Below are positions 1 to 64,000 of a stretch of 64,000 nucleotides of DNA, piece by piece (the first letter of the stretch is position 1; each line of letters opens with the position of its first letter). The DNA is from an uncultured Gemmatimonadaceae bacterium. Its GTDB lineage: Bacteria; Gemmatimonadota; Gemmatimonadetes; Gemmatimonadales; GWC2-71-9. The notes beneath the pieces were generated by a model. That model saw only the letters and a list, made by a program, of their open reading frames with translations. It made no database searches and was not told the origin of the DNA. The translations under genes were made by a program, and so were the position numbers. Location: NCBI GenBank assembly GCA_964580055.1, contig CAZOJI010000012.1, forward strand, positions 7,581 to 71,580. The letters run 5' to 3'.

Positions 1-114
1 GACAACGTTGTGCACCTGCGCCGCGCGCGGATACGCAACCACTGCCAAAACCAGCCAAATGGTCAGGATGTAGAAGCGGGACCTTACAATTAAGTTCGCG
101 GGAAGCGGAATCAC
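1..114 (-). CDS. 5' part of a membrane protein running off the window edge (possibly MMPL/RND-family transporter)
   Basis: GTG at 114 opens VIPLPANLIVRSRFYILTIWLVLAVVAYPRAAQVHNVV to the edge; hydrophobic helix resembling MMPL N-termini. Confidence 0.35.
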   Translation of the reverse strand, partial: MIPLPANLIVRSRFYILTIWLVLAVVAYPRAAQVHNVV

Positions 115-295
115 GGCTTTCTCAGCCGCGTGGAGTTGACTGGATCAACCAAGTTGCGTATCGGGCCCTCCGGTTCACAGCGACGAAGAGTGTTTGCAAT
201 GTCGAACAGGGCCTGTATGATAGGCGGGCCGGGCCAAGTTTGCCAGGATGCTAGCATGGTAGCGGGTTTGGACTGAGCGGGACGATATTCTTAGC

Positions 296-1024
296 ATGAG
301 AATAGCTGTGATCGTGGCCTTTGTTGTAGTGGTTGTGGGTGCGTTGGTCGTACTGCAAGGTCGTAATGAAGACCCTCTGGAACCGCCAATCGCCGATTCC
401 GGCCCACCGAATACTGCGGCAAGTGCGGCTGCAAGCATAGACAGTGCACGAGCGGTCCGCTCGGCGGTAAGGAAGCGGATTGCTGACTCACATACCTACC
501 TTGGTTTCAGCCTCGCAGAAACCGACTCGGTGTTGAGGCGGTGGCAAGACCGTACTGTACGAAGGTTGAACATCCACGTGATCGAGAACGACGCGGCCAA
601 ATCCCGTGAGGGGCTGGAGCGAGCCGTGAGGAGCGCTTTCGCGCGTTGGGAGCGCGTCGGTGCCATACCGGTGGCATTTCAGATGATCCGCGATTCTGCA
701 AGAGCTGAAGTTCACATACGATGGATAAGATCGTTCTCCTCGAACCGTAGCGGAGAGGCAGAGGTGTATTGGGACCGTGACGGTTGGATTCGTAAGGCGA
801 CTCTGACGCTTGCCACATATTACTTCGATGGACGCCAGGTTCGACCGGATGTGTTGTATACGGTGGCGCTGCACGAAATCGGTCATCTACTTGGGTTGGG
901 GCATTCCGACGATCCCGCAGACCTGATGTACCCGGTAACCACAGTGAACGATCTCACGTCACGTGACCGTCGCACTGCCCGGCTACTCTATGCTCTGCCA
1001 CCGGGATCCGTCAAAGACCCTTAA
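296..1024 (+). CDS. Matrixin-family (metzincin) zinc metalloprotease, N-terminally anchored
   Basis: HEIGHLLGLGHS zinc motif plus Met-turn (LMYP); hydrophobic N-terminus. Confidence 0.9.
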   Translation: MRIAVIVAFVVVVVGALVVLQGRNEDPLEPPIADSGPPNTAASAAASIDSARAVRSAVRKRIADSHTYLGFSLAETDSVLRRWQDRTVRRLNIHVIENDAAKSREGLERAVRSAFARWERVGAIPVAFQMIRDSARAEVHIRWIRSFSSNRSGEAEVYWDRDGWIRKATLTLATYYFDGRQVRPDVLYTVALHEIGHLLGLGHSDDPADLMYPVTTVNDLTSRDRRTARLLYALPPGSVKDP

Positions 1025-1041
1025 AACGGATTTGATGCTCT

Positions 1042-2520
1042 CTACTTGTCAGCTGCGTCCAGTCTCTGTGCTATGAAGTACGCGTACTCGGCGTACCGTT
1101 GGAGACCGCCGAAAGGAAAATCTGCTGTCCATTCATCCTGCGGATCGTGGTAATATCGCCATCTGTGCTTGAGCGCGTCGGAGCTGTCTGAGCTCAGACC
1201 TTCATATGCCCCGGGGCCGGGAATGACGAAGACACCGGGCACGCCTTCCCTGACGAAGGGATAATAATCGGAGTTTGGGGACGGTGGAGATGTTGTTACC
1301 TCCCAACCGCGTTCCTGCGCGATCCCGATTGCGATAGCGCCGAGCCCGGTCGAGTCGACTCCGGCCAAGCGGAAGCTCTCCAGGCGTCCGGCCGGCGCTC
1401 CTCCGTCGATGTTGATGACCGCCCGGGTCTTCTCGAGCGGCCAAAACGGACGTGCAACATAATAATCAGAGCCCAACAACCCTCGTTCCTCTCCGTCAAG
1501 AAACAGGAACAGCCACGAGTGTCGAGGCGGCGTCTGTGCTTCGAGGGCTGCTGCTCGCGCTATCCCCAGCAGCATTGCCACCCCGGCAGCATTGTCCGCA
1601 AAACCGTTGTAGATGCTGTCACCAGCAGTATCCGGCTTTGAGGCTACGCCGAGATGATCGTAGTGTGCGGTGAATACTACCGCCGTGTCCCCTGCGCCTT
1701 CACCTGTTCCTGGAAGCTGACATACGATGTTCTCAGCTTCCACCGGGCTACTGTCTTTCGCCAAATCCACGGCCACTTCCACACCGAGGGGCCCGGCGAC
1801 GACCTCACTGCCTCTTACGGCACCCACAACCAGCGCCGCGGACAGTCGCGGACCTGCAAGCACTGAGGGTAAAGAGGGTAAGAATGACGACACAATCGAT
1901 GGGTCTCGGTGGTAGAGACGCGCGGTGCCACGACTTGCCACGTACGCATCATAGGCCCCTTGCTCAGGAAGGATGTGCACTACCGCGACAGCGCCGCGTT
2001 CACGCAACAGATCGAAGCCGTCCCTGGTGACCCTTGGACCCAGCACTACAGCTACCGCCCCGTCGAGCTGTAAGCCTCGAAGTCGCTCTGAGTCGAGTTC
2101 GCTAGCCGCACCGACGTACACGGCGGGGCCTCGAAAGCTCGAAAAGGTCGCTCGCGTGCCCAGATTGGGAATGAAGTCGTCGGGGTAAATGAATGTCAAC
2201 GGGCGACTCAGCCGGGTTGCGATGAGTCGAGTGCCGGGCAGTATCGTTGTCCGTTCCAGTGGGACCGGTTGCCCGTAGGTGCTTCCGGCGGGTACGAGTC
2301 CAATTCTGCGACACTCGCTCTTGATATATGCGGCCGCGAGACGCGCCCCCTCCGTGCCGGTTGCGCGGCCCTTGAGCAAGTCGTGCGATAGAAAGTACGT
2401 TTGTGCTCGCATGCCAAGGGTATCGATGGAGGGCTGCCCCACCGCGTGGTGAAATGTCAGAGCCAGGAGTGCTGCGGAAATAAGAACTAGGTTGATGAAC
2501 CGGCGAGGCTTGAATGCCAT
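1042..2520 (-). CDS. M28-family peptidase with PA-like insert, secreted
   Basis: AHYDHLG, NGFADNAAG, GEERGLLGS, NID, NSDYYPF, YHDPQD motifs; signal peptide; start 2520 chosen over 2544. Confidence 0.88.
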   Translation of the reverse strand: MAFKPRRFINLVLISAALLALTFHHAVGQPSIDTLGMRAQTYFLSHDLLKGRATGTEGARLAAAYIKSECRRIGLVPAGSTYGQPVPLERTTILPGTRLIATRLSRPLTFIYPDDFIPNLGTRATFSSFRGPAVYVGAASELDSERLRGLQLDGAVAVVLGPRVTRDGFDLLRERGAVAVVHILPEQGAYDAYVASRGTARLYHRDPSIVSSFLPSLPSVLAGPRLSAALVVGAVRGSEVVAGPLGVEVAVDLAKDSSPVEAENIVCQLPGTGEGAGDTAVVFTAHYDHLGVASKPDTAGDSIYNGFADNAAGVAMLLGIARAAALEAQTPPRHSWLFLFLDGEERGLLGSDYYVARPFWPLEKTRAVINIDGGAPAGRLESFRLAGVDSTGLGAIAIGIAQERGWEVTTSPPSPNSDYYPFVREGVPGVFVIPGPGAYEGLSSDSSDALKHRWRYYHDPQDEWTADFPFGGLQRYAEYAYFIAQRLDAADK

Positions 2521-2587
2521 GTGTAATTCCAGTTGTGGCCGCATAGTAGAAATAGAGTGAAAACATTACAATAAATGCTTAGAAAAG

Positions 2588-3748
2588 ATGATGCTTTTAC
2601 TGACACTTGCGCTAATGGCTCAGATAGGCGCTGTTGCTCGGATTGACGAGGCGGTTCGGGATGGTATTGACGCGGGCTCCTATCCCGGCGCCGTGGTTGT
2701 GATAGGCACACACGACACGGTCCTTCACGCGAAAGGGTACGGGCACTTCTCCTGGTCGCCTGAAAGTCAAACTCCCGATGTCGGCAACACCGTCTGGGAT
2801 CTCGCTTCTCTCACCAAGGTGGTAGCCACCACCCCTGCAATTATGCGTCTCGTGGACGAGGGGCGCCTGTCGCTCAGCGACCCGGTCCAGCAGTACCTGC
2901 CGGCGTTTGCGGGCGATGGCAAAGAGGTGATAACCGTTAGAAACCTGTTGGAACATCGTTCCGGCCTGCGAGCGTTTCTGCCGCTGAACGAGTGGGCCGA
3001 GACTTCCGAGGAGGCAAGACGCCTGGTGTTGACGGAGCGGCTACGTTGGTCGCCGGGTTCTCGCGTCGAATACAGCGATCTCAATGCGATGCTGCTGGGG
3101 TGGATCGTCGAAGAGGTTGCCGGAATGCCCCTGGACGAATTCGTGGAAAATGAGATCTACGCCGGCCTTGGCATGACGGAAACCAGATTCCGTCCCTCGC
3201 GGAGTATCACAAGCCGAATGGCGCCAGTGGGATTGTGGCGCGGACACGTGATCGCCGGCGAGCTACATGACCAGAACGCGGTACGATTGGGCGGCGTATC
3301 CGGACATGCTGGTTTGTACAGCACCGGCACCGATCTGGTCCGTTATGCTCAGTTGCTCTTGTCGGAGGGCAGGACTCCAGACGGGACCCGGCATTTCCAG
3401 CCGGAGACGCTCCGCGAATTCACGACACGGGGGCCTGGCAACCGCGCCTTGGGTTGGGGGGCTCGAGACACCACTGAAGAGGCGAACACGGGCACGAGGT
3501 TGTCATCGAGAGCATTCGGCCACGGCGGATACACAGGCACCTCTATTTGGATAGACCCTGACCTCGACCTGTTCATCATCATACTGACGAACCGCGTGTT
3601 CGCACCACGAACGAGAAGGTCGATAACTGTTCTGAAATCTGTTCGGGGACGAGTAGCGGACGCAGCCGTGAGCCTACTCAATCTCTCACGGCAGCGAGGA
3701 TTTCATCCACACCCAACACAGAGATCTGCCAGCGGCGCAACTCGCTGA
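2588..3748 (+). CDS. Serine hydrolase, beta-lactamase class C-like family
   Basis: SLTK (SxxK), YSD, GHAGL, FGHGGYTG motifs. Confidence 0.88.
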   Translation: MMLLLTLALMAQIGAVARIDEAVRDGIDAGSYPGAVVVIGTHDTVLHAKGYGHFSWSPESQTPDVGNTVWDLASLTKVVATTPAIMRLVDEGRLSLSDPVQQYLPAFAGDGKEVITVRNLLEHRSGLRAFLPLNEWAETSEEARRLVLTERLRWSPGSRVEYSDLNAMLLGWIVEEVAGMPLDEFVENEIYAGLGMTETRFRPSRSITSRMAPVGLWRGHVIAGELHDQNAVRLGGVSGHAGLYSTGTDLVRYAQLLLSEGRTPDGTRHFQPETLREFTTRGPGNRALGWGARDTTEEANTGTRLSSRAFGHGGYTGTSIWIDPDLDLFIIILTNRVFAPRTRRSITVLKSVRGRVADAAVSLLNLSRQRGFHPHPTQRSASGATR

Positions 3749-4838
3749 TCTCCTGTAGCTGTTCGACAGTCTCCGGCGCCGCCCGCGCTACGGCTTGGAG
3801 CGTTCCGTTGGGGCAGAGCAGACCCGAGTCCAAACCGACGTCTCTCGCTCGTTTGTTTCGCAGAGCCTTGAGCCGCTCCAGCCTCGAATCATAAGCGTGG
3901 TCGGCCTCAGGTCGTTTGCCCTTACGCAACCGCGGAAGGTCCTTACCTGATGTTGCCAAGCCAGCCGAAATGGCTTTGAGAAGCTCTGGTCCGTAGCGCT
4001 TGATTGCAGATGCAGGTACTCCCGGCGTGCTCGACAGTCGCTTCTGGTTCTTGGGTGCGGTTCGAGCGAGGTTCAGCATAGCCGCGTTGCCGAGTATTCG
4101 GAATGGTGCCCGATCCAACGAGGCTGCGTTCGCCTCCCGCCAGGCATGGAGTTCCCGCAGTACAGCAAGAGCCCTCCTCGGCAGCGCCTTGGCGCCCTTG
4201 ATTCGGAGAAAGGCGTGTTCCTCGTCTACCGCGGGGGGTGTCCACTTGCGGTGTTCGAGCTGAGCAAACTCCTCCAGGGCCCATTCCAGGCGGCCCAGCT
4301 CCTTCAACCTCTCCTCCAGGACGTCCCGCAGAATCAGCAGGTAGCGTGTGTCGTCGGCCGCATACGAATTCATCTCGTCCGTCAACGGCCGCTGAGACCA
4401 GTCGGCTCGCTGGAGTTTCTTGTTCACAGCAACGTGGAAATACTTCTCCAGCAGAGCGCCGAGGCCAACAGATTGCTCGCCTGCCAACTGAGCTGCGATG
4501 CGTGTGTCGAACACGTTGCGCGCCAAGAATCCATAATCCCGATTGAGGATGCGAAGATCGTAGTCGGCATCGTGAAAGACTACCTCGATTTCTGGATCGG
4601 AAATCAGGGCACCGATCGGACTCAGGTCGTCAAAAGCGAGTGGGTCGACCAAGGCCAACTCATGGTCGCTGCTGACTTGGATCAAATAGACGCGGTCCAC
4701 ATATCGGTGAAAAGAAGCGGCCTCCGTGTCGACCGCGATGCGGGGTCGGGCAGCGAGTGTGCCGGCGAGTCGAGACAAAGCAGCGGAATCCGCCACCATT
4801 TCCGGAAGCTCGTCTCTGGGTGCAGGTAACTCAGCCAC
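3678..4838 (-). CDS. rnd: Ribonuclease D (DEDD exonuclease + HRDC)
   Basis: AVDTE, FHDADYDL, FDTRIAA, DWSQRPL, YAADDT and HRDC-like C-terminus. Confidence 0.9.
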   Translation of the reverse strand: MAELPAPRDELPEMVADSAALSRLAGTLAARPRIAVDTEAASFHRYVDRVYLIQVSSDHELALVDPLAFDDLSPIGALISDPEIEVVFHDADYDLRILNRDYGFLARNVFDTRIAAQLAGEQSVGLGALLEKYFHVAVNKKLQRADWSQRPLTDEMNSYAADDTRYLLILRDVLEERLKELGRLEWALEEFAQLEHRKWTPPAVDEEHAFLRIKGAKALPRRALAVLRELHAWREANAASLDRAPFRILGNAAMLNLARTAPKNQKRLSSTPGVPASAIKRYGPELLKAISAGLATSGKDLPRLRKGKRPEADHAYDSRLERLKALRNKRARDVGLDSGLLCPNGTLQAVARAAPETVEQLQEISELRRWQISVLGVDEILAAVRD

Positions 4839-5209
4839 GAACTAAACATCGCATGCTTCGGACAGAACGGAAAGCCGTGTGAGAAATCGGGCGCAGTTGG
4901 GTTCCGTTGTAGTTTTACTGAAGATAGCTCCCGTTGTCGAAAGTAGGGCTCAGGAACTCGTTCGGGCTTAAGTATCCATCCGAATGAGGTTAGAAATCAG
5001 CGCGTAACGACCGTGTACAGATAGTAACGCGACAGTAACCAGATTGTGGTAAATATGTCACGCTTGCTTAGAGGACGCGAACTCCAGGTTCAATGAAAAG
5101 GAGCGAGTTTCGGCCGTGTTTCGGGCAAGGTGTGTGGAGCAATTTCTCACCTGCTGTCGTCGCAGGTGGTCAGACCTTAAGTTGAGCTAGGAGTAAACAG
5201 GGGTTAGGG

Positions 5210-6421
5210 GTGAGTAAGATTCCTTCAGTTGAGCTTATGGTATATCCGGACGACTGCGACTCGTTTGGGCATGTTAACCAGGCGACTTTTTTGCGTCTGT
5301 TTGAACATGCGAGATGGCAGGCAGTTGCAGCGGGGCCGGGAATGGATGTTTTCGAGCGAACCGATGCATGGCCTGCCGTCCGGAAGACCACGATTGAATA
5401 CAAAGCCGGAGTGTTTCCGGGAGACAAACTGCGTTTCGAGTTTTCACTCACGGATTTGGGACGTACGAGCTTCACTATGCACCAAAGCGCGACTCGCGAT
5501 TCCGACAACGTGGTCGTTGCCGAGGCAGATTTTCTCTTCGTATGTCTTACTCGGGACGGAACACCTACTCCCGTGCCCGCTGAAGTAGCCGACTTCCTTG
5601 GAGGTCGGCGTACCGCCAGGCCAAGCGGCACGCAACAGTTGCTGGTGAGAGGTGTGTCGACGGGGTTCGAAGTTCAGGGCGACGGCAATGCAGTGTTGTT
5701 CATACACGGCTTCCCGATGGACCGCACCATGTGGCGGGATTTGATCAGTACACTGACCGGTTGGCGGAGGATCGCTCCCGATCTGCGCGGCATGGGGTCG
5801 AGCGACGGTCCAAGTACTGGTTACTCGATGGTTGATTACGCGGATGATTTGGCGGCGCTGCTGGACATTCTGGACGTTCGGCGGGCTGCCGTTTGCGGTC
5901 TTTCGATGGGCGGCTACGCGGCGTTTGAGTTCCTGCGCCGGCACAGGGAGCGAGTTAGAGGCCTGATACTGCTGAACACTCGAGCCGACAGCGACTCCCC
6001 TGACGCGAAAAAGGACAGAGACGAGATGATCGCTGCGGTTCGGAGGAATGGGGTCGCGGTTTTGGGGGAGCTTCTTATCCACAGGTTGTTGGCGCCTGAT
6101 TCCATAGACGTGATGCCGCATCTCGTGGAGCGGATTGAACAGATGCTCGAGGGACATTCTCTGCAAGGGGTGGTTGGAGCGATCGAGGCGATGAAGGCAA
6201 GGACCGATTACAGCGGCGTGCTGGAGCACATCGATGTGCCGACCCTGGTTGTCGCGGGTAGGGAGGATCGCCTAATTTCAGTGGACAGATCTGAGGCGCT
6301 GGCAAGCGCGATACCAGATGCGCAGTTCACGGTGATAGGTGATGCGGGCCACGTCACTCCGATGGAACAGCCCATTGCTACCGGGAGGGTGATTCGGGAA
6401 TTTCTCGAATCGATTGACTAG
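5210..6421 (+). CDS. Fusion: hot-dog acyl-CoA thioesterase (YbgC/4HBT-like) + alpha/beta hydrolase
   Basis: N-terminal DCDSFGHVN and LGRTSF; C-terminal FIHGF, PDLRGMG, GLSMGG nucleophile elbow, GREDRL, AGH. Confidence 0.85.
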   Translation: MSKIPSVELMVYPDDCDSFGHVNQATFLRLFEHARWQAVAAGPGMDVFERTDAWPAVRKTTIEYKAGVFPGDKLRFEFSLTDLGRTSFTMHQSATRDSDNVVVAEADFLFVCLTRDGTPTPVPAEVADFLGGRRTARPSGTQQLLVRGVSTGFEVQGDGNAVLFIHGFPMDRTMWRDLISTLTGWRRIAPDLRGMGSSDGPSTGYSMVDYADDLAALLDILDVRRAAVCGLSMGGYAAFEFLRRHRERVRGLILLNTRADSDSPDAKKDRDEMIAAVRRNGVAVLGELLIHRLLAPDSIDVMPHLVERIEQMLEGHSLQGVVGAIEAMKARTDYSGVLEHIDVPTLVVAGREDRLISVDRSEALASAIPDAQFTVIGDAGHVTPMEQPIATGRVIREFLESID

Positions 6422-6427
6422 CTGAAT

Positions 6428-7078
6428 TCAGCGATCGTGTGTGCGTATCCTTCGGCCCAGGCGGCGGCGCATATTCATTGCCGCCTTGCCCGTGGGCTCT
6501 GTGAGATGAGGGCGAAAAGCCGCGAAGTAGTCCCGTTCAGGTAGTCGAGGCTCAGGTGGGCCGTACCTACCGCCCGCTTCGTGGTGCTTTTGCCATTCTT
6601 GTTTCAGGCTCATCGCATTGTGGCCTGTCGGCCGATCCAAGCACAATACGCCATCGAGATGGTCGATCTCATGCTGTAGCAATTCCGCCAACGCTCCCTC
6701 CGACTCGACCCTCCTCCTGTCCCCTGAAAGATCTTGATAGACCACCTCGACGCGAAACGCGCGTTGTACCCGCACCAAGAGGTTCGGGACTGAGAAGCAG
6801 TCGTCCCATACCCAGAAGTCCTCGTCCCCGATATCCGTAATTTTGGGGTTCAAGATGAACCAGGGTTCATCTATCTCCACGTAGATCATCCTTATGGGCG
6901 CGCCGATCTGAGGTGCCGCCAAACCTCTTCCCACGCCGTGCTTTGACTTGAGAAAACGAAATGTCTCCTGGAGATCGTCGGCGACCATCCGGACGGCTGG
7001 GGACCTTGGATTCACAACGGCGTCGGAGGGTGTGCGCAGTACCGGATCGCCCAACAGGTTCACTGATCTGACAGCCAT
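6428..7078 (-). CDS. def: Peptide deformylase (atypical motif 2)
   Basis: GDPVLR, GRGLAAPQIG, DDCFS (for EGCLS), QHEIDHLDG. Confidence 0.85.
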   Translation of the reverse strand: MAVRSVNLLGDPVLRTPSDAVVNPRSPAVRMVADDLQETFRFLKSKHGVGRGLAAPQIGAPIRMIYVEIDEPWFILNPKITDIGDEDFWVWDDCFSVPNLLVRVQRAFRVEVVYQDLSGDRRRVESEGALAELLQHEIDHLDGVLCLDRPTGHNAMSLKQEWQKHHEAGGRYGPPEPRLPERDYFAAFRPHLTEPTGKAAMNMRRRLGRRIRTHDR

Positions 7079-7123
7079 TTCAGACCTCTCGCATCAGACG
7101 GGCGTCCAATCTAAGATGTTAGG

Positions 7124-7714
7124 ATGATTGCGGCCACCATCTTAGCTGCAGGGGCTTCCAGGAGGATGGGATGCCCGAAGGCGCTTCTGGACTATCGAGG
7201 GCGTACTTTCCTTCAGAGAATCCTGGATTTGTTGGACGAACTGGGCCTGGAGTGTATCGTCGCGATCGGCTACGATGCAGATAAGGTGTTGGCAAGACAC
7301 GACTTGCATGGCGTTGTCACGGTAGAGAACGAGCAGTTGTGCGCTGGGCCCATTGGATCGATCAGGGCTGCCATTCGCGCAATCGAAGGCCGCCAAGTCC
7401 AAGGCCTGCTGGTTTGGCCGGTAGACTTGCCACACGTAAGGAAAGGAACTGTACGGGCACTCCTGGAGCGCTTTCGTCGACCGGACCAATCGGCAATCGT
7501 GATCCCGGAGTTCGAGGGGCGTGGAGGACATCCGGTCATCTTCGGGAGGCAGGTGTTCGATGAGCTCTTGGGTGCACCTGATACCGAAGGGGCAAGGTCG
7601 GTCGTGCGCCGCGATCCTGAACGAGTGGCAAGGATACCGGTTCGGGACGATGCTGTCCTATGGAGCATCAATACGCCCGAAGCTTACCAGCGCTTGCTGC
7701 GCCGCGAACGTTAA
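7124..7714 (+). CDS. Nucleotidyltransferase family protein (MocA/MobA-like)
   Basis: ILAAGASRRMGCPKALL, PVDLP, GHPVIF, GAR, INTPEAY. Confidence 0.85.
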   Translation: MIAATILAAGASRRMGCPKALLDYRGRTFLQRILDLLDELGLECIVAIGYDADKVLARHDLHGVVTVENEQLCAGPIGSIRAAIRAIEGRQVQGLLVWPVDLPHVRKGTVRALLERFRRPDQSAIVIPEFEGRGGHPVIFGRQVFDELLGAPDTEGARSVVRRDPERVARIPVRDDAVLWSINTPEAYQRLLRRER

Positions 7715-7728
7715 CAAGGAATCGCCGC

Positions 7729-7759
7729 CGATAGCTGTTTGAGAGTCTTGGAGCTATCG
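7729..7759. terminator. Inverted repeat after the nucleotidyltransferase gene
   Basis: CGATAGCT-N15-AGCTATCG; weak U-tail. Confidence 0.3.
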
Positions 7760-7771
7760 TCTTGCGGTAAA

Positions 7772-7785
7772 CAACAAAAGTGTTA
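7772..7785. promoter_or_regulatory. Candidate SufR operator
   Basis: CAAC-AAAAGT-GTTA, one mismatch to the cyanobacterial SufR box CAAC-N6-GTTG, in an AT-rich tract just upstream of sufR. Confidence 0.5.
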
Positions 7786-7821
7786 ACATTAATGATAATA
7801 GTGACGAATTAAAGGAGTCAT

Positions 7822-8523
7822 ATGGTGTCGATCACACCAGGTCTCGCTGGGCATAAAGGCCTTCGCGGCGAAGTACTCGTTGAGATCAAGAAGTGCCAGC
7901 CCGTTACCGCCAAGGAGCTTGCGACTTCCTTCGGGGTTTCGGCGAACGCAGTGCGGCGCCATCTCAAGGAATTGGAATCGGCTGGACTGGTCGAATACGC
8001 GCTGGAACACAGGGGGAGCGGCGCCCCGGCATACACGTTCAGGTTGAGCGAAGAAGGTGAACAGGTCTTTCCGAAGAAGTACGGTGAAGTCCTCACAGAT
8101 GTGCTTGGCGTGGTTGCGCGCGGATTGGGACGAGATGCGGTTAAGCAGATATTTGCGCAGCGGTTTCGGGAGTACACCGAGAGAATTCGCACGCAGAGAC
8201 CAAACGGGAGCCTAGAGGAAAAAGTCGAGGCGGTTGCGGCGCTGCTCACGGATCAGGGGTACATGGCGGATTGGTCTTCGGACGCCGAAGGTCTGACGCT
8301 GGCGAAACACAATTGTGCCCTGCGTGCAGTTGCCGAAGCGTTTCCAGAGATCTGCGAGGCGGAAGCGGAATTCCTCAGCGAAGTGCTGCAGGCCGAAGTG
8401 CAGCGTGATGAAAGCATTCCGGAAGGCTGCAATGCCTGCCTGTACTCCATTTCCCGCAGGGCATCGAACGGAGCCGCCAATCCGACCGCTTCGCAAGGGG
8501 AGGAGGAAGTCGACAATGAGTAA
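7822..8523 (+). CDS. sufR: SufR-like HTH transcriptional regulator with Fe-S Cys ligands
   Basis: HTH ([16 protein letters not shown]), C-terminal HNC..ICEAE..C motif; first gene of the suf operon; SD AAGGAG. Confidence 0.8.
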
Positions 8524-9949
8524 TCCGGTTGATAGGCATATTGCTCAGCCGTACAAGTACGGTTGGAGTACCGACATAGATGCGGATGTGCTGCCCGCAG
8601 GGCTGAACGAGGACGTCATTCACGGAATCTCGGAAAAGAAGGGCGAGCCGGAATGGCTGTTGAATTGGAGGCTCAAGGCATACCGTAACTGGCTTACAAT
8701 GCCGGAACCGAAGTGGGCCAACGTGAAGCACGATCCAATTGATTACCAAGGAATACACTACTATGCGGCGCCGAAGCAGGAGAAGCCAGAAAGCCTCGAC
8801 GAAGTAGATCCAAAGGTGCTGGAAGCCTTCCAGAAACTTGGCATTCCGCTGGGGGAGCAGAAGCGGCTTGCCGGGGTGGCCGTGGACGCGGTCTTCGACA
8901 GCGTTTCTGTTGCAACAACTTTTAAGGATACGCTCGCGGAGCATGGGGTGATCTTCTTGCCATTCTCCGAAGCGGTGCGCGAGTATCCGGATTTGGTACG
9001 ACGGTACCTGGGGTCAGTCGTACCGCCAGGTGACAACCTGCACGCGGCCCTGAATTCTGCGGTGTTCAGCGATGGTTCATTCGTGTACGTGCCCAAGGGA
9101 GTCCGCTGCCCGATGGAGTTGTCCACCTATTTCCGCATCAATGCAATCGCCACAGGTCAGTTCGAGCGAACACTGATCATTGCCGACGAGGGCGCGTATG
9201 TGAGTTATCTGGAGGGTTGTTCTGCTCCGATGCGAGACGAGAACCAACTCCACGCAGCGGTTGTGGAATTGGTGGCCCTCGAAGACGCAACGATCAAATA
9301 TTCAACGGTCCAGAACTGGTACCCGGGAGATGAGTTCGGAAAGGGCGGCGTGTACAACTTCGTCACCAAACGGGGCGATTGCCGCGGCGATAATTCCAAG
9401 ATCTCCTGGACGCAGGTGGAAACGGGATCGGCGATCACTTGGAAGTATCCGAGCTGCCTGCTGAAGGGTGACAATTCGGTGGGTGAATTCTATTCCGTGG
9501 CGGTCACCAACAACTATCAACAGGCGGACACGGGTACGAAGATGGTGCACATTGGCAAAAACACCCGCAGTACCATCGTCTCCAAAGGGATTTCGGCTGG
9601 GCATAGCCAGAACACCTACCGTGGACTCGTGAAAATCATGAAAGGCGCTCAGGGAGCGCGGAACTACTCTCAGTGCGACTCGATGTTGATTGGAGACGAA
9701 TGCGGAGCGCACACAGTTCCTTACATAGATGTTCGCAACAGCTCGGCTATCATGGAGCATGAGGCGACCACCTCCAAGATCGGTGAAGACCAGATCTTCT
9801 ATTGTCGCCAGAGGGGGTTGTCGGCTGAAGACGCAGTGTCGATGATCGTCAACGGCTTCTGCAAAGAAGTCTTCAATGAGCTACCGATGGAATTTGCAGT
9901 CGAGGCTCACAACCTCCTGGGATTGACTCTGGAGGGCAGCGTCGGATGA
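8516..9949 (+). CDS. sufB: Fe-S cluster assembly protein SufB
   Basis: [46 protein letters not shown]; ATG 8516 with GGAGG upstream. Confidence 0.97.
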
Positions 9950-9989
9950 ACATGGAGGAGCACTAAGCCACTCTGGAGAAAGACACAAA

Positions 9990-10745
9990 ATGCTGGAGAT
10001 TCGAGACTTACACGCGGGCATTGAAGGCAAGGAAATCCTCAAGGGAATTGACCTGGATGTAAATGCTGGGGAGGTCCATGCTATCATGGGGCCGAACGGC
10101 TCAGGTAAGAGCACCCTTTCTCAAGTCCTGGCAGGGCACCCGTCGTTCGAGGTTACCATGGGATCGGTGAAGTTCGAGGGCAGCGATCTGCTGGAGCTCG
10201 AGCCGGAAGACCGTGCATGCAAAGGACTGTTCCTGGCGTTCCAATATCCGGCTGAGATCCGTGGAATCACGAATGCCTATTTCCTCAGACATGCGCTGAA
10301 TGCCCGCCGGAATTGCGAGGGCCTGGATGAGCTGGATCCGCTCGACTTCCTGGAACTACTGGAGGGAAAGCTCGAGCAAATAGGCTGGGAGGATAGCTTC
10401 GTCAACCGGCCGGTGAACGAGGGCTTTTCCGGTGGAGAGAAGAAACGCAACGAAATACTGCAGCTGGCGGTTCTGGAGCCCAGGCTGGCTGTGCTGGACG
10501 AGCCTGACTCGGGGCTCGACATCGATGCCCTGAAGGTCGTGGCCGGGGCTGTCAAAGAGTTGCGGAGACCGGACAACGCGACCCTGATCATCACCCACTA
10601 TCAGAGGCTGCTCAACTACGTAACGCCGGATCGCGTGCATGTACTAATGAACGGAAAGATCGTGACTTCTGGCGGCGAAGAGCTGGCGAGGGAGCTGGAG
10701 TCAAAGGGATATGACTGGGTAAAAGAGACTGCGGCGGTGAGCTGA
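9990..10745 (+). CDS. sufC: Fe-S cluster assembly ATPase SufC
   Basis: GPNGSGKST, AFQYP, FSGGEKKRNE, LDEPDSGLD. Confidence 0.97.
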   Translation: MLEIRDLHAGIEGKEILKGIDLDVNAGEVHAIMGPNGSGKSTLSQVLAGHPSFEVTMGSVKFEGSDLLELEPEDRACKGLFLAFQYPAEIRGITNAYFLRHALNARRNCEGLDELDPLDFLELLEGKLEQIGWEDSFVNRPVNEGFSGGEKKRNEILQLAVLEPRLAVLDEPDSGLDIDALKVVAGAVKELRRPDNATLIITHYQRLLNYVTPDRVHVLMNGKIVTSGGEELARELESKGYDWVKETAAVS

Positions 10746-12082
10746 TGGCGAAGGACGAACTGGCTAGAAAAGCTGCGGCTGAACGGTACCTGCAGGAATT
10801 CGACTCTCTGGTTGGCAAGGGGGCGTTGAACGGTCCGCCGTGGGTGCGGGAGATCAGGCAAAGAGCGATAGGTGAGTTTGCAGAGTCCGGTTTCCCGGCC
10901 GCGCGAGCCGAGAAGTGGCGTTTCACCAATTTCTCGAAGCTGGTCGAGACGCCGTTCGCTCTTCGGAACGGTAGCGAGGGGCGGGCAGCATCGACGGCGT
11001 TGACTGCGGATCCGCTGGGGGATTGGGGAGAGCATCGAGTTGTATTCGTTGATGGCAAGTATGCGCCGAAGCTTTCCTCAGTGGATGAACTACCCAAAGG
11101 AATCTATGCTGGCAGTCTGTCTGCCGGTGCCAGTGCCGACAACGCGTTTGTCGCTGGTAATCTCGGCCGAGTGGCTGAGCCCAGCGATAGCCCGTTCACA
11201 GCTCTAAATGCCGCGTTCATGTCAGACGGGGCGGTATTGGTCGTTCCTCCAGGGGTCGTACTTGCCGAGCCGATACACTTCCTGCATCTGACGAGCGGCG
11301 CCTGCACTGATGCGGTCACGCACGTACGGAACCTGTTCGTCATTGGGGCAAATGCAGAGGTATCAGTGTTGCAACGTTTTTCGGGAGTTGGTGAAACACG
11401 CTATTGGACCAACGCTGTAACGGAGATCATACTAGGCTCTGGAGCGCGTCTCAATGCCAATCGAACTCAGGTGGAGGGCAGCGGCGGGTTCCACACTGCA
11501 ACCACGCACTGCCGGCAGGAAAGGGACAGTAGGTTCTCGCTGACTACCGTGGAGCTCGGTGCCGAACTGTCGCGGCACGATACGGTAGTCGTGTTGAGCG
11601 GAACGGGCGCCAGTTGCAGCGTGAACGGTCTCGTTCAGTTGCAGCAGCGGCAACACGTCGACAACCACACGATTATCCAACACGCGGCGCCGCACTGCAG
11701 GAGCAGAGAGGCATTCAACGGCATCTTCGACGACAGTTCTCACGGGGTCTTCACCGGACGAATCATTGTCAACGAGGGAGCGCAGCAGACGGATTCGGCA
11801 CAGTCCAGCAGAAACGTACTGCTCTCTGAAAAGGCACGTGCCGACGCGCAGCCGAAGCTGGAGATCTTCGCGGATGATGTGAAGTGCACACATGGAGCCA
11901 CGGTTGGCCCCATTGACGAGGAAGCGTGGTTTTACCTTCGCAGCAAGGGGCTGAGTGCGGAATCAGCCCGCATGATGTTGATCTATGGTTTCGCGGGTGA
12001 GATTCTGGAGTCGATTGGTAACAGTGAGTTGCGAAAGCGAGTGGACGTATTGCTTCGTTTGCGGCTCAGTGGTGACTCGTGA
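10745..12082 (+). CDS. sufD: Fe-S cluster assembly protein SufD
   Basis: EKWRFT, GVFTGRI, PKLEIFADDVKCTHGAT, FYLRSKG. Confidence 0.95.
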   Translation: MAKDELARKAAAERYLQEFDSLVGKGALNGPPWVREIRQRAIGEFAESGFPAARAEKWRFTNFSKLVETPFALRNGSEGRAASTALTADPLGDWGEHRVVFVDGKYAPKLSSVDELPKGIYAGSLSAGASADNAFVAGNLGRVAEPSDSPFTALNAAFMSDGAVLVVPPGVVLAEPIHFLHLTSGACTDAVTHVRNLFVIGANAEVSVLQRFSGVGETRYWTNAVTEIILGSGARLNANRTQVEGSGGFHTATTHCRQERDSRFSLTTVELGAELSRHDTVVVLSGTGASCSVNGLVQLQQRQHVDNHTIIQHAAPHCRSREAFNGIFDDSSHGVFTGRIIVNEGAQQTDSAQSSRNVLLSEKARADAQPKLEIFADDVKCTHGATVGPIDEEAWFYLRSKGLSAESARMMLIYGFAGEILESIGNSELRKRVDVLLRLRLSGDS

Positions 12083-13359
12083 GGAATGGAGAGAGGGGGG
12101 GTACGGTGTCTGAGCGAGAAGCGCTTGTTGGGATTGAAGGAACACTGGAGGTAGCAGAACTGCGGAAGGACTTCCCGATTCTGCAAGAAACCGTGCGCGG
12201 CAAGCAGCTGGTGTACCTAGACAACGCGGCAACAACGCAGAAGCCGCGCCAGGTGATTGAAGCAGTCACGCGGTTCTACGAGTCTGAGAACAGCAATATC
12301 CACAGGGGTGTCTATCATCTCAGCGAGAGGGCTACCGCTGCATTCGAGAAGGCTCGCGTCGAAATCAAGAATTTGCTGAACGCTCCTCGCGCCGAAGATG
12401 TCGTGTTCGTGCGAGGTGCTACCGAAGCAATCAATCTAGTGGCTTCGAGCTATGGAAAGCTGAACATTGGAGAGGGTGACGAGATCGTGGTGTCGGCGAT
12501 GGAGCACCACTCCAACATCGTTCCATGGCAGTTGTTGGCCGAGCAGGTTGGAGCGTCGCTCAAGGTGGTTCCAATGGATCGGACCGGCACGCTGGTTGAA
12601 GCCGAAGTCGAACGGGTCATTGGCCCTAAGACAAAGATGCTTGCCCTCGTGCACGTGTCCAACGCCTTGGGGACGGTCAACCCGGTCAAGAGTATCTCGA
12701 GATATGCGCGGGATCGAGGCGTTGCCGTGTTGATCGACGGTGCACAAGCCGCTGCTCACCTACCGATAGACGTGCAGGACATCGGCTGTGACTTCTATGT
12801 GGTCTCCGGGCACAAGATGTTCGGCCCCACCGGAATCGGTGTGCTATACGGCAGATCGGATCTACTGGAGGCCATGCCCCCGTACCAGGGAGGTGGGGAG
12901 ATGATCCGGTCAGTCAGTTTTGAAGGCAGCTCCTATGCTGATCCACCGGCTAGATTCGAGGCCGGTACGCCGCACATTGCCGGAGCGATCGGCATGGGTG
13001 TGGCGGCCAGGTATTTGCAGAGTCTCGACTGGCACAGCGTGCACGGTCATGAGGAAGGCCTACTCGAATACGCTACCTCCGAACTGGGTAAGGTGCCCGG
13101 ATTGCAGATCATCGGCACTGCCGACAGAAAGGCAGCTGTGATCTCTTTCGTTCTCGAGGGCGTCCACGCGCATGACGTCGGTACGATTGTTGACCAGGAA
13201 GGTGTCGCGCTGAGAACCGGGCACCATTGTGCGCAGCCTGTAATGGATTTCTTCGGCGTCCCCGCGACGGCACGTGCTTCATTCGCGTTGTACAACACTA
13301 TCGAGGAGGTGGATTTGCTGGCCGAAGCACTGCGGAAGGTCAAGGAGGTATTCGGGTGA
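12079..13359 (+). CDS. sufS: Cysteine desulfurase SufS
   Basis: YLDNAATTQKP, EHHSN, SGHKMFGPTGIG, RTGHHCAQP; the start could be 12106. Confidence 0.96.
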   Translation: MRNGERGGTVSEREALVGIEGTLEVAELRKDFPILQETVRGKQLVYLDNAATTQKPRQVIEAVTRFYESENSNIHRGVYHLSERATAAFEKARVEIKNLLNAPRAEDVVFVRGATEAINLVASSYGKLNIGEGDEIVVSAMEHHSNIVPWQLLAEQVGASLKVVPMDRTGTLVEAEVERVIGPKTKMLALVHVSNALGTVNPVKSISRYARDRGVAVLIDGAQAAAHLPIDVQDIGCDFYVVSGHKMFGPTGIGVLYGRSDLLEAMPPYQGGGEMIRSVSFEGSSYADPPARFEAGTPHIAGAIGMGVAARYLQSLDWHSVHGHEEGLLEYATSELGKVPGLQIIGTADRKAAVISFVLEGVHAHDVGTIVDQEGVALRTGHHCAQPVMDFFGVPATARASFALYNTIEEVDLLAEALRKVKEVFG

Positions 13360-13811
13360 TGCCGGAACTCAGAGAACTTTACCAACAGGTGATCTTGGAC
13401 CACAATCGCAAACCGCGGAACTACAGGGTCATGGACAATGCCGACCGGGTAGCAACGGGCGACAATCCGTTGTGCGGGGACAAGGTCGAAGTTTACTTGA
13501 AACTAAACGGTGAGATTATCGAGGATGTCAGTTTCCAGGGCTCTGGTTGTGCAATCTCGCAATCGTCAGCATCATTGATGACTGCGGCCGTCCACGGCAA
13601 GTCGGTCGCGGAAGCGCTAGAGTTGTTCTCCAAGTTCCATGAGATGGTGACCGGTGGGGTGGGAGGTGATGTCGGGGGTAGCGAACTCGGAAAGCTCCGT
13701 GCTTTTGCAGGTGTTAGGGAGTTCCCGGGCCGCGTGAAGTGCGCGAATCTGTCATGGCACACGCTCAAGTCGGCGCTGGATGACGGTGCGAGGAAAGTGA
13801 GCACGGAATAG
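13359..13811 (+). CDS. sufU: SUF system SufU scaffold/sulfurtransferase
   Basis: LYQQVILDH, NPLCGD, GSGCAIS, RVKCA; ATG overlaps the sufS stop. Confidence 0.95.
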   Translation: MPELRELYQQVILDHNRKPRNYRVMDNADRVATGDNPLCGDKVEVYLKLNGEIIEDVSFQGSGCAISQSSASLMTAAVHGKSVAEALELFSKFHEMVTGGVGGDVGGSELGKLRAFAGVREFPGRVKCANLSWHTLKSALDDGARKVSTE

Positions 13812-13863
13812 TATTCGCAGGCGGTCGTTGACAGGTTGCTGTGCAGCCAGCTTTGGGGGCGGT

Positions 13864-14193
13864 TTGAGAGAGAGCGGTTTCGAGAGGATCGTATCATTTA
13901 GGGAGCTCGTTGAAGGGGTTCCAGCCAGCCTAAAATTGGAAACGGGAGAAGATGTCTGCCTGATCCGCGTTGGCCATGAGGTTTTTGGGATAGCGGAGGA
14001 ATGCCCGCACGGCGAATCACCGTTGTCCGACGGGGCGATGGTGGATGACTACGTGATCGAGTGCCCGATGCACTGCGCCCAATTCGACGTTCGCGATGGG
14101 AGTGTTGTGGAACCGCCTGCGATAGAGCCAATCCTGGTATATGAAGTGAAGATTGTCGATGGAGACGTGTGGGTAGCGAATGGTTTGAGATAG
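13864..14193 (+). CDS. Rieske-type [2Fe-2S] ferredoxin
   Basis: CPHG...CPMH..FDVRDG, PPA; start uncertain (13828 or 13864). Confidence 0.88.
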   Translation: MRESGFERIVSFRELVEGVPASLKLETGEDVCLIRVGHEVFGIAEECPHGESPLSDGAMVDDYVIECPMHCAQFDVRDGSVVEPPAIEPILVYEVKIVDGDVWVANGLR

Positions 14194-14479
14194 TTGACGC
14201 CGGAGGCTGGCTGTATTTGAGGACGGCAGGCGGTGTTGATCCGGTCGTTGAGAAGGTCGCAAGCACGTGTGTGTGCGCGAAAGATTCCGATGACAGGCGA
14301 GACGTTGGTGGAGACGGGCAGCACTGCGAGATTCTGGCGTGGCTTAGACGCGGGGCTGGAATGCGAGTTGAAGCTTCCAAGGAAGGAAGCTTGCGAGCTG
14401 TTTCGGCCAACTGGTGGAGGGAGTGTGGGGCGGCAATGCGTGGCGGGGGGTGGTCTGTCGTTCCAGTGATAAGTCGAAT

Positions 14480-16363
14480 ATGTCTGAAAAATTCGATGTT
14501 GTAGTTGTTGGTGGCGGACACGCGGGGGTAGAAGCGGCTAACGCGGCTTCGCGCTTGGGGGGGCGTGTCCTTCTATTGACCTCGAATCTCGATACTATCG
14601 GACAGATGTCGTGCAATCCGGCGATCGGTGGTATCGCCAAGGGGACAGTTGTACGTGAGATAGACGCGCTTGGTGGGGTGATGGGGAAGGCTGCTGACGG
14701 GGCCACGATCCAGTTCAGGATGCTCAACAAATCGAAGGGTCCAGCAGTGTGGGCTCCGCGCGCCCAGTGTGATCGTGGTCTTTACAGGCGCGGAGTGAGG
14801 AGTGTTCTGGAGGAGTGTGAAGGTCTATGGATAAGGCAGGCCACTGTCGCGACACTGACGTGGAGCGCTTCTAAGGTCGGAGGCGTGACCACGACGGACG
14901 GACAAGAAGTGGAAGCGCCGGCGGTAGTGTTGGGTGCGGGGACGTTTTTGCGCGGAAGGATGTTCGTTGGAGTGGATACGTGCATTCCAGGTGGGAGGGC
15001 AGGGGATGCTCCGGCTACTGAGGTTGCGGAACAGCTGGCTGCGATTGGGCTCCAAGTAGACCGGTTCAAAACGGGTACGCCGCCGCGCATTGATGGGAGG
15101 ACCGTAGACTACGGGAAGTTGGAGGAGCAGAAAGGTGACGTTGCGGGGTACCGGTTTGCGCACTTTGGGGAAAGCCGGCGGCCCGACCAGAGGTCATGTT
15201 GGGTGGCGTGGGCCGGATCAAAGGTGAAGGAGGTTATAACAGAACACCTGGAGGAGTCGGCGCTGTACGGGGGCGTTATTGGCGGCAGGGGGCCAAGGTA
15301 CTGCCCGTCGATCGAGGACAAGATAGTGAGATTCCCGGACGCTGAGCGTCATCAGGTCTTTCTCGAGCCCGAGGGTCTACATACAGGTGAGTTGTACGTG
15401 AACGGTCTGTCCACGTCACTTCCAGCTGGTGTGCAGCTGGAGTTCCTGCATGCTGTGCCTGGCCTGGAGAACGTGAGGATGACGCGATTCGGGTATGCCA
15501 TCGAATATGACTACTACCCGCCAACCCAGCTGCACCCCACTCTGGAGTCGAAGGCGATCGAAGGGTTGTTCATGTGCGGCCAGGTCAATGGAACGACTGG
15601 CTACGAAGAGGCGGGCGGTCAGGGACTTGTGGCAGGGGTGAATGCGGTTGGGAAGATGCGCGGCATGGACCCGTTCATTTTGGGCAGGGAGAAAGCATAC
15701 GTCGGGGTGTTGATTGATGATTTGGTGACACGTGGCGTCGATGAACCGTACAGGCTGTTTACGTCACGCGCGGAACATCGGCTACTGCTAAGGCAGGACA
15801 ATGCGCTCAACAGATTAGGTGGTTTGGCATTGGACGTAGGTCTTTTGGCCGAGAGCGAGAAGGATGTGGTAGAGGGGAGATTGAGGGAGACGGAGGAACT
15901 CATCCGGTTAGCAGAGGAGACGGTTGCGCATCCGGATAGCGTAAATGCGTTGCTCGAAGATCGGAGCGAGCGGGAATTGGCCGCGCCGCAGAGGATAGCC
16001 GAATTGGTACGGCGGCCTCGGCTCGAGTTGAGGGAATTGATGGCTGCGGTGTTGGTGGAGGTGCCGAGATTTGCTGAGGATGCTTGGGTGACGGCGGAGA
16101 TCGAGTTGAAGTACGTTGGTTATTTGGACCGGGAGCGGAACGCGGCGAGGCAGCTGAGAGAAATGGCTGGTTTCAAGATACCTGAAGGGCTCGGTTACCT
16201 GGAACTGAAGAGCATCAGTACGGAAGCGAGGCAAAAACTGCAGGCGGTGCGGCCTGAATCACTTGCTCAGGCGTGGCGGATTCCCGGAGTGTCTCCAAGT
16301 GATCTTCAGAATCTGGTCGTGGAGGTCCTGAAGTTCAAGGGAAAGACGGCAGGCTTGGCATAG
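14480..16363 (+). CDS. mnmG: tRNA uridine-5-carboxymethylaminomethyl(34) synthesis enzyme MnmG (GidA)
   Basis: VVGGGHAG, MSCNPAIGG, KGPAV, KTGTPPR, GPRYCPSIEDK, GQVNGTTGYEEA, EPYRLFTSRAE. Confidence 0.97.
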   Translation: MSEKFDVVVVGGGHAGVEAANAASRLGGRVLLLTSNLDTIGQMSCNPAIGGIAKGTVVREIDALGGVMGKAADGATIQFRMLNKSKGPAVWAPRAQCDRGLYRRGVRSVLEECEGLWIRQATVATLTWSASKVGGVTTTDGQEVEAPAVVLGAGTFLRGRMFVGVDTCIPGGRAGDAPATEVAEQLAAIGLQVDRFKTGTPPRIDGRTVDYGKLEEQKGDVAGYRFAHFGESRRPDQRSCWVAWAGSKVKEVITEHLEESALYGGVIGGRGPRYCPSIEDKIVRFPDAERHQVFLEPEGLHTGELYVNGLSTSLPAGVQLEFLHAVPGLENVRMTRFGYAIEYDYYPPTQLHPTLESKAIEGLFMCGQVNGTTGYEEAGGQGLVAGVNAVGKMRGMDPFILGREKAYVGVLIDDLVTRGVDEPYRLFTSRAEHRLLLRQDNALNRLGGLALDVGLLAESEKDVVEGRLRETEELIRLAEETVAHPDSVNALLEDRSERELAAPQRIAELVRRPRLELRELMAAVLVEVPRFAEDAWVTAEIELKYVGYLDRERNAARQLREMAGFKIPEGLGYLELKSISTEARQKLQAVRPESLAQAWRIPGVSPSDLQNLVVEVLKFKGKTAGLA

Positions 16364-16379
16364 TGTTCCACGTGAAACA
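16364..16379. promoter_or_regulatory. parS centromere-like site
   Basis: TGTTCCACGTGAAACA, one mismatch to the palindrome TGTTTCACGTGAAACA; directly after the mnmG stop and upstream of parAB. Confidence 0.92.
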
Positions 16380-16565
16380 ACGTTTCAGGTGTCGTTTGCT
16401 GTGTATCAAACCATGCGCGTCGACCGAGGCTGCCGTAACAGGTCCGCATCCTACTTCTTCTTTACCATAATCGTTGACGGCCATATATTCCCGCATCTAC
16501 TCTGAGCATAAGGTTGCAGGCTCGGCGTCGACGCCTACACTGTTGTTATGTAAGGACTTATGCCC

Positions 16566-17354
16566 ATGTCGAGGGTCGTTGCGATTGCCAATCAGAAGGG
16601 TGGTGTGGGAAAGACCACCACTGCGGTCAACCTGGCCGCGTCTCTGGCAGCCGCCGAATTACCTACATTGCTGGTAGATGCTGACCCACAGGGCAATGCC
16701 ACAAGCGGTGTCGGGCTCGAAAAGGACCAGATCGAGTTGTCGTTGTACGACGCCCTACTCAACGACGAGCCGCTTTCCACCGTAATCCACCCGGCCGTGA
16801 ACCTGCCGCTGCTGGACGTCGTGCCGGCAACGCAAGACCTGGTGGGAGCCGAGATCGAGTTAGTGAACAGGTCTCAGCGCGAATCGGTAATGAAACGGTC
16901 CCTCGCGCCAGTCGCCCCGGAATACAGGTACGTCCTGATAGACTGCCCACCGTCACTTGGCTTGCTGACCCTCAATATGCTCGCCGCAGCGGATTCGGTA
17001 TTGATTCCCATACAATGTGAGTATTACGCGCTCGAGGGTCTCTCCCAACTACTCAACGCAGTACGACTCGTGCAGCAGAACTTCAATCCGGAACTCGCCA
17101 TTGAGGGCGTCCTGCTCACGATGTATGACGCCCGACTCAATTTGTCCAAGCAAGTGGATGTCGAAGCACGCGAATACTTTGGCAACAAAGTCTACCGCAA
17201 CGCGATTCCTCGAAACGTCCGCCTCGCAGAGGCGCCATCATTCGGCAAACCCATCATTCTCTATGATGTTCGCTCAATTGGAGCGCAGAGCTACTTGGCT
17301 TTCGCTCAGGAGATGCACAAACGCGCCAATGTGCAACCAGGGAGCCGCGAATGA
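16566..17354 (+). CDS. parA: Chromosome partitioning ATPase ParA/Soj
   Basis: NQKGGVGKTTT, DPQGNATSG, DCPPSLG, QCEYYALEGL, PRNVRLAEAPS. Confidence 0.96.
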   Translation: MSRVVAIANQKGGVGKTTTAVNLAASLAAAELPTLLVDADPQGNATSGVGLEKDQIELSLYDALLNDEPLSTVIHPAVNLPLLDVVPATQDLVGAEIELVNRSQRESVMKRSLAPVAPEYRYVLIDCPPSLGLLTLNMLAAADSVLIPIQCEYYALEGLSQLLNAVRLVQQNFNPELAIEGVLLTMYDARLNLSKQVDVEAREYFGNKVYRNAIPRNVRLAEAPSFGKPIILYDVRSIGAQSYLAFAQEMHKRANVQPGSRE

Positions 17355-18250
17355 CGCTATCGGGCAAACGTCGTCTCGGTAAAGGACTCGAAGCGCTACT
17401 GGGGCCGACGACCGTTTCCGAGGCACAGGAGGGGGGTGCGTTGCAGCGAGTTCCGGTCTCCGCTATCCAACCAAACCCCTTCCAGCCTCGGCGAGCACTC
17501 GACCAAGCGGCGATCGACGAGCTGGCTGCGTCCATGGCCTCGTCGGGCCTTCTCCAGCCCATCGTGCTTCGCTCCCTCGAAGGGGGTACGTTCCAGCTGA
17601 TAGCTGGCGAGCGCCGCTGGCGCGCCGCGAAGAAGCTAGACTGGCCGGAAATAGGAGCCGTGCTGCGCGATGTCGACGACAAAACGCTGTTGACCCTCGC
17701 GCTGGTGGAAAACTTGCAGCGCGATGCATTGACTGCCATCGATGAAGCATTTGGTTATCAACGCCTCGTTGAGGAATTCGAGCTGTCGCACGGAGAGGTG
17801 GCTGATTTAGTGGGAAAGAGTCGATCCACCATTGCAAACTCTCTGCGCCTGCTCAATCTCCCTCCCACCGTTCAGGACATGGTACAGCGCGGCGATCTCC
17901 AGATGGGTCACGCACGGGCATTGTTGCAGATCTCCGGCGCGGACGAGATTGAACGCCTTGCAACAGCGGTGGTCAAGCTTGGGCTTTCCGTCCGCGAGAC
18001 AGAAGCGCGTGCCCGGGTCGCTTCTGAGCAGACTTCCGCGAGGGGCGCACGCAAGAAGCGGGCGCGACAGGAGGGCGGGGGATCAACGGAGACGAGACGC
18101 GTGGAAGATGCCTTGCGGAGATACTTGCAAACGGACGTGACAGTGACACGTAACGATTCCGGCAAGGGCCGATTGGCTATTGACTTCTACTCGAATGACG
18201 ATCTCGCTCGGTTGTTGGAGCTGGTGCTCGGCGCACCTTTCAACGGATGA
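17351..18250 (+). CDS. parB: Chromosome partitioning protein ParB/Spo0J
   Basis: LGKGLEALL, NPFQPR, GERRWRA, ENLQR, HTH GKSRSTIAN. Confidence 0.96.
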   Translation: MTLSGKRRLGKGLEALLGPTTVSEAQEGGALQRVPVSAIQPNPFQPRRALDQAAIDELAASMASSGLLQPIVLRSLEGGTFQLIAGERRWRAAKKLDWPEIGAVLRDVDDKTLLTLALVENLQRDALTAIDEAFGYQRLVEEFELSHGEVADLVGKSRSTIANSLRLLNLPPTVQDMVQRGDLQMGHARALLQISGADEIERLATAVVKLGLSVRETEARARVASEQTSARGARKKRARQEGGGSTETRRVEDALRRYLQTDVTVTRNDSGKGRLAIDFYSNDDLARLLELVLGAPFNG

Positions 18251-19071
18251 GTCCTGAGAAGCGTCATGTCACCCTGATGCTCCACACCGACGGGGTAACG
18301 GAATCGCGGTCCATTCGCTTGCCGCTTTCCCTGTTTCGCGCATTGACAATAACCGCAATCGTGGTCGGCGTCCTGGTTTTGCTTGCGGCTGTGCTGTATA
18401 CGCCAATTGTCAGAGCAGCATCCCAGGTTCCGGGACTGATGCGGGAGGTGGAACGTCTTTCAGCAGAGAACCAACAGGTTCATCAACTGGCGCACCGGCT
18501 GGAACAAATTGAAGCCCGCTACGTCCAGGTTCGCGGGATGTTGAGAGCCGACATGGTACCAGAACTCCAACATACGGACAGCATCTTGCCCACAGCCTCA
18601 CCACTTTATGCCCGTGCTCCAGGGTCACAGCCGTGCTATGAGACCGGCCCCTCGGCCCCTCGCCATTGGCCGCTAGGAGGGCCGGGCGTCATAACCCGTG
18701 GTCCAGTCGGGGTCGGAACGTCAACGGAAGTACACGCCGGCCTCGATGTGGCGGCAGCCCAAGGCACAACCGTCCTGGCAGCCGGCGGCGGGACTGTGAT
18801 CGCCGCAGGATACGACACCGAATACGGTTTCCACGTGCGCATTCGCCACGGCAATGGCTACGACAGCATGTACGGCCACTTGTCCCGACTGCTGGTAGCC
18901 AACGGCGAAGCAGTAAACGCAGGCCAGGTGATCGGGCTTTCGGGTTCAACTGGCCGATCAACCGCTCCACATCTACATTTTGAGATCTTCTTGAATGAAG
19001 AGTCCGTGGACCCAAGCCCCATGATCAGTCAGGAGTGTAGCAATGGCAATCTTCTCGTCCAAGGAGGGTGA
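18247..19071 (+). CDS. M23 family metallopeptidase with TM and coiled coil
   Basis: HAGLD, YGHLS, STGRSTAPHLHFEI; ATGA overlap with parB. Confidence 0.9.
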   Translation: MSPEKRHVTLMLHTDGVTESRSIRLPLSLFRALTITAIVVGVLVLLAAVLYTPIVRAASQVPGLMREVERLSAENQQVHQLAHRLEQIEARYVQVRGMLRADMVPELQHTDSILPTASPLYARAPGSQPCYETGPSAPRHWPLGGPGVITRGPVGVGTSTEVHAGLDVAAAQGTTVLAAGGGTVIAAGYDTEYGFHVRIRHGNGYDSMYGHLSRLLVANGEAVNAGQVIGLSGSTGRSTAPHLHFEIFLNEESVDPSPMISQECSNGNLLVQGG

Positions 19072-19513
19072 TGGAATGTCAGACAAGCAGAATCGCACCC
19101 CAGCCAGGGAAGGCGTATTGTCCATCATCGCCGCGGATCTGAAAGTGGTTGGTGAACTGGTCACCGACGGGGTCGTCAAGGTTGACGGGCAGGTGCAAGG
19201 CAACGTTAAAGCGGAACGACAGGTCCTGGTCTCCAAAGGCGGCGTCGTCAAGGGTGACGTTCACAGCAAAGAGGTAATTGTGGGTGGGAGCATCGAGGGA
19301 TGCGTGTACGCGAGCGGACGGGTCGAAGTGCAGCCTTCTGCCACGGTCAACGGTGACATCGCGACCAAGCGCATAGTCGTGCACGAGGGCGGAGAAGTGA
19401 ACGGAAACCTCCGGATGGGAGAAGCGGAACTCGCCGGGAGCAAACTGAAGCCGTTGAGCGGGCCCGAACGAGCGTCAACGCCGAACAACAAGACTGCCCC
19501 AGCTGCTAGCTGA
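19043..19513 (+). CDS. Bactofilin (polymer-forming cytoskeletal protein)
   Basis: Beta-helix repeats VDGQVQGNV, VKGDV, IEGCV, VNGDI, GEVNG. Confidence 0.92.
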   Translation: MAIFSSKEGDGMSDKQNRTPAREGVLSIIAADLKVVGELVTDGVVKVDGQVQGNVKAERQVLVSKGGVVKGDVHSKEVIVGGSIEGCVYASGRVEVQPSATVNGDIATKRIVVHEGGEVNGNLRMGEAELAGSKLKPLSGPERASTPNNKTAPAAS

Positions 19514-19711
19514 ATCACCATGTATCCACAAGCTCATGTGAATTCTCAAATGACTCCTATAAGTCGTTTCTGTTTAATCGGTTACACGTTCAATGTCGTC
19601 TCGACATTATATTTTCACTGTCGCGTCGCTAACGCAATGCTGGCTCGTCGCTGACGGCATCTTTCAGCGGTGTTCGCCTTCTCCAGTCACACCCGTACAT
19701 CCTGAAACTCA

Positions 19712-20470
19712 ATGTCATCTGAGCTATCGGACATAACAGAATACCTGGACAAGTACTTGCGGGTGGCCGACGTAGCCGATTCCTTCGAGGCGCTGAACGG
19801 CCTTCAAGTAGAAAACCGAGGATACGTCACCCGAGTGGCGGCTGCTGTAGATGCGTGTCAGGCGACGATCAATGCCGCAGCTGAGCGCGACGCGGACCTC
19901 ATGCTGGTGCACCACGGGCTGTTTTGGGGTGGTTTGGAGCCGATAACCGGACGCCACGGACGCAGAGTGAGGATGCTCATCGAGTCCGGGACCGCATTGT
20001 ACTCAGCCCATATCCCATTGGATCTGCATCCTGAAGTCGGCAACAACGCGATTTTGGGCAGGGAGCTGGGCCTCTCGGATCCCGAATACTTCGGCGACTA
20101 TAATGGAGAAAAACTCGGCGTGGCCGGATCAGTGAGTGCGTCGTTTGCGGAGATCGTAACAACCGTCGGCTACATACTATCCGTGACTCCCACAACGATG
20201 CCTTTCGGGCCGGAGAAGAGTTCACGTGTTGGAATCATCTCCGGCGGTGGTGGAGGCATGATTGCCCAGGCGCGCGATGCGGGAGTGGACACGCTCATTA
20301 CCGGAGAGGGGAAACATCATTCCTATTTCGATGCAGAAGAGTGGGGTCTCAATGTCATCTTCGCGGGACACTACGCCACCGAGACTGTGGGCGTAAAAGC
20401 CCTGGCGGAGCACCTGGCCGAGAAGTTCGAGCTACCTTGGATCTTCATCGACCACCCGACGGGTCTGTGA
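19712..20470 (+). CDS. Nif3-like (DUF34) dinuclear metal protein
   Basis: NGLQVE, VHHGLFW, HIPLDLHP..GNN, TGE, GHYATE. Confidence 0.93.
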   Translation: MSSELSDITEYLDKYLRVADVADSFEALNGLQVENRGYVTRVAAAVDACQATINAAAERDADLMLVHHGLFWGGLEPITGRHGRRVRMLIESGTALYSAHIPLDLHPEVGNNAILGRELGLSDPEYFGDYNGEKLGVAGSVSASFAEIVTTVGYILSVTPTTMPFGPEKSSRVGIISGGGGGMIAQARDAGVDTLITGEGKHHSYFDAEEWGLNVIFAGHYATETVGVKALAEHLAEKFELPWIFIDHPTGL

Positions 20471-20488
20471 TCGCCAACCCGCCGTGGT

Positions 20489-21454
20489 TCATACACGCCT
20501 CCCTCCTTTCCGGGAAGCTCGGTTGTTTTCCAGCGCGATGCCTGCGTTGCGCATCAGGCCATCGTAGCCAGTGCGCTCGAAAGGAGTGTTGCCGAGCCAG
20601 CGCTCAAATGTGTCTGCATCGATATCCGATATTTCACGCAAGTCCAGCAATGCGAGATCGGGATCGAGCTGCAATGCAGGATCGTCCGCAGGCTTGGCAA
20701 ACTTGCTGTTCCACGGACAAACGTCCTGACAGGTATCACAGCCAAGTATCCTGTCGCCCATGCGCTCTCTGAGATTTGCGGGTATCTCCCCCTTGTGCTC
20801 AATCGTGAGATAGGAAAGACACCGTCTGCTATCGACCAGTCTCCCGGCCGTGATCGCATGCGTCGGACAACTGTGCACACACCTGTAACAACTCCCGCAG
20901 CGATCAGCGGTGAACGGCTCGTCCAGCTCCAGGTCCAAATTCGTAAGCACAGTGGCAATGAAGAGATGTGAGCCGAATTCGGGGTTGATCAGCATTGCGT
21001 TCCGCCCGATCCATCCCAGGCCCGCTCGCCGCGCAAGCACTCTTTCGGGCACTGGACCGGCATCTACATAAGCCTTCGCTATCGTGCGGCGGTCGCCAAA
21101 GGCAACCATGTGTTCGACGAGTTCCTCGAGCGGCTCGCGCAACGAGTGGTGGTAGTCCGGTCCGCGGGCGTATTTCGCAACCCGTCCCTTGCCTGGTAAA
21201 TGTGGAGGTTCCTTGGTGTAGTGATTGCGCAGCACAACTACCGCCCTGGTGGCTCCGGGCAGAATCAACTCTGGCTCGAGCCTTCGAGCAGCCTGGCGAT
21301 GCATGTAGGTCATCGTAGCGGCCATTCCGGAGGAGAGCCATCGCTTGTACTGCTGCCCGTGAGGATTCGGGGCCAAATCGCTGATGCCTGCGTCCGTGAA
21401 GCCCAGTGCGCTCGCCTTGTCCTTGATCGCGGCGGACCGATCTCGCGCGTTCAC
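20489..21454 (-). CDS. queG: Epoxyqueuosine reductase
   Basis: YARGPDYH, VDAGPVPER, GLGWIG, CGSCYRCVHSCPT, CLSYLTIE, GCDTCQDVCPWN. Confidence 0.95.
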   Translation of the reverse strand: MNARDRSAAIKDKASALGFTDAGISDLAPNPHGQQYKRWLSSGMAATMTYMHRQAARRLEPELILPGATRAVVVLRNHYTKEPPHLPGKGRVAKYARGPDYHHSLREPLEELVEHMVAFGDRRTIAKAYVDAGPVPERVLARRAGLGWIGRNAMLINPEFGSHLFIATVLTNLDLELDEPFTADRCGSCYRCVHSCPTHAITAGRLVDSRRCLSYLTIEHKGEIPANLRERMGDRILGCDTCQDVCPWNSKFAKPADDPALQLDPDLALLDLREISDIDADTFERWLGNTPFERTGYDGLMRNAGIALENNRASRKGGRRV

Positions 21455-21660
21455 CTGGTTTCAACCTCGCAGGTCAACCAGCCGTTGAACGCCCTTTTCA
21501 TGCGCCGCCTCGATTCGCAAAGGCGCAGATTCGCCCACCTGATAGAAGCTGAGTGTATTTGGGGCATGTCATGACATCTAACCTGTTTTGAACATGCAGC
21601 CAGCGGGTGCCCGCCCGCAAGCGACTGACTCCGACCGTGACTCTCGTGTATATTGGCGTG

Positions 21661-22812
21661 ATGACAACACCTCCAACTTCCGGCACGCACTACCTGGCGC
21701 ATTATCGAAGCGAGTTTCCGATCTTTGCAGACACGATCTACCTCAACTCCTGCTCTCTCGGCGCCCTATCCACTAGAGCCGAGCAAAGAGTTACGGGCTT
21801 TCTCCAGACATGGCACGCTCGAGGTGCTTCCGCATGGTATGACGAATGGTGGCAAGCGTTGGCGGACGTTCGAACCGGCTATGCGGGCGTCATCGCCTCA
21901 AAGAGAGAGGAGATTGCTGTGCACGCGTCGGTGTCGACGGCGACCTCGGTTGTGGCCGGGGTGCTCGACCAGACCGATCGTCCCAGAATCGTCACTACCA
22001 ATCTCGATTTTCCGACGGTTCCCTATCAGTGGCTTGCTAAGCAGCCCGAGGGAGTGGACGTCTTTGTCATCGAGAGTCCTGATGGCATCTCGGTCCCGGT
22101 TGATTTGATCGCGGACGCTGTAGACGAGCGCACAGCTTTGGTGGCAACTTCTCACGTGTACTTCACGACTGGTGCAATCCAAGACGTAAAGGCCGTTGCC
22201 GAGGTGGCTCATTCCAATGGCGCGTTGTGCTTTGTGGACGCGTACCAGAGCGTCGGGCAGCTGCCGCTGGATGTACACGACACAGGAGTGGATTTCCTCT
22301 GTTCAGGCGGGCTGAAGTGGTTGTTGGGTGGTCCAGGTATCGCCTTTCTGTACGTTCGCGAAGACCTCGTCGAAAAACTGCATCCCAAGACCACTGGATG
22401 GTTCGCGCACGCACGCCAATTCGACTTCGATCCGCTGTCGATTGCATGGCAACCCGACGCGCGCAGGTTCGAGCAGGGTACTCCCTCCTTGGCCGCTGTA
22501 TTCGCTCAGCTCGGTGGCCTGGAAGTCATACGTGAGATCGGCATCCCCGCTATCAGAGACGTGGTGCGGGGCCTTACCGACAACCTTGTGGACAGGGCTA
22601 CGGCTGCCGGACTTGCTCCCAAAGTAGCCAGCAGCTCCGCAAGCCGCGGCGCGATTGTGATGATCCCAGACGATGATCCGCATTCCTCAGTGCGGCGCCT
22701 TGCCGACGCAGGCATCATCGTTGATGCCCGGCCTGGTCACGTGCGTCTGTCTCCGCATTTCTACAACATTGAGGACGACCATGTCGCAGCCATCTCCATC
22801 CTCTCATCCTGA
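21661..22812 (+). CDS. Class V PLP-dependent aminotransferase (kynureninase/desulfurase-like)
   Basis: YLNSCSLG, DAYQSVG, GGLKWLLGGPG, FEQGTP, RLSPHFYN. Confidence 0.88.
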   Translation: MTTPPTSGTHYLAHYRSEFPIFADTIYLNSCSLGALSTRAEQRVTGFLQTWHARGASAWYDEWWQALADVRTGYAGVIASKREEIAVHASVSTATSVVAGVLDQTDRPRIVTTNLDFPTVPYQWLAKQPEGVDVFVIESPDGISVPVDLIADAVDERTALVATSHVYFTTGAIQDVKAVAEVAHSNGALCFVDAYQSVGQLPLDVHDTGVDFLCSGGLKWLLGGPGIAFLYVREDLVEKLHPKTTGWFAHARQFDFDPLSIAWQPDARRFEQGTPSLAAVFAQLGGLEVIREIGIPAIRDVVRGLTDNLVDRATAAGLAPKVASSSASRGAIVMIPDDDPHSSVRRLADAGIIVDARPGHVRLSPHFYNIEDDHVAAISILSS

Positions 22813-23551
22813 AGACGAGGCTCTCGTGGAAGTAAAGGGAGCAACTGCTGACGAGCAACTGCTACGAGTTCCGCCGATATCGGAAAGAAGACGCTTTGTT
22901 GACACGGATCCTTGGCGGGTCCTAAGGATACTCGGCGAGTTCGTGGCCGGATTCGAGGAACTCGCCGACGTGCGGCGTGCCGTGACCTTTTTTGGCTCCG
23001 CACGCACCGAGCCGCACGATGAAACATACCAGCTCACAGTGGATACGGCGCGACTCCTAGGGCAGCACGGCTTCGCCATAATCACGGGAGCGGGTGGAGG
23101 CATCATGGAGGCTGCGAACAAAGGTGCGAAGGAAGCCGCAGCGCCGTCTATCGGCCTCAACATCGAATTGCCGTTTGAGCAAGTCACGAATCCCTATGTT
23201 GATCGCACCGTTGAGTTCCGCTACTTCTTCGTTCGAAAAACGCTGATGGTGAAATACTCCTCGGCGTTCATCTTTCCGCCGGGTGGCTTCGGTACCCTGG
23301 ACGAGCTGAGCGAAGTTCTCACCCTGAAGCAGACACGCAAGATCGGCAACATGCCGATAGTGCTCATGGGCAGAGAATACTGGCACGGATTGCTCGATTG
23401 GCTTTCGAACACGGTTGCGGCTCAAGGGAAGCTCAGTGGCGAAGATCTGGATCTGTTCGAGGTCACAGATGATCCGCAAAGGGTTCTGGACATCGTTGTA
23501 GAATGGTGGCGTCAACGAGAAACGCCCGGCAATTCACAAGTGACCGGCTAG
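22781..23551 (+). CDS. LOG family (TIGR00730-type Rossmann) nucleotide phosphoribohydrolase
   Basis: [38 protein letters not shown]. Confidence 0.92.
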
Positions 23552-23555
23552 CTAT

Positions 23556-24701
23556 ATGGCGGATGTTTCACACAATCACCTAGGCGGAATGGAGATCGCA
23601 CCTCCGCCAATTGGGCGAGACGCGACGATCCCGGGACTGATCGATAACGCATTCAATGCATACAATGCGGGCAGGTTGAGAGAAGCCTGCCAACTGTTTG
23701 CTCAGCGCATGCTCCATGCCAACACGACCGTGGGAATGAGTCTCGCCGGAGCTCTGACCCCGGCCGGTTTGGGAATGTCGGCGATTGTGCCATTGATTCG
23801 TGCCGGGTTTGTCGACTGGATAGTGTCCACGGGAGCGAACCTCTATCACGACGCACACTTCGCGCTTGGCCTGCCAATACATAGAGGGTCACCACACCTC
23901 GACGACGTGAAGCTGCGAGAGCAGGGGATAGTGCGGATCTACGACATCGTTTTCTCGTACGACGTACTCTTGCGCACAGATGAATTCATCCGTGAAGTAT
24001 CGGCGCGCCCGGAGTTTCAGCGTGAACTGAGTAGCGCCGAGTATCACTACCTTCTGGGAGGCTACCTGCTGGAACGGGAGTGCAACCTGGGCCTGCAGCA
24101 GAGATCGATGCTCGCGGTTGCGCACCAGTGCGGGGTACCAGTATACACCTCCTCGCCCGGCGACTCTTCAATTGGCATGAACGTGGCCGAGCTGGCGCTG
24201 TCCGGCCACGATATTCGCTTCGATATATCCGCGGACGTGAATGAGACGGCTGCTATCGTGCTTGACGCCAAGAGAAATACCGAGGGGAGCGCGGTTCTGC
24301 TGGTGGGTGGTGGCAGCCCCAAGAACTTCGTGCTGCAAACTGAGCCTCAACTTCAGGAAGTCCTGGGCATAGACGAAAAGGGGCATGACTTCTTCCTTCA
24401 GCTGACCGATGCACGCGTGGACACGGGCGGTCTATCTGGGGCAACGCCGAGCGAGGCGGTTAGCTGGGGCAAAGTCGATCCCGACCAACTGCCAAATGCA
24501 GTAGTCTGTTACGTGGATAGCACAATCGGGCTGCCTTTGCTCACGGCATATTCGCTAGCGCGTTGCCAGGACCGTCCATTGAAGCGGCTCTACGAGAGAC
24601 GTGCGCATTTGGTCGATTGTTTGAAAGCGGCACATCGCACTGCCTTAGAGAGCAGAAACGCCGTGCCCCGCGGTACATCACCAAAGACCCACCGAGAATG
24701 A
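23556..24701 (+). CDS. Deoxyhypusine synthase-family protein (probable homospermidine synthase)
   Basis: [46 protein letters not shown]. Confidence 0.9.
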
Positions 24702-25993
24702 CGCGGATTTGCAACCAACCGAGAGTCGCAATCGTCGCAGGATGCCGGACACCCTTCAGCCGGGCCGGTACATCACTCAGAAACAAGACGGCCGTAGATC
24801 TGGCACGGCACGCGGTCGTCGAACTGATTCACAGGGCGAATCTGGATGGCAATCTCGTTGAGCAGCTCTATTTTGGGCAGGTAGTCGCGAGCCCAATGGT
24901 GCCGAACCTGGCGCGAGAAGTCAGTCTGCTACCGCATTTTCCGAAGACGGTGCCCGCCGCCTCGATAAACGGCGCATGCGCCTCCGCCAACCAGGCAATC
25001 GTGCTCGCGCACGATCAGATCGCGCTCGGTTATTGCGACGTAGCAATAGCCGGGGGTGCTGAGAGCCTCTCCAATATTCCTGTCCTGCATTCGCAGCATC
25101 TCTCCAGCCTCCTGGTTCGGATGAGTCGTACCAAATCCGTGGCCGCAAGGGCCCGGCTGCTGGCATCCGTACGTCCCAGCGATGCCGTGCCCGTGACGCC
25201 GACGATCACCGAGCCATGCACTGGCGAGACAATGGGAGAAGCCGCTGAGAGGATGGCCAAGATCAACTCGATCGCTCGGGAGGATCAAGATCGCTTTGCT
25301 TTGCGAAGCCATCGTCTGGCTGCCGCGGCCGCCCGAGAAGGGCACCTGTCAGCAGAGATCGCCCCGGTTCTGGAGCGCGGACCGGACGGTCCCACATTGG
25401 CTGACAACGGTATCCGGCCTGACACCAGCCTCGAGAAACTGGCGAGCCTGCCTCCGGTATTCGACGAGAGCTACGGCACAGTCACGGCAGGTTCATCCTG
25501 CCAGCTCACGGACGGTGCAGCGGCGATCTTGCTGATGAGCGAACAGGCTGCCCGGAGTCACGGATACGATCCCCTAGCGTTCATTAGATCCTACGCGTTG
25601 ACCGCAACCGATCCGGGCGGTCAGCTACTGATGGGCCCGGTATATGCAATTCCGAGCGCTTTGGCTCGGGCGGGCATCGCCTGGAAAAACCTCGGCCTCG
25701 TGGAGATGCACGAAGCATTCGCGGCACAGGCGTTGTCCAACATAAAGGCCATCGAGTCGCAACGCTGGGCGAAAGAACACATGGGTCTTGCTACTGCCAT
25801 CGGCGAGGTGGATTGGGAAATCCTCAACGTCATGGGCGGTTCGATCGCACTTGGCCACCCCTTCGGCGCAACCGGCGCGAGAATAACGCTCACTTTAGCA
25901 AACGAGATGGCGAGGCGAGGCGTGGAGTATGGGCTCCTGTCCGTGTGTACGCAGGGCGGTATGGGCTTCGCCATGGTTTTGGAGCGTCCGTAG
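24698..25993 (+). CDS. fadI: 3-ketoacyl-CoA thiolase FadI-type
   Basis: [40 protein letters not shown]. Confidence 0.88.
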
Positions 25994-25994
25994 G

Positions 25995-28130
25995 TTGGGC
26001 TCCTTCAGCAAACGAGTCAGGGATCACACCGCATGGCTCGAACTGAATGTTCCTGACCGTCCGGTCAATGTCATAACCAGGTCCGTGCGGGAGGAGCTCA
26101 GGGCTCTGCTGAATGACTCTGCAGCCGACCCGGAGATCCATTCCATGATCCTCATATCGCGAAAAGAGGATCACTTCATGGCAGGGGCTGATGTTGAAGA
26201 GTTCGCCAGACTGCGTACGCGACATCAAGCTCTTATGCTCGTTCGCGAGGGTCAAGACCTGGTCAACATGTTGGAAGCCAGCGCCAAGCCGATCGTTGCC
26301 GCAATACACGGCGCTTGCTTGGGAGGTGGGTTGGAGGCGGTGCTTGCCTGCGAATACCGAATCGCGACTAAGCACCACAAGACAGTGTTCCAGCTGCCAG
26401 AGGTCCGCTTGGGCATCTTGCCGGCAGCGGGCGGGTGTCAACTGCTCCCCCGGCTGATCGGATTACGGCGTGCCCTTGAGATGATCCTGACAGGACGTAA
26501 GACTGTTGCAGCCGACGCCTTGCGCTACGGATTGGTGGACGAACTGGTTCATCCGTCAATTGTAGATGACGTGGCATTCAAGGCGTCCCAGCGGCTGGCA
26601 TCTGGTTGGCGACCCAAGCGGCACGTCAGCATTCCCGAGAAGTTAGCAGTGGACCGGAACGTACCTGCACGGAACACGATTCTCGGGAGGGCTCGGAAGA
26701 ACGTTGTGGCAAAGAAAGGCAGCAATTACCCCGCACCTCTGGCCGCCATCGCAGCGATTGGCCACGGCCTTCAGTACGGCGTGGAGGCAGGACTGGAACA
26801 CGACGCAGCGTCGTTCTCGGAATTGGCGATAGGTGATGTTTCCAGGAACTTGGTGCGGCTGTTTTTCGCGGATAAGGCACTCAAGAAGGCATACGCGCCA
26901 GAGGGAGGATTCCCCGAACCGAAGCATGTGAGGAATATCGCTGTAGTCGGCGGAGGTTTCATCGGCTCCGCGATCGCGGGAGTCGCAGCAAGCCATGCCT
27001 GTGTGGACGTTCGGATACGGGACACGTCGACAGAGATAGTGACATCGGCGCTCGAACGTGCTCGCAACATCGGTCTCCGACGGTCCGCCGCCGCCCCGGC
27101 GCCGGGATTGGCCGAACGAGACTTGGAGGTCCTCATATCGGGAGGTGCCGACTGGGCTGGCTTTGGCCGAGTGGACTTGGTGATCGAAGCGACCACAGAA
27201 GATCTCGAAACCAAGCGATACGTGTTCGAACAGGTCGAGTCGCACGTGCATCCCGGGTGCGTGATCGCATCGACCACGAGTACACTGCGGATTGCGGAAA
27301 TTGCCGCGGCAATTGAGAATCCTCACCGGGTGCTCGGCATGCACTTCTGTTCGCCAGTGGAGAAAACGCCTCTGGTTGAGGTTGTGGCTCACGAGAAATC
27401 GGATCCCGCGGCTATTGCAACGGCGGCCGCGTTCGCGCGAAGAATGAAGAAGACCGCAATTGTCGTTCGGGACAGTGCAGGCTTCTGGGTCAACAGACTG
27501 CTCGCACCGTACCTCCGCGAAACCTGGTTGCTATTGGAGGCAGGAGCCGGCCCGCGACAACTGGATTCGGAGATGACCGCGTACGGTTTCCCGGTGGGAC
27601 CGGTTACCTTGCTGGACGAGATCGGTCTCGATGTGGTTTTGGATACCTCGCACAGTCTCTACGAGGCGATCGGCGAGCGTTTGAAGCCACGGGCTGGGCT
27701 CGCTCGGATGGTCGGTGAAGGACGTCTTGGCCGCAAGAGCGGTCGTGGTCTCTACGAGTATCGCCGGGGCAAGCGGAGACACCCGGACGCCAACGCTTTG
27801 GAGCTAATTCGCGGGAGCAATCCTTGGGATTCCGAGGCCATTGATATCTCAGAGCGACTCATTTACGCGATTTTGAATGAGGCGGCCCGGGCGTTTTCCG
27901 AAGAGGTCGTTGGCTGTGCGCGAGATGGTGACGTGGGTGCGGTCCTCGGTTTCGGTTTCCCGCCGTTCCTGGGAGGGCCCTTGCGTCATACCGATCGGCT
28001 TGGCGTCGCCAACGTCGTCGATAAGCTGGATGAGTTGCAGAGGTCTTACGGAGATCAGTTCGAACCCGCTCAGCTCCTGGTCGAGATGGCTGGGCTGAAT
28101 GAGCAATTTCACCACCAAAAACACCAATAG
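25995..28130 (+). CDS. fadJ: Fatty-acid oxidation multifunctional enzyme (enoyl-CoA hydratase/3-hydroxyacyl-CoA dehydrogenase) FadJ-type
   Basis: AGAD, GGGLE, LPEVRLG, GGGFIG, GMHF..PV..LVE, LGRKSG, GFPPFLGGP; TTG start inferred 1 nt after the fadI stop. Confidence 0.88.
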   Translation: MGSFSKRVRDHTAWLELNVPDRPVNVITRSVREELRALLNDSAADPEIHSMILISRKEDHFMAGADVEEFARLRTRHQALMLVREGQDLVNMLEASAKPIVAAIHGACLGGGLEAVLACEYRIATKHHKTVFQLPEVRLGILPAAGGCQLLPRLIGLRRALEMILTGRKTVAADALRYGLVDELVHPSIVDDVAFKASQRLASGWRPKRHVSIPEKLAVDRNVPARNTILGRARKNVVAKKGSNYPAPLAAIAAIGHGLQYGVEAGLEHDAASFSELAIGDVSRNLVRLFFADKALKKAYAPEGGFPEPKHVRNIAVVGGGFIGSAIAGVAASHACVDVRIRDTSTEIVTSALERARNIGLRRSAAAPAPGLAERDLEVLISGGADWAGFGRVDLVIEATTEDLETKRYVFEQVESHVHPGCVIASTTSTLRIAEIAAAIENPHRVLGMHFCSPVEKTPLVEVVAHEKSDPAAIATAAAFARRMKKTAIVVRDSAGFWVNRLLAPYLRETWLLLEAGAGPRQLDSEMTAYGFPVGPVTLLDEIGLDVVLDTSHSLYEAIGERLKPRAGLARMVGEGRLGRKSGRGLYEYRRGKRRHPDANALELIRGSNPWDSEAIDISERLIYAILNEAARAFSEEVVGCARDGDVGAVLGFGFPPFLGGPLRHTDRLGVANVVDKLDELQRSYGDQFEPAQLLVEMAGLNEQFHHQKHQ

Positions 28131-28145
28131 GAACGAAAAGGCATT

Positions 28146-29075
28146 ATGCTCCTCAACATCTTTTTGTGGCTCAGCGAGCAGCGTCGCGTGTTCGATTTTG
28201 TCAAGAGCAACCGCTTTGCCTGGAAACTCGCCTCCAGATTTGTAGCCGGGGAAACGGTCAATGAGGCGGTCCAGGCGGCAAAGGTATTGAACTCCGATGG
28301 GACAATGGTAAGCCTCGACCTGTTGGGAGAAAGCGTTTCGTCTCGAGAGGAAACCGCTGAAGCGCGGGGCGACGTGATTCGCGTGTTGGATGCTATCACC
28401 GAAAACCAAGTGAACGGCAACGTCTCAGTAAAACTGACCCAGCTCGGACTCGACATCGATTCAGCACTGTGTATCGAAAACATGAATCAAGTCCTCACCC
28501 GCGCGGCAGAACTGGGCATTTTCGTTCGTATCGATATGGAAAGCTCCGAGCACACTGAGCGCACATTGGACATCTTCAAGCAGCTGCAACAGTCATTCGG
28601 CAACGCCACCGGTGTGGTTATACAGAGTTACTTGCGACGGTCGGAAAGCGACATCGAGGATCTAATCGCTCAAGGTGCGCGTGTTCGATTGTGCAAGGGC
28701 GCATACGCCGAACCCGCTTCCCTAGCGTTTCAGGACATGAAGGAGATCCGCCAGTCCTTTGAAAGAATCATGGAGCGTCTCCTCGACGATGGGAACTACC
28801 CTGCAATCGCCACGCATGACGACCAACTGATTGAGCGTGCGCTGACCTACGTGAAGGAGAAACGCATTCCGAGTGAACGCTTCGAGTTCCAGATGCTCTA
28901 CGGGGTGCGAAGGGATCTTCAGCAACAGCTACGTCGTCAGGGTTACAACGTTCGAGTCTACGTGCCGTTCGGCAGCAATTGGTATCCGTATTTGATGAGG
29001 CGCCTGGCAGAGAAATCTTCTAACGTCGGGTTCATGATGCGAAGCGTTCTGAAGGAGACATTCTCTCGCAAATGA
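28146..29075 (+). CDS. Monofunctional proline dehydrogenase
   Basis: RFVAGE, SVKLTQLG, RIDME, RLCKGAY, ATHD, FQMLYG, YLMRRLAE. Confidence 0.94.
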   Translation: MLLNIFLWLSEQRRVFDFVKSNRFAWKLASRFVAGETVNEAVQAAKVLNSDGTMVSLDLLGESVSSREETAEARGDVIRVLDAITENQVNGNVSVKLTQLGLDIDSALCIENMNQVLTRAAELGIFVRIDMESSEHTERTLDIFKQLQQSFGNATGVVIQSYLRRSESDIEDLIAQGARVRLCKGAYAEPASLAFQDMKEIRQSFERIMERLLDDGNYPAIATHDDQLIERALTYVKEKRIPSERFEFQMLYGVRRDLQQQLRRQGYNVRVYVPFGSNWYPYLMRRLAEKSSNVGFMMRSVLKETFSRK

Positions 29076-29395
29076 CGGAGGATCGGTCTTTGGGCGAATA
29101 CATGAGTGCGCATGGCTGCCCACCGGCGCTCTTGGGTTCCGATGGTGTCCCCTACACGGTGGAGATCTTTGCGGATGCCTCACCTCTGGAGGATGGGAGA
29201 TTCGGCGCCGCAGTGATGTTTGTGAGGTGGTCGCAGAAGCAGCCGCGGCCGGCCGGCCATCTGGAGACGGATTATTTGGCCTATGGCGATACCAGCGAAT
29301 GGGCGAAGAGGAAACTAGAGGAGCTGGACCTTCGAGAGATAAAAAGCTACCTCGACCGATTGATCGAAAATGGGAAAGGAATCGTCGACTGGTAG
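29072..29395 (+). CDS. Hypothetical protein
   Basis: ATGA-coupled to ProDH, fills the gap to rsgA; globular-looking sequence (FVRW, GHLETD). Confidence 0.65.
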   Translation: MTEDRSLGEYMSAHGCPPALLGSDGVPYTVEIFADASPLEDGRFGAAVMFVRWSQKQPRPAGHLETDYLAYGDTSEWAKRKLEELDLREIKSYLDRLIENGKGIVDW

Positions 29396-29415
29396 AAGCA
29401 CAGAGTGGCCTGCTC

Positions 29416-30306
29416 ATGTCCAAAACCGGCGGGGTTTACAGGGTACTTATCGGTGACACCGTCGTGGCAGCGAGCCTGCGTGGCAGGTGCAAGCAGCAAC
29501 ACGCTAAACGGATCCTAGTAGGTGATCGCGTTGAGGTTTCGATCCACGCCGACGGTTCGTGCACTGTCGAGGGAATCCAAGAACGAAAGACCGTGCTATG
29601 TCGCCGTTCTCCGGGAAAGGCAGGGACGGTGAGGGACGTGGCGGCAAACGTGGACCAGGTTGTCGTAGTGGGCGCTGCTCGAGATCCGATTTGGAATCCA
29701 CATCTCATAGATCGGTTTCTTGCGGTCGGGGAGGCAAACGATCTGGATACGGTGCTAGTGGTCAACAAGTGCGACCTGGTGTGCGATATTGCCGAACTCA
29801 TAACACCTTACCGTCGCGCCGGTTATTTGGTGATTCGCACGAGCGTGGTTCGAGGGGATGGGTTGCGCGCGTTGCGCGAGCTGCTCGACGGGCGTATCTC
29901 GCTGTTGAGCGGGCCCACTGGCGTGGGGAAATCCAGCCTGCTCAACGCACTTCAGCCGGGCCTCGAACTCCCAACGGGAGCGGTGAGTTCAAGGACGGGA
30001 ACAGGCCGTCATACAACGGTAGCCGCTGAGATGCACAGATTTGGTGTTTTGGGCATGGTGGTGGATACGCCTGGGTTGAGGGATATCGGTCTCTGGGGAT
30101 TATCGCCGGACGAGGTTGCGGCCGCCTTCCCGGATGTCGGGGAATTCGCCGGGGATTGCCGCTTCGACAACTGTCGTCATCTCGAGGAGCCGGGCTGCGC
30201 GGTGCTTCGCGCCGTGAAAGAGAACGAACTTGCAAAGCCCCGACATGATTCCTACCGACAACTCTTGGCGGAGGCAGAACGCGCTGCCAAGCCGTGGAGT
30301 CATTGA
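29416..30306 (+). CDS. rsgA: Ribosome small subunit-dependent GTPase A
   Basis: VGDRV, ANVD, NKCD, GPTGVGKSS, GRHTT, DTPG, CRFDNCRH..EPGC. Confidence 0.95.
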   Translation: MSKTGGVYRVLIGDTVVAASLRGRCKQQHAKRILVGDRVEVSIHADGSCTVEGIQERKTVLCRRSPGKAGTVRDVAANVDQVVVVGAARDPIWNPHLIDRFLAVGEANDLDTVLVVNKCDLVCDIAELITPYRRAGYLVIRTSVVRGDGLRALRELLDGRISLLSGPTGVGKSSLLNALQPGLELPTGAVSSRTGTGRHTTVAAEMHRFGVLGMVVDTPGLRDIGLWGLSPDEVAAAFPDVGEFAGDCRFDNCRHLEEPGCAVLRAVKENELAKPRHDSYRQLLAEAERAAKPWSH

Positions 30307-30632
30307 CCCTCGCCTGCCTGCTGTACCGCTCGCCGCAGGCGCGGCCAGACATGGATAGCGAAACGCAGGAATTTTCGCCTTTCTTCCGGATTGCACTGCA
30401 GCCAATCCCACGCGGACCTGCAGCCCTTCCGAGTGTTGCAGCTTGCGCATGCTGTCACGAGATTCCCAGCGGAGTTGTCACCTAGCTTGGCGAGCGGTTG
30501 GACGTGGTCGAGTGTCAGTTGCTCGGACTTGAACACTCCACCGCAATAGACGCAGCGGTTATTGTCGCGGCGAAAGATGGTTGTCCTCTTTTCGTCGCCC
30601 GTTTTTGAGACCTTCATTGCCTTGGAGTTCAT
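30300..30632 (-). CDS. HNH endonuclease (McrA-like, Zn-binding)
   Basis: IFRRD..CVYCG, LDHVQP, NLVTACASCNTRKG. Confidence 0.85.
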   Translation of the reverse strand: MNSKAMKVSKTGDEKRTTIFRRDNNRCVYCGGVFKSEQLTLDHVQPLAKLGDNSAGNLVTACASCNTRKGCRSAWDWLQCNPEERRKFLRFAIHVWPRLRRAVQQAGEGQ

Positions 30633-30641
30633 ATGAGCGGT

Positions 30642-30890
30642 ATGCGTTCAAGAGAACGAATCGTTGCAAACCTGGAGTCGATATACCGTGAAGCGTACGA
30701 ACGCGCAAAGGCGAGCGAAGACAAGGATCGCATGATGGATCTCGATGCGTCCTTCCAGCGCGAGCAACTGATCTTGGAGGTGCTCCTCGATGTCCGCGAC
30801 GCTTTGGCATCACTAAGGGAACCGCAGAACTCAGAAACGGCATTGAAGAAGATCAGCACACTACGGAATATTGCCAAGTACGCAAAGTAG
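30642..30890 (+). CDS. Small all-helical hypothetical protein
   Basis: MRSRERIVANLESIYREAY..., GGAG at 30624; start 30633 or 30642. Confidence 0.65.
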   Translation: MRSRERIVANLESIYREAYERAKASEDKDRMMDLDASFQREQLILEVLLDVRDALASLREPQNSETALKKISTLRNIAKYAK

Positions 30891-30971
30891 CGATGTGGCT
30901 GCCAAAGTCGTGACAAGAGGGTTGAATGGTGATTGAGAGTTCTTGCAGACACCAGCGCGACCTGGAACAGG

Positions 30972-32900
30972 TCAAGTGGAAGGAGCCTCTTTCCCAAGAG
31001 CTTCCCTGATTTCTCCGGCAGCATCTATGGCAACCTCTACATCTAGTCGCAAGGCGCGGGCCTGTTGCGTGGCGGAGGTGAGATCGGAGATCACTGCCTC
31101 AACTCCGGCCGAGCGCAAGCGCAGCAGATCGAACCGGACGTTTTGGATCGCCAGCAGACAGGACTGGAATTGCGACTCAACGGTCTCCCTCCGGTTCTTC
31201 AGTTCCTCGAGAGATTCTCGCTGTCGTTTCAGCAGCTCCAAGCGCCGATCGTCATCCTCTCCCTGCCCGCTCTCTTCGAGCGCGGCGATGCGCGCGTCCA
31301 GTTCCTCCACAGTCTCGACCTCCAACCCACCGTCCATGCCATTGAGCGCCCGAGCGAGATCCATCGCGCGTTCCATCAGTGATTCAACGGTCTGAACCAC
31401 GTCGGGTAGCAGCTTCCTGTCAGCCTCTGGCAGTCTCTGGACCGTCTGGAAGATCGCGGCCTTGTCCTTGCGCATCTGCTCAAGCTGCTCTGCATACTTG
31501 CCAAACTCTTGCGCCTCCTCCTTGGCCATTGGGGCAGGCAGATTCGCGGCAGGCCGATTGGCTGAGTGAGATGCGGAAAGCAGTGAATCCTTGGCAGGTG
31601 GAGGGCTGAGCACATCCTTCATGCTGTAACCCTCGGCCCAGAGCTTTCCGTACTGGGAGGCAAGTCCAATGCCCCAAGCAATGGCGGGAAACAAGAACCA
31701 GGGGTTGTCGATGCCGGTGGTCACGACGTTGAGAAGCAATAGACCCCCATTCACCGACACGTAGGATGCGAAATTGGACCGGAATTTTCTAACGAGGCCG
31801 GCTTCTCCTACGCCCGACTCCTCTTCCTTCTTGTCGGGTCGCTGTTCGCGTTCGGATCGGCGGACTGGCGGTTTGTGTCGGCGATGCTCCGGTCTTCTGT
31901 GATCGGGTCGTCGCTGCCGTTCATCCCACCATTCGCCCCAGTCGCGGGATGCTTCGCTCGGCTGGTCCGGGGAACTGCGGTTGGACGTTTTGCTGCCCGA
32001 AGGTCGCCTCGCCGCGCCGGCGCGAGGTCTGTATGGGCCGGAGGTGCGACTCTCTAAAGCACGGCGTAAGGCATCGGCTGTCGGCCAACGCTTTTCGGGA
32101 TCCTTTTCGAGGCAACGCATGATGGTGCCTGCGAGTTCTTCCGGGACCTCTGACCGGATGTGCAACAGGTCGGGTGGGGGCTCCGTTATCTGTTTCATGA
32201 GGAGCCCGGGAACCGTTGGTGCGCGGAACGGGGGCTTGCCGGACAGCATCTCGAACGCCACGATACCCAATGCATAGATATCGCTGCGGGCGTCGATGTC
32301 GCTCTCGCCCGCAGCCTGCTCAGGGCTCATGTATGTCGGCGTGCCAAGAGCGACTCCCGTTCCGGTCAAAGTTCCCGCGCCAGCTTCGGACAATGCCTTG
32401 GCAATGCCGAAGTCCGTTACCATCACGCGACGCCGCGTTCCCTCGAGCAGAATATTGTCGGGTTTGACGTCGCGGTGAATGATTCCAGTTGCATGCGCGA
32501 GTCCCAGCGCGTCGGCGGTCTCCTTGACTACACGTCTCGCCTCTTCTACGGGAAGGCGACCCCTGCGCCTCAAACGCTGCGCGAGAGATTCGCCATCCAC
32601 ATAGCCCATCACGAAGTAGACTAAGTCGTCTTTTTCGCCGACGGTGTGTATTGGTACTATATGAGGATGGGAAAGACGGGCGGCGGTTTGGGCCTCGCGG
32701 ATGAATCGCTTCTTGATCTCCTGCCGGAAGGCCAACTCAGGCGGCAGGAGTTTGATGGCCACACGACGCTTCAATTGCTGGTCGCGTGCGCTGTAAACCA
32801 CACCCATCCCACCGCGACCGATCTCCCCCTCTATCACGTAGGAGCCTGCAAGTACCTCGGTCAGCTTTGCGGCAAGTGGTTCTAAGTTTGCTTCGTCCAT
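30972..32900 (-). CDS. Hanks-type Ser/Thr kinase with 2TM hairpin and coiled-coil C-terminus
   Basis: GRGGMG, VAIK, HRDVKPDN, DFG, GTPTYMSPE, DIYALG; later YVSVN..PWFLFPAIAWGIGL; start MDEAN at 32900 inferred. Confidence 0.92.
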   Translation of the reverse strand: MDEANLEPLAAKLTEVLAGSYVIEGEIGRGGMGVVYSARDQQLKRRVAIKLLPPELAFRQEIKKRFIREAQTAARLSHPHIVPIHTVGEKDDLVYFVMGYVDGESLAQRLRRRGRLPVEEARRVVKETADALGLAHATGIIHRDVKPDNILLEGTRRRVMVTDFGIAKALSEAGAGTLTGTGVALGTPTYMSPEQAAGESDIDARSDIYALGIVAFEMLSGKPPFRAPTVPGLLMKQITEPPPDLLHIRSEVPEELAGTIMRCLEKDPEKRWPTADALRRALESRTSGPYRPRAGAARRPSGSKTSNRSSPDQPSEASRDWGEWWDERQRRPDHRRPEHRRHKPPVRRSEREQRPDKKEEESGVGEAGLVRKFRSNFASYVSVNGGLLLLNVVTTGIDNPWFLFPAIAWGIGLASQYGKLWAEGYSMKDVLSPPPAKDSLLSASHSANRPAANLPAPMAKEEAQEFGKYAEQLEQMRKDKAAIFQTVQRLPEADRKLLPDVVQTVESLMERAMDLARALNGMDGGLEVETVEELDARIAALEESGQGEDDDRRLELLKRQRESLEELKNRRETVESQFQSCLLAIQNVRFDLLRLRSAGVEAVISDLTSATQQARALRLDVEVAIDAAGEIREALGKEAPST

Positions 32901-32982
32901 GTGGCGCCTGATCAAGTCCGAGCGTAGATTAACGTGGCACATAGCAGCTTGCAACCTATGATTGCCCTCATTATGGAGGCTT

Positions 32983-33231
32983 ATGCGCTGGTTGAGCGAT
33001 GATTCGGGAACGCGTTGGGCGGTTGAACGAGTCGGGCGAACCTCTGGGATGGTGCCAACCAAGAAGTCTTCCAAGGCATCTTTCCCTGAGCCCATGGACA
33101 TCGTCCGTTTCAGCTGCGCCTCCGAAAAGACTGAGTCCGCTCGGGAGGTGACCACCCGCGCTGGCCTGCTAGAGCAACTCACCGACTCAGAGTTGAGGGC
33201 CCTCCTCAAGATCGCCAGACGCGTTCCCTAG
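32983..33231 (+). CDS. Small hypothetical protein
   Basis: GGAGG before ATG 32983; divergent from the kinase; D..G..W.V and L..L...EL..LL pattern. Confidence 0.6.
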   Translation: MRWLSDDSGTRWAVERVGRTSGMVPTKKSSKASFPEPMDIVRFSCASEKTESAREVTTRAGLLEQLTDSELRALLKIARRVP

Positions 33232-33360
33232 CACACCTCCTTTCAAAGGATCAGGGTTACGTCCACCGCCAACGTGGCAGCAATCACCGTGCGGTCGCGC
33301 CAAAACGGCGCACACGATTCATGCCTCCGCCAATAATGCTGACCAGATGGCACCAAGGCC

Positions 33361-33376
33361 GGGCATGATAACTGCC
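33361..33376 (+). promoter_or_regulatory. Candidate sigma-54 promoter of lon
   Basis: GGGCATGATAACTGCC fits GG-N10-GC (TGGCACG-N4-TTGC). Confidence 0.45.
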
Positions 33377-33432
33377 AACCACTTCGTTTCGAATCCACAG
33401 ATAGATATCAACATTCACTTGGAACGGCTACG

Positions 33433-35805
33433 ATGAGCGAACCAGATACTACCCGCAAGCGCCTACCAGTGCTGCCCTTGAGAGGCCTCGTGCTGTTCCC
33501 TGGTGTGACAGCGCCGATCGGCGCCGGCAGGCCCCGCACTCTCGCCGCAATTGAAGCGGCGCTCAAATCGGAAGACCGGCTGATATTTGCTGTCTGCCAA
33601 CGAGAGGATAAAGAAGACGTCCAACCGGAGGGCCTGTACACGATGGGCACGATCGCCCGGATAGGCCAGCTGCAGCGCGGCCTGGGTGGCGTGCAGCTGC
33701 TCCTGCAGGGTGAGTCCCGCGGAACGGTGTTGCAGTACAGCGAAAACGAGACTTTCCTCGAAGCGGTTGTGGTCGAGGCCGCAGATCTCGAGGCGATAGA
33801 GCCCGACGGAGCGGCGTTCCAGGCACTTTACCTCGAATTGAAAGAACGAGCCACCGAGCTCGGTGAAAAACAGGGGATTCCGGAAGAGGTTGTGCAACAG
33901 GTACTCGAGGGAGTGGAGAATCCCGGCCGGTTCGCTGATTTGGTGGCCGGTTACGCCGATATGTCACCGCGAGACCGGCAGAACCTGTTGGAAACTCTAG
34001 GTGTGGAGGAGCGGCTGAGACGCGTGCTACTGCACGTCCAGCGCCAGATCGGCCTGCTGGACGCCCAGGCGGATATCAAATCTCAGGTGCAGGAAGAGCT
34101 CGGCGAGCGTCAGCGCGAGATGTTCTTGAGGGAACAACTGAAGGCGATCAGGAGCGAACTCGGAGAGGACGACGATTCCGCTGACGTCGATGAGCTACGT
34201 GAGCGCCTCGAGCAGCTCGAGCTTTCTGAGGAGGTCCGGAAAGAGGTAAAACGTGAGTTGAGCAGGCTGGGACGAGCGCCAAAGGAATCAATGGAATCGC
34301 AGGTTATCCGAACTTTCCTAGAGACCGTGGCGGAGCTTCCATGGACGGAACGTACCGATGACCACCTGGATCTCCCTTCGGCTGAAGCCGTACTCGACGA
34401 GGACCACTACGGACTCAAGGACGTCAAAGACAGGGTGCTTGAGTACCTGGCCGTCCGACAGCTGCAGAGCCAGAAACCAAATGGAGACGAACCGGCTGGC
34501 AACGAAGATGATCGCCGACCCCAGGGCACTATTCTGCTGTTCGTGGGACCGCCGGGAACCGGAAAGACCTCTGTCGCGAAATCGATCGCCCGGGCCATGG
34601 GTAGAGAATACGTCCGCATCTCTCTGGGCGGTGCGAGAGACGAGGCTGACATTCGCGGGCACCGGCGCACTTACGTGGGTGCGATGCCCGGCAGAATCAT
34701 CGACGGAATCAAGCGTGCCGGCACGAAGAACCCGGTGTTCCTGCTCGACGAAGTCGACAAACTTGGCATCTCCTTCCAGGGTGATCCTGCATCAGCGCTG
34801 TTGGAGGTCCTGGACCCGGCCCAAAACGACAGCTTCACAGATCATTATCTGGGAGTTCCGTTCGATCTATCAGAGGTGATGTTCATTGCGACCGCCAACC
34901 TCAAAGCAAGCATACCGCCACCGCTGCTCGACCGCATGGAGTCAGTTGAGTTCGCGGGATACACGGAGAGCGACAAGCTCGCCATCGCGAGACAGTACCT
35001 GTTGCCTCGCCAGTTGTCGCAGGCGGGCCTCTCGGCCGAACAGCTCACAATCGACGACGAAGCAATAACCTCCGTTATCGCAAGCCATACACATGAGGCT
35101 GGCGTGCGGCAGCTCGAGCGCGAACTCGGCAAGATGGCGCGCAAGGTGGCAAGGCGCATTGCCGCCAATGAAGTAGAAAGCGTATCGGTTACCAAAGATG
35201 AGGTTCGCGAGATTCTGGGCCGCCCCACCGTGCACCCCGAGCATGCCGCGCAGACAGATCAAGTCGGCATCGCTACAGGCCTTTACTACACGCCGGCGGG
35301 GGGGGACATCATGTTCGTCGAGGTTTCCGCGATGCCCGGCAAGGATCAGTTGGTGCTCACCGGGCAGCTCGGTGACGTCATGAAGGAATCAGCACGTGCG
35401 GCCTTATCATATGCAAAATCGCACTGTGACGATTTTGATATTCCGCAAGAGGGATTCACGGACAAAGACATTCACGTGCACGTTCCAGCAGGAGCCATCC
35501 CGAAAGACGGCCCGTCGGCCGGTGTCACCATAGCCGCGGCCTTGGTCAGCAGGCTATCAGGCGTGCCAGTGCGGCACGATCTCGCAATGACGGGGGAAAC
35601 TACTCTCTCCGGTCGGGTACTCCCAATCGGTGGGGTGAAAGAGAAGGTGCTTGGCGCCATTCGCGCGGGGATCACGGAAATCATCCTTCCCGAGGAGAAC
35701 ATTCCGGACTTGGACGACCTCAGCGAGGATGAGCGCGAGCGCATCACCGTGCATTCCGTGAAGACCCTCAGTGACGTTCTCTCGCATGCACTGAAAAAGC
35801 CGTAA
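33433..35805 (+). CDS. lon: ATP-dependent Lon protease
   Basis: LPVLPLR, DHYGL, GPPGTGKT, RGHRRTYVGAMPG, PKDGPSAG, IGGVKEK. Confidence 0.97.
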   Translation: MSEPDTTRKRLPVLPLRGLVLFPGVTAPIGAGRPRTLAAIEAALKSEDRLIFAVCQREDKEDVQPEGLYTMGTIARIGQLQRGLGGVQLLLQGESRGTVLQYSENETFLEAVVVEAADLEAIEPDGAAFQALYLELKERATELGEKQGIPEEVVQQVLEGVENPGRFADLVAGYADMSPRDRQNLLETLGVEERLRRVLLHVQRQIGLLDAQADIKSQVQEELGERQREMFLREQLKAIRSELGEDDDSADVDELRERLEQLELSEEVRKEVKRELSRLGRAPKESMESQVIRTFLETVAELPWTERTDDHLDLPSAEAVLDEDHYGLKDVKDRVLEYLAVRQLQSQKPNGDEPAGNEDDRRPQGTILLFVGPPGTGKTSVAKSIARAMGREYVRISLGGARDEADIRGHRRTYVGAMPGRIIDGIKRAGTKNPVFLLDEVDKLGISFQGDPASALLEVLDPAQNDSFTDHYLGVPFDLSEVMFIATANLKASIPPPLLDRMESVEFAGYTESDKLAIARQYLLPRQLSQAGLSAEQLTIDDEAITSVIASHTHEAGVRQLERELGKMARKVARRIAANEVESVSVTKDEVREILGRPTVHPEHAAQTDQVGIATGLYYTPAGGDIMFVEVSAMPGKDQLVLTGQLGDVMKESARAALSYAKSHCDDFDIPQEGFTDKDIHVHVPAGAIPKDGPSAGVTIAAALVSRLSGVPVRHDLAMTGETTLSGRVLPIGGVKEKVLGAIRAGITEIILPEENIPDLDDLSEDERERITVHSVKTLSDVLSHALKKP

Positions 35806-35856
35806 GCGAAAGCGACACGGCAGAGATTAGCTGGTCGGTTGGCTTCGGAAAGGTCG

Positions 35857-36933
35857 TTAGACGAACTCGAGCGTCCAATCGGCCAGCTTTGCAATCAAGG
35901 CCAGGCGGAACGTGACGTCTGTACGTCTGCGTTCCGGGGTCTTACCGTCCAACTCGAGTGGAAACGCGAAGACTGCAAGCTTCGAACCACTTCGAGGAAT
36001 CGTCCGTAGATTCTTCGGGTTCCACGTTCCTTCTTGGTCGCAGTCTTCCAACAGTCTCGCGAGAACCTTCTGAGCTACAGGTGCCTCCTCCAACATACCC
36101 AGCCTCACCAGGAGTTCTATCCAGTGGAGGGCCCATGGGATGTCATCGGTATTGCCATCACCGTCGGCTTGAAGCGGATTGCCGAGTAGGTGAAAAGTGG
36201 GCTTGATGGTCCTTTTCGCCACCTGCATTGACCACGCAGCTTCAGGAGCCGGCCTGTCCAGAAAGCGTCCCAGCCGGTCGACGAATCCAGCTCGCTCGCG
36301 CTGCAGTCTCGGCATGTACGCCAACATGGCTACTGAAAAGACTGTCGGAAGCTGGGCATCCGGATCGAGAACGTATTTCGAACCCTTCTTGACGAGCGGG
36401 TCCCCGGCAAGGTCACTTCTGAGAAAGCGAGACACGCCCGATATTATGCGATGCGCGCCGCCGCGTACCCTGGGATCTTCACCACGCCCTGCATGGGCCA
36501 GAGCGCAAGCAACGCCCTCTCTGAGCATATCCCGCGACCAAGCTCCGAATTCGGCGCTCCCGGAAGCTGGCTTCTGGTACTCGAACCACAAAGACGGCGT
36601 GTCGTCCTTGGAGAGGACCCTGAAGAACAACCGGTCCGCAAACCGAAACGGGCGAATGTCCCTCGGTGCACCGAGTTCAACGAGGCGACGGTAATGAGCC
36701 ACTGTCCCGACATCTTTTATGCCCTGGGCCTTCGACGGCGCGATTCCCAACACGTTGCCGCTCCATGAGCCGTTCTGCCATTGTCTCCTCGTAAGGTGTT
36801 TGACCGTGCGGAATGACCTTACTTCCTCTCGCAGTTCTGCGAGTTCTTCATCGGAGACATCCCCCGGGGGCAGGATTTCGGTTGCGACGCGCAGCCGGAT
36901 GGGTGCGCAGGCATTCTCCTGCAGCCAGGTCAA
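35857..36933 (-). CDS. Hypothetical protein, possible alpha/alpha-barrel (prenyltransferase-like repeats)
   Basis: Long ORF; QWQNGSW and DQEGTW resemble QW motifs. Confidence 0.6.
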   Translation of the reverse strand: MTWLQENACAPIRLRVATEILPPGDVSDEELAELREEVRSFRTVKHLTRRQWQNGSWSGNVLGIAPSKAQGIKDVGTVAHYRRLVELGAPRDIRPFRFADRLFFRVLSKDDTPSLWFEYQKPASGSAEFGAWSRDMLREGVACALAHAGRGEDPRVRGGAHRIISGVSRFLRSDLAGDPLVKKGSKYVLDPDAQLPTVFSVAMLAYMPRLQRERAGFVDRLGRFLDRPAPEAAWSMQVAKRTIKPTFHLLGNPLQADGDGNTDDIPWALHWIELLVRLGMLEEAPVAQKVLARLLEDCDQEGTWNPKNLRTIPRSGSKLAVFAFPLELDGKTPERRRTDVTFRLALIAKLADWTLEFV

Positions 36934-37094
36934 GGGGACTCGAAGTTGTGTGGGTAGGTCCAGAATATCATCCCCATTACAGAACGGTTGCCGAGTAATG
37001 GCGAGAAACTATCGCTTCGGCCGCGTTTCGGCCAGTGGTCCGAGCCGCATCCGGGAGCCGTTTGGAAAGATCGCCCTGTCAGCCGCAGTCGTGG

Positions 37095-38012
37095 TCATTG
37101 GGACTTGGGGCCCGGGCACACAACCCGTGCCAGGCCGCCATTCCTCCCGAAAGCTGACTCGCTGGTCAATATGATGGTTGTCTCGTCGAGATAATCGACT
37201 GCCTCGCCTTGGGGCTGGCGGAACCCGAGCCAACAGGGACTGGAGCGCAAGTCCCAATCGCCTTCGCTAGTGAGAGTGAAGAAATAGAGCTCGGTGTACG
37301 TTCGAACAGCCAAGAACCGCCCACTTGGCGAAATAGCAGCAGCGGTAACTAGCCGCCCTTGGAGCGACGGCACAATCGGCAATGTATCTACAACCGTAAG
37401 ACCAACGAAATCCCTATCCAGGTTGCCCGCAGCTAGCGAATAGAGTTCTATCGGTTCTCTGGTGCCTTTGGTGATCAATAGGATGTCCCGGTTTGGCGTC
37501 ACTGCCAGCGCTTCGACATCGCGCGGGCCGTCCGCATAAGTAACACGGAGCCGTTGCGCCGGTTGAGTGCGAGTAGGCGATGATTTCGCTGCCGTCGAAA
37601 CGTCTGGTTCCGGGATTATGTAGATGACACCATAATCGCGTTTCGCGTCGTTGTCACCGGTGTCGGCAATGTATATGCAGGCATCCTGCTGGTAGCCGTT
37701 TGGACACGGCCCAAGCGAGATATCTTCCCAATCCTGCGCTTCAGCGCCTCTTACGCGGAAAGTCCCGAGATCTGAGCCGTGCAGGTTTGTGGCATACAAG
37801 AGTGCTTCGTCTCCCGAGTCATTATGGGTCCAAATCACACCTGGCTGGCGCTTACTCACCGCGACTCCAGAGCTCTCGCGCAGCCGGCCGGCGTCGAACA
37901 CTCCGGTTTCTTCGTACGACAGCGGCTGGATTGTCTGGGCGACAATTGGCAATTGACCAATCGACAGAGCGAACACGATCCATGTCGCCGATGCAGGACA
38001 TTTATGCTCCAC
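37095..38012 (-). CDS. Secreted beta-propeller-like hypothetical protein
   Basis: ESSG, WTHNDSG, DWEDI, IADTGDN, DVEAL, QGEAV motifs; signal-like N-terminus; start uncertain. Confidence 0.7.
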   Translation of the reverse strand: MEHKCPASATWIVFALSIGQLPIVAQTIQPLSYEETGVFDAGRLRESSGVAVSKRQPGVIWTHNDSGDEALLYATNLHGSDLGTFRVRGAEAQDWEDISLGPCPNGYQQDACIYIADTGDNDAKRDYGVIYIIPEPDVSTAAKSSPTRTQPAQRLRVTYADGPRDVEALAVTPNRDILLITKGTREPIELYSLAAGNLDRDFVGLTVVDTLPIVPSLQGRLVTAAAISPSGRFLAVRTYTELYFFTLTSEGDWDLRSSPCWLGFRQPQGEAVDYLDETTIILTSESAFGRNGGLARVVCPGPKSQ

Positions 38013-38103
38013 TGACTTTCCTCCCGTACCGCGTGAACGTAGCCTAAGGAAATTGTATGCGCGAACTTGCCACGGTGGCAGTGGCCCGTCATAATTCCTC
38101 GCC

Positions 38104-40119
38104 ATGAACCCCACACTGATGAAAATGCCGATCGAGAAACTCCCGGATCACGTACGATTGACCGGTCGAGTCTTGTTCCTCGTGGACGATCCAGAGCTGA
38201 TCCGTCGTCAACTCGCGGGAGAAGATCTCCCCTGGCCGAATTCCAGCCCGCTACGCGACAACATATCCACGGATGAAATCACGCCTGCTTACATCTGCTA
38301 CTACTATGACGATACCCTCGGCGACTTTCCTTACCTTGGTCTAAAAGCCGGTGACGAATTCCCGATAACTCGCGGCAGCGTTCGCAGCGGCGGTTTCGTC
38401 TGTTCGGTGAGCGGGAAGAGGCGGGGCAAGGGTTCGTCCCGGGAACAGTCACCGTACGCCGAGATGTGTGCCGGTATCAAGGTGGTCATCGCGGAAAACA
38501 TCGAGCGTATCTACCGCGAGAATTGTCAGAACCTCGGCATACTCACCAGCACCGACTTTTCACTCATTGAGAGGATAAGGTCGGGAGATGCCATACCGCT
38601 ATCCGACTTCACCACAGGAGAAGGCGAGATAACCCGTGAGATAATCGAGTATGGCGGTCTCTTCAACTACAACGTGGCGAGGTTGCAGGGCAAAGTCTCT
38701 GTTCCGGGAGTAGAGACGTCTGCGCGACCAGTGACGTTGGGAGAGAAGATCATCGCGCGGCACTGGGTGACGGATCTCGCCCAAGGTGCAATCGGCGTTC
38801 AGTACCTGAAACCGGGAGACGAGGGCTTCGTGCGCACCGACATTCGTTTCAGCCACGAGTACGTCACACCCATGTCAGCCATATTCTGGGAGGACCTGGT
38901 TGGTGCCGACGAGAAGGTCGTGGACCCGCAATCGGTGTTCTTCTTCCGCGATCACCTGACGTTTCTCGAACTCACCATGACGGAGGAGCGAAAGGCGTCA
39001 GGGCTCTTGGATGTCGCCTTGGAGCTGAAGAATAAGCAGGAGGAGTTCGCGGAAAAACAGGACGTCCAACTCTACGGTGAACTTCCCAGGCTCGGTTCTC
39101 GCGAGCCTGTCGGATCCGAGGCCATATGTCACTCGAAGATTCTCGAGGAACATGCACTGCCGGGTCATTTGGTCATCGGCAGTGATTCCCACACCTCGCA
39201 CGCTGGAGCAATCGGATGCGTCGCATTCGGTGTGGGCACCACGGCAATCTTCAACTCTTGGTTAACCAAGGATGTGCGCATCAAGGTACCGGGGTCTGTC
39301 CTGGTGCGGGTTGATGGAGCAGCACCTCCCAACGTGACCGCCAAAGACTTCATGCTCGAGATCTTGCGCAACCCGTATGTGAAGAATGGTCATGCAATCG
39401 GGAAGATCATAGAGTACTCGGGTGAGGCAGTGTCCTCATTGGCTGTCGACGATCGTGCGACTATGACCAACATGGCCGCTGAGGTCGGCGCATTCACGGG
39501 ACTCGTCGAGCCGGATGAGAAAGTGGTGGAGTTCCTGGTCAGAGAACGCCAAATGGATGCTGCGGAGGCTCGTAGCAGCCTTGAAGGGTTGGCGGCTGAC
39601 TCCGGTGCCGAATACGAAGAGGTCATCGAAATCGATGCCGGCAACCTGCGGCCAATGATTGCCCTTCCCGGTGACCCCGGCAACGGAATGTTCCTAGAGG
39701 AACTCGACGAGGAGATCAAGATCGACATCGCTTATGGCGGCTCCTGCACCGGAGCCAAAAAGGCCGATATGGATATGTACGCTAGAGTCTTCAAAGCGGC
39801 ACTGGCTTCCGGGAAGAAAGTGCACGAGGACGTCAGCTGTTTCATCCAATGCGGATCGCAGGAGGTGAAGCGCTACTGCCAGGAGCAGGGGTACCTGAGT
39901 GTGTTCCAGGAAGTTGGCGCGGAGTTCATCGAGCCCTCCTGCGGTGCCTGCATCAATGCCGGACGCGGCGTATCGTACAGTGAGGACACGGTGACAATCA
40001 GCGCGATAAATCGGAATTTTCCCGGGCGATCGGGCCCTGGTCAACTCTATCTCGCTTCGCCTTATACGACAGCAGCGAGCGCTATTGCCGGCCGTATTGT
40101 GGCTTGGAATCCAGCTTAG
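38104..40119 (+). CDS. Aconitase-superfamily hydro-lyase, fused swivel (LeuD-like) + large (LeuC-like) domains
   Basis: DNISTDEITP, GKGSSRE, ERIYREN..N.G; then DSHTSHAGA, GSCT, CGACIN, NRNFPGR, YLASP. Confidence 0.9.
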   Translation: MNPTLMKMPIEKLPDHVRLTGRVLFLVDDPELIRRQLAGEDLPWPNSSPLRDNISTDEITPAYICYYYDDTLGDFPYLGLKAGDEFPITRGSVRSGGFVCSVSGKRRGKGSSREQSPYAEMCAGIKVVIAENIERIYRENCQNLGILTSTDFSLIERIRSGDAIPLSDFTTGEGEITREIIEYGGLFNYNVARLQGKVSVPGVETSARPVTLGEKIIARHWVTDLAQGAIGVQYLKPGDEGFVRTDIRFSHEYVTPMSAIFWEDLVGADEKVVDPQSVFFFRDHLTFLELTMTEERKASGLLDVALELKNKQEEFAEKQDVQLYGELPRLGSREPVGSEAICHSKILEEHALPGHLVIGSDSHTSHAGAIGCVAFGVGTTAIFNSWLTKDVRIKVPGSVLVRVDGAAPPNVTAKDFMLEILRNPYVKNGHAIGKIIEYSGEAVSSLAVDDRATMTNMAAEVGAFTGLVEPDEKVVEFLVRERQMDAAEARSSLEGLAADSGAEYEEVIEIDAGNLRPMIALPGDPGNGMFLEELDEEIKIDIAYGGSCTGAKKADMDMYARVFKAALASGKKVHEDVSCFIQCGSQEVKRYCQEQGYLSVFQEVGAEFIEPSCGACINAGRGVSYSEDTVTISAINRNFPGRSGPGQLYLASPYTTAASAIAGRIVAWNPA

Positions 40120-40164
40120 ACCGAGAGATCTGGGACACCCACTCTTCGCAGGAACAGCGGGTTT

Positions 40165-41394
40165 TCACCTGCCGCCGTCAGGTGAATCTCTGGCATCAGG
40201 AGCAAGCAGCGTCGGGCTCTGAGTTCGCCTGAAGGCAGCTGCGGGATACCTGCCGCTCGCGTTCCAAAGCACCCATTCGGTGAGACCGAGATCCTCGGCC
40301 GCGTCTATTTCCGCTCTCACCTCGTTCGCAGTGTATCGCACTCGCCTGATCGAGAATGACTGCAGGAAGGGACGGATCCTAGCGGCTCCTTCGACTGCAG
40401 CGGCGCGCTCGATGCCGTCCTCCAGAGCTCGCCTCACGGTTTCGTAGGGTTCCGCATTGGGCCAGGGGATTCCATACGCGCCAGCGTGATAGTGACTCGG
40501 GTAGACCATCGGGAGCACGACGTCTGTGGTTGCGAGTATGTCCTCCCAATATTGTCCTATCCCGAGGTCGTTTCTCGCGCTCGTCGCAAGACCGAATACG
40601 TCAACGGTGAACGGCACTCCAAGAGCTCTGACTCTTCTTGCTGCAAGCTCCAATCCCCTGCGTACGCCGTCTCGTCTTGTTTCGCCAGGCCTGCGACAGC
40701 CGAAGACGGTGTTTTCGAGGTTCTCGGCGGGCTCATCCGGGAACCGCACATAGTCGAATTGAATCTCCCGGAAACCCAACAGCACAGCCTCGGCGGCTAT
40801 CTCTGCCGCGTAGATCCAGACGGAATCACAGTACGCGTCGACCCAGGGGTCGCCGAAACGATCGTGCCACAATCCTCCATCGACATTCCTTACAGCCCAT
40901 CCAGGTTTGTGGTTCGCCAGCATCGTATCTTTTGCGACCACAATCCGTGCTATGGGATGGACCTCGTGCTCCTCCAATATGGCCAGTCGTTCTCGCACGT
41001 TTCTCGCTCGTACCAGGCGGTTCGCCCCGATTTCAACCGCGGTCGGGATGCTGGATCGGTAGGTGATGAATCCGCGCACGTCCTTCACGTCTATGACGAA
41101 CGAATTGATCTCGGTGGTGTCCGCAAGGGCAAGGAGGTCAAAGAAACGGCCGGAACTGAACAACCACGCATTCATGTACAAGCCGCGAACAGCTGCCGGT
41201 GGCTCGCCTGGCGGTGGCGCAGGCAAGCGTATCGAAGAGAAGTCTTCCGGCAGGATCTCGGCGAGATAGTCCGGCCGGAGCTCCCGGTGGTGCACGTTGA
41301 GCCAACTGGATCTCGTAGAGTCCTGCGCTGCGCCGGGATCCCCAACCTGGAGGAACACAGCCACTGCTGCCCAAACCTTCACGCCAAATCGCAT
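40165..41394 (-). CDS. Putative glycoside hydrolase (DUF4015-like TIM barrel), secreted
   Basis: VIDVKD..G, ARIVVAKD, EIQFDYVRFP, PMVYPSHY, RPFLQSF, LWNA. Confidence 0.8.
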   Translation of the reverse strand: MRFGVKVWAAVAVFLQVGDPGAAQDSTRSSWLNVHHRELRPDYLAEILPEDFSSIRLPAPPPGEPPAAVRGLYMNAWLFSSGRFFDLLALADTTEINSFVIDVKDVRGFITYRSSIPTAVEIGANRLVRARNVRERLAILEEHEVHPIARIVVAKDTMLANHKPGWAVRNVDGGLWHDRFGDPWVDAYCDSVWIYAAEIAAEAVLLGFREIQFDYVRFPDEPAENLENTVFGCRRPGETRRDGVRRGLELAARRVRALGVPFTVDVFGLATSARNDLGIGQYWEDILATTDVVLPMVYPSHYHAGAYGIPWPNAEPYETVRRALEDGIERAAAVEGAARIRPFLQSFSIRRVRYTANEVRAEIDAAEDLGLTEWVLWNASGRYPAAAFRRTQSPTLLAPDARDSPDGGR

Positions 41395-41453
41395 GGAAGC
41401 TATCTGTGTCTGTAGGTCAGTTAGTCGAGAGCGTTCGCCAAGCCATGAGCACC

Positions 41454-43040
41454 CTACCTTCCGCCCTCGATGATCGATAGCTCCACACGCCTGTTGCGCG
41501 CGCGCCCTTCAGGAGTCCCGTTTGTGGCAATGGGCCTGTCGGGACCGTAACCTCGCGCCTCCATACGCTCCGGCGCGATGCCTTTGCGCGCCAGATACAT
41601 CATGACCGCCCTGGCTCTGGCCAAGGAGAGTCTTCTGTTCACCTCCGCACTCCCCGTAGCGTCGGTATGGCCAGCGATCTCCACTCGAATCTCGGGGTGC
41701 GCCTCTAGCGACGCAGCAACCGCGTCCAGAGTAGCGTAGGACTCCTCGGTGAGCACAGATCTCCCGGACGCAAATCTCACTCCCCGGAGCACGAGGGGAC
41801 GACGCTGGCCCTGGTCCACCATGAACAAAACCGGGCACCCCACCGCGTCGACATTCTGACCCGGCGCTGTATTGGGGCAGCGGTCGTCTGTGTCTACTAC
41901 CCCGTCGCCGTCGGAGTCCCGGGCTAGTCTGCATCCCTGCGTATCTACCGGGGTCCCTCGAGGTGTGCCGGGGCACGCATCCCTCTCGTCCAGCACGCCG
42001 TCTTCGTCGGAGTCGAGCGGGCAGCCTGTTTCATCGACAGCCACTCCCACCGGGGTCCCCGGGCACCTGTCGATTCCGTCGAATACAGTGTCCCCGTCTT
42101 CGTCGGTGGGGCAGCCATTTTCATCAATGATCGCACCTGCGGGTGTGTCCGGACAACTGTCCAACCCGTCGAAGATGCCGTCCGCGTCGCTGTCCGTCGG
42201 ACAACCGCTGGCATCGACTTCTGCTCTTTCGGGCGTATCGGGACAGGCGTCTATGCCGTCAAAGACGCCGTCGGAGTCGGCATCGCTGGGACATCCCACT
42301 GGGTCGACAGTAGCGCCCGCAGGCGTGCCAGTACACGCATCGAGCCCGTCAAGAACGCCATCGCCGTCCTCGTCACTGGGGCAGCCAACGTCATCCACGA
42401 CGGCACCCATCGGAGTATGCGGGCACTCGTCTTGGGTGTCCCTGACGAGGTCGTGGTCTCGGTCGCGCGGCGGCCCCCCGAAGGCGAATACAGAAAGCCC
42501 GGCCGACACGCTGAGCTGCATGGATGGCCAGAACACGCTGCGGCCCTCGATACGCAGTCCCGCACGCCCACCCAGAGAGATCCGCTCTCCGATAACGCCA
42601 TGCGCCCCGGTTGTCATATCATCCAGAGCCCCCCGATAAAACTGCCGCTGCAGGCCCGCACCCAAGTAGAAGGCGGTCCAAGACACTGGGCGCGCGTGAG
42701 CGAGAACCGTACCGCTCAGTCGCGTGACGTCGACTCGCTCACCGGTCAACGCGAGATTGGTCACCGTGTAGTCGCCTGTTCCTTCGACCGAGAGCATACG
42801 GGTCACAAAAAACCCGACGTGCGCACCGGCGCCGTATGCACCATCCAAGTCGAGACTGTCACCATGTTTGGCCAGCATCCCAAAGGACCCCAGCTCGACT
42901 TGTCCTTTGCTCCCCGACTGGGCCAGGCATGGGGTCGAAAGGGCAACTGAACACGCGAAAAACGCGTACAGTGCCGTGCGGATAGATACGCTACGTGTCG
43001 ACATGATGTCCAATCTAAGAAGTCTCGGCTGGGGTGTCAT
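41454..43040 (-). CDS. OmpA-family protein with beta-barrel, TSP3 Ca-binding repeats and PG-binding domain
   Basis: Repeated DxDxDGVxDxxDxCPxTP; C-terminal GHTD, LSLARA, GYG, NRRVE. Confidence 0.93.
   Translation of the reverse strand: MTPQPRLLRLDIMSTRSVSIRTALYAFFACSVALSTPCLAQSGSKGQVELGSFGMLAKHGDSLDLDGAYGAGAHVGFFVTRMLSVEGTGDYTVTNLALTGERVDVTRLSGTVLAHARPVSWTAFYLGAGLQRQFYRGALDDMTTGAHGVIGERISLGGRAGLRIEGRSVFWPSMQLSVSAGLSVFAFGGPPRDRDHDLVRDTQDECPHTPMGAVVDDVGCPSDEDGDGVLDGLDACTGTPAGATVDPVGCPSDADSDGVFDGIDACPDTPERAEVDASGCPTDSDADGIFDGLDSCPDTPAGAIIDENGCPTDEDGDTVFDGIDRCPGTPVGVAVDETGCPLDSDEDGVLDERDACPGTPRGTPVDTQGCRLARDSDGDGVVDTDDRCPNTAPGQNVDAVGCPVLFMVDQGQRRPLVLRGVRFASGRSVLTEESYATLDAVAASLEAHPEIRVEIAGHTDATGSAEVNRRLSLARARAVMMYLARKGIAPERMEARGYGPDRPIATNGTPEGRARNRRVELSIIEGGR
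41835..42466 (-). repeat. About 7 tandem ~90-bp coding repeats (thrombospondin type-3-like)
   Basis: Units D(S/A/E)DxDGVxDxxDxCPxTPxGxxVDxxGCP inside OmpA. Confidence 0.85.
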
Positions 43041-45220
43041 TAGTCTGAAACATCGTTTCGTGTTTCAGTGGTTTGCTTCGTCGTTTGGCACCGCGCACGC
43101 TCACTCTTCGAGTCATCGGTCGGACTCACCTCACCGTTCTGTTTCTGGCTTCCACCACCCATCTCCCGAGCGAGAGATGTAATGCTGGCGGCGTCTCGAG
43201 CCAAATCCTCGACCCTGTCCAGCTGAGCAACGATTCTCTTCTTCAGATCTCCGAGTTGCCCAATTGATAGCTCGGCCGCATCCTTCGCTTGTTTCAGAGT
43301 GTTCGCCATTTCTTCGGTCATACCGTGGCCGGACACCGGCAGTTCTGCAAAGCTGGCACTGGCATCGCGTGCTTCGCCTGCCGTGGCAACTATTCGCTCG
43401 AGATCATCCATCCATTGCTTGGAGATAGTGGAGAGTCGATTCAAGTGAACCTGCAGGTCCTCGAGTACCTTAGTGGCACCTTCTATGGCTCGATTGGTAT
43501 CCTGCCAGCTGCGGCCCATGTTGTGCGCCGCTACAGCGCTCTGCTCGGCGAGCTTGCGAACTTCTTCGGCGACCACAGCGAATCCTTTGCCGTGAACACC
43601 GGTGCGCGCGGCTTCAATGGTTGCGTTCAATGCAAGGAGGTTTGTCTGGTTGGCTATTGAGGCAATGGTCTCAGTGAACTGCTCGATGCCCCTCGCGGCA
43701 TCGCGTAGCCGTCTCACCTCGCTCACGCCCAGTTGAATCGTTGCATCTAGCGACTCGATCTGAGAGGCCGCGTGACGATTCGCCTCATGAACTACGGATA
43801 CCGCCTGCGAAACGGTTTCGGAGGCCCGCTGCATCTCTTTGCCGGCTTGTAGAAGATCGGCGGATTTTTCGAGCAACTGTTGGGCAGAGTCGACCGCTGC
43901 TTCGGTTAGCTCGACCGCTCGCCGTGAATTGGATTCGGCATCCTCGGCAGTCTCCAGGATTCCAGTGTTAGCACCTCTCGCTGCTCCCACTCCAAGCCCT
44001 ATCCGCTCGCTGCGGTCGAGTAATGCGCCAACCGTTCTCGCCAACCTGGAAAACGCACCTTCAACGCTGAGGAGCTGCGCCAACAGCGGAGCTACGCTCA
44101 CCAATCGTTCGGCGTCTGATGCCGAATAACGTGAAGGCCGCGAATGGGAAACCTTCCACACCCCTAGCGGCACGTCACCTCGGACCAGCGGAATGATTAT
44201 CTCGGAGTCGAACAGCATCGCGTCAATATTGTTTTCGTCGTTACCGGTATTCGATCCCACCACCATTGGCCGTCCTTCTCGAAGAGCGTCGGCAACCCGT
44301 CCTCGGCTCGCGTCAAATCTATGGCCGGCATTCCCTGAGGAGTCGGCTAACACCACGATCTCCTGAGCATCGCTATCAAAGGCGGATAGCGACATATGCT
44401 CCCATTCAAGTAGCGGGGCCGAGACTCGCTGCAGTGATGCAAATGCGGCTTGAACCGTGCCTGCCTCTGCTACGGCTTTCGTCAAGTTCTGCAGAATCAA
44501 CCAGACGTCAGACTTCACGGCCGCCCTGAAGACCAGCAACGAGAGATATGTCGCGGCAGCAAGAAATACGCCCACCAAAACTAACGGTGCCACATCCAGA
44601 TTCGACGTCAGAACCCTCACCCAACCCAAAGCCAATACGATTCCTGTAGTACACGTTACGGCGACCCACTTCGTGAACAGCCGAGTCGCGTCAGCGGTGA
44701 GACTGTGATATGCAGCGAGTTCAAGGGAGGTCGTCACATGGTCGAGCACCGCCAACGCCAAAAAAATAGCAACCAGCAACGGCGTGTATTCGAGGCGGAT
44801 TGCGTTGCTGCCTGAAGGTCCCTCCAAGACGAGATACAAGAGCGCGGTCAAACCGGTCACTAGCGCTATACGAGCTGCCGATCGCAGAGCCAGGGCCATC
44901 GTCTTGCGTTGCAGGCCTGCTTCAGCAACTAGTGTCCCCAGTCCCAGCGCAATCGCGGCGGTGGCCCAGTCGCTGAGTAGGATACCGGCAAAAGCAACGG
45001 CGCAAACGTATGACACGTGGCTGTGTCTTGGAAGCGGGATGGCAAGGAGTACTGCGACAGCGGTCGCCAAGGCTAACAGCAACAACGCGAATACGGAGCC
45101 GGCCAGTTGGAACCCAGGTGCGGACAATACCTTCACGAGCGCGCAGGTGACCACCACCAGCCCGCCCACCGAGACGGCCGCATTCAGCAAGCGGATGTTT
45201 CGAGCGCTCGAGGTTACCAT
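43040..45220 (-). CDS. Methyl-accepting chemotaxis protein with multi-TM N-terminus and GAF domain
   Basis: [38 protein letters not shown]; several TM helices; GAF-like IIIPL..PLG; start MVTSS at 45220 inferred. Confidence 0.9.
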
Positions 45221-45331
45221 CGCAGATTGACTCCAAATCCAGGGTGACGGAGTTCGCTGCGAATCCAAGACGGACTCCATATCATACGGCAACGCCCATA
45301 GTTTTAAGAACATACCATTTGTGGAGGAACA

Positions 45332-45565
45332 ATGCGGGTGACGATTGAATATTGCGCTGTTTGAAACTACGAACCGCGGGCTGCCAGTTCGGCGGCCGAG
45401 ATCAAAGAGGTTTTTCCAGACGCCGAGGTCGAACTAATCGCGAGTGGCGGTGGCGTGTTTGAGGTGACAGTAGACGGCCGACTGGTATTCTCCAAAAAAT
45501 CCCTCAATCGCCATGCTGAGCCTGGAGAAGTGGTAGAGTTGGCACGGCAGGCCCAAACCGGCTGA
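45332..45565 (+). CDS. SelW/SelT/SelH (Rdx) family selenoprotein, CxxU
   Basis: SD GGAGGA; [20 protein letters not shown]...[19 protein letters not shown]; in-frame TGA at 45362-45364; 77 aa. Confidence 0.9.
45379..45397 (+). promoter_or_regulatory. Candidate bacterial SECIS hairpin
   Basis: GGCTGCC-AGTTC-GGCGGCC stem-loop; loop begins 21 nt after the UGA and has G in position 2. Confidence 0.7.
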
Positions 45566-45591
45566 ACGAGAGTATTCAATAGCCATTGGCT

Positions 45592-45627
45592 CGGCCGGTC
45601 CGCTCCAGGGCGAACGCGGACCGGCCG
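45592..45627. terminator. 12-bp perfect stem-loop between convergent genes
   Basis: CGGCCGGTCCGC-N12-GCGGACCGGCCG; no clear U-tail. Confidence 0.5.
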
Positions 45628-45689
45628 CCACATCTCCGACTTGTTGGCCTAACTCATACCGAGCGGGTTCAAGGCGTGATTCGGTGCGT

Positions 45690-46940
45690 TCAGGCCGCGT
45701 CCTTCTTGCCCTCTTCTGGGATGTTGAGTTCACCCTCTGACTTCGCGACCCAAACGGCGCAGCAGGTATCCCCGGTAACGTTTACGGCGGTACGGGCCAT
45801 GTCGAGAATTCTCTCGACACCTACGACGAGAGCAATACCCTCCAGTGGGATCCCCAGCTGCGTAAGTACGATTGTCAGCGTGACCATTCCGATACCCGGC
45901 ACACCGGCGGCTCCGATCGACGCCAGAGTCGCGGTGAGTACCACAGTCACCAAGTCAGGGAAACCGAGAGAGATTCCGAATACCTGAGCGATGAAGATGG
46001 TACTCACGCCCTGGTAGATGGCTGTGCCGTTCATGTTCACCGTGGCGCCAAGAGGCAATACGAACGCGGCTACTTCGTTGGAAACGCCGAGGTCTTCTTC
46101 GCTTACCTGGAGGTTGACGGCGAGTGTGGCGTTGCTCGACGAGGTCGAGAAAGCGAATACCATCACCTCGTAGAATCTCTTCAGGAAAAGCAGCGGAGGC
46201 ATTCCGGACAGGCGCAACGAAATCGGGTAGAATGTCACGACGAACACCAGCATCGTGCCCAAGGTGACCAGCACGTACTTTAGCAGAGTTAGCAGAATAG
46301 CGTAGCCGAACTGCGCCGCCACCGCCGCAATCAAGGCGAACACTCCGTAAGGCGCCAGCTGCATGACTCCCTTCACGAGCACGATCATCGCGTCGTTGAC
46401 GGTCTGCAGCAAATATAGCAGCGGTTTTCGCTGCTCTTCAGGCAGAATTGTCAGCGCGATACCGAAGAGAAGCGCGAAGAAGATGATCTGCAGGAAATTC
46501 GTGTCCGCCATTGCACGGAACGGATTCCTTGGGATGATCCTGACGAAAAGGTCCCCGATGGACGGCCGCTCGGCAACCTGATCCAACTGTTCTTGAGTGA
46601 CGCCCGCATAGTCGCTCAGCATTCTCTCCTTCACGTCCTCATCCATACCCGCGCCGGGGTTCAGCGCCTGACCGGCCGCCAATCCCATGGCTACCGCAAC
46701 AGCAGTGGCAACCAGGTAATAGCCGACGGTCTTGATCCCTATCCGCCCGAGTCTCCGCAGGTTGCCCAGGCTGGCGGTTCCCACTATCAGGGACGCCATG
46801 ACCAGCGGCACGACTATCATGATTAGGAGGTTTATGAACGCGTCACCGAGCGGCTTGATCATAGTCGCGAAATCGCCCAACAGAGGTCCGAGTAACGCCC
46901 CGAGTATCAAGCCGAGTAGGATCTTGGTGTGCAGTTTCAT
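45690..46940 (-). CDS. Dicarboxylate/amino acid:cation symporter (GltP/DAACS)
   Basis: FSTSSSNATL, LPLGATVNMNGT, ASIGAAGVPG, DMARTAVNVTGD. Confidence 0.95.
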   Translation of the reverse strand: MKLHTKILLGLILGALLGPLLGDFATMIKPLGDAFINLLIMIVVPLVMASLIVGTASLGNLRRLGRIGIKTVGYYLVATAVAVAMGLAAGQALNPGAGMDEDVKERMLSDYAGVTQEQLDQVAERPSIGDLFVRIIPRNPFRAMADTNFLQIIFFALLFGIALTILPEEQRKPLLYLLQTVNDAMIVLVKGVMQLAPYGVFALIAAVAAQFGYAILLTLLKYVLVTLGTMLVFVVTFYPISLRLSGMPPLLFLKRFYEVMVFAFSTSSSNATLAVNLQVSEEDLGVSNEVAAFVLPLGATVNMNGTAIYQGVSTIFIAQVFGISLGFPDLVTVVLTATLASIGAAGVPGIGMVTLTIVLTQLGIPLEGIALVVGVERILDMARTAVNVTGDTCCAVWVAKSEGELNIPEEGKKDAA

Positions 46941-47071
46941 ACAGTGTGTCCCGGTCTTGTGTCGATTGTTAGCTTGAACGCTGGCATTTGATATAAACCT
47001 TGTTCCGGTCCGCCAGTGTGCGCGCATGGCAGGGATGCAATGTACCAAGACGACCCGATCTTGTTGAGCCG

Positions 47072-49621
47072 ATGAGCCCGTTCTCTCGTATCAGAGACCA
47101 CTATCTGCCTCCCGATCCGGCGGAGTTCAGACGTCAGGAGCCCCGCAGCGGCCGGATAATAGTGATCGCGCCCACCCGGGCCGCATGCGAGACAATTGAG
47201 CTGGCTATGGAGCTCAAGCTGGAAACCGTCCTGGAACGCGAACATGGCGACGAGATCCGCGATCTGGCCGCCAGGCGTGTCGGTTTTGGAATCGTGGCAG
47301 CGACCGGCACCGGCAAGACACTCGCCATCAGGCCGATAGCGGAAGAAGCACTGCAAGCGCCGCTCAAGATTGGGGTTGTCAACAGGGAACGCGAGGCCAC
47401 GCCCGAGACACCAACCTGGAATGTAGTTATCGTCACCACTGGAATCGCTCGGCGTTGGTTTCAGGACGAACTGATAGACCGCCGCGACACGATAGTGGTG
47501 GATGAGATCCATCAGACCTCGGCGGAGCTCGAACTCTGTCTCGCACTCGGGAAGAGAGCCGGTTGTCGGTTTATCTGGCTCTCTGCGACGGTAGATCCCT
47601 CTTTCTACGCGCGGTACCTGGATTCCGTCGAGACTCTGGAAACAACGGTGTTCGACAGGACCCTGGCCGCCACGGTGCTTTACCGTTCCGAGGACCCGTT
47701 CGAATTCCTGGACGACCGTTTTGTGCGGCATGTGATGCGTGAGCAGCGCGGCGTGGCTGTGTTCTTACCGACACGCGCCCAGGTAGAGCAGATTGCTTCG
47801 TTGTTGGGTAGACGTTGGAACAAACTCAACGCCGCATTCTATCACGGTGGTGAACCAATAAGGGTCATAAGACCGTTCCTCGACGGGACGGCTCCGAAAC
47901 CATTTGTGCTGGCGATGACACAGGCGGGTCAGTCAGCTCTCAATGTGCGTGGATTGGACACCGTAGTGATATCAGATGCCTGCTATAATGTAGTGATCGA
48001 TCGTGGCCGGAACGTTCTCACGAAGCAGCATCTCTCGGCGAACGAGATCCTCCAGATGGCCGGAAGGGTGCACGGCCGAGTCGCGAAGGGTGAGGTGCAT
48101 CTGCTGACGGATCGCGATATCGAGTTCGAGACTCTTCAGCCGACAACACCCGAGTTCCAGCTGGCCGGGGACAGCGAGCGGGTGGCGCTGACCGCTGCGG
48201 CACTCGGTATCGATCTGTCCGAGCTGGATTTGCCGGTGCCTCTTGACCGAGTAGCCTACAACAGAGCCGTCGAAGAAATGACCAACCGGGGGCTGATCGA
48301 AGACGGTAGGCTCACGGAATACGGGCGCGATGTGGAAGCAATGCCCGTAGACAGGCCCTGGGGTGAATTGCTGGTGCATGCCGAGGAACATATCAGCCAA
48401 TTCGTGGCGGTGATGGCCAACATCGATTCGCTGCATCGCTTGACGCGAGAAGACCCGGATTTGCGCGGTCTGTTCGTTTCCGGAAGCGATCACCTCACGG
48501 GATACAACATATACGCTGAAGCGGTGAACGATTACGGCAGCATCGGTAGGGTGTACGGACTCGAGCGTCACCTGTTCGATGAAACCATTGACGAATGGTC
48601 TGAATCTCGTGGCGTACTCGTCAAGGGAATCGAGGACATAGCCCTCGGCATGGCCTCGGTGATGCGAACTCTGGAGCGGGAGCTTCCGGAAGAGATGCCA
48701 AAGGTCACCAGTCAGGTGGTGAACGGTTTCCGGGACCTGGTTGCGCGCGTGATGCCGTTCACCCTGGTCATGGATGGCGAGACCGCTGCTGGTGAGCGGG
48801 TGAAGCTATCGGCTTCGTCGGTTTGCGGAAGGCACTCAGCTATAGCTGGGACGCTCTCATACTTCGCGGATCGATATGGCACACCGCGCGGCGCAATCGA
48901 AGGCACGAGATTGCCCTTGAGACTCATCCAGCGCTACGCGAACCGCAGCAAGCCCGAGGTGGAACTCCGCATCCGACGCGGCCGGCCCAGACTGTTCCTG
49001 GTGCGCACATCTTGGTACGCCGGATTCGTGCTCGACCGCGAACGCACCGACATAGGGTACGATTTCCCTGATGAACACGCGGCAGATTTGAGGCGGGAGC
49101 TTGCGCGCAAACTTCGCGAGGGTGTTGCCCCACATCCCAGTAAAGAGCGGGTTTCCAAGAGCGTGCAGAGGATCGACGACTATTGGCGGAAATCGGGTGG
49201 TCAGCTGGCCGAAGCGAGTCCCGGAAAGGTGGAAGCAGAGCTGCTAGCTCAGCTGCAGGATGTCGACAGTTGGGGAGAATTCCAGGATAAGAAGATAGAC
49301 CTGAACAGCGACCGTTTCGTGCCGGAGCGGGAAAGGCGGGTCCTCGACGCCCTTCCCAACTCGGTGACGCTACGGGGTGCCAAAATCCCGGTGCGCTACG
49401 AGATCGAGGGCGACCAGGCTGTAGCCAGACTCCGCCTGCGGGCGGCGCTGGCGCGCCGGGTTCGCGAACGTGACCTTCCTGATCTCGACAGGCCTCTGCG
49501 GTTCAGCGTGTTCGTCGGCAAGAGAGAAATGATCTGCGCATCCTCATTTGAGGAAATGCGGGAGCGCCTATGCAATCTGCCGGCCGACCCACGCGGTCGG
49601 CGCAGGCGCAGGCGTCGCTAG
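47072..49621 (+). CDS. SF2 DExH-box helicase (HrpB-related)
   Basis: ATGTGKT, DEIH, SAT, FLPTR, YHGG, QMAGRVHGR, LTEYG..PV. Confidence 0.88.
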   Translation: MSPFSRIRDHYLPPDPAEFRRQEPRSGRIIVIAPTRAACETIELAMELKLETVLEREHGDEIRDLAARRVGFGIVAATGTGKTLAIRPIAEEALQAPLKIGVVNREREATPETPTWNVVIVTTGIARRWFQDELIDRRDTIVVDEIHQTSAELELCLALGKRAGCRFIWLSATVDPSFYARYLDSVETLETTVFDRTLAATVLYRSEDPFEFLDDRFVRHVMREQRGVAVFLPTRAQVEQIASLLGRRWNKLNAAFYHGGEPIRVIRPFLDGTAPKPFVLAMTQAGQSALNVRGLDTVVISDACYNVVIDRGRNVLTKQHLSANEILQMAGRVHGRVAKGEVHLLTDRDIEFETLQPTTPEFQLAGDSERVALTAAALGIDLSELDLPVPLDRVAYNRAVEEMTNRGLIEDGRLTEYGRDVEAMPVDRPWGELLVHAEEHISQFVAVMANIDSLHRLTREDPDLRGLFVSGSDHLTGYNIYAEAVNDYGSIGRVYGLERHLFDETIDEWSESRGVLVKGIEDIALGMASVMRTLERELPEEMPKVTSQVVNGFRDLVARVMPFTLVMDGETAAGERVKLSASSVCGRHSAIAGTLSYFADRYGTPRGAIEGTRLPLRLIQRYANRSKPEVELRIRRGRPRLFLVRTSWYAGFVLDRERTDIGYDFPDEHAADLRRELARKLREGVAPHPSKERVSKSVQRIDDYWRKSGGQLAEASPGKVEAELLAQLQDVDSWGEFQDKKIDLNSDRFVPERERRVLDALPNSVTLRGAKIPVRYEIEGDQAVARLRLRAALARRVRERDLPDLDRPLRFSVFVGKREMICASSFEEMRERLCNLPADPRGRRRRRRR

Positions 49622-50202
49622 TCAGCCGGTCGGGTGAGCGAAAGCATGGCGAGCCACGCAGCCGAGTAGGCGCCCTCCAGGGCCTTTGGTTCCGTTCCCG
49701 CGGCAAGTTGAAAGCCCATGCCGTCAACCACTGCACCCACGAGTCTTCCGATTTCGGCATCAGGTATGGTCGGCGTCAGGCCAAGTTCGTTGCGCAGCAT
49801 CGCTGAAAACCGGCCGGCCAGGCATTCGGCAAACTCGGCACGGAGCCTGTTGGCCAATCCGCCAGTGAGCCGCCCAGCCGCACCCACCAGCGATTGCCAC
49901 GCCCGAACCGTACCATCCGCTGACTCAGCGACCAATAGCGACCACGACCGCTCCAGCGCCTCGTTTGCAGATGGAGTCTCAAAGGCCGACTTCCAGCGGC
50001 TCGTTCTTTGATCCAACAAAAGCTCAGCAACCGAGGAAAGCAGTCCCTGCTTGGTCTTGAAGTGATAGTGGACCAACCCCTTCGCTGAACCCGCTGCCTT
50101 GGCCACCGCTTCGACGCTAACCGATTCGGCCCCTCTCTCCCTTGTCAAAGCCGTCGCACTTTCGAGGATCCTGTGCCTGGCCTTTCCACGTCTTGCCGCC
50201 AC
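49618..50202 (-). CDS. TetR/AcrR family regulator
   Basis: RILESA..VEAVAKAAG.AKGLVHYHFKTKQGL. Confidence 0.92.
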   Translation of the reverse strand: MAARRGKARHRILESATALTRERGAESVSVEAVAKAAGSAKGLVHYHFKTKQGLLSSVAELLLDQRTSRWKSAFETPSANEALERSWSLLVAESADGTVRAWQSLVGAAGRLTGGLANRLRAEFAECLAGRFSAMLRNELGLTPTIPDAEIGRLVGAVVDGMGFQLAAGTEPKALEGAYSAAWLAMLSLTRPAD

Positions 50203-50214
50203 GAGCGCCCCCCC

Positions 50215-50333
50215 TGACTGTCTGTACGGTCAATGCGAAGGAATTTCCTCAGACACACGATCAAGATAACTTTGAGCCGAGCTATTGGCCAGACGGTCAG
50301 GCTAATGCGCCGCCAGTGACTGCAAGCCGGTCA
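50215..50333. promoter_or_regulatory. Three candidate TetR operators
   Basis: TGACTG-N6-CGGTCA (50215), TGGCC-AGA-CGGTCA (50286), TGACTG-N5-CGGTCA (50317). Confidence 0.5.
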
Positions 50334-50419
50334 CGTGAGCTGGTTGCAACGAATGACTCGAATTGAAACCTCATGTGTGTCAGGAGCGTACAGACTTCTG
50401 CGTGGCTATTGAAGGTACC

Positions 50420-50863
50420 ATGACTATGTCATCCGTCTTCTCGCCGCTGGCCCGAGCGGTGCTCGACTCGTTGGCCGAGGGAGTCGTAGTTTTTGACTCT
50501 CAAGGCCGCCTCGTTTACACAAATGGTCCTGCGCAAGCGGCGCTACGGACTGTCTCGCGAGAGGTGAGGTGGTCGGCTGAATCGCTGGTGCCGGAACTCG
50601 CGCAGCTTGGCGCGCGCGTTGCGCCGCTGCGGGTTGGGGAGACTAAGGTGGGCGAGGCAGTGTATTTGCCGGATGCCACCGGGCAGGCCAAAACGCTCGC
50701 GGAGAGAGAACGCAGAGCGATTCTGCAGACTCTGGAGAACAATGGATGGCGTCTGGCGCAGAGTGCCAGGGCGCTGGGAATATCGCGCACCACATTGTGG
50801 CGACGCCTCAAAGAATACGGGTTACACCGCAGTGGCCGGGGCAAATGGTCACTGCCCTCCTAG
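50420..50863 (+). CDS. PAS-like + Fis-type HTH protein
   Basis: LDSLAEGVVVFDSQGRLVYTN; TLAERERRAILQTL..W..SARALGISRTTLWRRLKEYG. Confidence 0.85.
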   Translation: MTMSSVFSPLARAVLDSLAEGVVVFDSQGRLVYTNGPAQAALRTVSREVRWSAESLVPELAQLGARVAPLRVGETKVGEAVYLPDATGQAKTLAERERRAILQTLENNGWRLAQSARALGISRTTLWRRLKEYGLHRSGRGKWSLPS

Positions 50864-53046
50864 CTGGACTCCTCGCATCCGTAGCCCCTCAACAGGGGGA
50901 ACCCCCGACGTTCAGTGATGCCGAAACCGCAGAACTGTACGCGAGGGCCCGAGTGCGGCATGTCCGCCAGGACTCGCTCGTGCGCGATTACCGGGCGGAA
51001 GTTGAGACACGTATTGACTTCACCGCGGGCAAGAGTCGCTTCGCACGTCAGACGGCGTTGATGGCGAGCGAGACACGTGCCAGGATTACGTGGCGCGTGC
51101 CAAACGATCTGAAGATAGAGGTCCTCGGCACACGTGCTGCCGCTCCGGTCCTACGGATGGTTGCAGGCATGGGTGTCTCCGCCGAAGATATCAGCGAGGC
51201 GGAGCGTGACTTCGGCCAGGAGATACCGTTCGATCGGCCGTGGTTCATTCCGCGCTCTATGGGTGACAGCGTGCACCTGATGGGCCTGCCGGAGCACGCT
51301 GCGCTGCACCCTCTCGCTACCGACGCCACAGATCACTATCGCTTCAGCATCACAGACTCGGTGCGAATAACTGTGCCTGGTCGTGAGGTTCGGGCTGTCA
51401 AGATGAGGGTGGAGCCAAAGCACCTTGGTCCTTCGCTCGTTGCCGGCGACATGTGGATTGACTGGGACACTGGGGATGTCGTTCGCCTGATGGTTGTGTT
51501 TGTCGGCGAGTTCATGTGGGAGCAGGTAGATGGAAACACGCCGGAAGACAGTGCAGAGGCGCGCGAAGGGAACAAATGGGCGCGGCGGTTCTTGAGCGTT
51601 GAGGCGGATATCGAATATGCGCTCATTGAGAACCGCTTCTGGCTACCGCACAGGCAATTGCTGGTCCTCACCGTCCGCATCCCCTGGTTCTTCAACTCCA
51701 CGATGCCGGTGAGATTCGCTTCCTCCTTCAGAAACTACGAGGTCAACACGCAACCGCAGCTTCAGTTCGCCGTGCCTATCGACGAGGACGATGATCCCGA
51801 TCGCGCCAGGACCAAGAGAAGATTGCGCATCTCGGCCGGCCGCGCAGCGACCGAGCAGGGTACAAGAGAGGCGAGAATCAGAGACGGCTATTTCCGAACC
51901 AATAATTGGGCCAATGGGCGTTGGGAGATAGAGGTGCCTCCGGTCGACACGCTGCTGAGTTCGCCATGGGACGAAGAGTTCAAACTCGAGTTCGACCGGA
52001 GGGAGCAACTGCGATTCAGGGAGGCCCTCGTCGATCTGGCGGAACTATCGGAGGGCCTGCCGTCCCAGTGGGTCGGCAGGCTTCAACACGGGGTAGCGTG
52101 GGAGCGGTTTTCGGACATAGTGAGGTTCAACCGGGTCCAGGGCATGTCGTTGGGGATGGGATACCAGGTGAGATTCGGGTTGGATTTCACCACCTTGCAC
52201 GCCACGGCGCGGTTCGGCCTTGGCGACCTTCGCCCAACGGCTTCAGTCGTCTGGCGCCGTGATGGCCCGGCAGGGAGGCTGGATATCGCGCTTCACCGCG
52301 CGGTGTACGAAGTCGAACCGTGGACGGGAGGACAGTCGGCCGGCAACTCCATGAACGCAACGTTCACTGGCCACGACTATGCCGACTACCACCTCGCCCT
52401 TGGTGGCTCGATCACGTATCTGTGGAACACCGGGCCGTTGCGCGATGTGGAAGTCACCGCGGGGGCAGAAAGGCACCGGTCGATGTCGACTCGAGTGGAT
52501 GCTCCCGTTCCCAAGCTCTTCGGCGCCGGGCAGTTTCAACCCAATCCTCCGGTGTCGGGGGGGATCTTTTATCGCGCGGGCTTATTGCGCCCATTTAGGC
52601 TCGGTGCAGCATCGATGCTTGGCGGCGCCGATCTGCTTGGAAACGATTCCCTGCGCTCGGCGCGTGTCTGGGGTCGCGCATCGATACCGCTGCGGTTCTT
52701 CCGCCGCACCGGGACGTTGACTCTGCGCGCGGGTACGAGCAGTGGCGATCCGTTGCCCCAGCTGGCATTTAGGCTCGGGGGAACACACACTGTTCGCGGC
52801 TTCGACTACGGCACGCGGGTCGGCCGGGATTTCTGGTCGGCTCAGGTGGACATGGCAATGACAAGGTCGTCTGTCTTTTCGCCCGTAGTGTTCTTCGACA
52901 TTGGCGATACCTTCAGCAACGATCCCATGATGGGTGCGGGGGCTGGCATCTCTCTGATCAACGGATTGCTCCGCTTCAACCTCTCCAAGGGCATGAGGCC
53001 TGAAACCGCCGTCCGGTTCGACTTGCGGTTCAGCGCATCTAGGTAG
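50845..53046 (+). CDS. Outer-membrane beta-barrel protein (Omp85/BamA-TamA-like C-terminus)
   Basis: Signal peptide, RFNRVQG, LGG..TVRGF, VVFFDIG, alternating C-terminal beta strands. Confidence 0.7.
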   Translation: MVTALLAGLLASVAPQQGEPPTFSDAETAELYARARVRHVRQDSLVRDYRAEVETRIDFTAGKSRFARQTALMASETRARITWRVPNDLKIEVLGTRAAAPVLRMVAGMGVSAEDISEAERDFGQEIPFDRPWFIPRSMGDSVHLMGLPEHAALHPLATDATDHYRFSITDSVRITVPGREVRAVKMRVEPKHLGPSLVAGDMWIDWDTGDVVRLMVVFVGEFMWEQVDGNTPEDSAEAREGNKWARRFLSVEADIEYALIENRFWLPHRQLLVLTVRIPWFFNSTMPVRFASSFRNYEVNTQPQLQFAVPIDEDDDPDRARTKRRLRISAGRAATEQGTREARIRDGYFRTNNWANGRWEIEVPPVDTLLSSPWDEEFKLEFDRREQLRFREALVDLAELSEGLPSQWVGRLQHGVAWERFSDIVRFNRVQGMSLGMGYQVRFGLDFTTLHATARFGLGDLRPTASVVWRRDGPAGRLDIALHRAVYEVEPWTGGQSAGNSMNATFTGHDYADYHLALGGSITYLWNTGPLRDVEVTAGAERHRSMSTRVDAPVPKLFGAGQFQPNPPVSGGIFYRAGLLRPFRLGAASMLGGADLLGNDSLRSARVWGRASIPLRFFRRTGTLTLRAGTSSGDPLPQLAFRLGGTHTVRGFDYGTRVGRDFWSAQVDMAMTRSSVFSPVVFFDIGDTFSNDPMMGAGAGISLINGLLRFNLSKGMRPETAVRFDLRFSASR

Positions 53047-53151
53047 AGGCCCTGGCTCACTAACCGCTGCCTTGAGGCACATATACAACCGACATCCCGC
53101 ACCAATCAGTCGCAGTACCATTTCCTAGAGAGCGAACTAGTTTCCGGACAC

Positions 53152-53856
53152 ATGTGCAAGCGATCGTACCGAAGGGAGAACCAGCTGATTTGGCGTAGGG
53201 TCAGTCTCGGATACTGGATTCCAGCAGCGGTGATGCTGTCGGCTTGCGGCGGCCAGGGCGAGTCGGAACAAGAGGCGCCGGTCGACCCTGTCGAGCTCAC
53301 TACGCCGTCGGAGGTAGACGAGTTGCCCCCCAGGCCGGACTACCCCAGATCGCGTCGCGGCCACCTGGTCACCGCTACCGCCGGAGACTACGAGATCGAG
53401 GGGAGTTGGCGAACGAGTGCGGGATTCTGCGAGGATATTGGTGTCATCGAGATGTATGCGGGACCGGACGGCAATGGCGTCGGCCTGGTAATGCACATTC
53501 CGGAGTCAGAGCCACTCGGGACCTATCCGGTGGTTGCGGCCGACGTTGACTTCCCTGAGGCTCCCGCCGCGCTGATAGCGGCTCAGGTCTTTGACGACCC
53601 GGACGCGTACGGGTTCCAGGCTTACACGGGCGAGATGGAGCTCACGGAGATCGGGGAAAGTGTTAGCGGGAGGTTCGCCACCACCATGCGCGAGATCAGG
53701 ACGGACATGCTCACGCATTTCGTTGGCGTCTTTGATGACATAGGGCTGGAGGCGCTGGCCGACGACTATTGTGCGGTCGTGAGAGATTCAACTATCGGTG
53801 TCGACTCTGCGACGATCGACTCGACCGCAATCGATTCCGCGACTGCAGGCAGCTGA
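53152..53856 (+). CDS. Putative lipoprotein
   Basis: Lipobox MLSAC; acidic body; start uncertain. Confidence 0.6.
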   Translation: MCKRSYRRENQLIWRRVSLGYWIPAAVMLSACGGQGESEQEAPVDPVELTTPSEVDELPPRPDYPRSRRGHLVTATAGDYEIEGSWRTSAGFCEDIGVIEMYAGPDGNGVGLVMHIPESEPLGTYPVVAADVDFPEAPAALIAAQVFDDPDAYGFQAYTGEMELTEIGESVSGRFATTMREIRTDMLTHFVGVFDDIGLEALADDYCAVVRDSTIGVDSATIDSTAIDSATAGS

Positions 53857-53860
53857 TCCC

Positions 53861-55057
53861 TTGCCTGAGAAGTACTTTCGCAAAGGATTTGGACTTCGCA
53901 AAGCGGTCGCTGACACGCTCGCTGCGGATTACCACAGCCAACTCGTCGATCGGATACGAGAAAACAATTTCGAGTTGGTTGTCGGCGATCTCACCTTCCG
54001 ACTTGCCCGCGAATTCGGCTTCTGTTTTGGTGTTGAAAGGGCGGTGGAATATGCTTACGAGGCGGCAACCAAATTCAAGGGTAAACGCCTCTTTTTGATC
54101 GGCGAGATCATCCACAATCCGCATGTTAACCAAACACTCCGGCAGATGGGCGTTACGTTTTTGGAGCGCGGTGCGGACGGCCGCTTCGACTACTCCTCGA
54201 TCACCTCTGACGATGTGGTGATCATACCGGCTTTTGGCGTCACCACCCAAGACCTGTTGCATCTGCGGAAAAGAGGCTGCGTGTTGGTTGACACCACCTG
54301 CGGGTCCGTGCTGAATGTGTGGAAGCGCGTGGAGCTCTTTGCCAAAGAAGGATTCACCTCTCTGGTGCATGGCAAGTACTTCCACGAGGAAACAAAAGCT
54401 GCTGTCAGTCAGATCGAGAAACACGAGAACGGCAAATACATAATCGTGCGCGACCTCGAAGAGACAGATACGATCTGCCGGTTCATAGAGGAGGGCGGAG
54501 ATCCAGAGAATTTGCAGGAAGAGTTCGCCGATCAGGTATCCGACGGTTTCGACTTCACCCGTGATCTCGAGCGGGTGGGAATCGCGAACCAGACCACGAT
54601 GCTCGCCTCGGAGTCTTTGGCCATTGAGTTGCGCGTGAGGGAGGCACTGAGCCGCCGGTATGGCGAGGGCCAGATCGAGGAGCGTTTTCGAGCCTTCGGC
54701 ACCATATGTACAGCCACCCAGGAACGTCAGGATGCCGTTCTCGATCTGGTTCGAGGCAGGCTGGACCTGATGCTGGTTATTGGCGGCTACAACTCGAGCA
54801 ATACAAATCACCTGGCCAAGATCTGCTCGGCGCAGTGTCCTACCTTTCACATAGCGGACGCAGCGTGCATAAGCCCGGAGAACAACACCATTCGCCACAT
54901 GCCGGTGGGCTCGGCGGAAGAAGTGGAGGTGTCCGGATGGCTCGAGAAAGGTGATAGGGTGATCGGCATTACCGCGGGCGCGTCGACCCCCAACAACAAG
55001 ATCGGCGAGACGATCGAGAGGGTTCTGCTCACGCGAGGTCTTCCGGTCTCAGATTAG
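53861..55057 (+). CDS. ispH: 4-hydroxy-3-methylbut-2-enyl diphosphate reductase
   Basis: GFCFGVERA, IIHNPHV, DTTC, NQTTM, TICTATQERQ, GGYNSSNT, TAGASTP. Confidence 0.96.
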   Translation: MPEKYFRKGFGLRKAVADTLAADYHSQLVDRIRENNFELVVGDLTFRLAREFGFCFGVERAVEYAYEAATKFKGKRLFLIGEIIHNPHVNQTLRQMGVTFLERGADGRFDYSSITSDDVVIIPAFGVTTQDLLHLRKRGCVLVDTTCGSVLNVWKRVELFAKEGFTSLVHGKYFHEETKAAVSQIEKHENGKYIIVRDLEETDTICRFIEEGGDPENLQEEFADQVSDGFDFTRDLERVGIANQTTMLASESLAIELRVREALSRRYGEGQIEERFRAFGTICTATQERQDAVLDLVRGRLDLMLVIGGYNSSNTNHLAKICSAQCPTFHIADAACISPENNTIRHMPVGSAEEVEVSGWLEKGDRVIGITAGASTPNNKIGETIERVLLTRGLPVSD

Positions 55058-55075
55058 ATCCGTTATCGGGCTTCT

Positions 55076-58000
55076 CTAGAACCAATCTCTAGACTTCGAC
55101 GGCGTACGCCTGAGGTTCTTCAAAAATCTGTACGGCGATCCTGCCCCGGAGTGTTCCGGTTGTTTCTGAGAAGTAGGGCGGCGCAACTGCAGTGGCCTAA
55201 CCTCTTCCGTCAGGACGTTAACGGTTCCGTCGTCTTTAGCGAGTTTGCCGATTATCCAGAGGAACGGCTCGGTCCGGATCGTGATACGGTCGCGGTCGTA
55301 GATGTCAGGTCGCACGACGGCGTTGATCATTCCCGCCTGATCCTCGAGCAGAATGAAAGAAAACCCCTTGGCCGTTTCGGGCCTCTGACGTGCGACCACC
55401 ATGCCTGCCACCTGGACATCATCGTCCGGTTGCAGCCGGTCGAGATAATCACTTCGTACGATGGCCGGCGGCAGTGCTTCGCCCAAAAGTGTGAATGGGT
55501 GGCCGCTTGCCGAGAATCCCATGACTTGATACTCGGCCAGAAGCCGCTCGTCGCCTGGGACATCGGGGAATCGCAGGTCCTCGTATGGATGTGTGAGTGA
55601 CAACTCGAGCTGGCGGCGAACTCGGTTGTGTTCGGCCGAGTCGACCTTCGGAGGAAGCCAAAGCCCAACCTGCCAGAGGAGTTCTCTCCGCGTGAGCCCG
55701 AACGAGTCGCACCCACCGACCCAGACTAGGTGCTCGATGGCTGTCCGTGAAAGGCGGGCGGGCGCCCGCCGGACGAAGTCGGCGAGATAGAGGTAAGGAC
55801 CGTTCCGCTCGCGTTCGAGCACCACTGCCTCGGCTACGTCCAAACCCCACTCGCGCAAGAATCCCAACCCGATCCTTACCGTACCATCCTCAACGGTGCA
55901 GTGTACGTCGCTCCGATTGATGTCGGGCAACCTGACCTCGACGTCATGGCGGCCGGCATCCCTTCCGAGGGCGTCGAGCGAGTAGAACCCCATCGGCTGA
56001 TTGTTGAACAGTGCAGTGTAGTACTCTGCCGGGTGATAGTGACGGAGCCAAGCCGACTGATAAGCAAGCAGGCCGAACGCGGCGGCATGTGATTTGGGGA
56101 AACCGAAAGCGGAAAAAGCGGTCACCTGCTGGAACACCTTCTGAGCGGTAGACTCCGGTACACCACGTGATAGCGCTCCATCTCGAAACTGCTCCCAGAA
56201 CCCCTTGATCAATTCGAGCGAGCGCCGCCGGCTCATGGCTCTGCGCAGAGCTTCGGCCTGTCCGGCGTTGAACCCGGCCAATGACTGACAGACCTGCAAG
56301 ACCTGATCCTGAAAGACTATCACTCCCAACGTATCCGCGAGTGCCTCTCTCAAGAGGGGGTGGTCGACCGGAGGTTCGTAGCTTCGGTTGTTCGCAGTCG
56401 CCTGCCGCAGGGCCTCGCGACGCCGCACGTACGGGTTGACCGCACCACCAACGATCGGCCCGGGCCGCACCAAGGCAACCTCGACGGCGAGGTCTTCCAG
56501 GTTGCGAGGCCTGGTGCGCCTGACCATCTGGATCTGCGCGCGACTTTCGATCTGAAACGTCCCGACGGTGTCGCCGGAGCAAATTTGGTCGTAAACGTCT
56601 GCGTCGGAAAAGTCGATACGGCTGAGATCGGGGGGGACACCTTCGCGCTCGGCGACCAGCTCGACGCATTCCTCTACTAGTGAAAGCATACCGAGTGCGA
56701 GAAAGTCGATCTTCACGAACCTGGCGTCATCGCAAGAGTCCTTGTCCCACTGGCAGATGACCCGGTCCGGCATGGTGGCGCGCTCCAGCGGCACCAGTTC
56801 TATGAGCGGACGACTCGAGATGATCATACCGCCCACGTGTTGCGATATGTGCCGTGGCAGCCCGGCGATGTTTTCACACAAATCACCTAGATGCTGCCAA
56901 AGCGGCGACTCCGACTTGCTCCCCAGTCCGGGAAGCTTCTTCAGCTCTTCGCGCACGCTCTCCGCCGACCGATGCCCGCCCAACTTCGCGATCCTTTCGA
57001 TCTCGCCGGGTGGTAAGTCGAGCACCTTCCCAACTTCTCGCACGGCGGATCGCAGGCGATAGGTGGGGAACGAACAGACGAGACCCACGTGATCGTGACC
57101 ATAGTGCTCGTAGACGCGACGGATCAACTCCTTGCGGATATCCCGGGGAAAATCGAGGTCAATGTCCGGAATGGAGGCTAGCGTCTCGTTCAAAAACCTG
57201 CCCAGAAAGAGACGGTTGCCGATGGGATCTATATGCGACAGTCCCAGGAAATAGCAGACAATGGACGACACCGACGAACCACGGCCGCGGCCGGGCAACA
57301 GATTTGCCTTCGCGCGTCGTTCGCCCCGCCGTAAATCGGCGGCCACCTCATGTGCCAACTCCAGCAATTCACGGTACACGAGAAAGAACCCACACAAACC
57401 ATGCATCTCAATCAGCCGCAACTCCTGCTCCAGGCGACTCTCCGCTTCGATCCTGTGACACGAGCCTTGCGGATAATATTCCCCCAGCTTGGTATTGCAG
57501 AATTCGGCAAGAGCCCGAGGTGCGGTCAAACGTCCGGCACCGCGAAAGTCCGGGAAGTTGTAACCGAGATCCTTGGTCAAGTCGAACGTCTTACACCGTT
57601 CCGCGATTTGGAGTGAGTTGGCCACCGCATCGGGACGGTCACGAAACAGTGCCAGTACCTCACGAGGGGAGCGCAGAAAAAACTCGCTATTTGGCCTCCG
57701 CACCTCGTGGGACGCGTCGAGCGTGGTGCGGTGTCGGAGTGCCACCAGCACGTCATGCAGCCGATGCAGTTCTCTACGATGGTAGTGGACATCCCCAGTA
57801 GCTACCACCTGTAAGCCGATTGTAGCGGCGATGTCGCACAGCGCCAGGTTGCGAGCGCGGTCCCCGCGTACGCGGTTGCGTTGCAGCTCCAAAAAGAAAT
57901 TGTCTGGCCCAAAGATGCACGCACATTCTTCCGTAATGCGACGAGCTTCGGTGTATCCGCCGCGTTCCAGAGCGAGCGGTAACAACCCTTGGCGACACCC

Positions 58001-58366
58001 CGACAACACTATTAGCCCCTCAGCGTGCTCCCGGAGAGAGTTAAAGTCGAGGCGGGGGTCACGCCTGTCCTCGCGTGACAGATGCGCCTCGGTGATCAGA
58101 CGGCACAGGTTGGCGTACCCTGGGGGCGTCTCGACAAGCAGGGTTATGTGCGAGCCGTCGAGCAGTGTCAGCTCGGCTCCGGTAATCGCCTGCAGGCCTA
58201 TCTGTTTTGCCGCTTGGGCGAAGACCATCGAGCCGTACAGACCGTTGTGGTCGGTGAGGGCCAAGGCAGGGTAATCCAGTGTTCGTGCCTCAAACGCCAA
58301 TTGCTCGGGCAGGGTGGCGCCGTCGAGGAACGAGAATGCCGAATGACAATGGAGCTCAGCGTACAT
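55076..58366 (-). CDS. dnaE2: Error-prone DNA polymerase DnaE2 (ImuC)
   Basis: YAELHCHSAFSFLDGA, TDH, GRGS, PDIDLDF, KIDFLALGML, FQIESRAQ, GFPKSHA, QPMGFY, RQRP.TAKG, terminal SRDWF. Confidence 0.95.
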   Translation of the reverse strand: MYAELHCHSAFSFLDGATLPEQLAFEARTLDYPALALTDHNGLYGSMVFAQAAKQIGLQAITGAELTLLDGSHITLLVETPPGYANLCRLITEAHLSREDRRDPRLDFNSLREHAEGLIVLSGCRQGLLPLALERGGYTEARRITEECACIFGPDNFFLELQRNRVRGDRARNLALCDIAATIGLQVVATGDVHYHRRELHRLHDVLVALRHRTTLDASHEVRRPNSEFFLRSPREVLALFRDRPDAVANSLQIAERCKTFDLTKDLGYNFPDFRGAGRLTAPRALAEFCNTKLGEYYPQGSCHRIEAESRLEQELRLIEMHGLCGFFLVYRELLELAHEVAADLRRGERRAKANLLPGRGRGSSVSSIVCYFLGLSHIDPIGNRLFLGRFLNETLASIPDIDLDFPRDIRKELIRRVYEHYGHDHVGLVCSFPTYRLRSAVREVGKVLDLPPGEIERIAKLGGHRSAESVREELKKLPGLGSKSESPLWQHLGDLCENIAGLPRHISQHVGGMIISSRPLIELVPLERATMPDRVICQWDKDSCDDARFVKIDFLALGMLSLVEECVELVAEREGVPPDLSRIDFSDADVYDQICSGDTVGTFQIESRAQIQMVRRTRPRNLEDLAVEVALVRPGPIVGGAVNPYVRRREALRQATANNRSYEPPVDHPLLREALADTLGVIVFQDQVLQVCQSLAGFNAGQAEALRRAMSRRRSLELIKGFWEQFRDGALSRGVPESTAQKVFQQVTAFSAFGFPKSHAAAFGLLAYQSAWLRHYHPAEYYTALFNNQPMGFYSLDALGRDAGRHDVEVRLPDINRSDVHCTVEDGTVRIGLGFLREWGLDVAEAVVLERERNGPYLYLADFVRRAPARLSRTAIEHLVWVGGCDSFGLTRRELLWQVGLWLPPKVDSAEHNRVRRQLELSLTHPYEDLRFPDVPGDERLLAEYQVMGFSASGHPFTLLGEALPPAIVRSDYLDRLQPDDDVQVAGMVVARQRPETAKGFSFILLEDQAGMINAVVRPDIYDRDRITIRTEPFLWIIGKLAKDDGTVNVLTEEVRPLQLRRPTSQKQPEHSGAGSPYRFLKNLRRTPSKSRDWF

Positions 58367-58506
58367 GGTTGGGACTGTGGTGGCAGTTTCGGCTCAGCCT
58401 CACCATAGGGTAGTAGTATCGGGAGAGGCGGCAGTGCCTGTGGCTTCAGCCGGCTGCACCTGATTAGCTGTGGGTTGAGGGATGTGCATTCCTCGCCCTT
58501 TCCTCC

Positions 58507-58929
58507 TTACGGCTGCTGCAAAAACCAGTTGTCGGTAAACAGATCCTCATACAGAACCACGTGTTTCCCTCCTTCCAGGATCACCTCCACATAGCGCCGC
58601 AAAATCGGTTCACGCCACCACTCGTCATGGACGCACCATATTTCCAGAACCGATTCCACGCGCTTTCCGTTCGCACGGTTCTTCGCAGCTTCGCTCTCCG
58701 CTGCTTCTACCAGTTGCTCACTATCTGCGGAGCTGCGGGACTCGAGAGTCGTTGAGCTACTGGACCCTAGCGTCGTTGGGCTGCCGTAGTCCGCCACAAG
58801 AGACGGCAGTCCGGCATCGTCCAACTCGACTTTGACAGGCCGAGGGAGGTTGAGGGGCCGCAGCAGGTCTGCCCGTACTCTGGTGTCGGAGCGCGGCTCT
58901 CGCTTGGTAGTGGTCTTCGTCACGATCAA
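58507..58929 (-). CDS. Small Trp-rich accessory protein (DUF6504-like)
   Basis: VLEIWCVHDEWWREPILRRY..LY.D..WF between imuB and dnaE2. Confidence 0.7.
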   Translation of the reverse strand: MIVTKTTTKREPRSDTRVRADLLRPLNLPRPVKVELDDAGLPSLVADYGSPTTLGSSSSTTLESRSSADSEQLVEAAESEAAKNRANGKRVESVLEIWCVHDEWWREPILRRYVEVILEGGKHVVLYEDLFTDNWFLQQP

Positions 58930-58932
58930 CCG

Positions 58933-60381
58933 TCAAGGGTCATAGTCAATCAAGGCGTAACGACGTTCGGGAATGCGCGACCGGGGAGCGACCTCAACGA
59001 CGCGGTACATGGAAGTACGTCGAAATCTCGTCTTCATTTCATGGACCGCCGCGCGCAGCGCTCGGCTGCGGCCGGCTCGCGCGCTGCTGCTGGCATCTCG
59101 AGCAAAGAGCTGCAGTTCTTTGGTACCGCGCACGAACGCGAGAAACTCTATCGCCAGGTTTTCCACGGCTCCGGTGGGTGGCACCGCGGCGAGTCGGCTC
59201 TTGAGCAACCCGCCTATATGCTCCCTGTCGGCCGATGGATCCTTGAGAGTACAGTGAATCGACCAGGAAGCCCCATGTTCCTGTCGTGCCCTCGCGCCAA
59301 CCTCCAAGATGCGCCAGCCGGAACGCCGGGGATGGCGCAACGCGCGCTCGATCAGCCGGTCCAGAGCGTTGCCGAGCATTGCCAGGTCGGCGATTGGATG
59401 CGGAAACTCGATCTCCGAGACGATGGGTTCGGGCTCCTCGCGGCCGATTACCGGATCGGCTGCGTCGCCGGTGGCCAGTCTCCACAGTCGACGCCCCTCA
59501 CTGCCGAACTGCGACACAACCGCTACCTCAGGCAACTGCGCGAGATCTCGCACCGTCCGAATGCTCAACTGCACGAGTCGCCGGTAGGTTTCAGGACTCA
59601 TCGGCAACACGCCAATGGGCTGCGAGGCCAGGAATTCGGCTCTGTCCTCATCGGTTACGAAAAACTCTCCACCAAGAGGTGCCTTCGTGGCCGCTACCCA
59701 GGCCGTGAACTTGCCACGAGCCCAGCCCAACCGGGCTGCTGACACCCACCCTTCCGCACCGATAACCGCCTCGACTGCCTCAACCTGCCGCCTCGGCTCG
59801 CCATAAAGCCCCTCCAGTCCGTCCACTCCCACAAACACCCTCCCCAACTCGACCGGCTCGACAACTGGACTCACTGTGCTAAGCGACTTCACCAATCGCG
59901 TGAACCGCTCGTCGTAGTAGACCGGATCCGGTTCCCAGACGGAGAGTGCAGGACACAACCCCACAGCTTGGCTCATCGTCATACCAGGCTTTACACCCAA
60001 TTCGCGAGCGCCTGGCCCGACCTGCCAGATGCGCCGCCAATCGTCGGGTGCCAGGAGCGCCTTGGCTAGCTCGGCCGCCTCAGGACGGCGGAGTTCTTCG
60101 CAACGGAGAGCGAATCTCGGAATCCAAATGCAGACGGCGAGCTCGGAATTGAGGGCGGTAGGACGGTAGGGCGGTAAGGCGGCAGGGTGGTAGTAGGTTG
60201 GGCCTCCTGCTCTCTCAACCTCAACCGCCCCGGTAGGTGCAGTGGTACCTCGGTGAGGCGCTGGCCCGGTTGCTTGCGTGACTGCTGCCCGCTGCCCGTT
60301 GGACTCAACACGTTGCACGCTGCCCGCTGTACACTGCATGCCCTTCCGTCCTCCCGTTTCCTTGCTCTCCGCCACCCTCAT
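58933..60381 (-). CDS. imuB: ImuB-like inactive Y-family polymerase
   Basis: ARELGVKPGMTMSQA..CP, SPVVE (no catalytic DE), LEGLYG, LPI.VL, QLF motif, terminal IPERR; ATGA-coupled to the upstream gene. Confidence 0.85.
   Translation of the reverse strand: MRVAESKETGGRKGMQCTAGSVQRVESNGQRAAVTQATGPAPHRGTTAPTGAVEVERAGGPTYYHPAALPPYRPTALNSELAVCIWIPRFALRCEELRRPEAAELAKALLAPDDWRRIWQVGPGARELGVKPGMTMSQAVGLCPALSVWEPDPVYYDERFTRLVKSLSTVSPVVEPVELGRVFVGVDGLEGLYGEPRRQVEAVEAVIGAEGWVSAARLGWARGKFTAWVAATKAPLGGEFFVTDEDRAEFLASQPIGVLPMSPETYRRLVQLSIRTVRDLAQLPEVAVVSQFGSEGRRLWRLATGDAADPVIGREEPEPIVSEIEFPHPIADLAMLGNALDRLIERALRHPRRSGWRILEVGARARQEHGASWSIHCTLKDPSADREHIGGLLKSRLAAVPPTGAVENLAIEFLAFVRGTKELQLFARDASSSARAGRSRALRAAVHEMKTRFRRTSMYRVVEVAPRSRIPERRYALIDYDP
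60153..60339. repeat. Degenerate 8-mer (GGRCGGTA x5) and 7-mer (GCTGCMC) arrays within the imuB 5' extension
   Basis: GGGCGGTA GGACGGTA GGGCGGTA AGGCGGCA GGGTGGTA at 60153-60192; GCTGCCC units at 60284-60339. Confidence 0.65.
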
Positions 60382-61385
60382 AACAAACTCAGCTGCGCTT
60401 CAGGCTCGGCCTGTCGTGGCTCTTCTCTACTGAACGGATCTGCGGTGCTCAATCCGTGTTTGCGCGCAATCTTTTCGAATCTGCGCTCAATTGCCTTCAG
60501 GTAATCGGCGGGAGCACTCTGACCTTTGTGGTATGCGGCTCGATATCGTGGGACCAGGTTGGGGAAATGCTGCTCGATTACCGGTAAGAATTCGTCTCGG
60601 ACCGACGGGTAGATTCGCAGCACCGAGGGGCAAACGAACTTCGCCCCGGCATGCTCGGCCGCGACCATCAGTGCTTCGATCTCAAAGATCGAGTCCGTGA
60701 CACCGGGAAGCACCGGCGCGGCATTGATACCGGCGGTAACCCCCGCCTCTCGCAACCTGCAGATCGCACGGAGTCGCGCGTTGGGCGAGGGTGAGCGTCG
60801 CTCAAACAGTCCGATCAGCCGCTTGCTGCTGCAAATCAGAGAAAGAAATACCGTTACCTCGTGCTTGCGCCCGAGTTCCCGTAGCACATCGATATCGCGG
60901 CATACGAGAGGACTCTTGGTTGTAACGCCGAGTCGCAGACCCTCAACGTCAAGCAACCGCTCGAGAATTGAGCGCGTGATACCGAAGTGCCGCTCGGCTG
61001 GCTGATACGGGTCGGTGGCAGTCCCGATCGCCAAAGTCGCGGGATCAGCAGGCGAACTCGCCCTGTTGATTCGCGCGAGGTCGCGTTCGAGTGCATTCAG
61101 CACCGCACTGCGTTGCTTAACGAAGATGTGTCGGGTGAAATCCGCCTCGCGGTTTGACCTCGCAGGCTTCGCGAACTGCCCATAAAGCAACTCAGCCGCG
61201 TGGTGTGTACGTTCCACCACATACCGGTGCGTGTAATGGGCATAACAGTAGGTGCAGCCCAGCTCGCATCCCACGTAGGGGTTCATAGACCAAAACTCCA
61301 TACCAGTGCTTTTGGGGGAGTTGGCGAGCGACTTCACGTTGAGTTCGATAAATTTGGTTCTTCCTCTCTTCCCACCTCCATTCAC
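60378..61385 (-). CDS. SplB-related DNA-repair radical SAM protein (Rv2578c/PA0069-like)
   Basis: NPYVGCELGCTYCYA, IGTATDPYQPAE, TTKS, APVLPGVTD; GTG 61385 preferred over 61541. Confidence 0.88.
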   Translation of the reverse strand: MNGGGKRGRTKFIELNVKSLANSPKSTGMEFWSMNPYVGCELGCTYCYAHYTHRYVVERTHHAAELLYGQFAKPARSNREADFTRHIFVKQRSAVLNALERDLARINRASSPADPATLAIGTATDPYQPAERHFGITRSILERLLDVEGLRLGVTTKSPLVCRDIDVLRELGRKHEVTVFLSLICSSKRLIGLFERRSPSPNARLRAICRLREAGVTAGINAAPVLPGVTDSIFEIEALMVAAEHAGAKFVCPSVLRIYPSVRDEFLPVIEQHFPNLVPRYRAAYHKGQSAPADYLKAIERRFEKIARKHGLSTADPFSREEPRQAEPEAQLSLL

Positions 61386-61389
61386 CTCG

Positions 61390-61512
61390 GGACGGTACGG
61401 AGCGGTAGGAGACGGCAAGAGACGGTATTGGGTTGGGTGCAGTGCCGCATGCATGCCGTTTTCAAAGGTTTCCACACTGCGCCTTACCGCCCCTTTGCCA
61501 CCTCTTACCGCC
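61390..61512. repeat. Two oppositely oriented degenerate ~10-bp arrays (core CGGTA / TACCG)
   Basis: GGACGGTACG GAGCGGTAGG AGACGGCAAG AGACGGTATT at 61390-61429; TTACCGCC units at 61483-61512. Confidence 0.55.
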
Positions 61513-61518
61513 ATCTCT

Positions 61519-61704
61519 TCACCCACACCGGCTCCAACCACACAAAGGACAGAAGAAACAACCAGAACTCGGGTAGATGATCCCCTGGCACTCCGGGCAC
61601 CTTAGAACATCGATTTGCACAGGGCTGTAGTCGCGCTGGACACGGAGATGTGGACGTGGCAACATGGTCGCGGCAACACCAATGTTCGGTTTGTCTTTGG
61701 TCAT
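61519..61704 (-). CDS. Small Zn-ribbon protein resembling the C-terminal tail of class II ribonucleotide reductases
   Basis: CPECQG..SGCFFCPLCGWSRCG; 61 aa; first gene of the cassette. Confidence 0.7.
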   Translation of the reverse strand: MTKDKPNIGVAATMLPRPHLRVQRDYSPVQIDVLRCPECQGIIYPSSGCFFCPLCGWSRCG

Positions 61705-61706
61705 GG

Positions 61707-61725
61707 TACCGAATATATACCGAAC
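61707..61725 (-). promoter_or_regulatory. Candidate LexA (SOS) box
   Basis: Minus strand GTTC-GGTATAT-ATTC (TACCGAA direct repeat, 11-bp period) 6 nt upstream of the ATG at 61704. Confidence 0.6.
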
Positions 61726-61883
61726 ATCGCTCCGGCACAACCCTGCGAAACAAAACGTTATGTGGCTTCCGAGCGGCTATCCTTGCGCGTTACTCCCGGA
61801 GCGGTGAAATTCCGCCCGTTTATCGTGTCAGCTTCGGCACTCTTTTCTCTATCGCGGCTATATGCGGCCACAGCAATGATCCG

Positions 61884-63056
61884 ATGACCGGCGGTTCACA
61901 CCCGCCAGCCACTACAGCAGCAAAGCTCGCAACTCACCCGCTGGCGCGGGTAGCGGCAATTCTCTCTCTATTGTTCGTATTCCTGGTCGGCGTTAACGGG
62001 CTGGGCGATGGTTTCAAATCACTGGGCAACGATTTCCTGGACGCGTTCTTCACCGCCACGGAAAACCCCTTCATCGGATTGATGGTCGGTATCCTCGCCA
62101 CGTCGCTGGTACAGAGTTCGTCCGTCTCTACGTCGCTGATCGTCGCCCTCGTGGCGGCTCCGGAGAACCCGCTTCCGTTAGCCAACGCGGTCCCGATGGT
62201 GATGGGTGCCAACATCGGTACCACTGTCACCAACACTCTCGTTTCGCTGGCCCATATGGGTAGGAAAGAGGAGTTACGCAGGGCCTTTGCCGTGGCCACC
62301 TGTCACGACTTCTTCAACGTCCTGGCCGTTTTGGTGTTGCTGCCGCTCGAAATGCTGACCGGCTACCTCCGGTTCTTGGCCGACAAGCTTTCTTCCTTCG
62401 TGACCGGGCTGGGCGGCGTGGATTACGAGAGTCCGATCAAGGGTGCCCTGAAGGCTGCGGTCGATCCGATAAAAGCGGTCACCCATCTTGCGTTCGAGTC
62501 GACGCAGCTTCAGGCCCTCTTGCAGATTGTCGTATGCGCGTGTTTGATCTTCTTCGCGCTGTTGCTTCTAGTAAGGATCTTGCGGGCGACCATGCGAGCT
62601 CGCGTGGAGGCCAGCGTCTCGAGGGCGTTCGACCAGAACGCGCTGCTCGCGATGTTTGTGGGCATGGCGGTAACCGTGATGGTGCAGTCCAGTTCGATCA
62701 CTACCTCGCTGCTGGTACCGCTGGCGGCTGCGGGCGTATTGACGCTACGGCAGGCGTTCCCCATCACCATCGGTTCCAACATCGGGACCACTCTCACCGC
62801 ACTGTTGGCGGCCATGGCGGCGACAGGCGAGAATGCGGTCGCGGGAATCACGATTGCCTTGGTTCATTTGTTGTTCAACTTGAGCGGTACGTTGCTGATC
62901 TATCCGGTGAGACGAATTCGTAATATTCCGCTGTCGGGTGCCAGGTGGTTCGCGGACGTGGTTGTGGAACACCGCCACGTGGCGATCATCGCCATATTAT
63001 TCTCCTTCTACGGTGTTCCTGCGCTCTTTGCGGTGCTGAACAATCTCCTCACGTAG
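61884..63056 (+). CDS. Na/Pi cotransporter family protein
   Basis: Two QSSS..TS and G(A/S)NIGT repeats. Confidence 0.93.
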   Translation: MTGGSHPPATTAAKLATHPLARVAAILSLLFVFLVGVNGLGDGFKSLGNDFLDAFFTATENPFIGLMVGILATSLVQSSSVSTSLIVALVAAPENPLPLANAVPMVMGANIGTTVTNTLVSLAHMGRKEELRRAFAVATCHDFFNVLAVLVLLPLEMLTGYLRFLADKLSSFVTGLGGVDYESPIKGALKAAVDPIKAVTHLAFESTQLQALLQIVVCACLIFFALLLLVRILRATMRARVEASVSRAFDQNALLAMFVGMAVTVMVQSSSITTSLLVPLAAAGVLTLRQAFPITIGSNIGTTLTALLAAMAATGENAVAGITIALVHLLFNLSGTLLIYPVRRIRNIPLSGARWFADVVVEHRHVAIIAILFSFYGVPALFAVLNNLLT

Positions 63057-63059
63057 GCT

Positions 63060-63764
63060 ATGGGGGCATCTATGCTTCGTCAGTTGATCAGCATTTTCCG
63101 ATCCTACAATCCACTCGCCACGATGGGTGAGAACTTCGCCCAGATGCTCAAGATCGCCTACGAGACCACCATGAAGGCTGGTGAGTTCTTTTCCGGGGTC
63201 AATCTCACGCCCGAGCAACGTACGTGGATTTACCAGCAAGACGTGCAGGTTAACAAAATGCAACGTAGGATCAGGAAGCAGGTGATCGCACATCTTTCGA
63301 TAGCGGGCACTGCTCCCGACCTGCCTTACTGTCTGTTGTTGATGAGCCTGGTGAAGGATGTCGAGCGTCTCGGTGATTATGCGAAGAACCTCTCGGAAAT
63401 TGCGGATCTCCGAATCACCTCGCTTCCGGATGACGAACTGCTCGCAGAGCTACTCGAGATCCGGTCGACAGTCGAGGCGGCTTTCGCGGTAACCGCCGAC
63501 GTATTCGAGCGGTCAGACACAGAGCGTGCTTTGGAATTGATGCGTCAAGGTCAAGATATAGCACGGAGGTGCGACATGCTCGTCGAGCGAATAGCGCGCT
63601 CGGAACACGACGCAAAGACGGTCACGGCGCTCATTCTGGGAACCCGATACTACAAGAGGATCGGCGGGCATGTTCGCAACATCCTTTCCGGCGTGACGAT
63701 GCCCCTGCACAAGCTCGATTATTACGACGAGGATGCGTTGCGCCACGAGGAGGATTCGGACTAG
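63060..63764 (+). CDS. PhoU-domain protein
   Basis: DVQVN..R, KDVERLGDYAKN, RYYKRIGGH..NI; follows the Na/Pi transporter. Confidence 0.88.
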   Translation: MGASMLRQLISIFRSYNPLATMGENFAQMLKIAYETTMKAGEFFSGVNLTPEQRTWIYQQDVQVNKMQRRIRKQVIAHLSIAGTAPDLPYCLLLMSLVKDVERLGDYAKNLSEIADLRITSLPDDELLAELLEIRSTVEAAFAVTADVFERSDTERALELMRQGQDIARRCDMLVERIARSEHDAKTVTALILGTRYYKRIGGHVRNILSGVTMPLHKLDYYDEDALRHEEDSD

Positions 63765-63785
63765 CCCCCCGCCCTCATCCGACCG

Positions 63786-64000
63786 TTAGTGGGTGGTCCC
63801 GTCGCCGAACAGCGCGGCAACGATCTCGAACGTAGGAGCAGCACTACCTGCCCGAGGTTGATCTTCCAGCCAGCTGGCGAGCGACCGGCGCGAGACCTTT
63901 GCCGAGAGCACGTCCTCCAGAGAGCGCTCAGCGCCGATGGTCAATCCCTGTCTCAGCCGTTTCAGTACCTCATCGAGTGCCGAAAGCAAGCCCTGTTCGC
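63786..64000 (-). CDS. 3' end of an unidentified CDS entering from the window edge
   Basis: Frame open from the edge to the stop at 63786. Confidence 0.4.
   Translation of the reverse strand, partial: EQGLLSALDEVLKRLRQGLTIGAERSLEDVLSAKVSRRSLASWLEDQPRAGSAAPTFEIVAALFGDGTTH

Follow-up and report, generated by a model that had tools for sequence, protein, structure and literature searches.

Within the window, a stretch of 64,000 nucleotides from an uncultured Gemmatimonadaceae bacterium, a row of five open reading frames lies entirely on the minus strand and encodes, in order, a zinc-ribbon protein, a radical SAM enzyme, a Y-family polymerase homologue (PolY), a small Trp-rich protein, and the polymerase DnaE2 (Table 1). 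A first-pass annotation had described five co-oriented genes behind an SOS-like box, forming an ImuA-less dnaE2 cassette with a SplB-like radical SAM gene and a Zn-ribbon gene in its operon; the gene order was confirmed, the box type was also found ahead of lexA and recA, and the description as a whole is supported. Radical SAM, IMS/IMS_C and DnaE2-type domains were all confirmed with Pfam and NCBIfam models. The five genes are tightly packed and are predicted to be co-transcribed. Only 4 nt separate the Zn-ribbon stop from the radical SAM ATG, for which a GTG at 61541 is an alternative start, and the Trp-rich frame begins 3 nt after the PolY stop, as first described, if TTG is its start codon, but 9 nt after it if GTG is used. 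The ATGA coupling proposed between the radical SAM and PolY genes exists as an overlap between the radical SAM stop and the longest PolY frame; the first ~80 codons of that frame are of low complexity, contain an 8-nt tandem repeat (60152-60183) and are conserved by the nearest relatives only, with the conserved core beginning near residue 80, so that the PolY start, and with it the coupling, is uncertain. A longer form of the Zn-ribbon frame given by the ORF lister, with a TTG start at 61740, would cross the box.

Table 1. Genes and sequence features of the cassette (positions in the window)
Feature	Position	Strand	Product	Basis or description
Zn-ribbon gene	61519-61704	-	61 aa from ATG	NCBIfam NF006417 partial match, cysteine alignment
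Radical SAM gene	60378-61514	-	378 aa from ATG	PF04055, NCBIfam family models
Y-family polymerase homologue (iPolY, "imuB")	58933-60381	-		IMS and IMS_C domains (Pfam)
Trp-rich protein, predicted standalone ImuB-C	58507-58923 from GTG; to 58929 from TTG	-	138 aa from GTG	profile-profile match to ImuB C-termini
dnaE2	55076-58366	-	1096 aa	NCBIfam NF004225, Pfam domains
Predicted LexA-type operator TTCGGTATATATTCGG	61709-61724	-		direct repeat TTCGG-N6-TTCGG
Degenerate inverted box copy CCAAAGACAAACCGAA	61685-61700	-		inverted repeat I2
Terminator-like hairpin	55000-55015			3' of dnaE2 stop

The box TTCGGTATATATTCGG, to which LexA would be expected to bind, includes a TATATT stretch, and 4 nt separate its end from the Zn-ribbon ATG; 16-mers of this type also precede lexA (two copies) and recA in the same genome. 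The genome has 25 exact TTCGG-N6-TTCGG sites, whereas its base composition predicts about 11, and the cassette box is the genome's top match (34.1 bits) to a weight matrix derived from 85 sites of relatives. Its position is kept in 24 of the 26 relatives' loci in which the operon is fused. The degenerate copy CCAAAGACAAACCGAA sits within the first Zn-ribbon codons and makes a 46-nt palindrome with TTCGGTATATATTCGG; among relatives, 27 of 40 boxes proximal to the Zn-ribbon/radical SAM unit have a full CCGAA-N6-CCGAA after them, versus none of 45 PolY-proximal boxes. The operator form in Gemmatimonadota is a direct repeat, and no report of a direct-repeat LexA-type operator for this phylum was found in the literature searched.

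The Zn-ribbon protein contains six invariant cysteines in the pattern CPxC-x9-CxxCxxCGWxxC, located at positions 36, 39, 49, 52, 55 and 60; in a 39-sequence alignment (A2) the invariant positions are C36, P37, C39, C49, C52, C55, G56 and C60. The B12-dependent reductase model NF006417 (NCBIfam) matches it over the last 33 model positions only (727-759 of 759; E 1.6e-6). NrdJd, a class II ribonucleotide reductase, has a C-terminal cysteine-rich zinc finger with nearly equal cysteine spacing (residues 920, 923, 933, 936, 939 and 945; Loderer et al. 2017, JBC), and the Zn-ribbon protein is a stand-alone look-alike of this reductase cysteine array. Unlike the reductase tail, it is free-standing (61 aa) and encoded beside a radical SAM enzyme; the literature searched held no prior report of such a six-cysteine array in an SOS zinc-ribbon protein.

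The radical SAM protein is matched by PF04055, and its CxxxCxxC cluster motif (61245-61268) has C83, C87 and C90 invariant (alignment A3). Its best family models are Rv2578c (E 1.4e-51; score 175 against a cut-off of 430) and PA0069 (E 2.2e-50; 172 against 360); because these scores fall far under both curated cut-offs, the enzyme belongs to a separate subfamily. Homologues carry the JGI label 'DNA repair photolyase', and the enzyme is SplB-like, of the COG1533 'DNA repair photolyase' type; its NCBIfam matches at E <= 0.01 included no spore-photoproduct-lyase model. It is the only radical SAM protein of its family in the genome. The protein ends in a clamp-type motif, QLSLL (60381-60395), and a terminal QLSL[LF] is present in 110 of 120 homologues in this SOS radical SAM family versus 5 of 771 control windows; proteobacterial homologues of the PA0069 type end in Q-x-x-L-[FL] in five cases out of five. 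We found no prior report of a beta-clamp-type terminal motif for the SOS radical SAM family in the literature searched.

PolY, the sole Y-family gene product of the genome, has lost catalytic residues: the acidic pair of DinB 'DEAYL' aligns to G-R, and the stretch CIWIPRFALRCE stands at what we take to be the place of the first acidic motif in active enzymes. The protein, first named imuB, is predicted to be catalytically dead, an 'ImuB without its C-domain'. It carries an ELQLF clamp motif (59104-59118), a stretch resembling the RecA N-terminus (58999-59067), a likeness that is weak alone (local score 34, matched or beaten by 24 of 1000 shuffles), and a tail (58936-58995) that is conserved across 81 sequences.

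In the Trp-rich protein, which has no match in Pfam or NCBIfam, a variable linker joins the N-terminal arm, LRPLNLPRPV (58822-58866), to a C-terminal Trp-rich domain (58510-58659). When 214 such standalone proteins were aligned by hhalign with the C-terminal 130 residues of ImuB (n=120, a narrow reference set drawn from Rhizobiaceae only, with at least 72% identity to the query region), the match had a probability of 91.1% and an E value of 1e-6 over 76 columns, and extended over the arm as well as the Trp domain. An HMM of the standalone alignment ranked 38 ImuB proteins above all 43,675 own-genome ORF decoys, the match stopping 21 residues short of the ImuB C-terminus. Single-sequence hhalign comparisons of A1 were weak (E 0.2 for one Agrobacterium ImuB; E 0.044 for a Thermomicrobium ImuB-like protein); distant standalone members and an Agrobacterium ImuB C-terminus weakly touch DUF6504 (Pfam), below its cut-off; and the best 150 of 895 library matches include no long fused protein. 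The AlphaFold2 model is all-beta, as is its C-terminal Trp-rich domain, and has no match in the PDB at E <= 0.001, which agrees with the published account of ImuB-C. The Trp-rich protein, present once in the genome, is thus homologous to the ImuB C-terminus and in all likelihood represents its detached domain (ImuB-C).

The last gene has as its top NCBIfam model NF004225, 'error-prone DNA polymerase' (910.8 bits, slightly under the cut-off of 939), and its product contains PHP, NTPase, finger, HhH and OB domains (Pfam), as expected of a DnaE2-type error-prone C-family polymerase, the predicted catalytic subunit. In agreement with the first-pass annotation, no imuA was found in or beside the cassette, nor elsewhere in the assembly: NF033429 detected RecA alone (45.7 bits; cut-off 150), an Agrobacterium ImuA query gave no match, and a RecA-family search returned RecA and one sub-threshold ORF of 516 aa. 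As the assembly is 94.6% complete and in 204 contigs, this absence is not absolute.

Across Gemmatimonadota, the order PolY, ImuB-C, DnaE2 is kept in all 80 loci. Of the 66 loci whose upstream sequence reaches 2 kb or more, 57 have the radical SAM gene upstream on the same strand, 26 adjacent and 31 with a gap of 1.05-3.6 kb; the gene-neighbourhood survey finds the five-gene order conserved in close relatives (26 of 66 informative loci). A box lies within 320 nt upstream of PolY in all 31 gapped loci and in all nine without the radical SAM gene, and 16 of the 31 also carry an exact box before the radical SAM unit. In a phylum sample of 151 genomes, radical SAM orthologues occur in 96 and standalone ImuB-C in 34, and no genome is among both these 34 and the 26 listed as having ImuA-like matches. 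Sister Gemmatimonadota (L107-L109) have box, radical SAM gene, RecA-like imuA, fused imuB and dnaE2 in a row (for L107, no dnaE2 match lies within the stretch fetched), and among the 26 genomes that have an ImuA-like gene, seven have the radical SAM gene directly upstream of the DnaE2 cassette. The DnaE2 of the locus shares only about 35% identity with the DnaE2 of the canonical cassettes of the phylum. The position of the radical SAM gene directly upstream of both mutasome kinds is more linkage than an independent module predicts.

We consider it probable that the locus is a fusion, in a Gemmatimonadota lineage, of two known SOS modules into a five-gene operon behind one LexA-type operator. 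In the first module, the SplB-like radical SAM enzyme may use radical chemistry to reverse or process a UV-type DNA lesion, its QLSLL motif may bring it to clamp-loaded DNA, and the six-cysteine Zn ribbon could serve as its thiol/redox helper, as in class II ribonucleotide reductase. In the second, dead PolY would scaffold on the beta clamp via ELQLF, and probably also on RecA via its RecA-N-terminus-like motif, the separately encoded ImuB-C beta-domain would bridge to DnaE2 for error-prone synthesis, and RecA would replace the missing ImuA. The core cassette and an ImuB-C/SplB link are already in print; since a DNA-repair-type radical SAM enzyme and its small Zn-ribbon partner are here added to a described ImuA-less error-prone cassette under one predicted DNA-damage switch, the parts are known and the wiring is new.

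The position of the radical SAM gene upstream of both cassette kinds leaves room for real functional coupling. In this reading, which we regard as unlikely, the enzyme with its Zn-ribbon helper and the mutasome would act in two steps on one clamp where a primer end is blocked: lesion reversal would come first, error-prone bypass would follow on failure, and the operon fusion would reflect co-operation beyond co-regulation. For such a team speak the conserved clamp-type motifs, found in iPolY and at the extreme C-terminus of the radical SAM enzyme, the place of the radical SAM gene ahead of split and canonical DnaE2 cassettes alike, and the operons joining ImuB-C with SplB-like radical SAM genes reported by Aravind et al. 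2013; but SOS genes often cluster without joint action, the radical SAM gene also occurs alone (a Gemmatirosa plasmid copy has no cassette within 7 kb) and in far more genomes than ImuB-C, a proteobacterial homologue with a like C-terminal motif is not beside mutasome genes (one annotated case), and clamp binding by both proteins is a prediction from motifs. The first-pass proposal of a new mutasome, in which radical SAM, Zn-ribbon and Trp-rich proteins jointly occupy the ImuA position as accessory subunits of ImuB-DnaE2, is very improbable despite the undetected ImuA, the tight packing behind a single box and the recurrent five-gene order, as the Trp-rich protein appears to be part of ImuB itself, the radical SAM gene accompanies imuA in sister lineages rather than replacing it and is frequent in cassette-less genomes, the PolY/ImuB-C/DnaE2 genes stand without it nearby in nine of 66 loci and have their own box in 31 more, and published work on such systems ascribes the ImuA role to RecA (Timinskas & Venclovas 2019, 2026).

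The fusion of two SOS modules that we favour can be set beside several known systems. Inactive PolY, standalone ImuB-C and DnaE2 without ImuA make up the 'split ImuB' mutasome (Timinskas & Venclovas, NAR 2019, 2026), a type also described by Aravind et al. 2013; the main texts of the split-ImuB papers do not mention Gemmatimonadota. As in the DnaE2-iPolY-ImuB-C-RecA system of the Kyrpidia tusciae type (DnaE2X group), the genome shows no ImuA or typical ImuB, and PolY retains both the clamp motif and the tail resembling the RecA N-terminus; that operon is often damage-regulated, and the locus has an SOS-type box. Unlike the Kyrpidia type, the locus has Zn-ribbon and radical SAM genes ahead of the cassette, and its ImuB-C has 138 aa with a long variable linker, against about 95 aa in typical ImuB-C. 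The canonical ImuA-ImuB-DnaE2 cassette, found in sister Gemmatimonadota behind a box of the same kind, is likewise under LexA control (predicted here) and pairs DnaE2 with an ImuB-C domain and a dead Y-family scaffold that bears a clamp motif, whereas the locus lacks ImuA and splits ImuB into two genes. The operator resembles the alphaproteobacterial LexA box GTTC-N7-GTTC in that the site in the window, GTTC-N7-ATTC, likewise has a TTC core repeated in direct orientation with a period of 11 nt; it differs in its conserved TTCGG half-site, its TATAT spacer and the second, inverted copy that usually follows at the Zn-ribbon/radical SAM unit. Lastly, splB has been reported to belong to the SOS genes of several phyla, and the locus enzyme has the CxxxCxxC core in common with SOS SplB-like proteins (COG1533; PA0069 and Rv2578c families), but unlike the known SplB-like SOS genes it is paired with a six-cysteine Zn-ribbon gene within a mutasome operon.

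The first-pass annotation described five co-oriented genes at 55076-61725, and all five ORFs are present there on the minus strand. Their coordinates, with that of the box in front of them, are collected in the table.

Features of the cassette in the window
Feature	Coordinates	Strand	Remark
LexA-type box TTCGGTATATATTCGG	61709-61724	minus	4 nt between box end and zinc-ribbon ATG
Zinc-ribbon protein, 61 aa	61519-61704	minus	start taken at ATG
Radical SAM protein	60378-61514	minus	Pfam Radical_SAM
Y-family polymerase homologue	58933-60381	minus	Pfam IMS + IMS_C
Trp-rich protein, 138 aa	58507-58923	minus	no Pfam match
DnaE2-type polymerase, 1096 aa	55076-58366	minus	Pol III alpha domain set + NCBIfam

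The DnaE2-type polymerase carries a complete PHP/NTPase/finger/HhH/OB set in Pfam; its top NCBIfam model is NF004225, "error-prone DNA polymerase" (910.8 bits, below the cut-off of 939), and its identity is about 35% with DnaE2 from the phylum's canonical cassettes and 38% with a Thermomicrobium DnaE2. The latter is the closest plasmid-borne DnaE2 (38% identity; locus L083, on the megaplasmid of Thermomicrobium roseum) and lies behind two genes, one for a 357-aa "recombinase A" and one, annotated as hypothetical, for a reduced ImuB-like protein of 416 aa; this locus looks like an ImuA3-type cassette. Pfam gave zero matches for either small protein of the window, zinc ribbon or Trp-rich.

The Trp-rich protein had been read as an accessory factor filling the position of ImuA. 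By profile comparison it is instead a standalone ImuB-C, a link that is clear with broad profiles, and it is encoded by a separate ORF that lies 3-9 nt downstream of the Y-family gene (PolY). It has 70 close homologues, and 895 protein-library representatives match at E ≤ 0.001, the best 150 of the 895 all being 50-197 aa long; common to the family are an N-terminal arm, LRPLNxPxxVxV, and a C-terminal domain, WRIDDEWWR...RRY...GG...DLxTGxWFxQ. Since a profile search of 1.84 billion proteins gave no fused ImuB among the best 150 matches, the link to ImuB was made by profile-profile comparison: 214 standalone proteins set against the C-terminal 130 residues of 120 ImuB reference proteins (all Rhizobiaceae, a taxonomically narrow set) gave an hhalign probability of 91.1% (E 1e-6) over 76 columns that cover both arm and domain. 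When the 120 ImuB proteins were mixed with 43,675 decoy ORFs from the window's own genome, an HMM search placed 38 ImuB above the first decoy, and the match within ImuB always stops 21 residues short of the C-terminus. The Trp-rich profile also aligns weakly (E 0.2) to residues 449-498 of the 503 of one Agrobacterium ImuB, and Pfam DUF6504 draws sub-threshold matches from distant standalone members and from the Agrobacterium ImuB C-terminus alike. Against the Protein Data Bank (PDB), the profile of the family alignment (A1) found a chance-level match only (E 1.6). AlphaFold2 models the protein as all-beta, in six strands, with an overall pLDDT of 68; the C-terminal blocks reach 83-89, save one at 69. 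In a Foldseek search of the PDB with this model the best E value was 0.91, and nothing passed E ≤ 0.001. In this the small protein resembles ImuB-C as described in the accessible text of Timinskas & Venclovas, which is likewise all-beta and without a PDB match.

The neighbouring gene, earlier called imuB, keeps its Y-family assignment through IMS and IMS_C; the name fits less well in other respects, the catalytic acidic residues being lost and the C-domain absent. In an alignment with the DinB structure 6jum, the G-R of "ELGRVFVG" stands where DinB has the D-E of "DEAYL", and in place of the N-terminal acidic motif PolY has CIWIPRFALRCE, which lacks Asp; we take this pair and this motif to be the catalytic positions. 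PolY is thus, as far as its residues predict, a catalytically dead polymerase without the ImuB C-domain, and it ends 66 residues past IMS_C. Its tail is strongly conserved among 81 sequences and consists of ELQLF, a putative clamp-type motif, then ARAGRRRALRxAxxEIKxR..LY.V, then EVxPWSRxPERRYALIDfeP. The ARAGRRRALRxAxxEIKxR stretch scored 34 against the N-terminus of the genome's own RecA, and because 24 of 1000 shuffles equalled that score we rate the RecA-N-terminus-like motif as suggestive only. The last 20 residues (58936-58995, minus) are among the best-conserved parts of the protein in the 81 sequences, and may be where ImuB-C or DnaE2 docks.

The junction between PolY and the radical SAM gene (rSAM) is less simple than the reported ATGA coupling. 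The rSAM stop does overlap the longest PolY ORF, and the coupling itself is uncertain, because that ORF opens with ~80 codons of low complexity, which contain an 8-nt tandem repeat and are kept in the nearest relatives only. Each of the PolY and rSAM ORFs begins with a stretch of poor conservation, rich in Pro, Tyr and Arg (…PYRP…; 60152-60183 and 61380-61500, minus-strand coding), for which the DNA is rich in TACCG and has an 8-nt tandem repeat, and the true start codons of both genes are uncertain. These stretches may be remnants of former intergenic DNA, absorbed into the ORFs when two units fused; the idea that they form a structured or mobile element was dropped, since a repeat search found just the short tandem repeat.

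That no imuA lies in or beside the cassette is borne out, as its neighbours are a Na/Pi cotransporter gene on one side, divergent, and ispH on the other, convergent (Pfam), and none was found elsewhere in the 94.6%-complete assembly. A search of the genome with NF033429 matched RecA alone (45.7 bits against a cut-off of 150), an Agrobacterium ImuA query had no match, and a RecA-family search returned RecA and one sub-threshold ORF of 516 aa. The same assembly holds no fused ImuB: there is a single Y-family gene with ImuB-C encoded apart, and one copy each of ImuB-C and of an rSAM of the cassette's family. Across the window's own family, the NF033429 matches listed are all of the RecA type.

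A pattern scan that took a single genome for each species found a relative of the small protein encoded in 360 genomes, and the best 80 loci, all from Gemmatimonadota, have PolY, ImuB-C and DnaE2 in consecutive order without exception (80/80). After 14 of these with less than 2 kb of upstream sequence were set aside, 66 were informative for what precedes PolY: an rSAM gene lies upstream on the same strand in 57 (adjacent in 26, 1.05-3.6 kb away in 31) and is missing from 9, and a zinc-ribbon match precedes it in 42 of the 57. The box follows this arrangement. Where rSAM is fused to the cassette, it stands before the zinc ribbon in 24/26 loci and before PolY in 1/26; where there is a gap, PolY has its own box within 320 nt in 31/31, with an exact box before the rSAM unit too in 16/31; and where rSAM is missing, the box precedes PolY in 9/9. 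These positions point to two SOS units, zinc ribbon/rSAM and PolY/ImuB-C/DnaE2, which are fused in the window's lineage. The gap between rSAM and PolY usually holds a DUF72 (PF01904) gene on the opposite strand (L009:1780-2670, L072:5698-6675, L066:5585-6598 and some 27 further loci); because it diverges from PolY, it may come under the PolY SOS box.

A wider survey covered 151 genomes of the phylum; its tallies of ImuA-like genes, ImuB-C and rSAM, and no other results, take in G056 and/or G096, two genomes flagged as unpublished. Among the matches listed, none to NF033429 exceeded the cut-off in the 151 genomes; at least 26 of them (at least 25 without G096) have a second match that extends beyond model position 140, the point at which RecA matches end, and these we call ImuA-like. 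Of four such places examined, two show imuA, fused imuB and dnaE2 as a canonical row, the third combines a RecA-like gene with dnaE2 and an ImuB C-terminus, and the fourth has the imuA match only; exact boxes lie just upstream in two of the three with imuB-type and dnaE2 genes. Standalone ImuB-C occurs in 34/151 genomes, and in none of the 151 does it coincide with an ImuA-like gene among the matches listed. The rSAM orthologue is found in 96/151, and so in many genomes without the split cassette.

The proposal that rSAM occupies the position of ImuA does not survive this comparison. Among the matches listed, rSAM lies on the same strand at most 1.5 kb upstream in 7 of the 26 ImuA-like genomes, and three of the four such loci examined have box, rSAM, RecA-like imuA and fused imuB arranged one after another; dnaE2 comes next in two of these, and the stretch examined in the third has no dnaE2 match; the fourth locus has a second box before imuA. 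Since the enzyme co-occurs with ImuA in other Gemmatimonadota families, it does not replace it; it recurs as a neighbour upstream of DnaE2 cassettes of both kinds, split and canonical. Canonical cassettes in these other families stand behind the same type of box (L097, L099, L107-L110), several with rSAM directly upstream and with no zinc-ribbon gene detected.

The SOS-like box noted in front of the cassette recurs upstream of both lexA and recA in this genome, where LexA is present (199.7 bits): two direct repeats of the TTCGG-N6-TTCGG type precede lexA, and one lies 289 nt before the recA start. In the recA leader, tandem GAGTGCA/GAGTGGA heptamers directly follow the SOS box, ~290 nt before the start (contig C78 of the window's genome, ~1860-2150; locus L001). 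The genome has 25 exact copies of TTCGG-N6-TTCGG where ~11 are expected, and a weight matrix built from 85 sites in relatives ranks the cassette site first (34.1 bits), the recA site second (26.3) and a lexA site fourth. We infer that LexA binds this box. A larger SOS regulon was considered and rejected, as the matrix gave just 4 genomic sites of at least 14 bits and no convincing gene follows the C49 site. The repeat has the same 11-nt period as the alphaproteobacterial LexA box, GTTC-N7-GTTC, in the available part of PMC3323433; our literature searches found no LexA motif for Gemmatimonadota.

At the zinc-ribbon/rSAM unit the operator is more elaborate: TTCGG-N6-TTCGG is followed, after a short gap, by an inverted CCGAA-N6-CCGAA, giving paired 16-nt direct-repeat boxes (61685-61724 in the window; L003-L082 in relatives). 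The inverted box follows 27/40 boxes proximal to zinc ribbon/rSAM versus 0/45 proximal to PolY, and the window's own copy is degenerate (61685-61700, minus strand). It sits within the first codons of the zinc-ribbon gene, so that the "conserved" N-terminus MTEQxPK is largely operator DNA. In 33 of the 35 loci with a box, no more than 8 nt separate the first box from the start codon (0 or -1 nt in two of these), which suggests an mRNA that is leaderless or nearly so. A sigma-70 promoter scan of 54800-62100 gave 0 sites, and the sole -10-like element seen by eye near the cassette is TATATT, within the box.

To our knowledge, the function of the SOS-regulated "SplB-like" rSAM family (COG1533; relatives of PA0069 and Rv2578c) has never been defined, and our literature searches for PA0069 and for Rv2578c found nothing relevant. 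The window's enzyme keeps the CxxxCxxC core as CELGCTYC, with C83, C87 and C90 invariant, and its NCBIfam scores (175.4 and 171.7 bits against cut-offs of 430 and 360) mark it as a relative rather than an equivalog of the Rv2578c and PA0069 families. It ends in QLSLL (60381-60395, minus), which matches the beta-clamp-binding pentapeptide consensus, QL[SD]LF or Q-L-x-L-[FL], and predicts binding to DnaN. A motif of the form Q[LIMV]x[LIMF][LFWM] occurs in the last 45 residues of 110/120 homologues (P0335-P0454) versus 5/771 control windows from the same proteins, and five of five proteobacterial PA0069-type homologues from plasmid records (L090-L094) end in Q-x-x-L-[FL]. A copy on a Gemmatirosa plasmid ends in QLSLGI and has no cassette within 7 kb. 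We found no literature report linking the SplB-like family to the clamp; splB itself has been reported as an SOS gene in the portion of the literature available.

The zinc-ribbon protein matches the NCBIfam model of B12-dependent ribonucleotide reductase locally, over its last 33 positions (E 1.6e-6), and C36, P37, C39, C49, C52, C55, G56 and C60 are invariant among 39 sequences. In the accessible text of PMC5704485, six tail cysteines of NrdJd (C920, 923, 933, 936, 939 and 945) are divided between four that hold zinc and two that carry electrons to the active site; the window's protein has the same CxxC-x9-CxxCxxC-x4/5-C array and spacing, from which zinc binding and a redox pair are predicted. 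A complex prediction for the zinc ribbon (alignment A2) and rSAM (A3) with 4Fe-4S and Zn scored 0.00 in two runs, which speaks neither for nor against binding.

We tentatively propose, as a possibility that we ourselves hold to be less likely than not, that the SplB-like rSAM family (COG1533; PA0069/Rv2578c relatives) may be a sliding-clamp-tethered lesion-reversal enzyme, recruited through QLSL[LF] to blocked primer ends, where it and the DnaE2 mutasomes would act in succession on one clamp. In Gemmatimonadota it would have a zinc-ribbon partner of its own, a six-cysteine redox protein of the type that returns class II ribonucleotide reductase to its reduced state. In the model of the locus that we favour, DNA damage would lead to RecA-stimulated cleavage of LexA and free the operator, which overlaps the TATATT element and the start codon; rSAM would be drawn to clamp-loaded DNA and reverse or process a lesion, possibly kept reduced by the zinc-ribbon protein; and where this repair failed, iPolY on the clamp would, with ImuB-C and RecA, assemble DnaE2 for error-prone bypass. 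The bypass step follows the model for split-ImuB systems in the available text of Timinskas & Venclovas. A clamp-type motif at the very C-terminus of a widespread SOS rSAM, in Gemmatimonadota and Proteobacteria, offers a concrete and testable idea of where the enzyme acts, and the six-cysteine neighbour points to a thiol or redox helper and so gives a handle on its chemistry.

Parts of this arrangement have been described before. In the accessible portions of these sources, Aravind et al. 2013 named ImuB-C and noted that standalone forms accompany DnaE2, whether an inactive DinB is present or not, and in separate cases accompany SplB-like radical SAM genes, and Timinskas & Venclovas 2019, 2026 described a system of iPolY, ImuB-C, DnaE2 and RecA without ImuA; Gemmatimonadota entries may exist in the supplements of the latter. 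As far as our literature searches reach, the new points are a clamp-type motif in the rSAM family, an NrdJ-type array of cysteines in its partner, the architecture of the operator, and the finding that split and canonical cassettes share no sampled genome among the matches listed. Both kinds of mutasome stand behind the same direct-repeat operator in Gemmatimonadota, often with the same rSAM in front, and, among the matches listed, occur in separate sampled genomes, which makes the phylum a natural comparison set for the origin of ImuA-ImuB-DnaE2 from the split form. Different from the canonical ImuA-ImuB-DnaE2 system, the window has no RecA-like ImuA or ImuA' in the cassette or the 94.6%-complete genome assembly, and its ImuB is not one protein, ImuB-C being a separate ORF. 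With the split-ImuB mutasome it shares a dead PolY, an adjoining standalone ImuB-C, a DnaE2 in the same operon and the absence of ImuA; the core cassette is therefore ordinary, one more lineage with the published split-ImuB mutasome.
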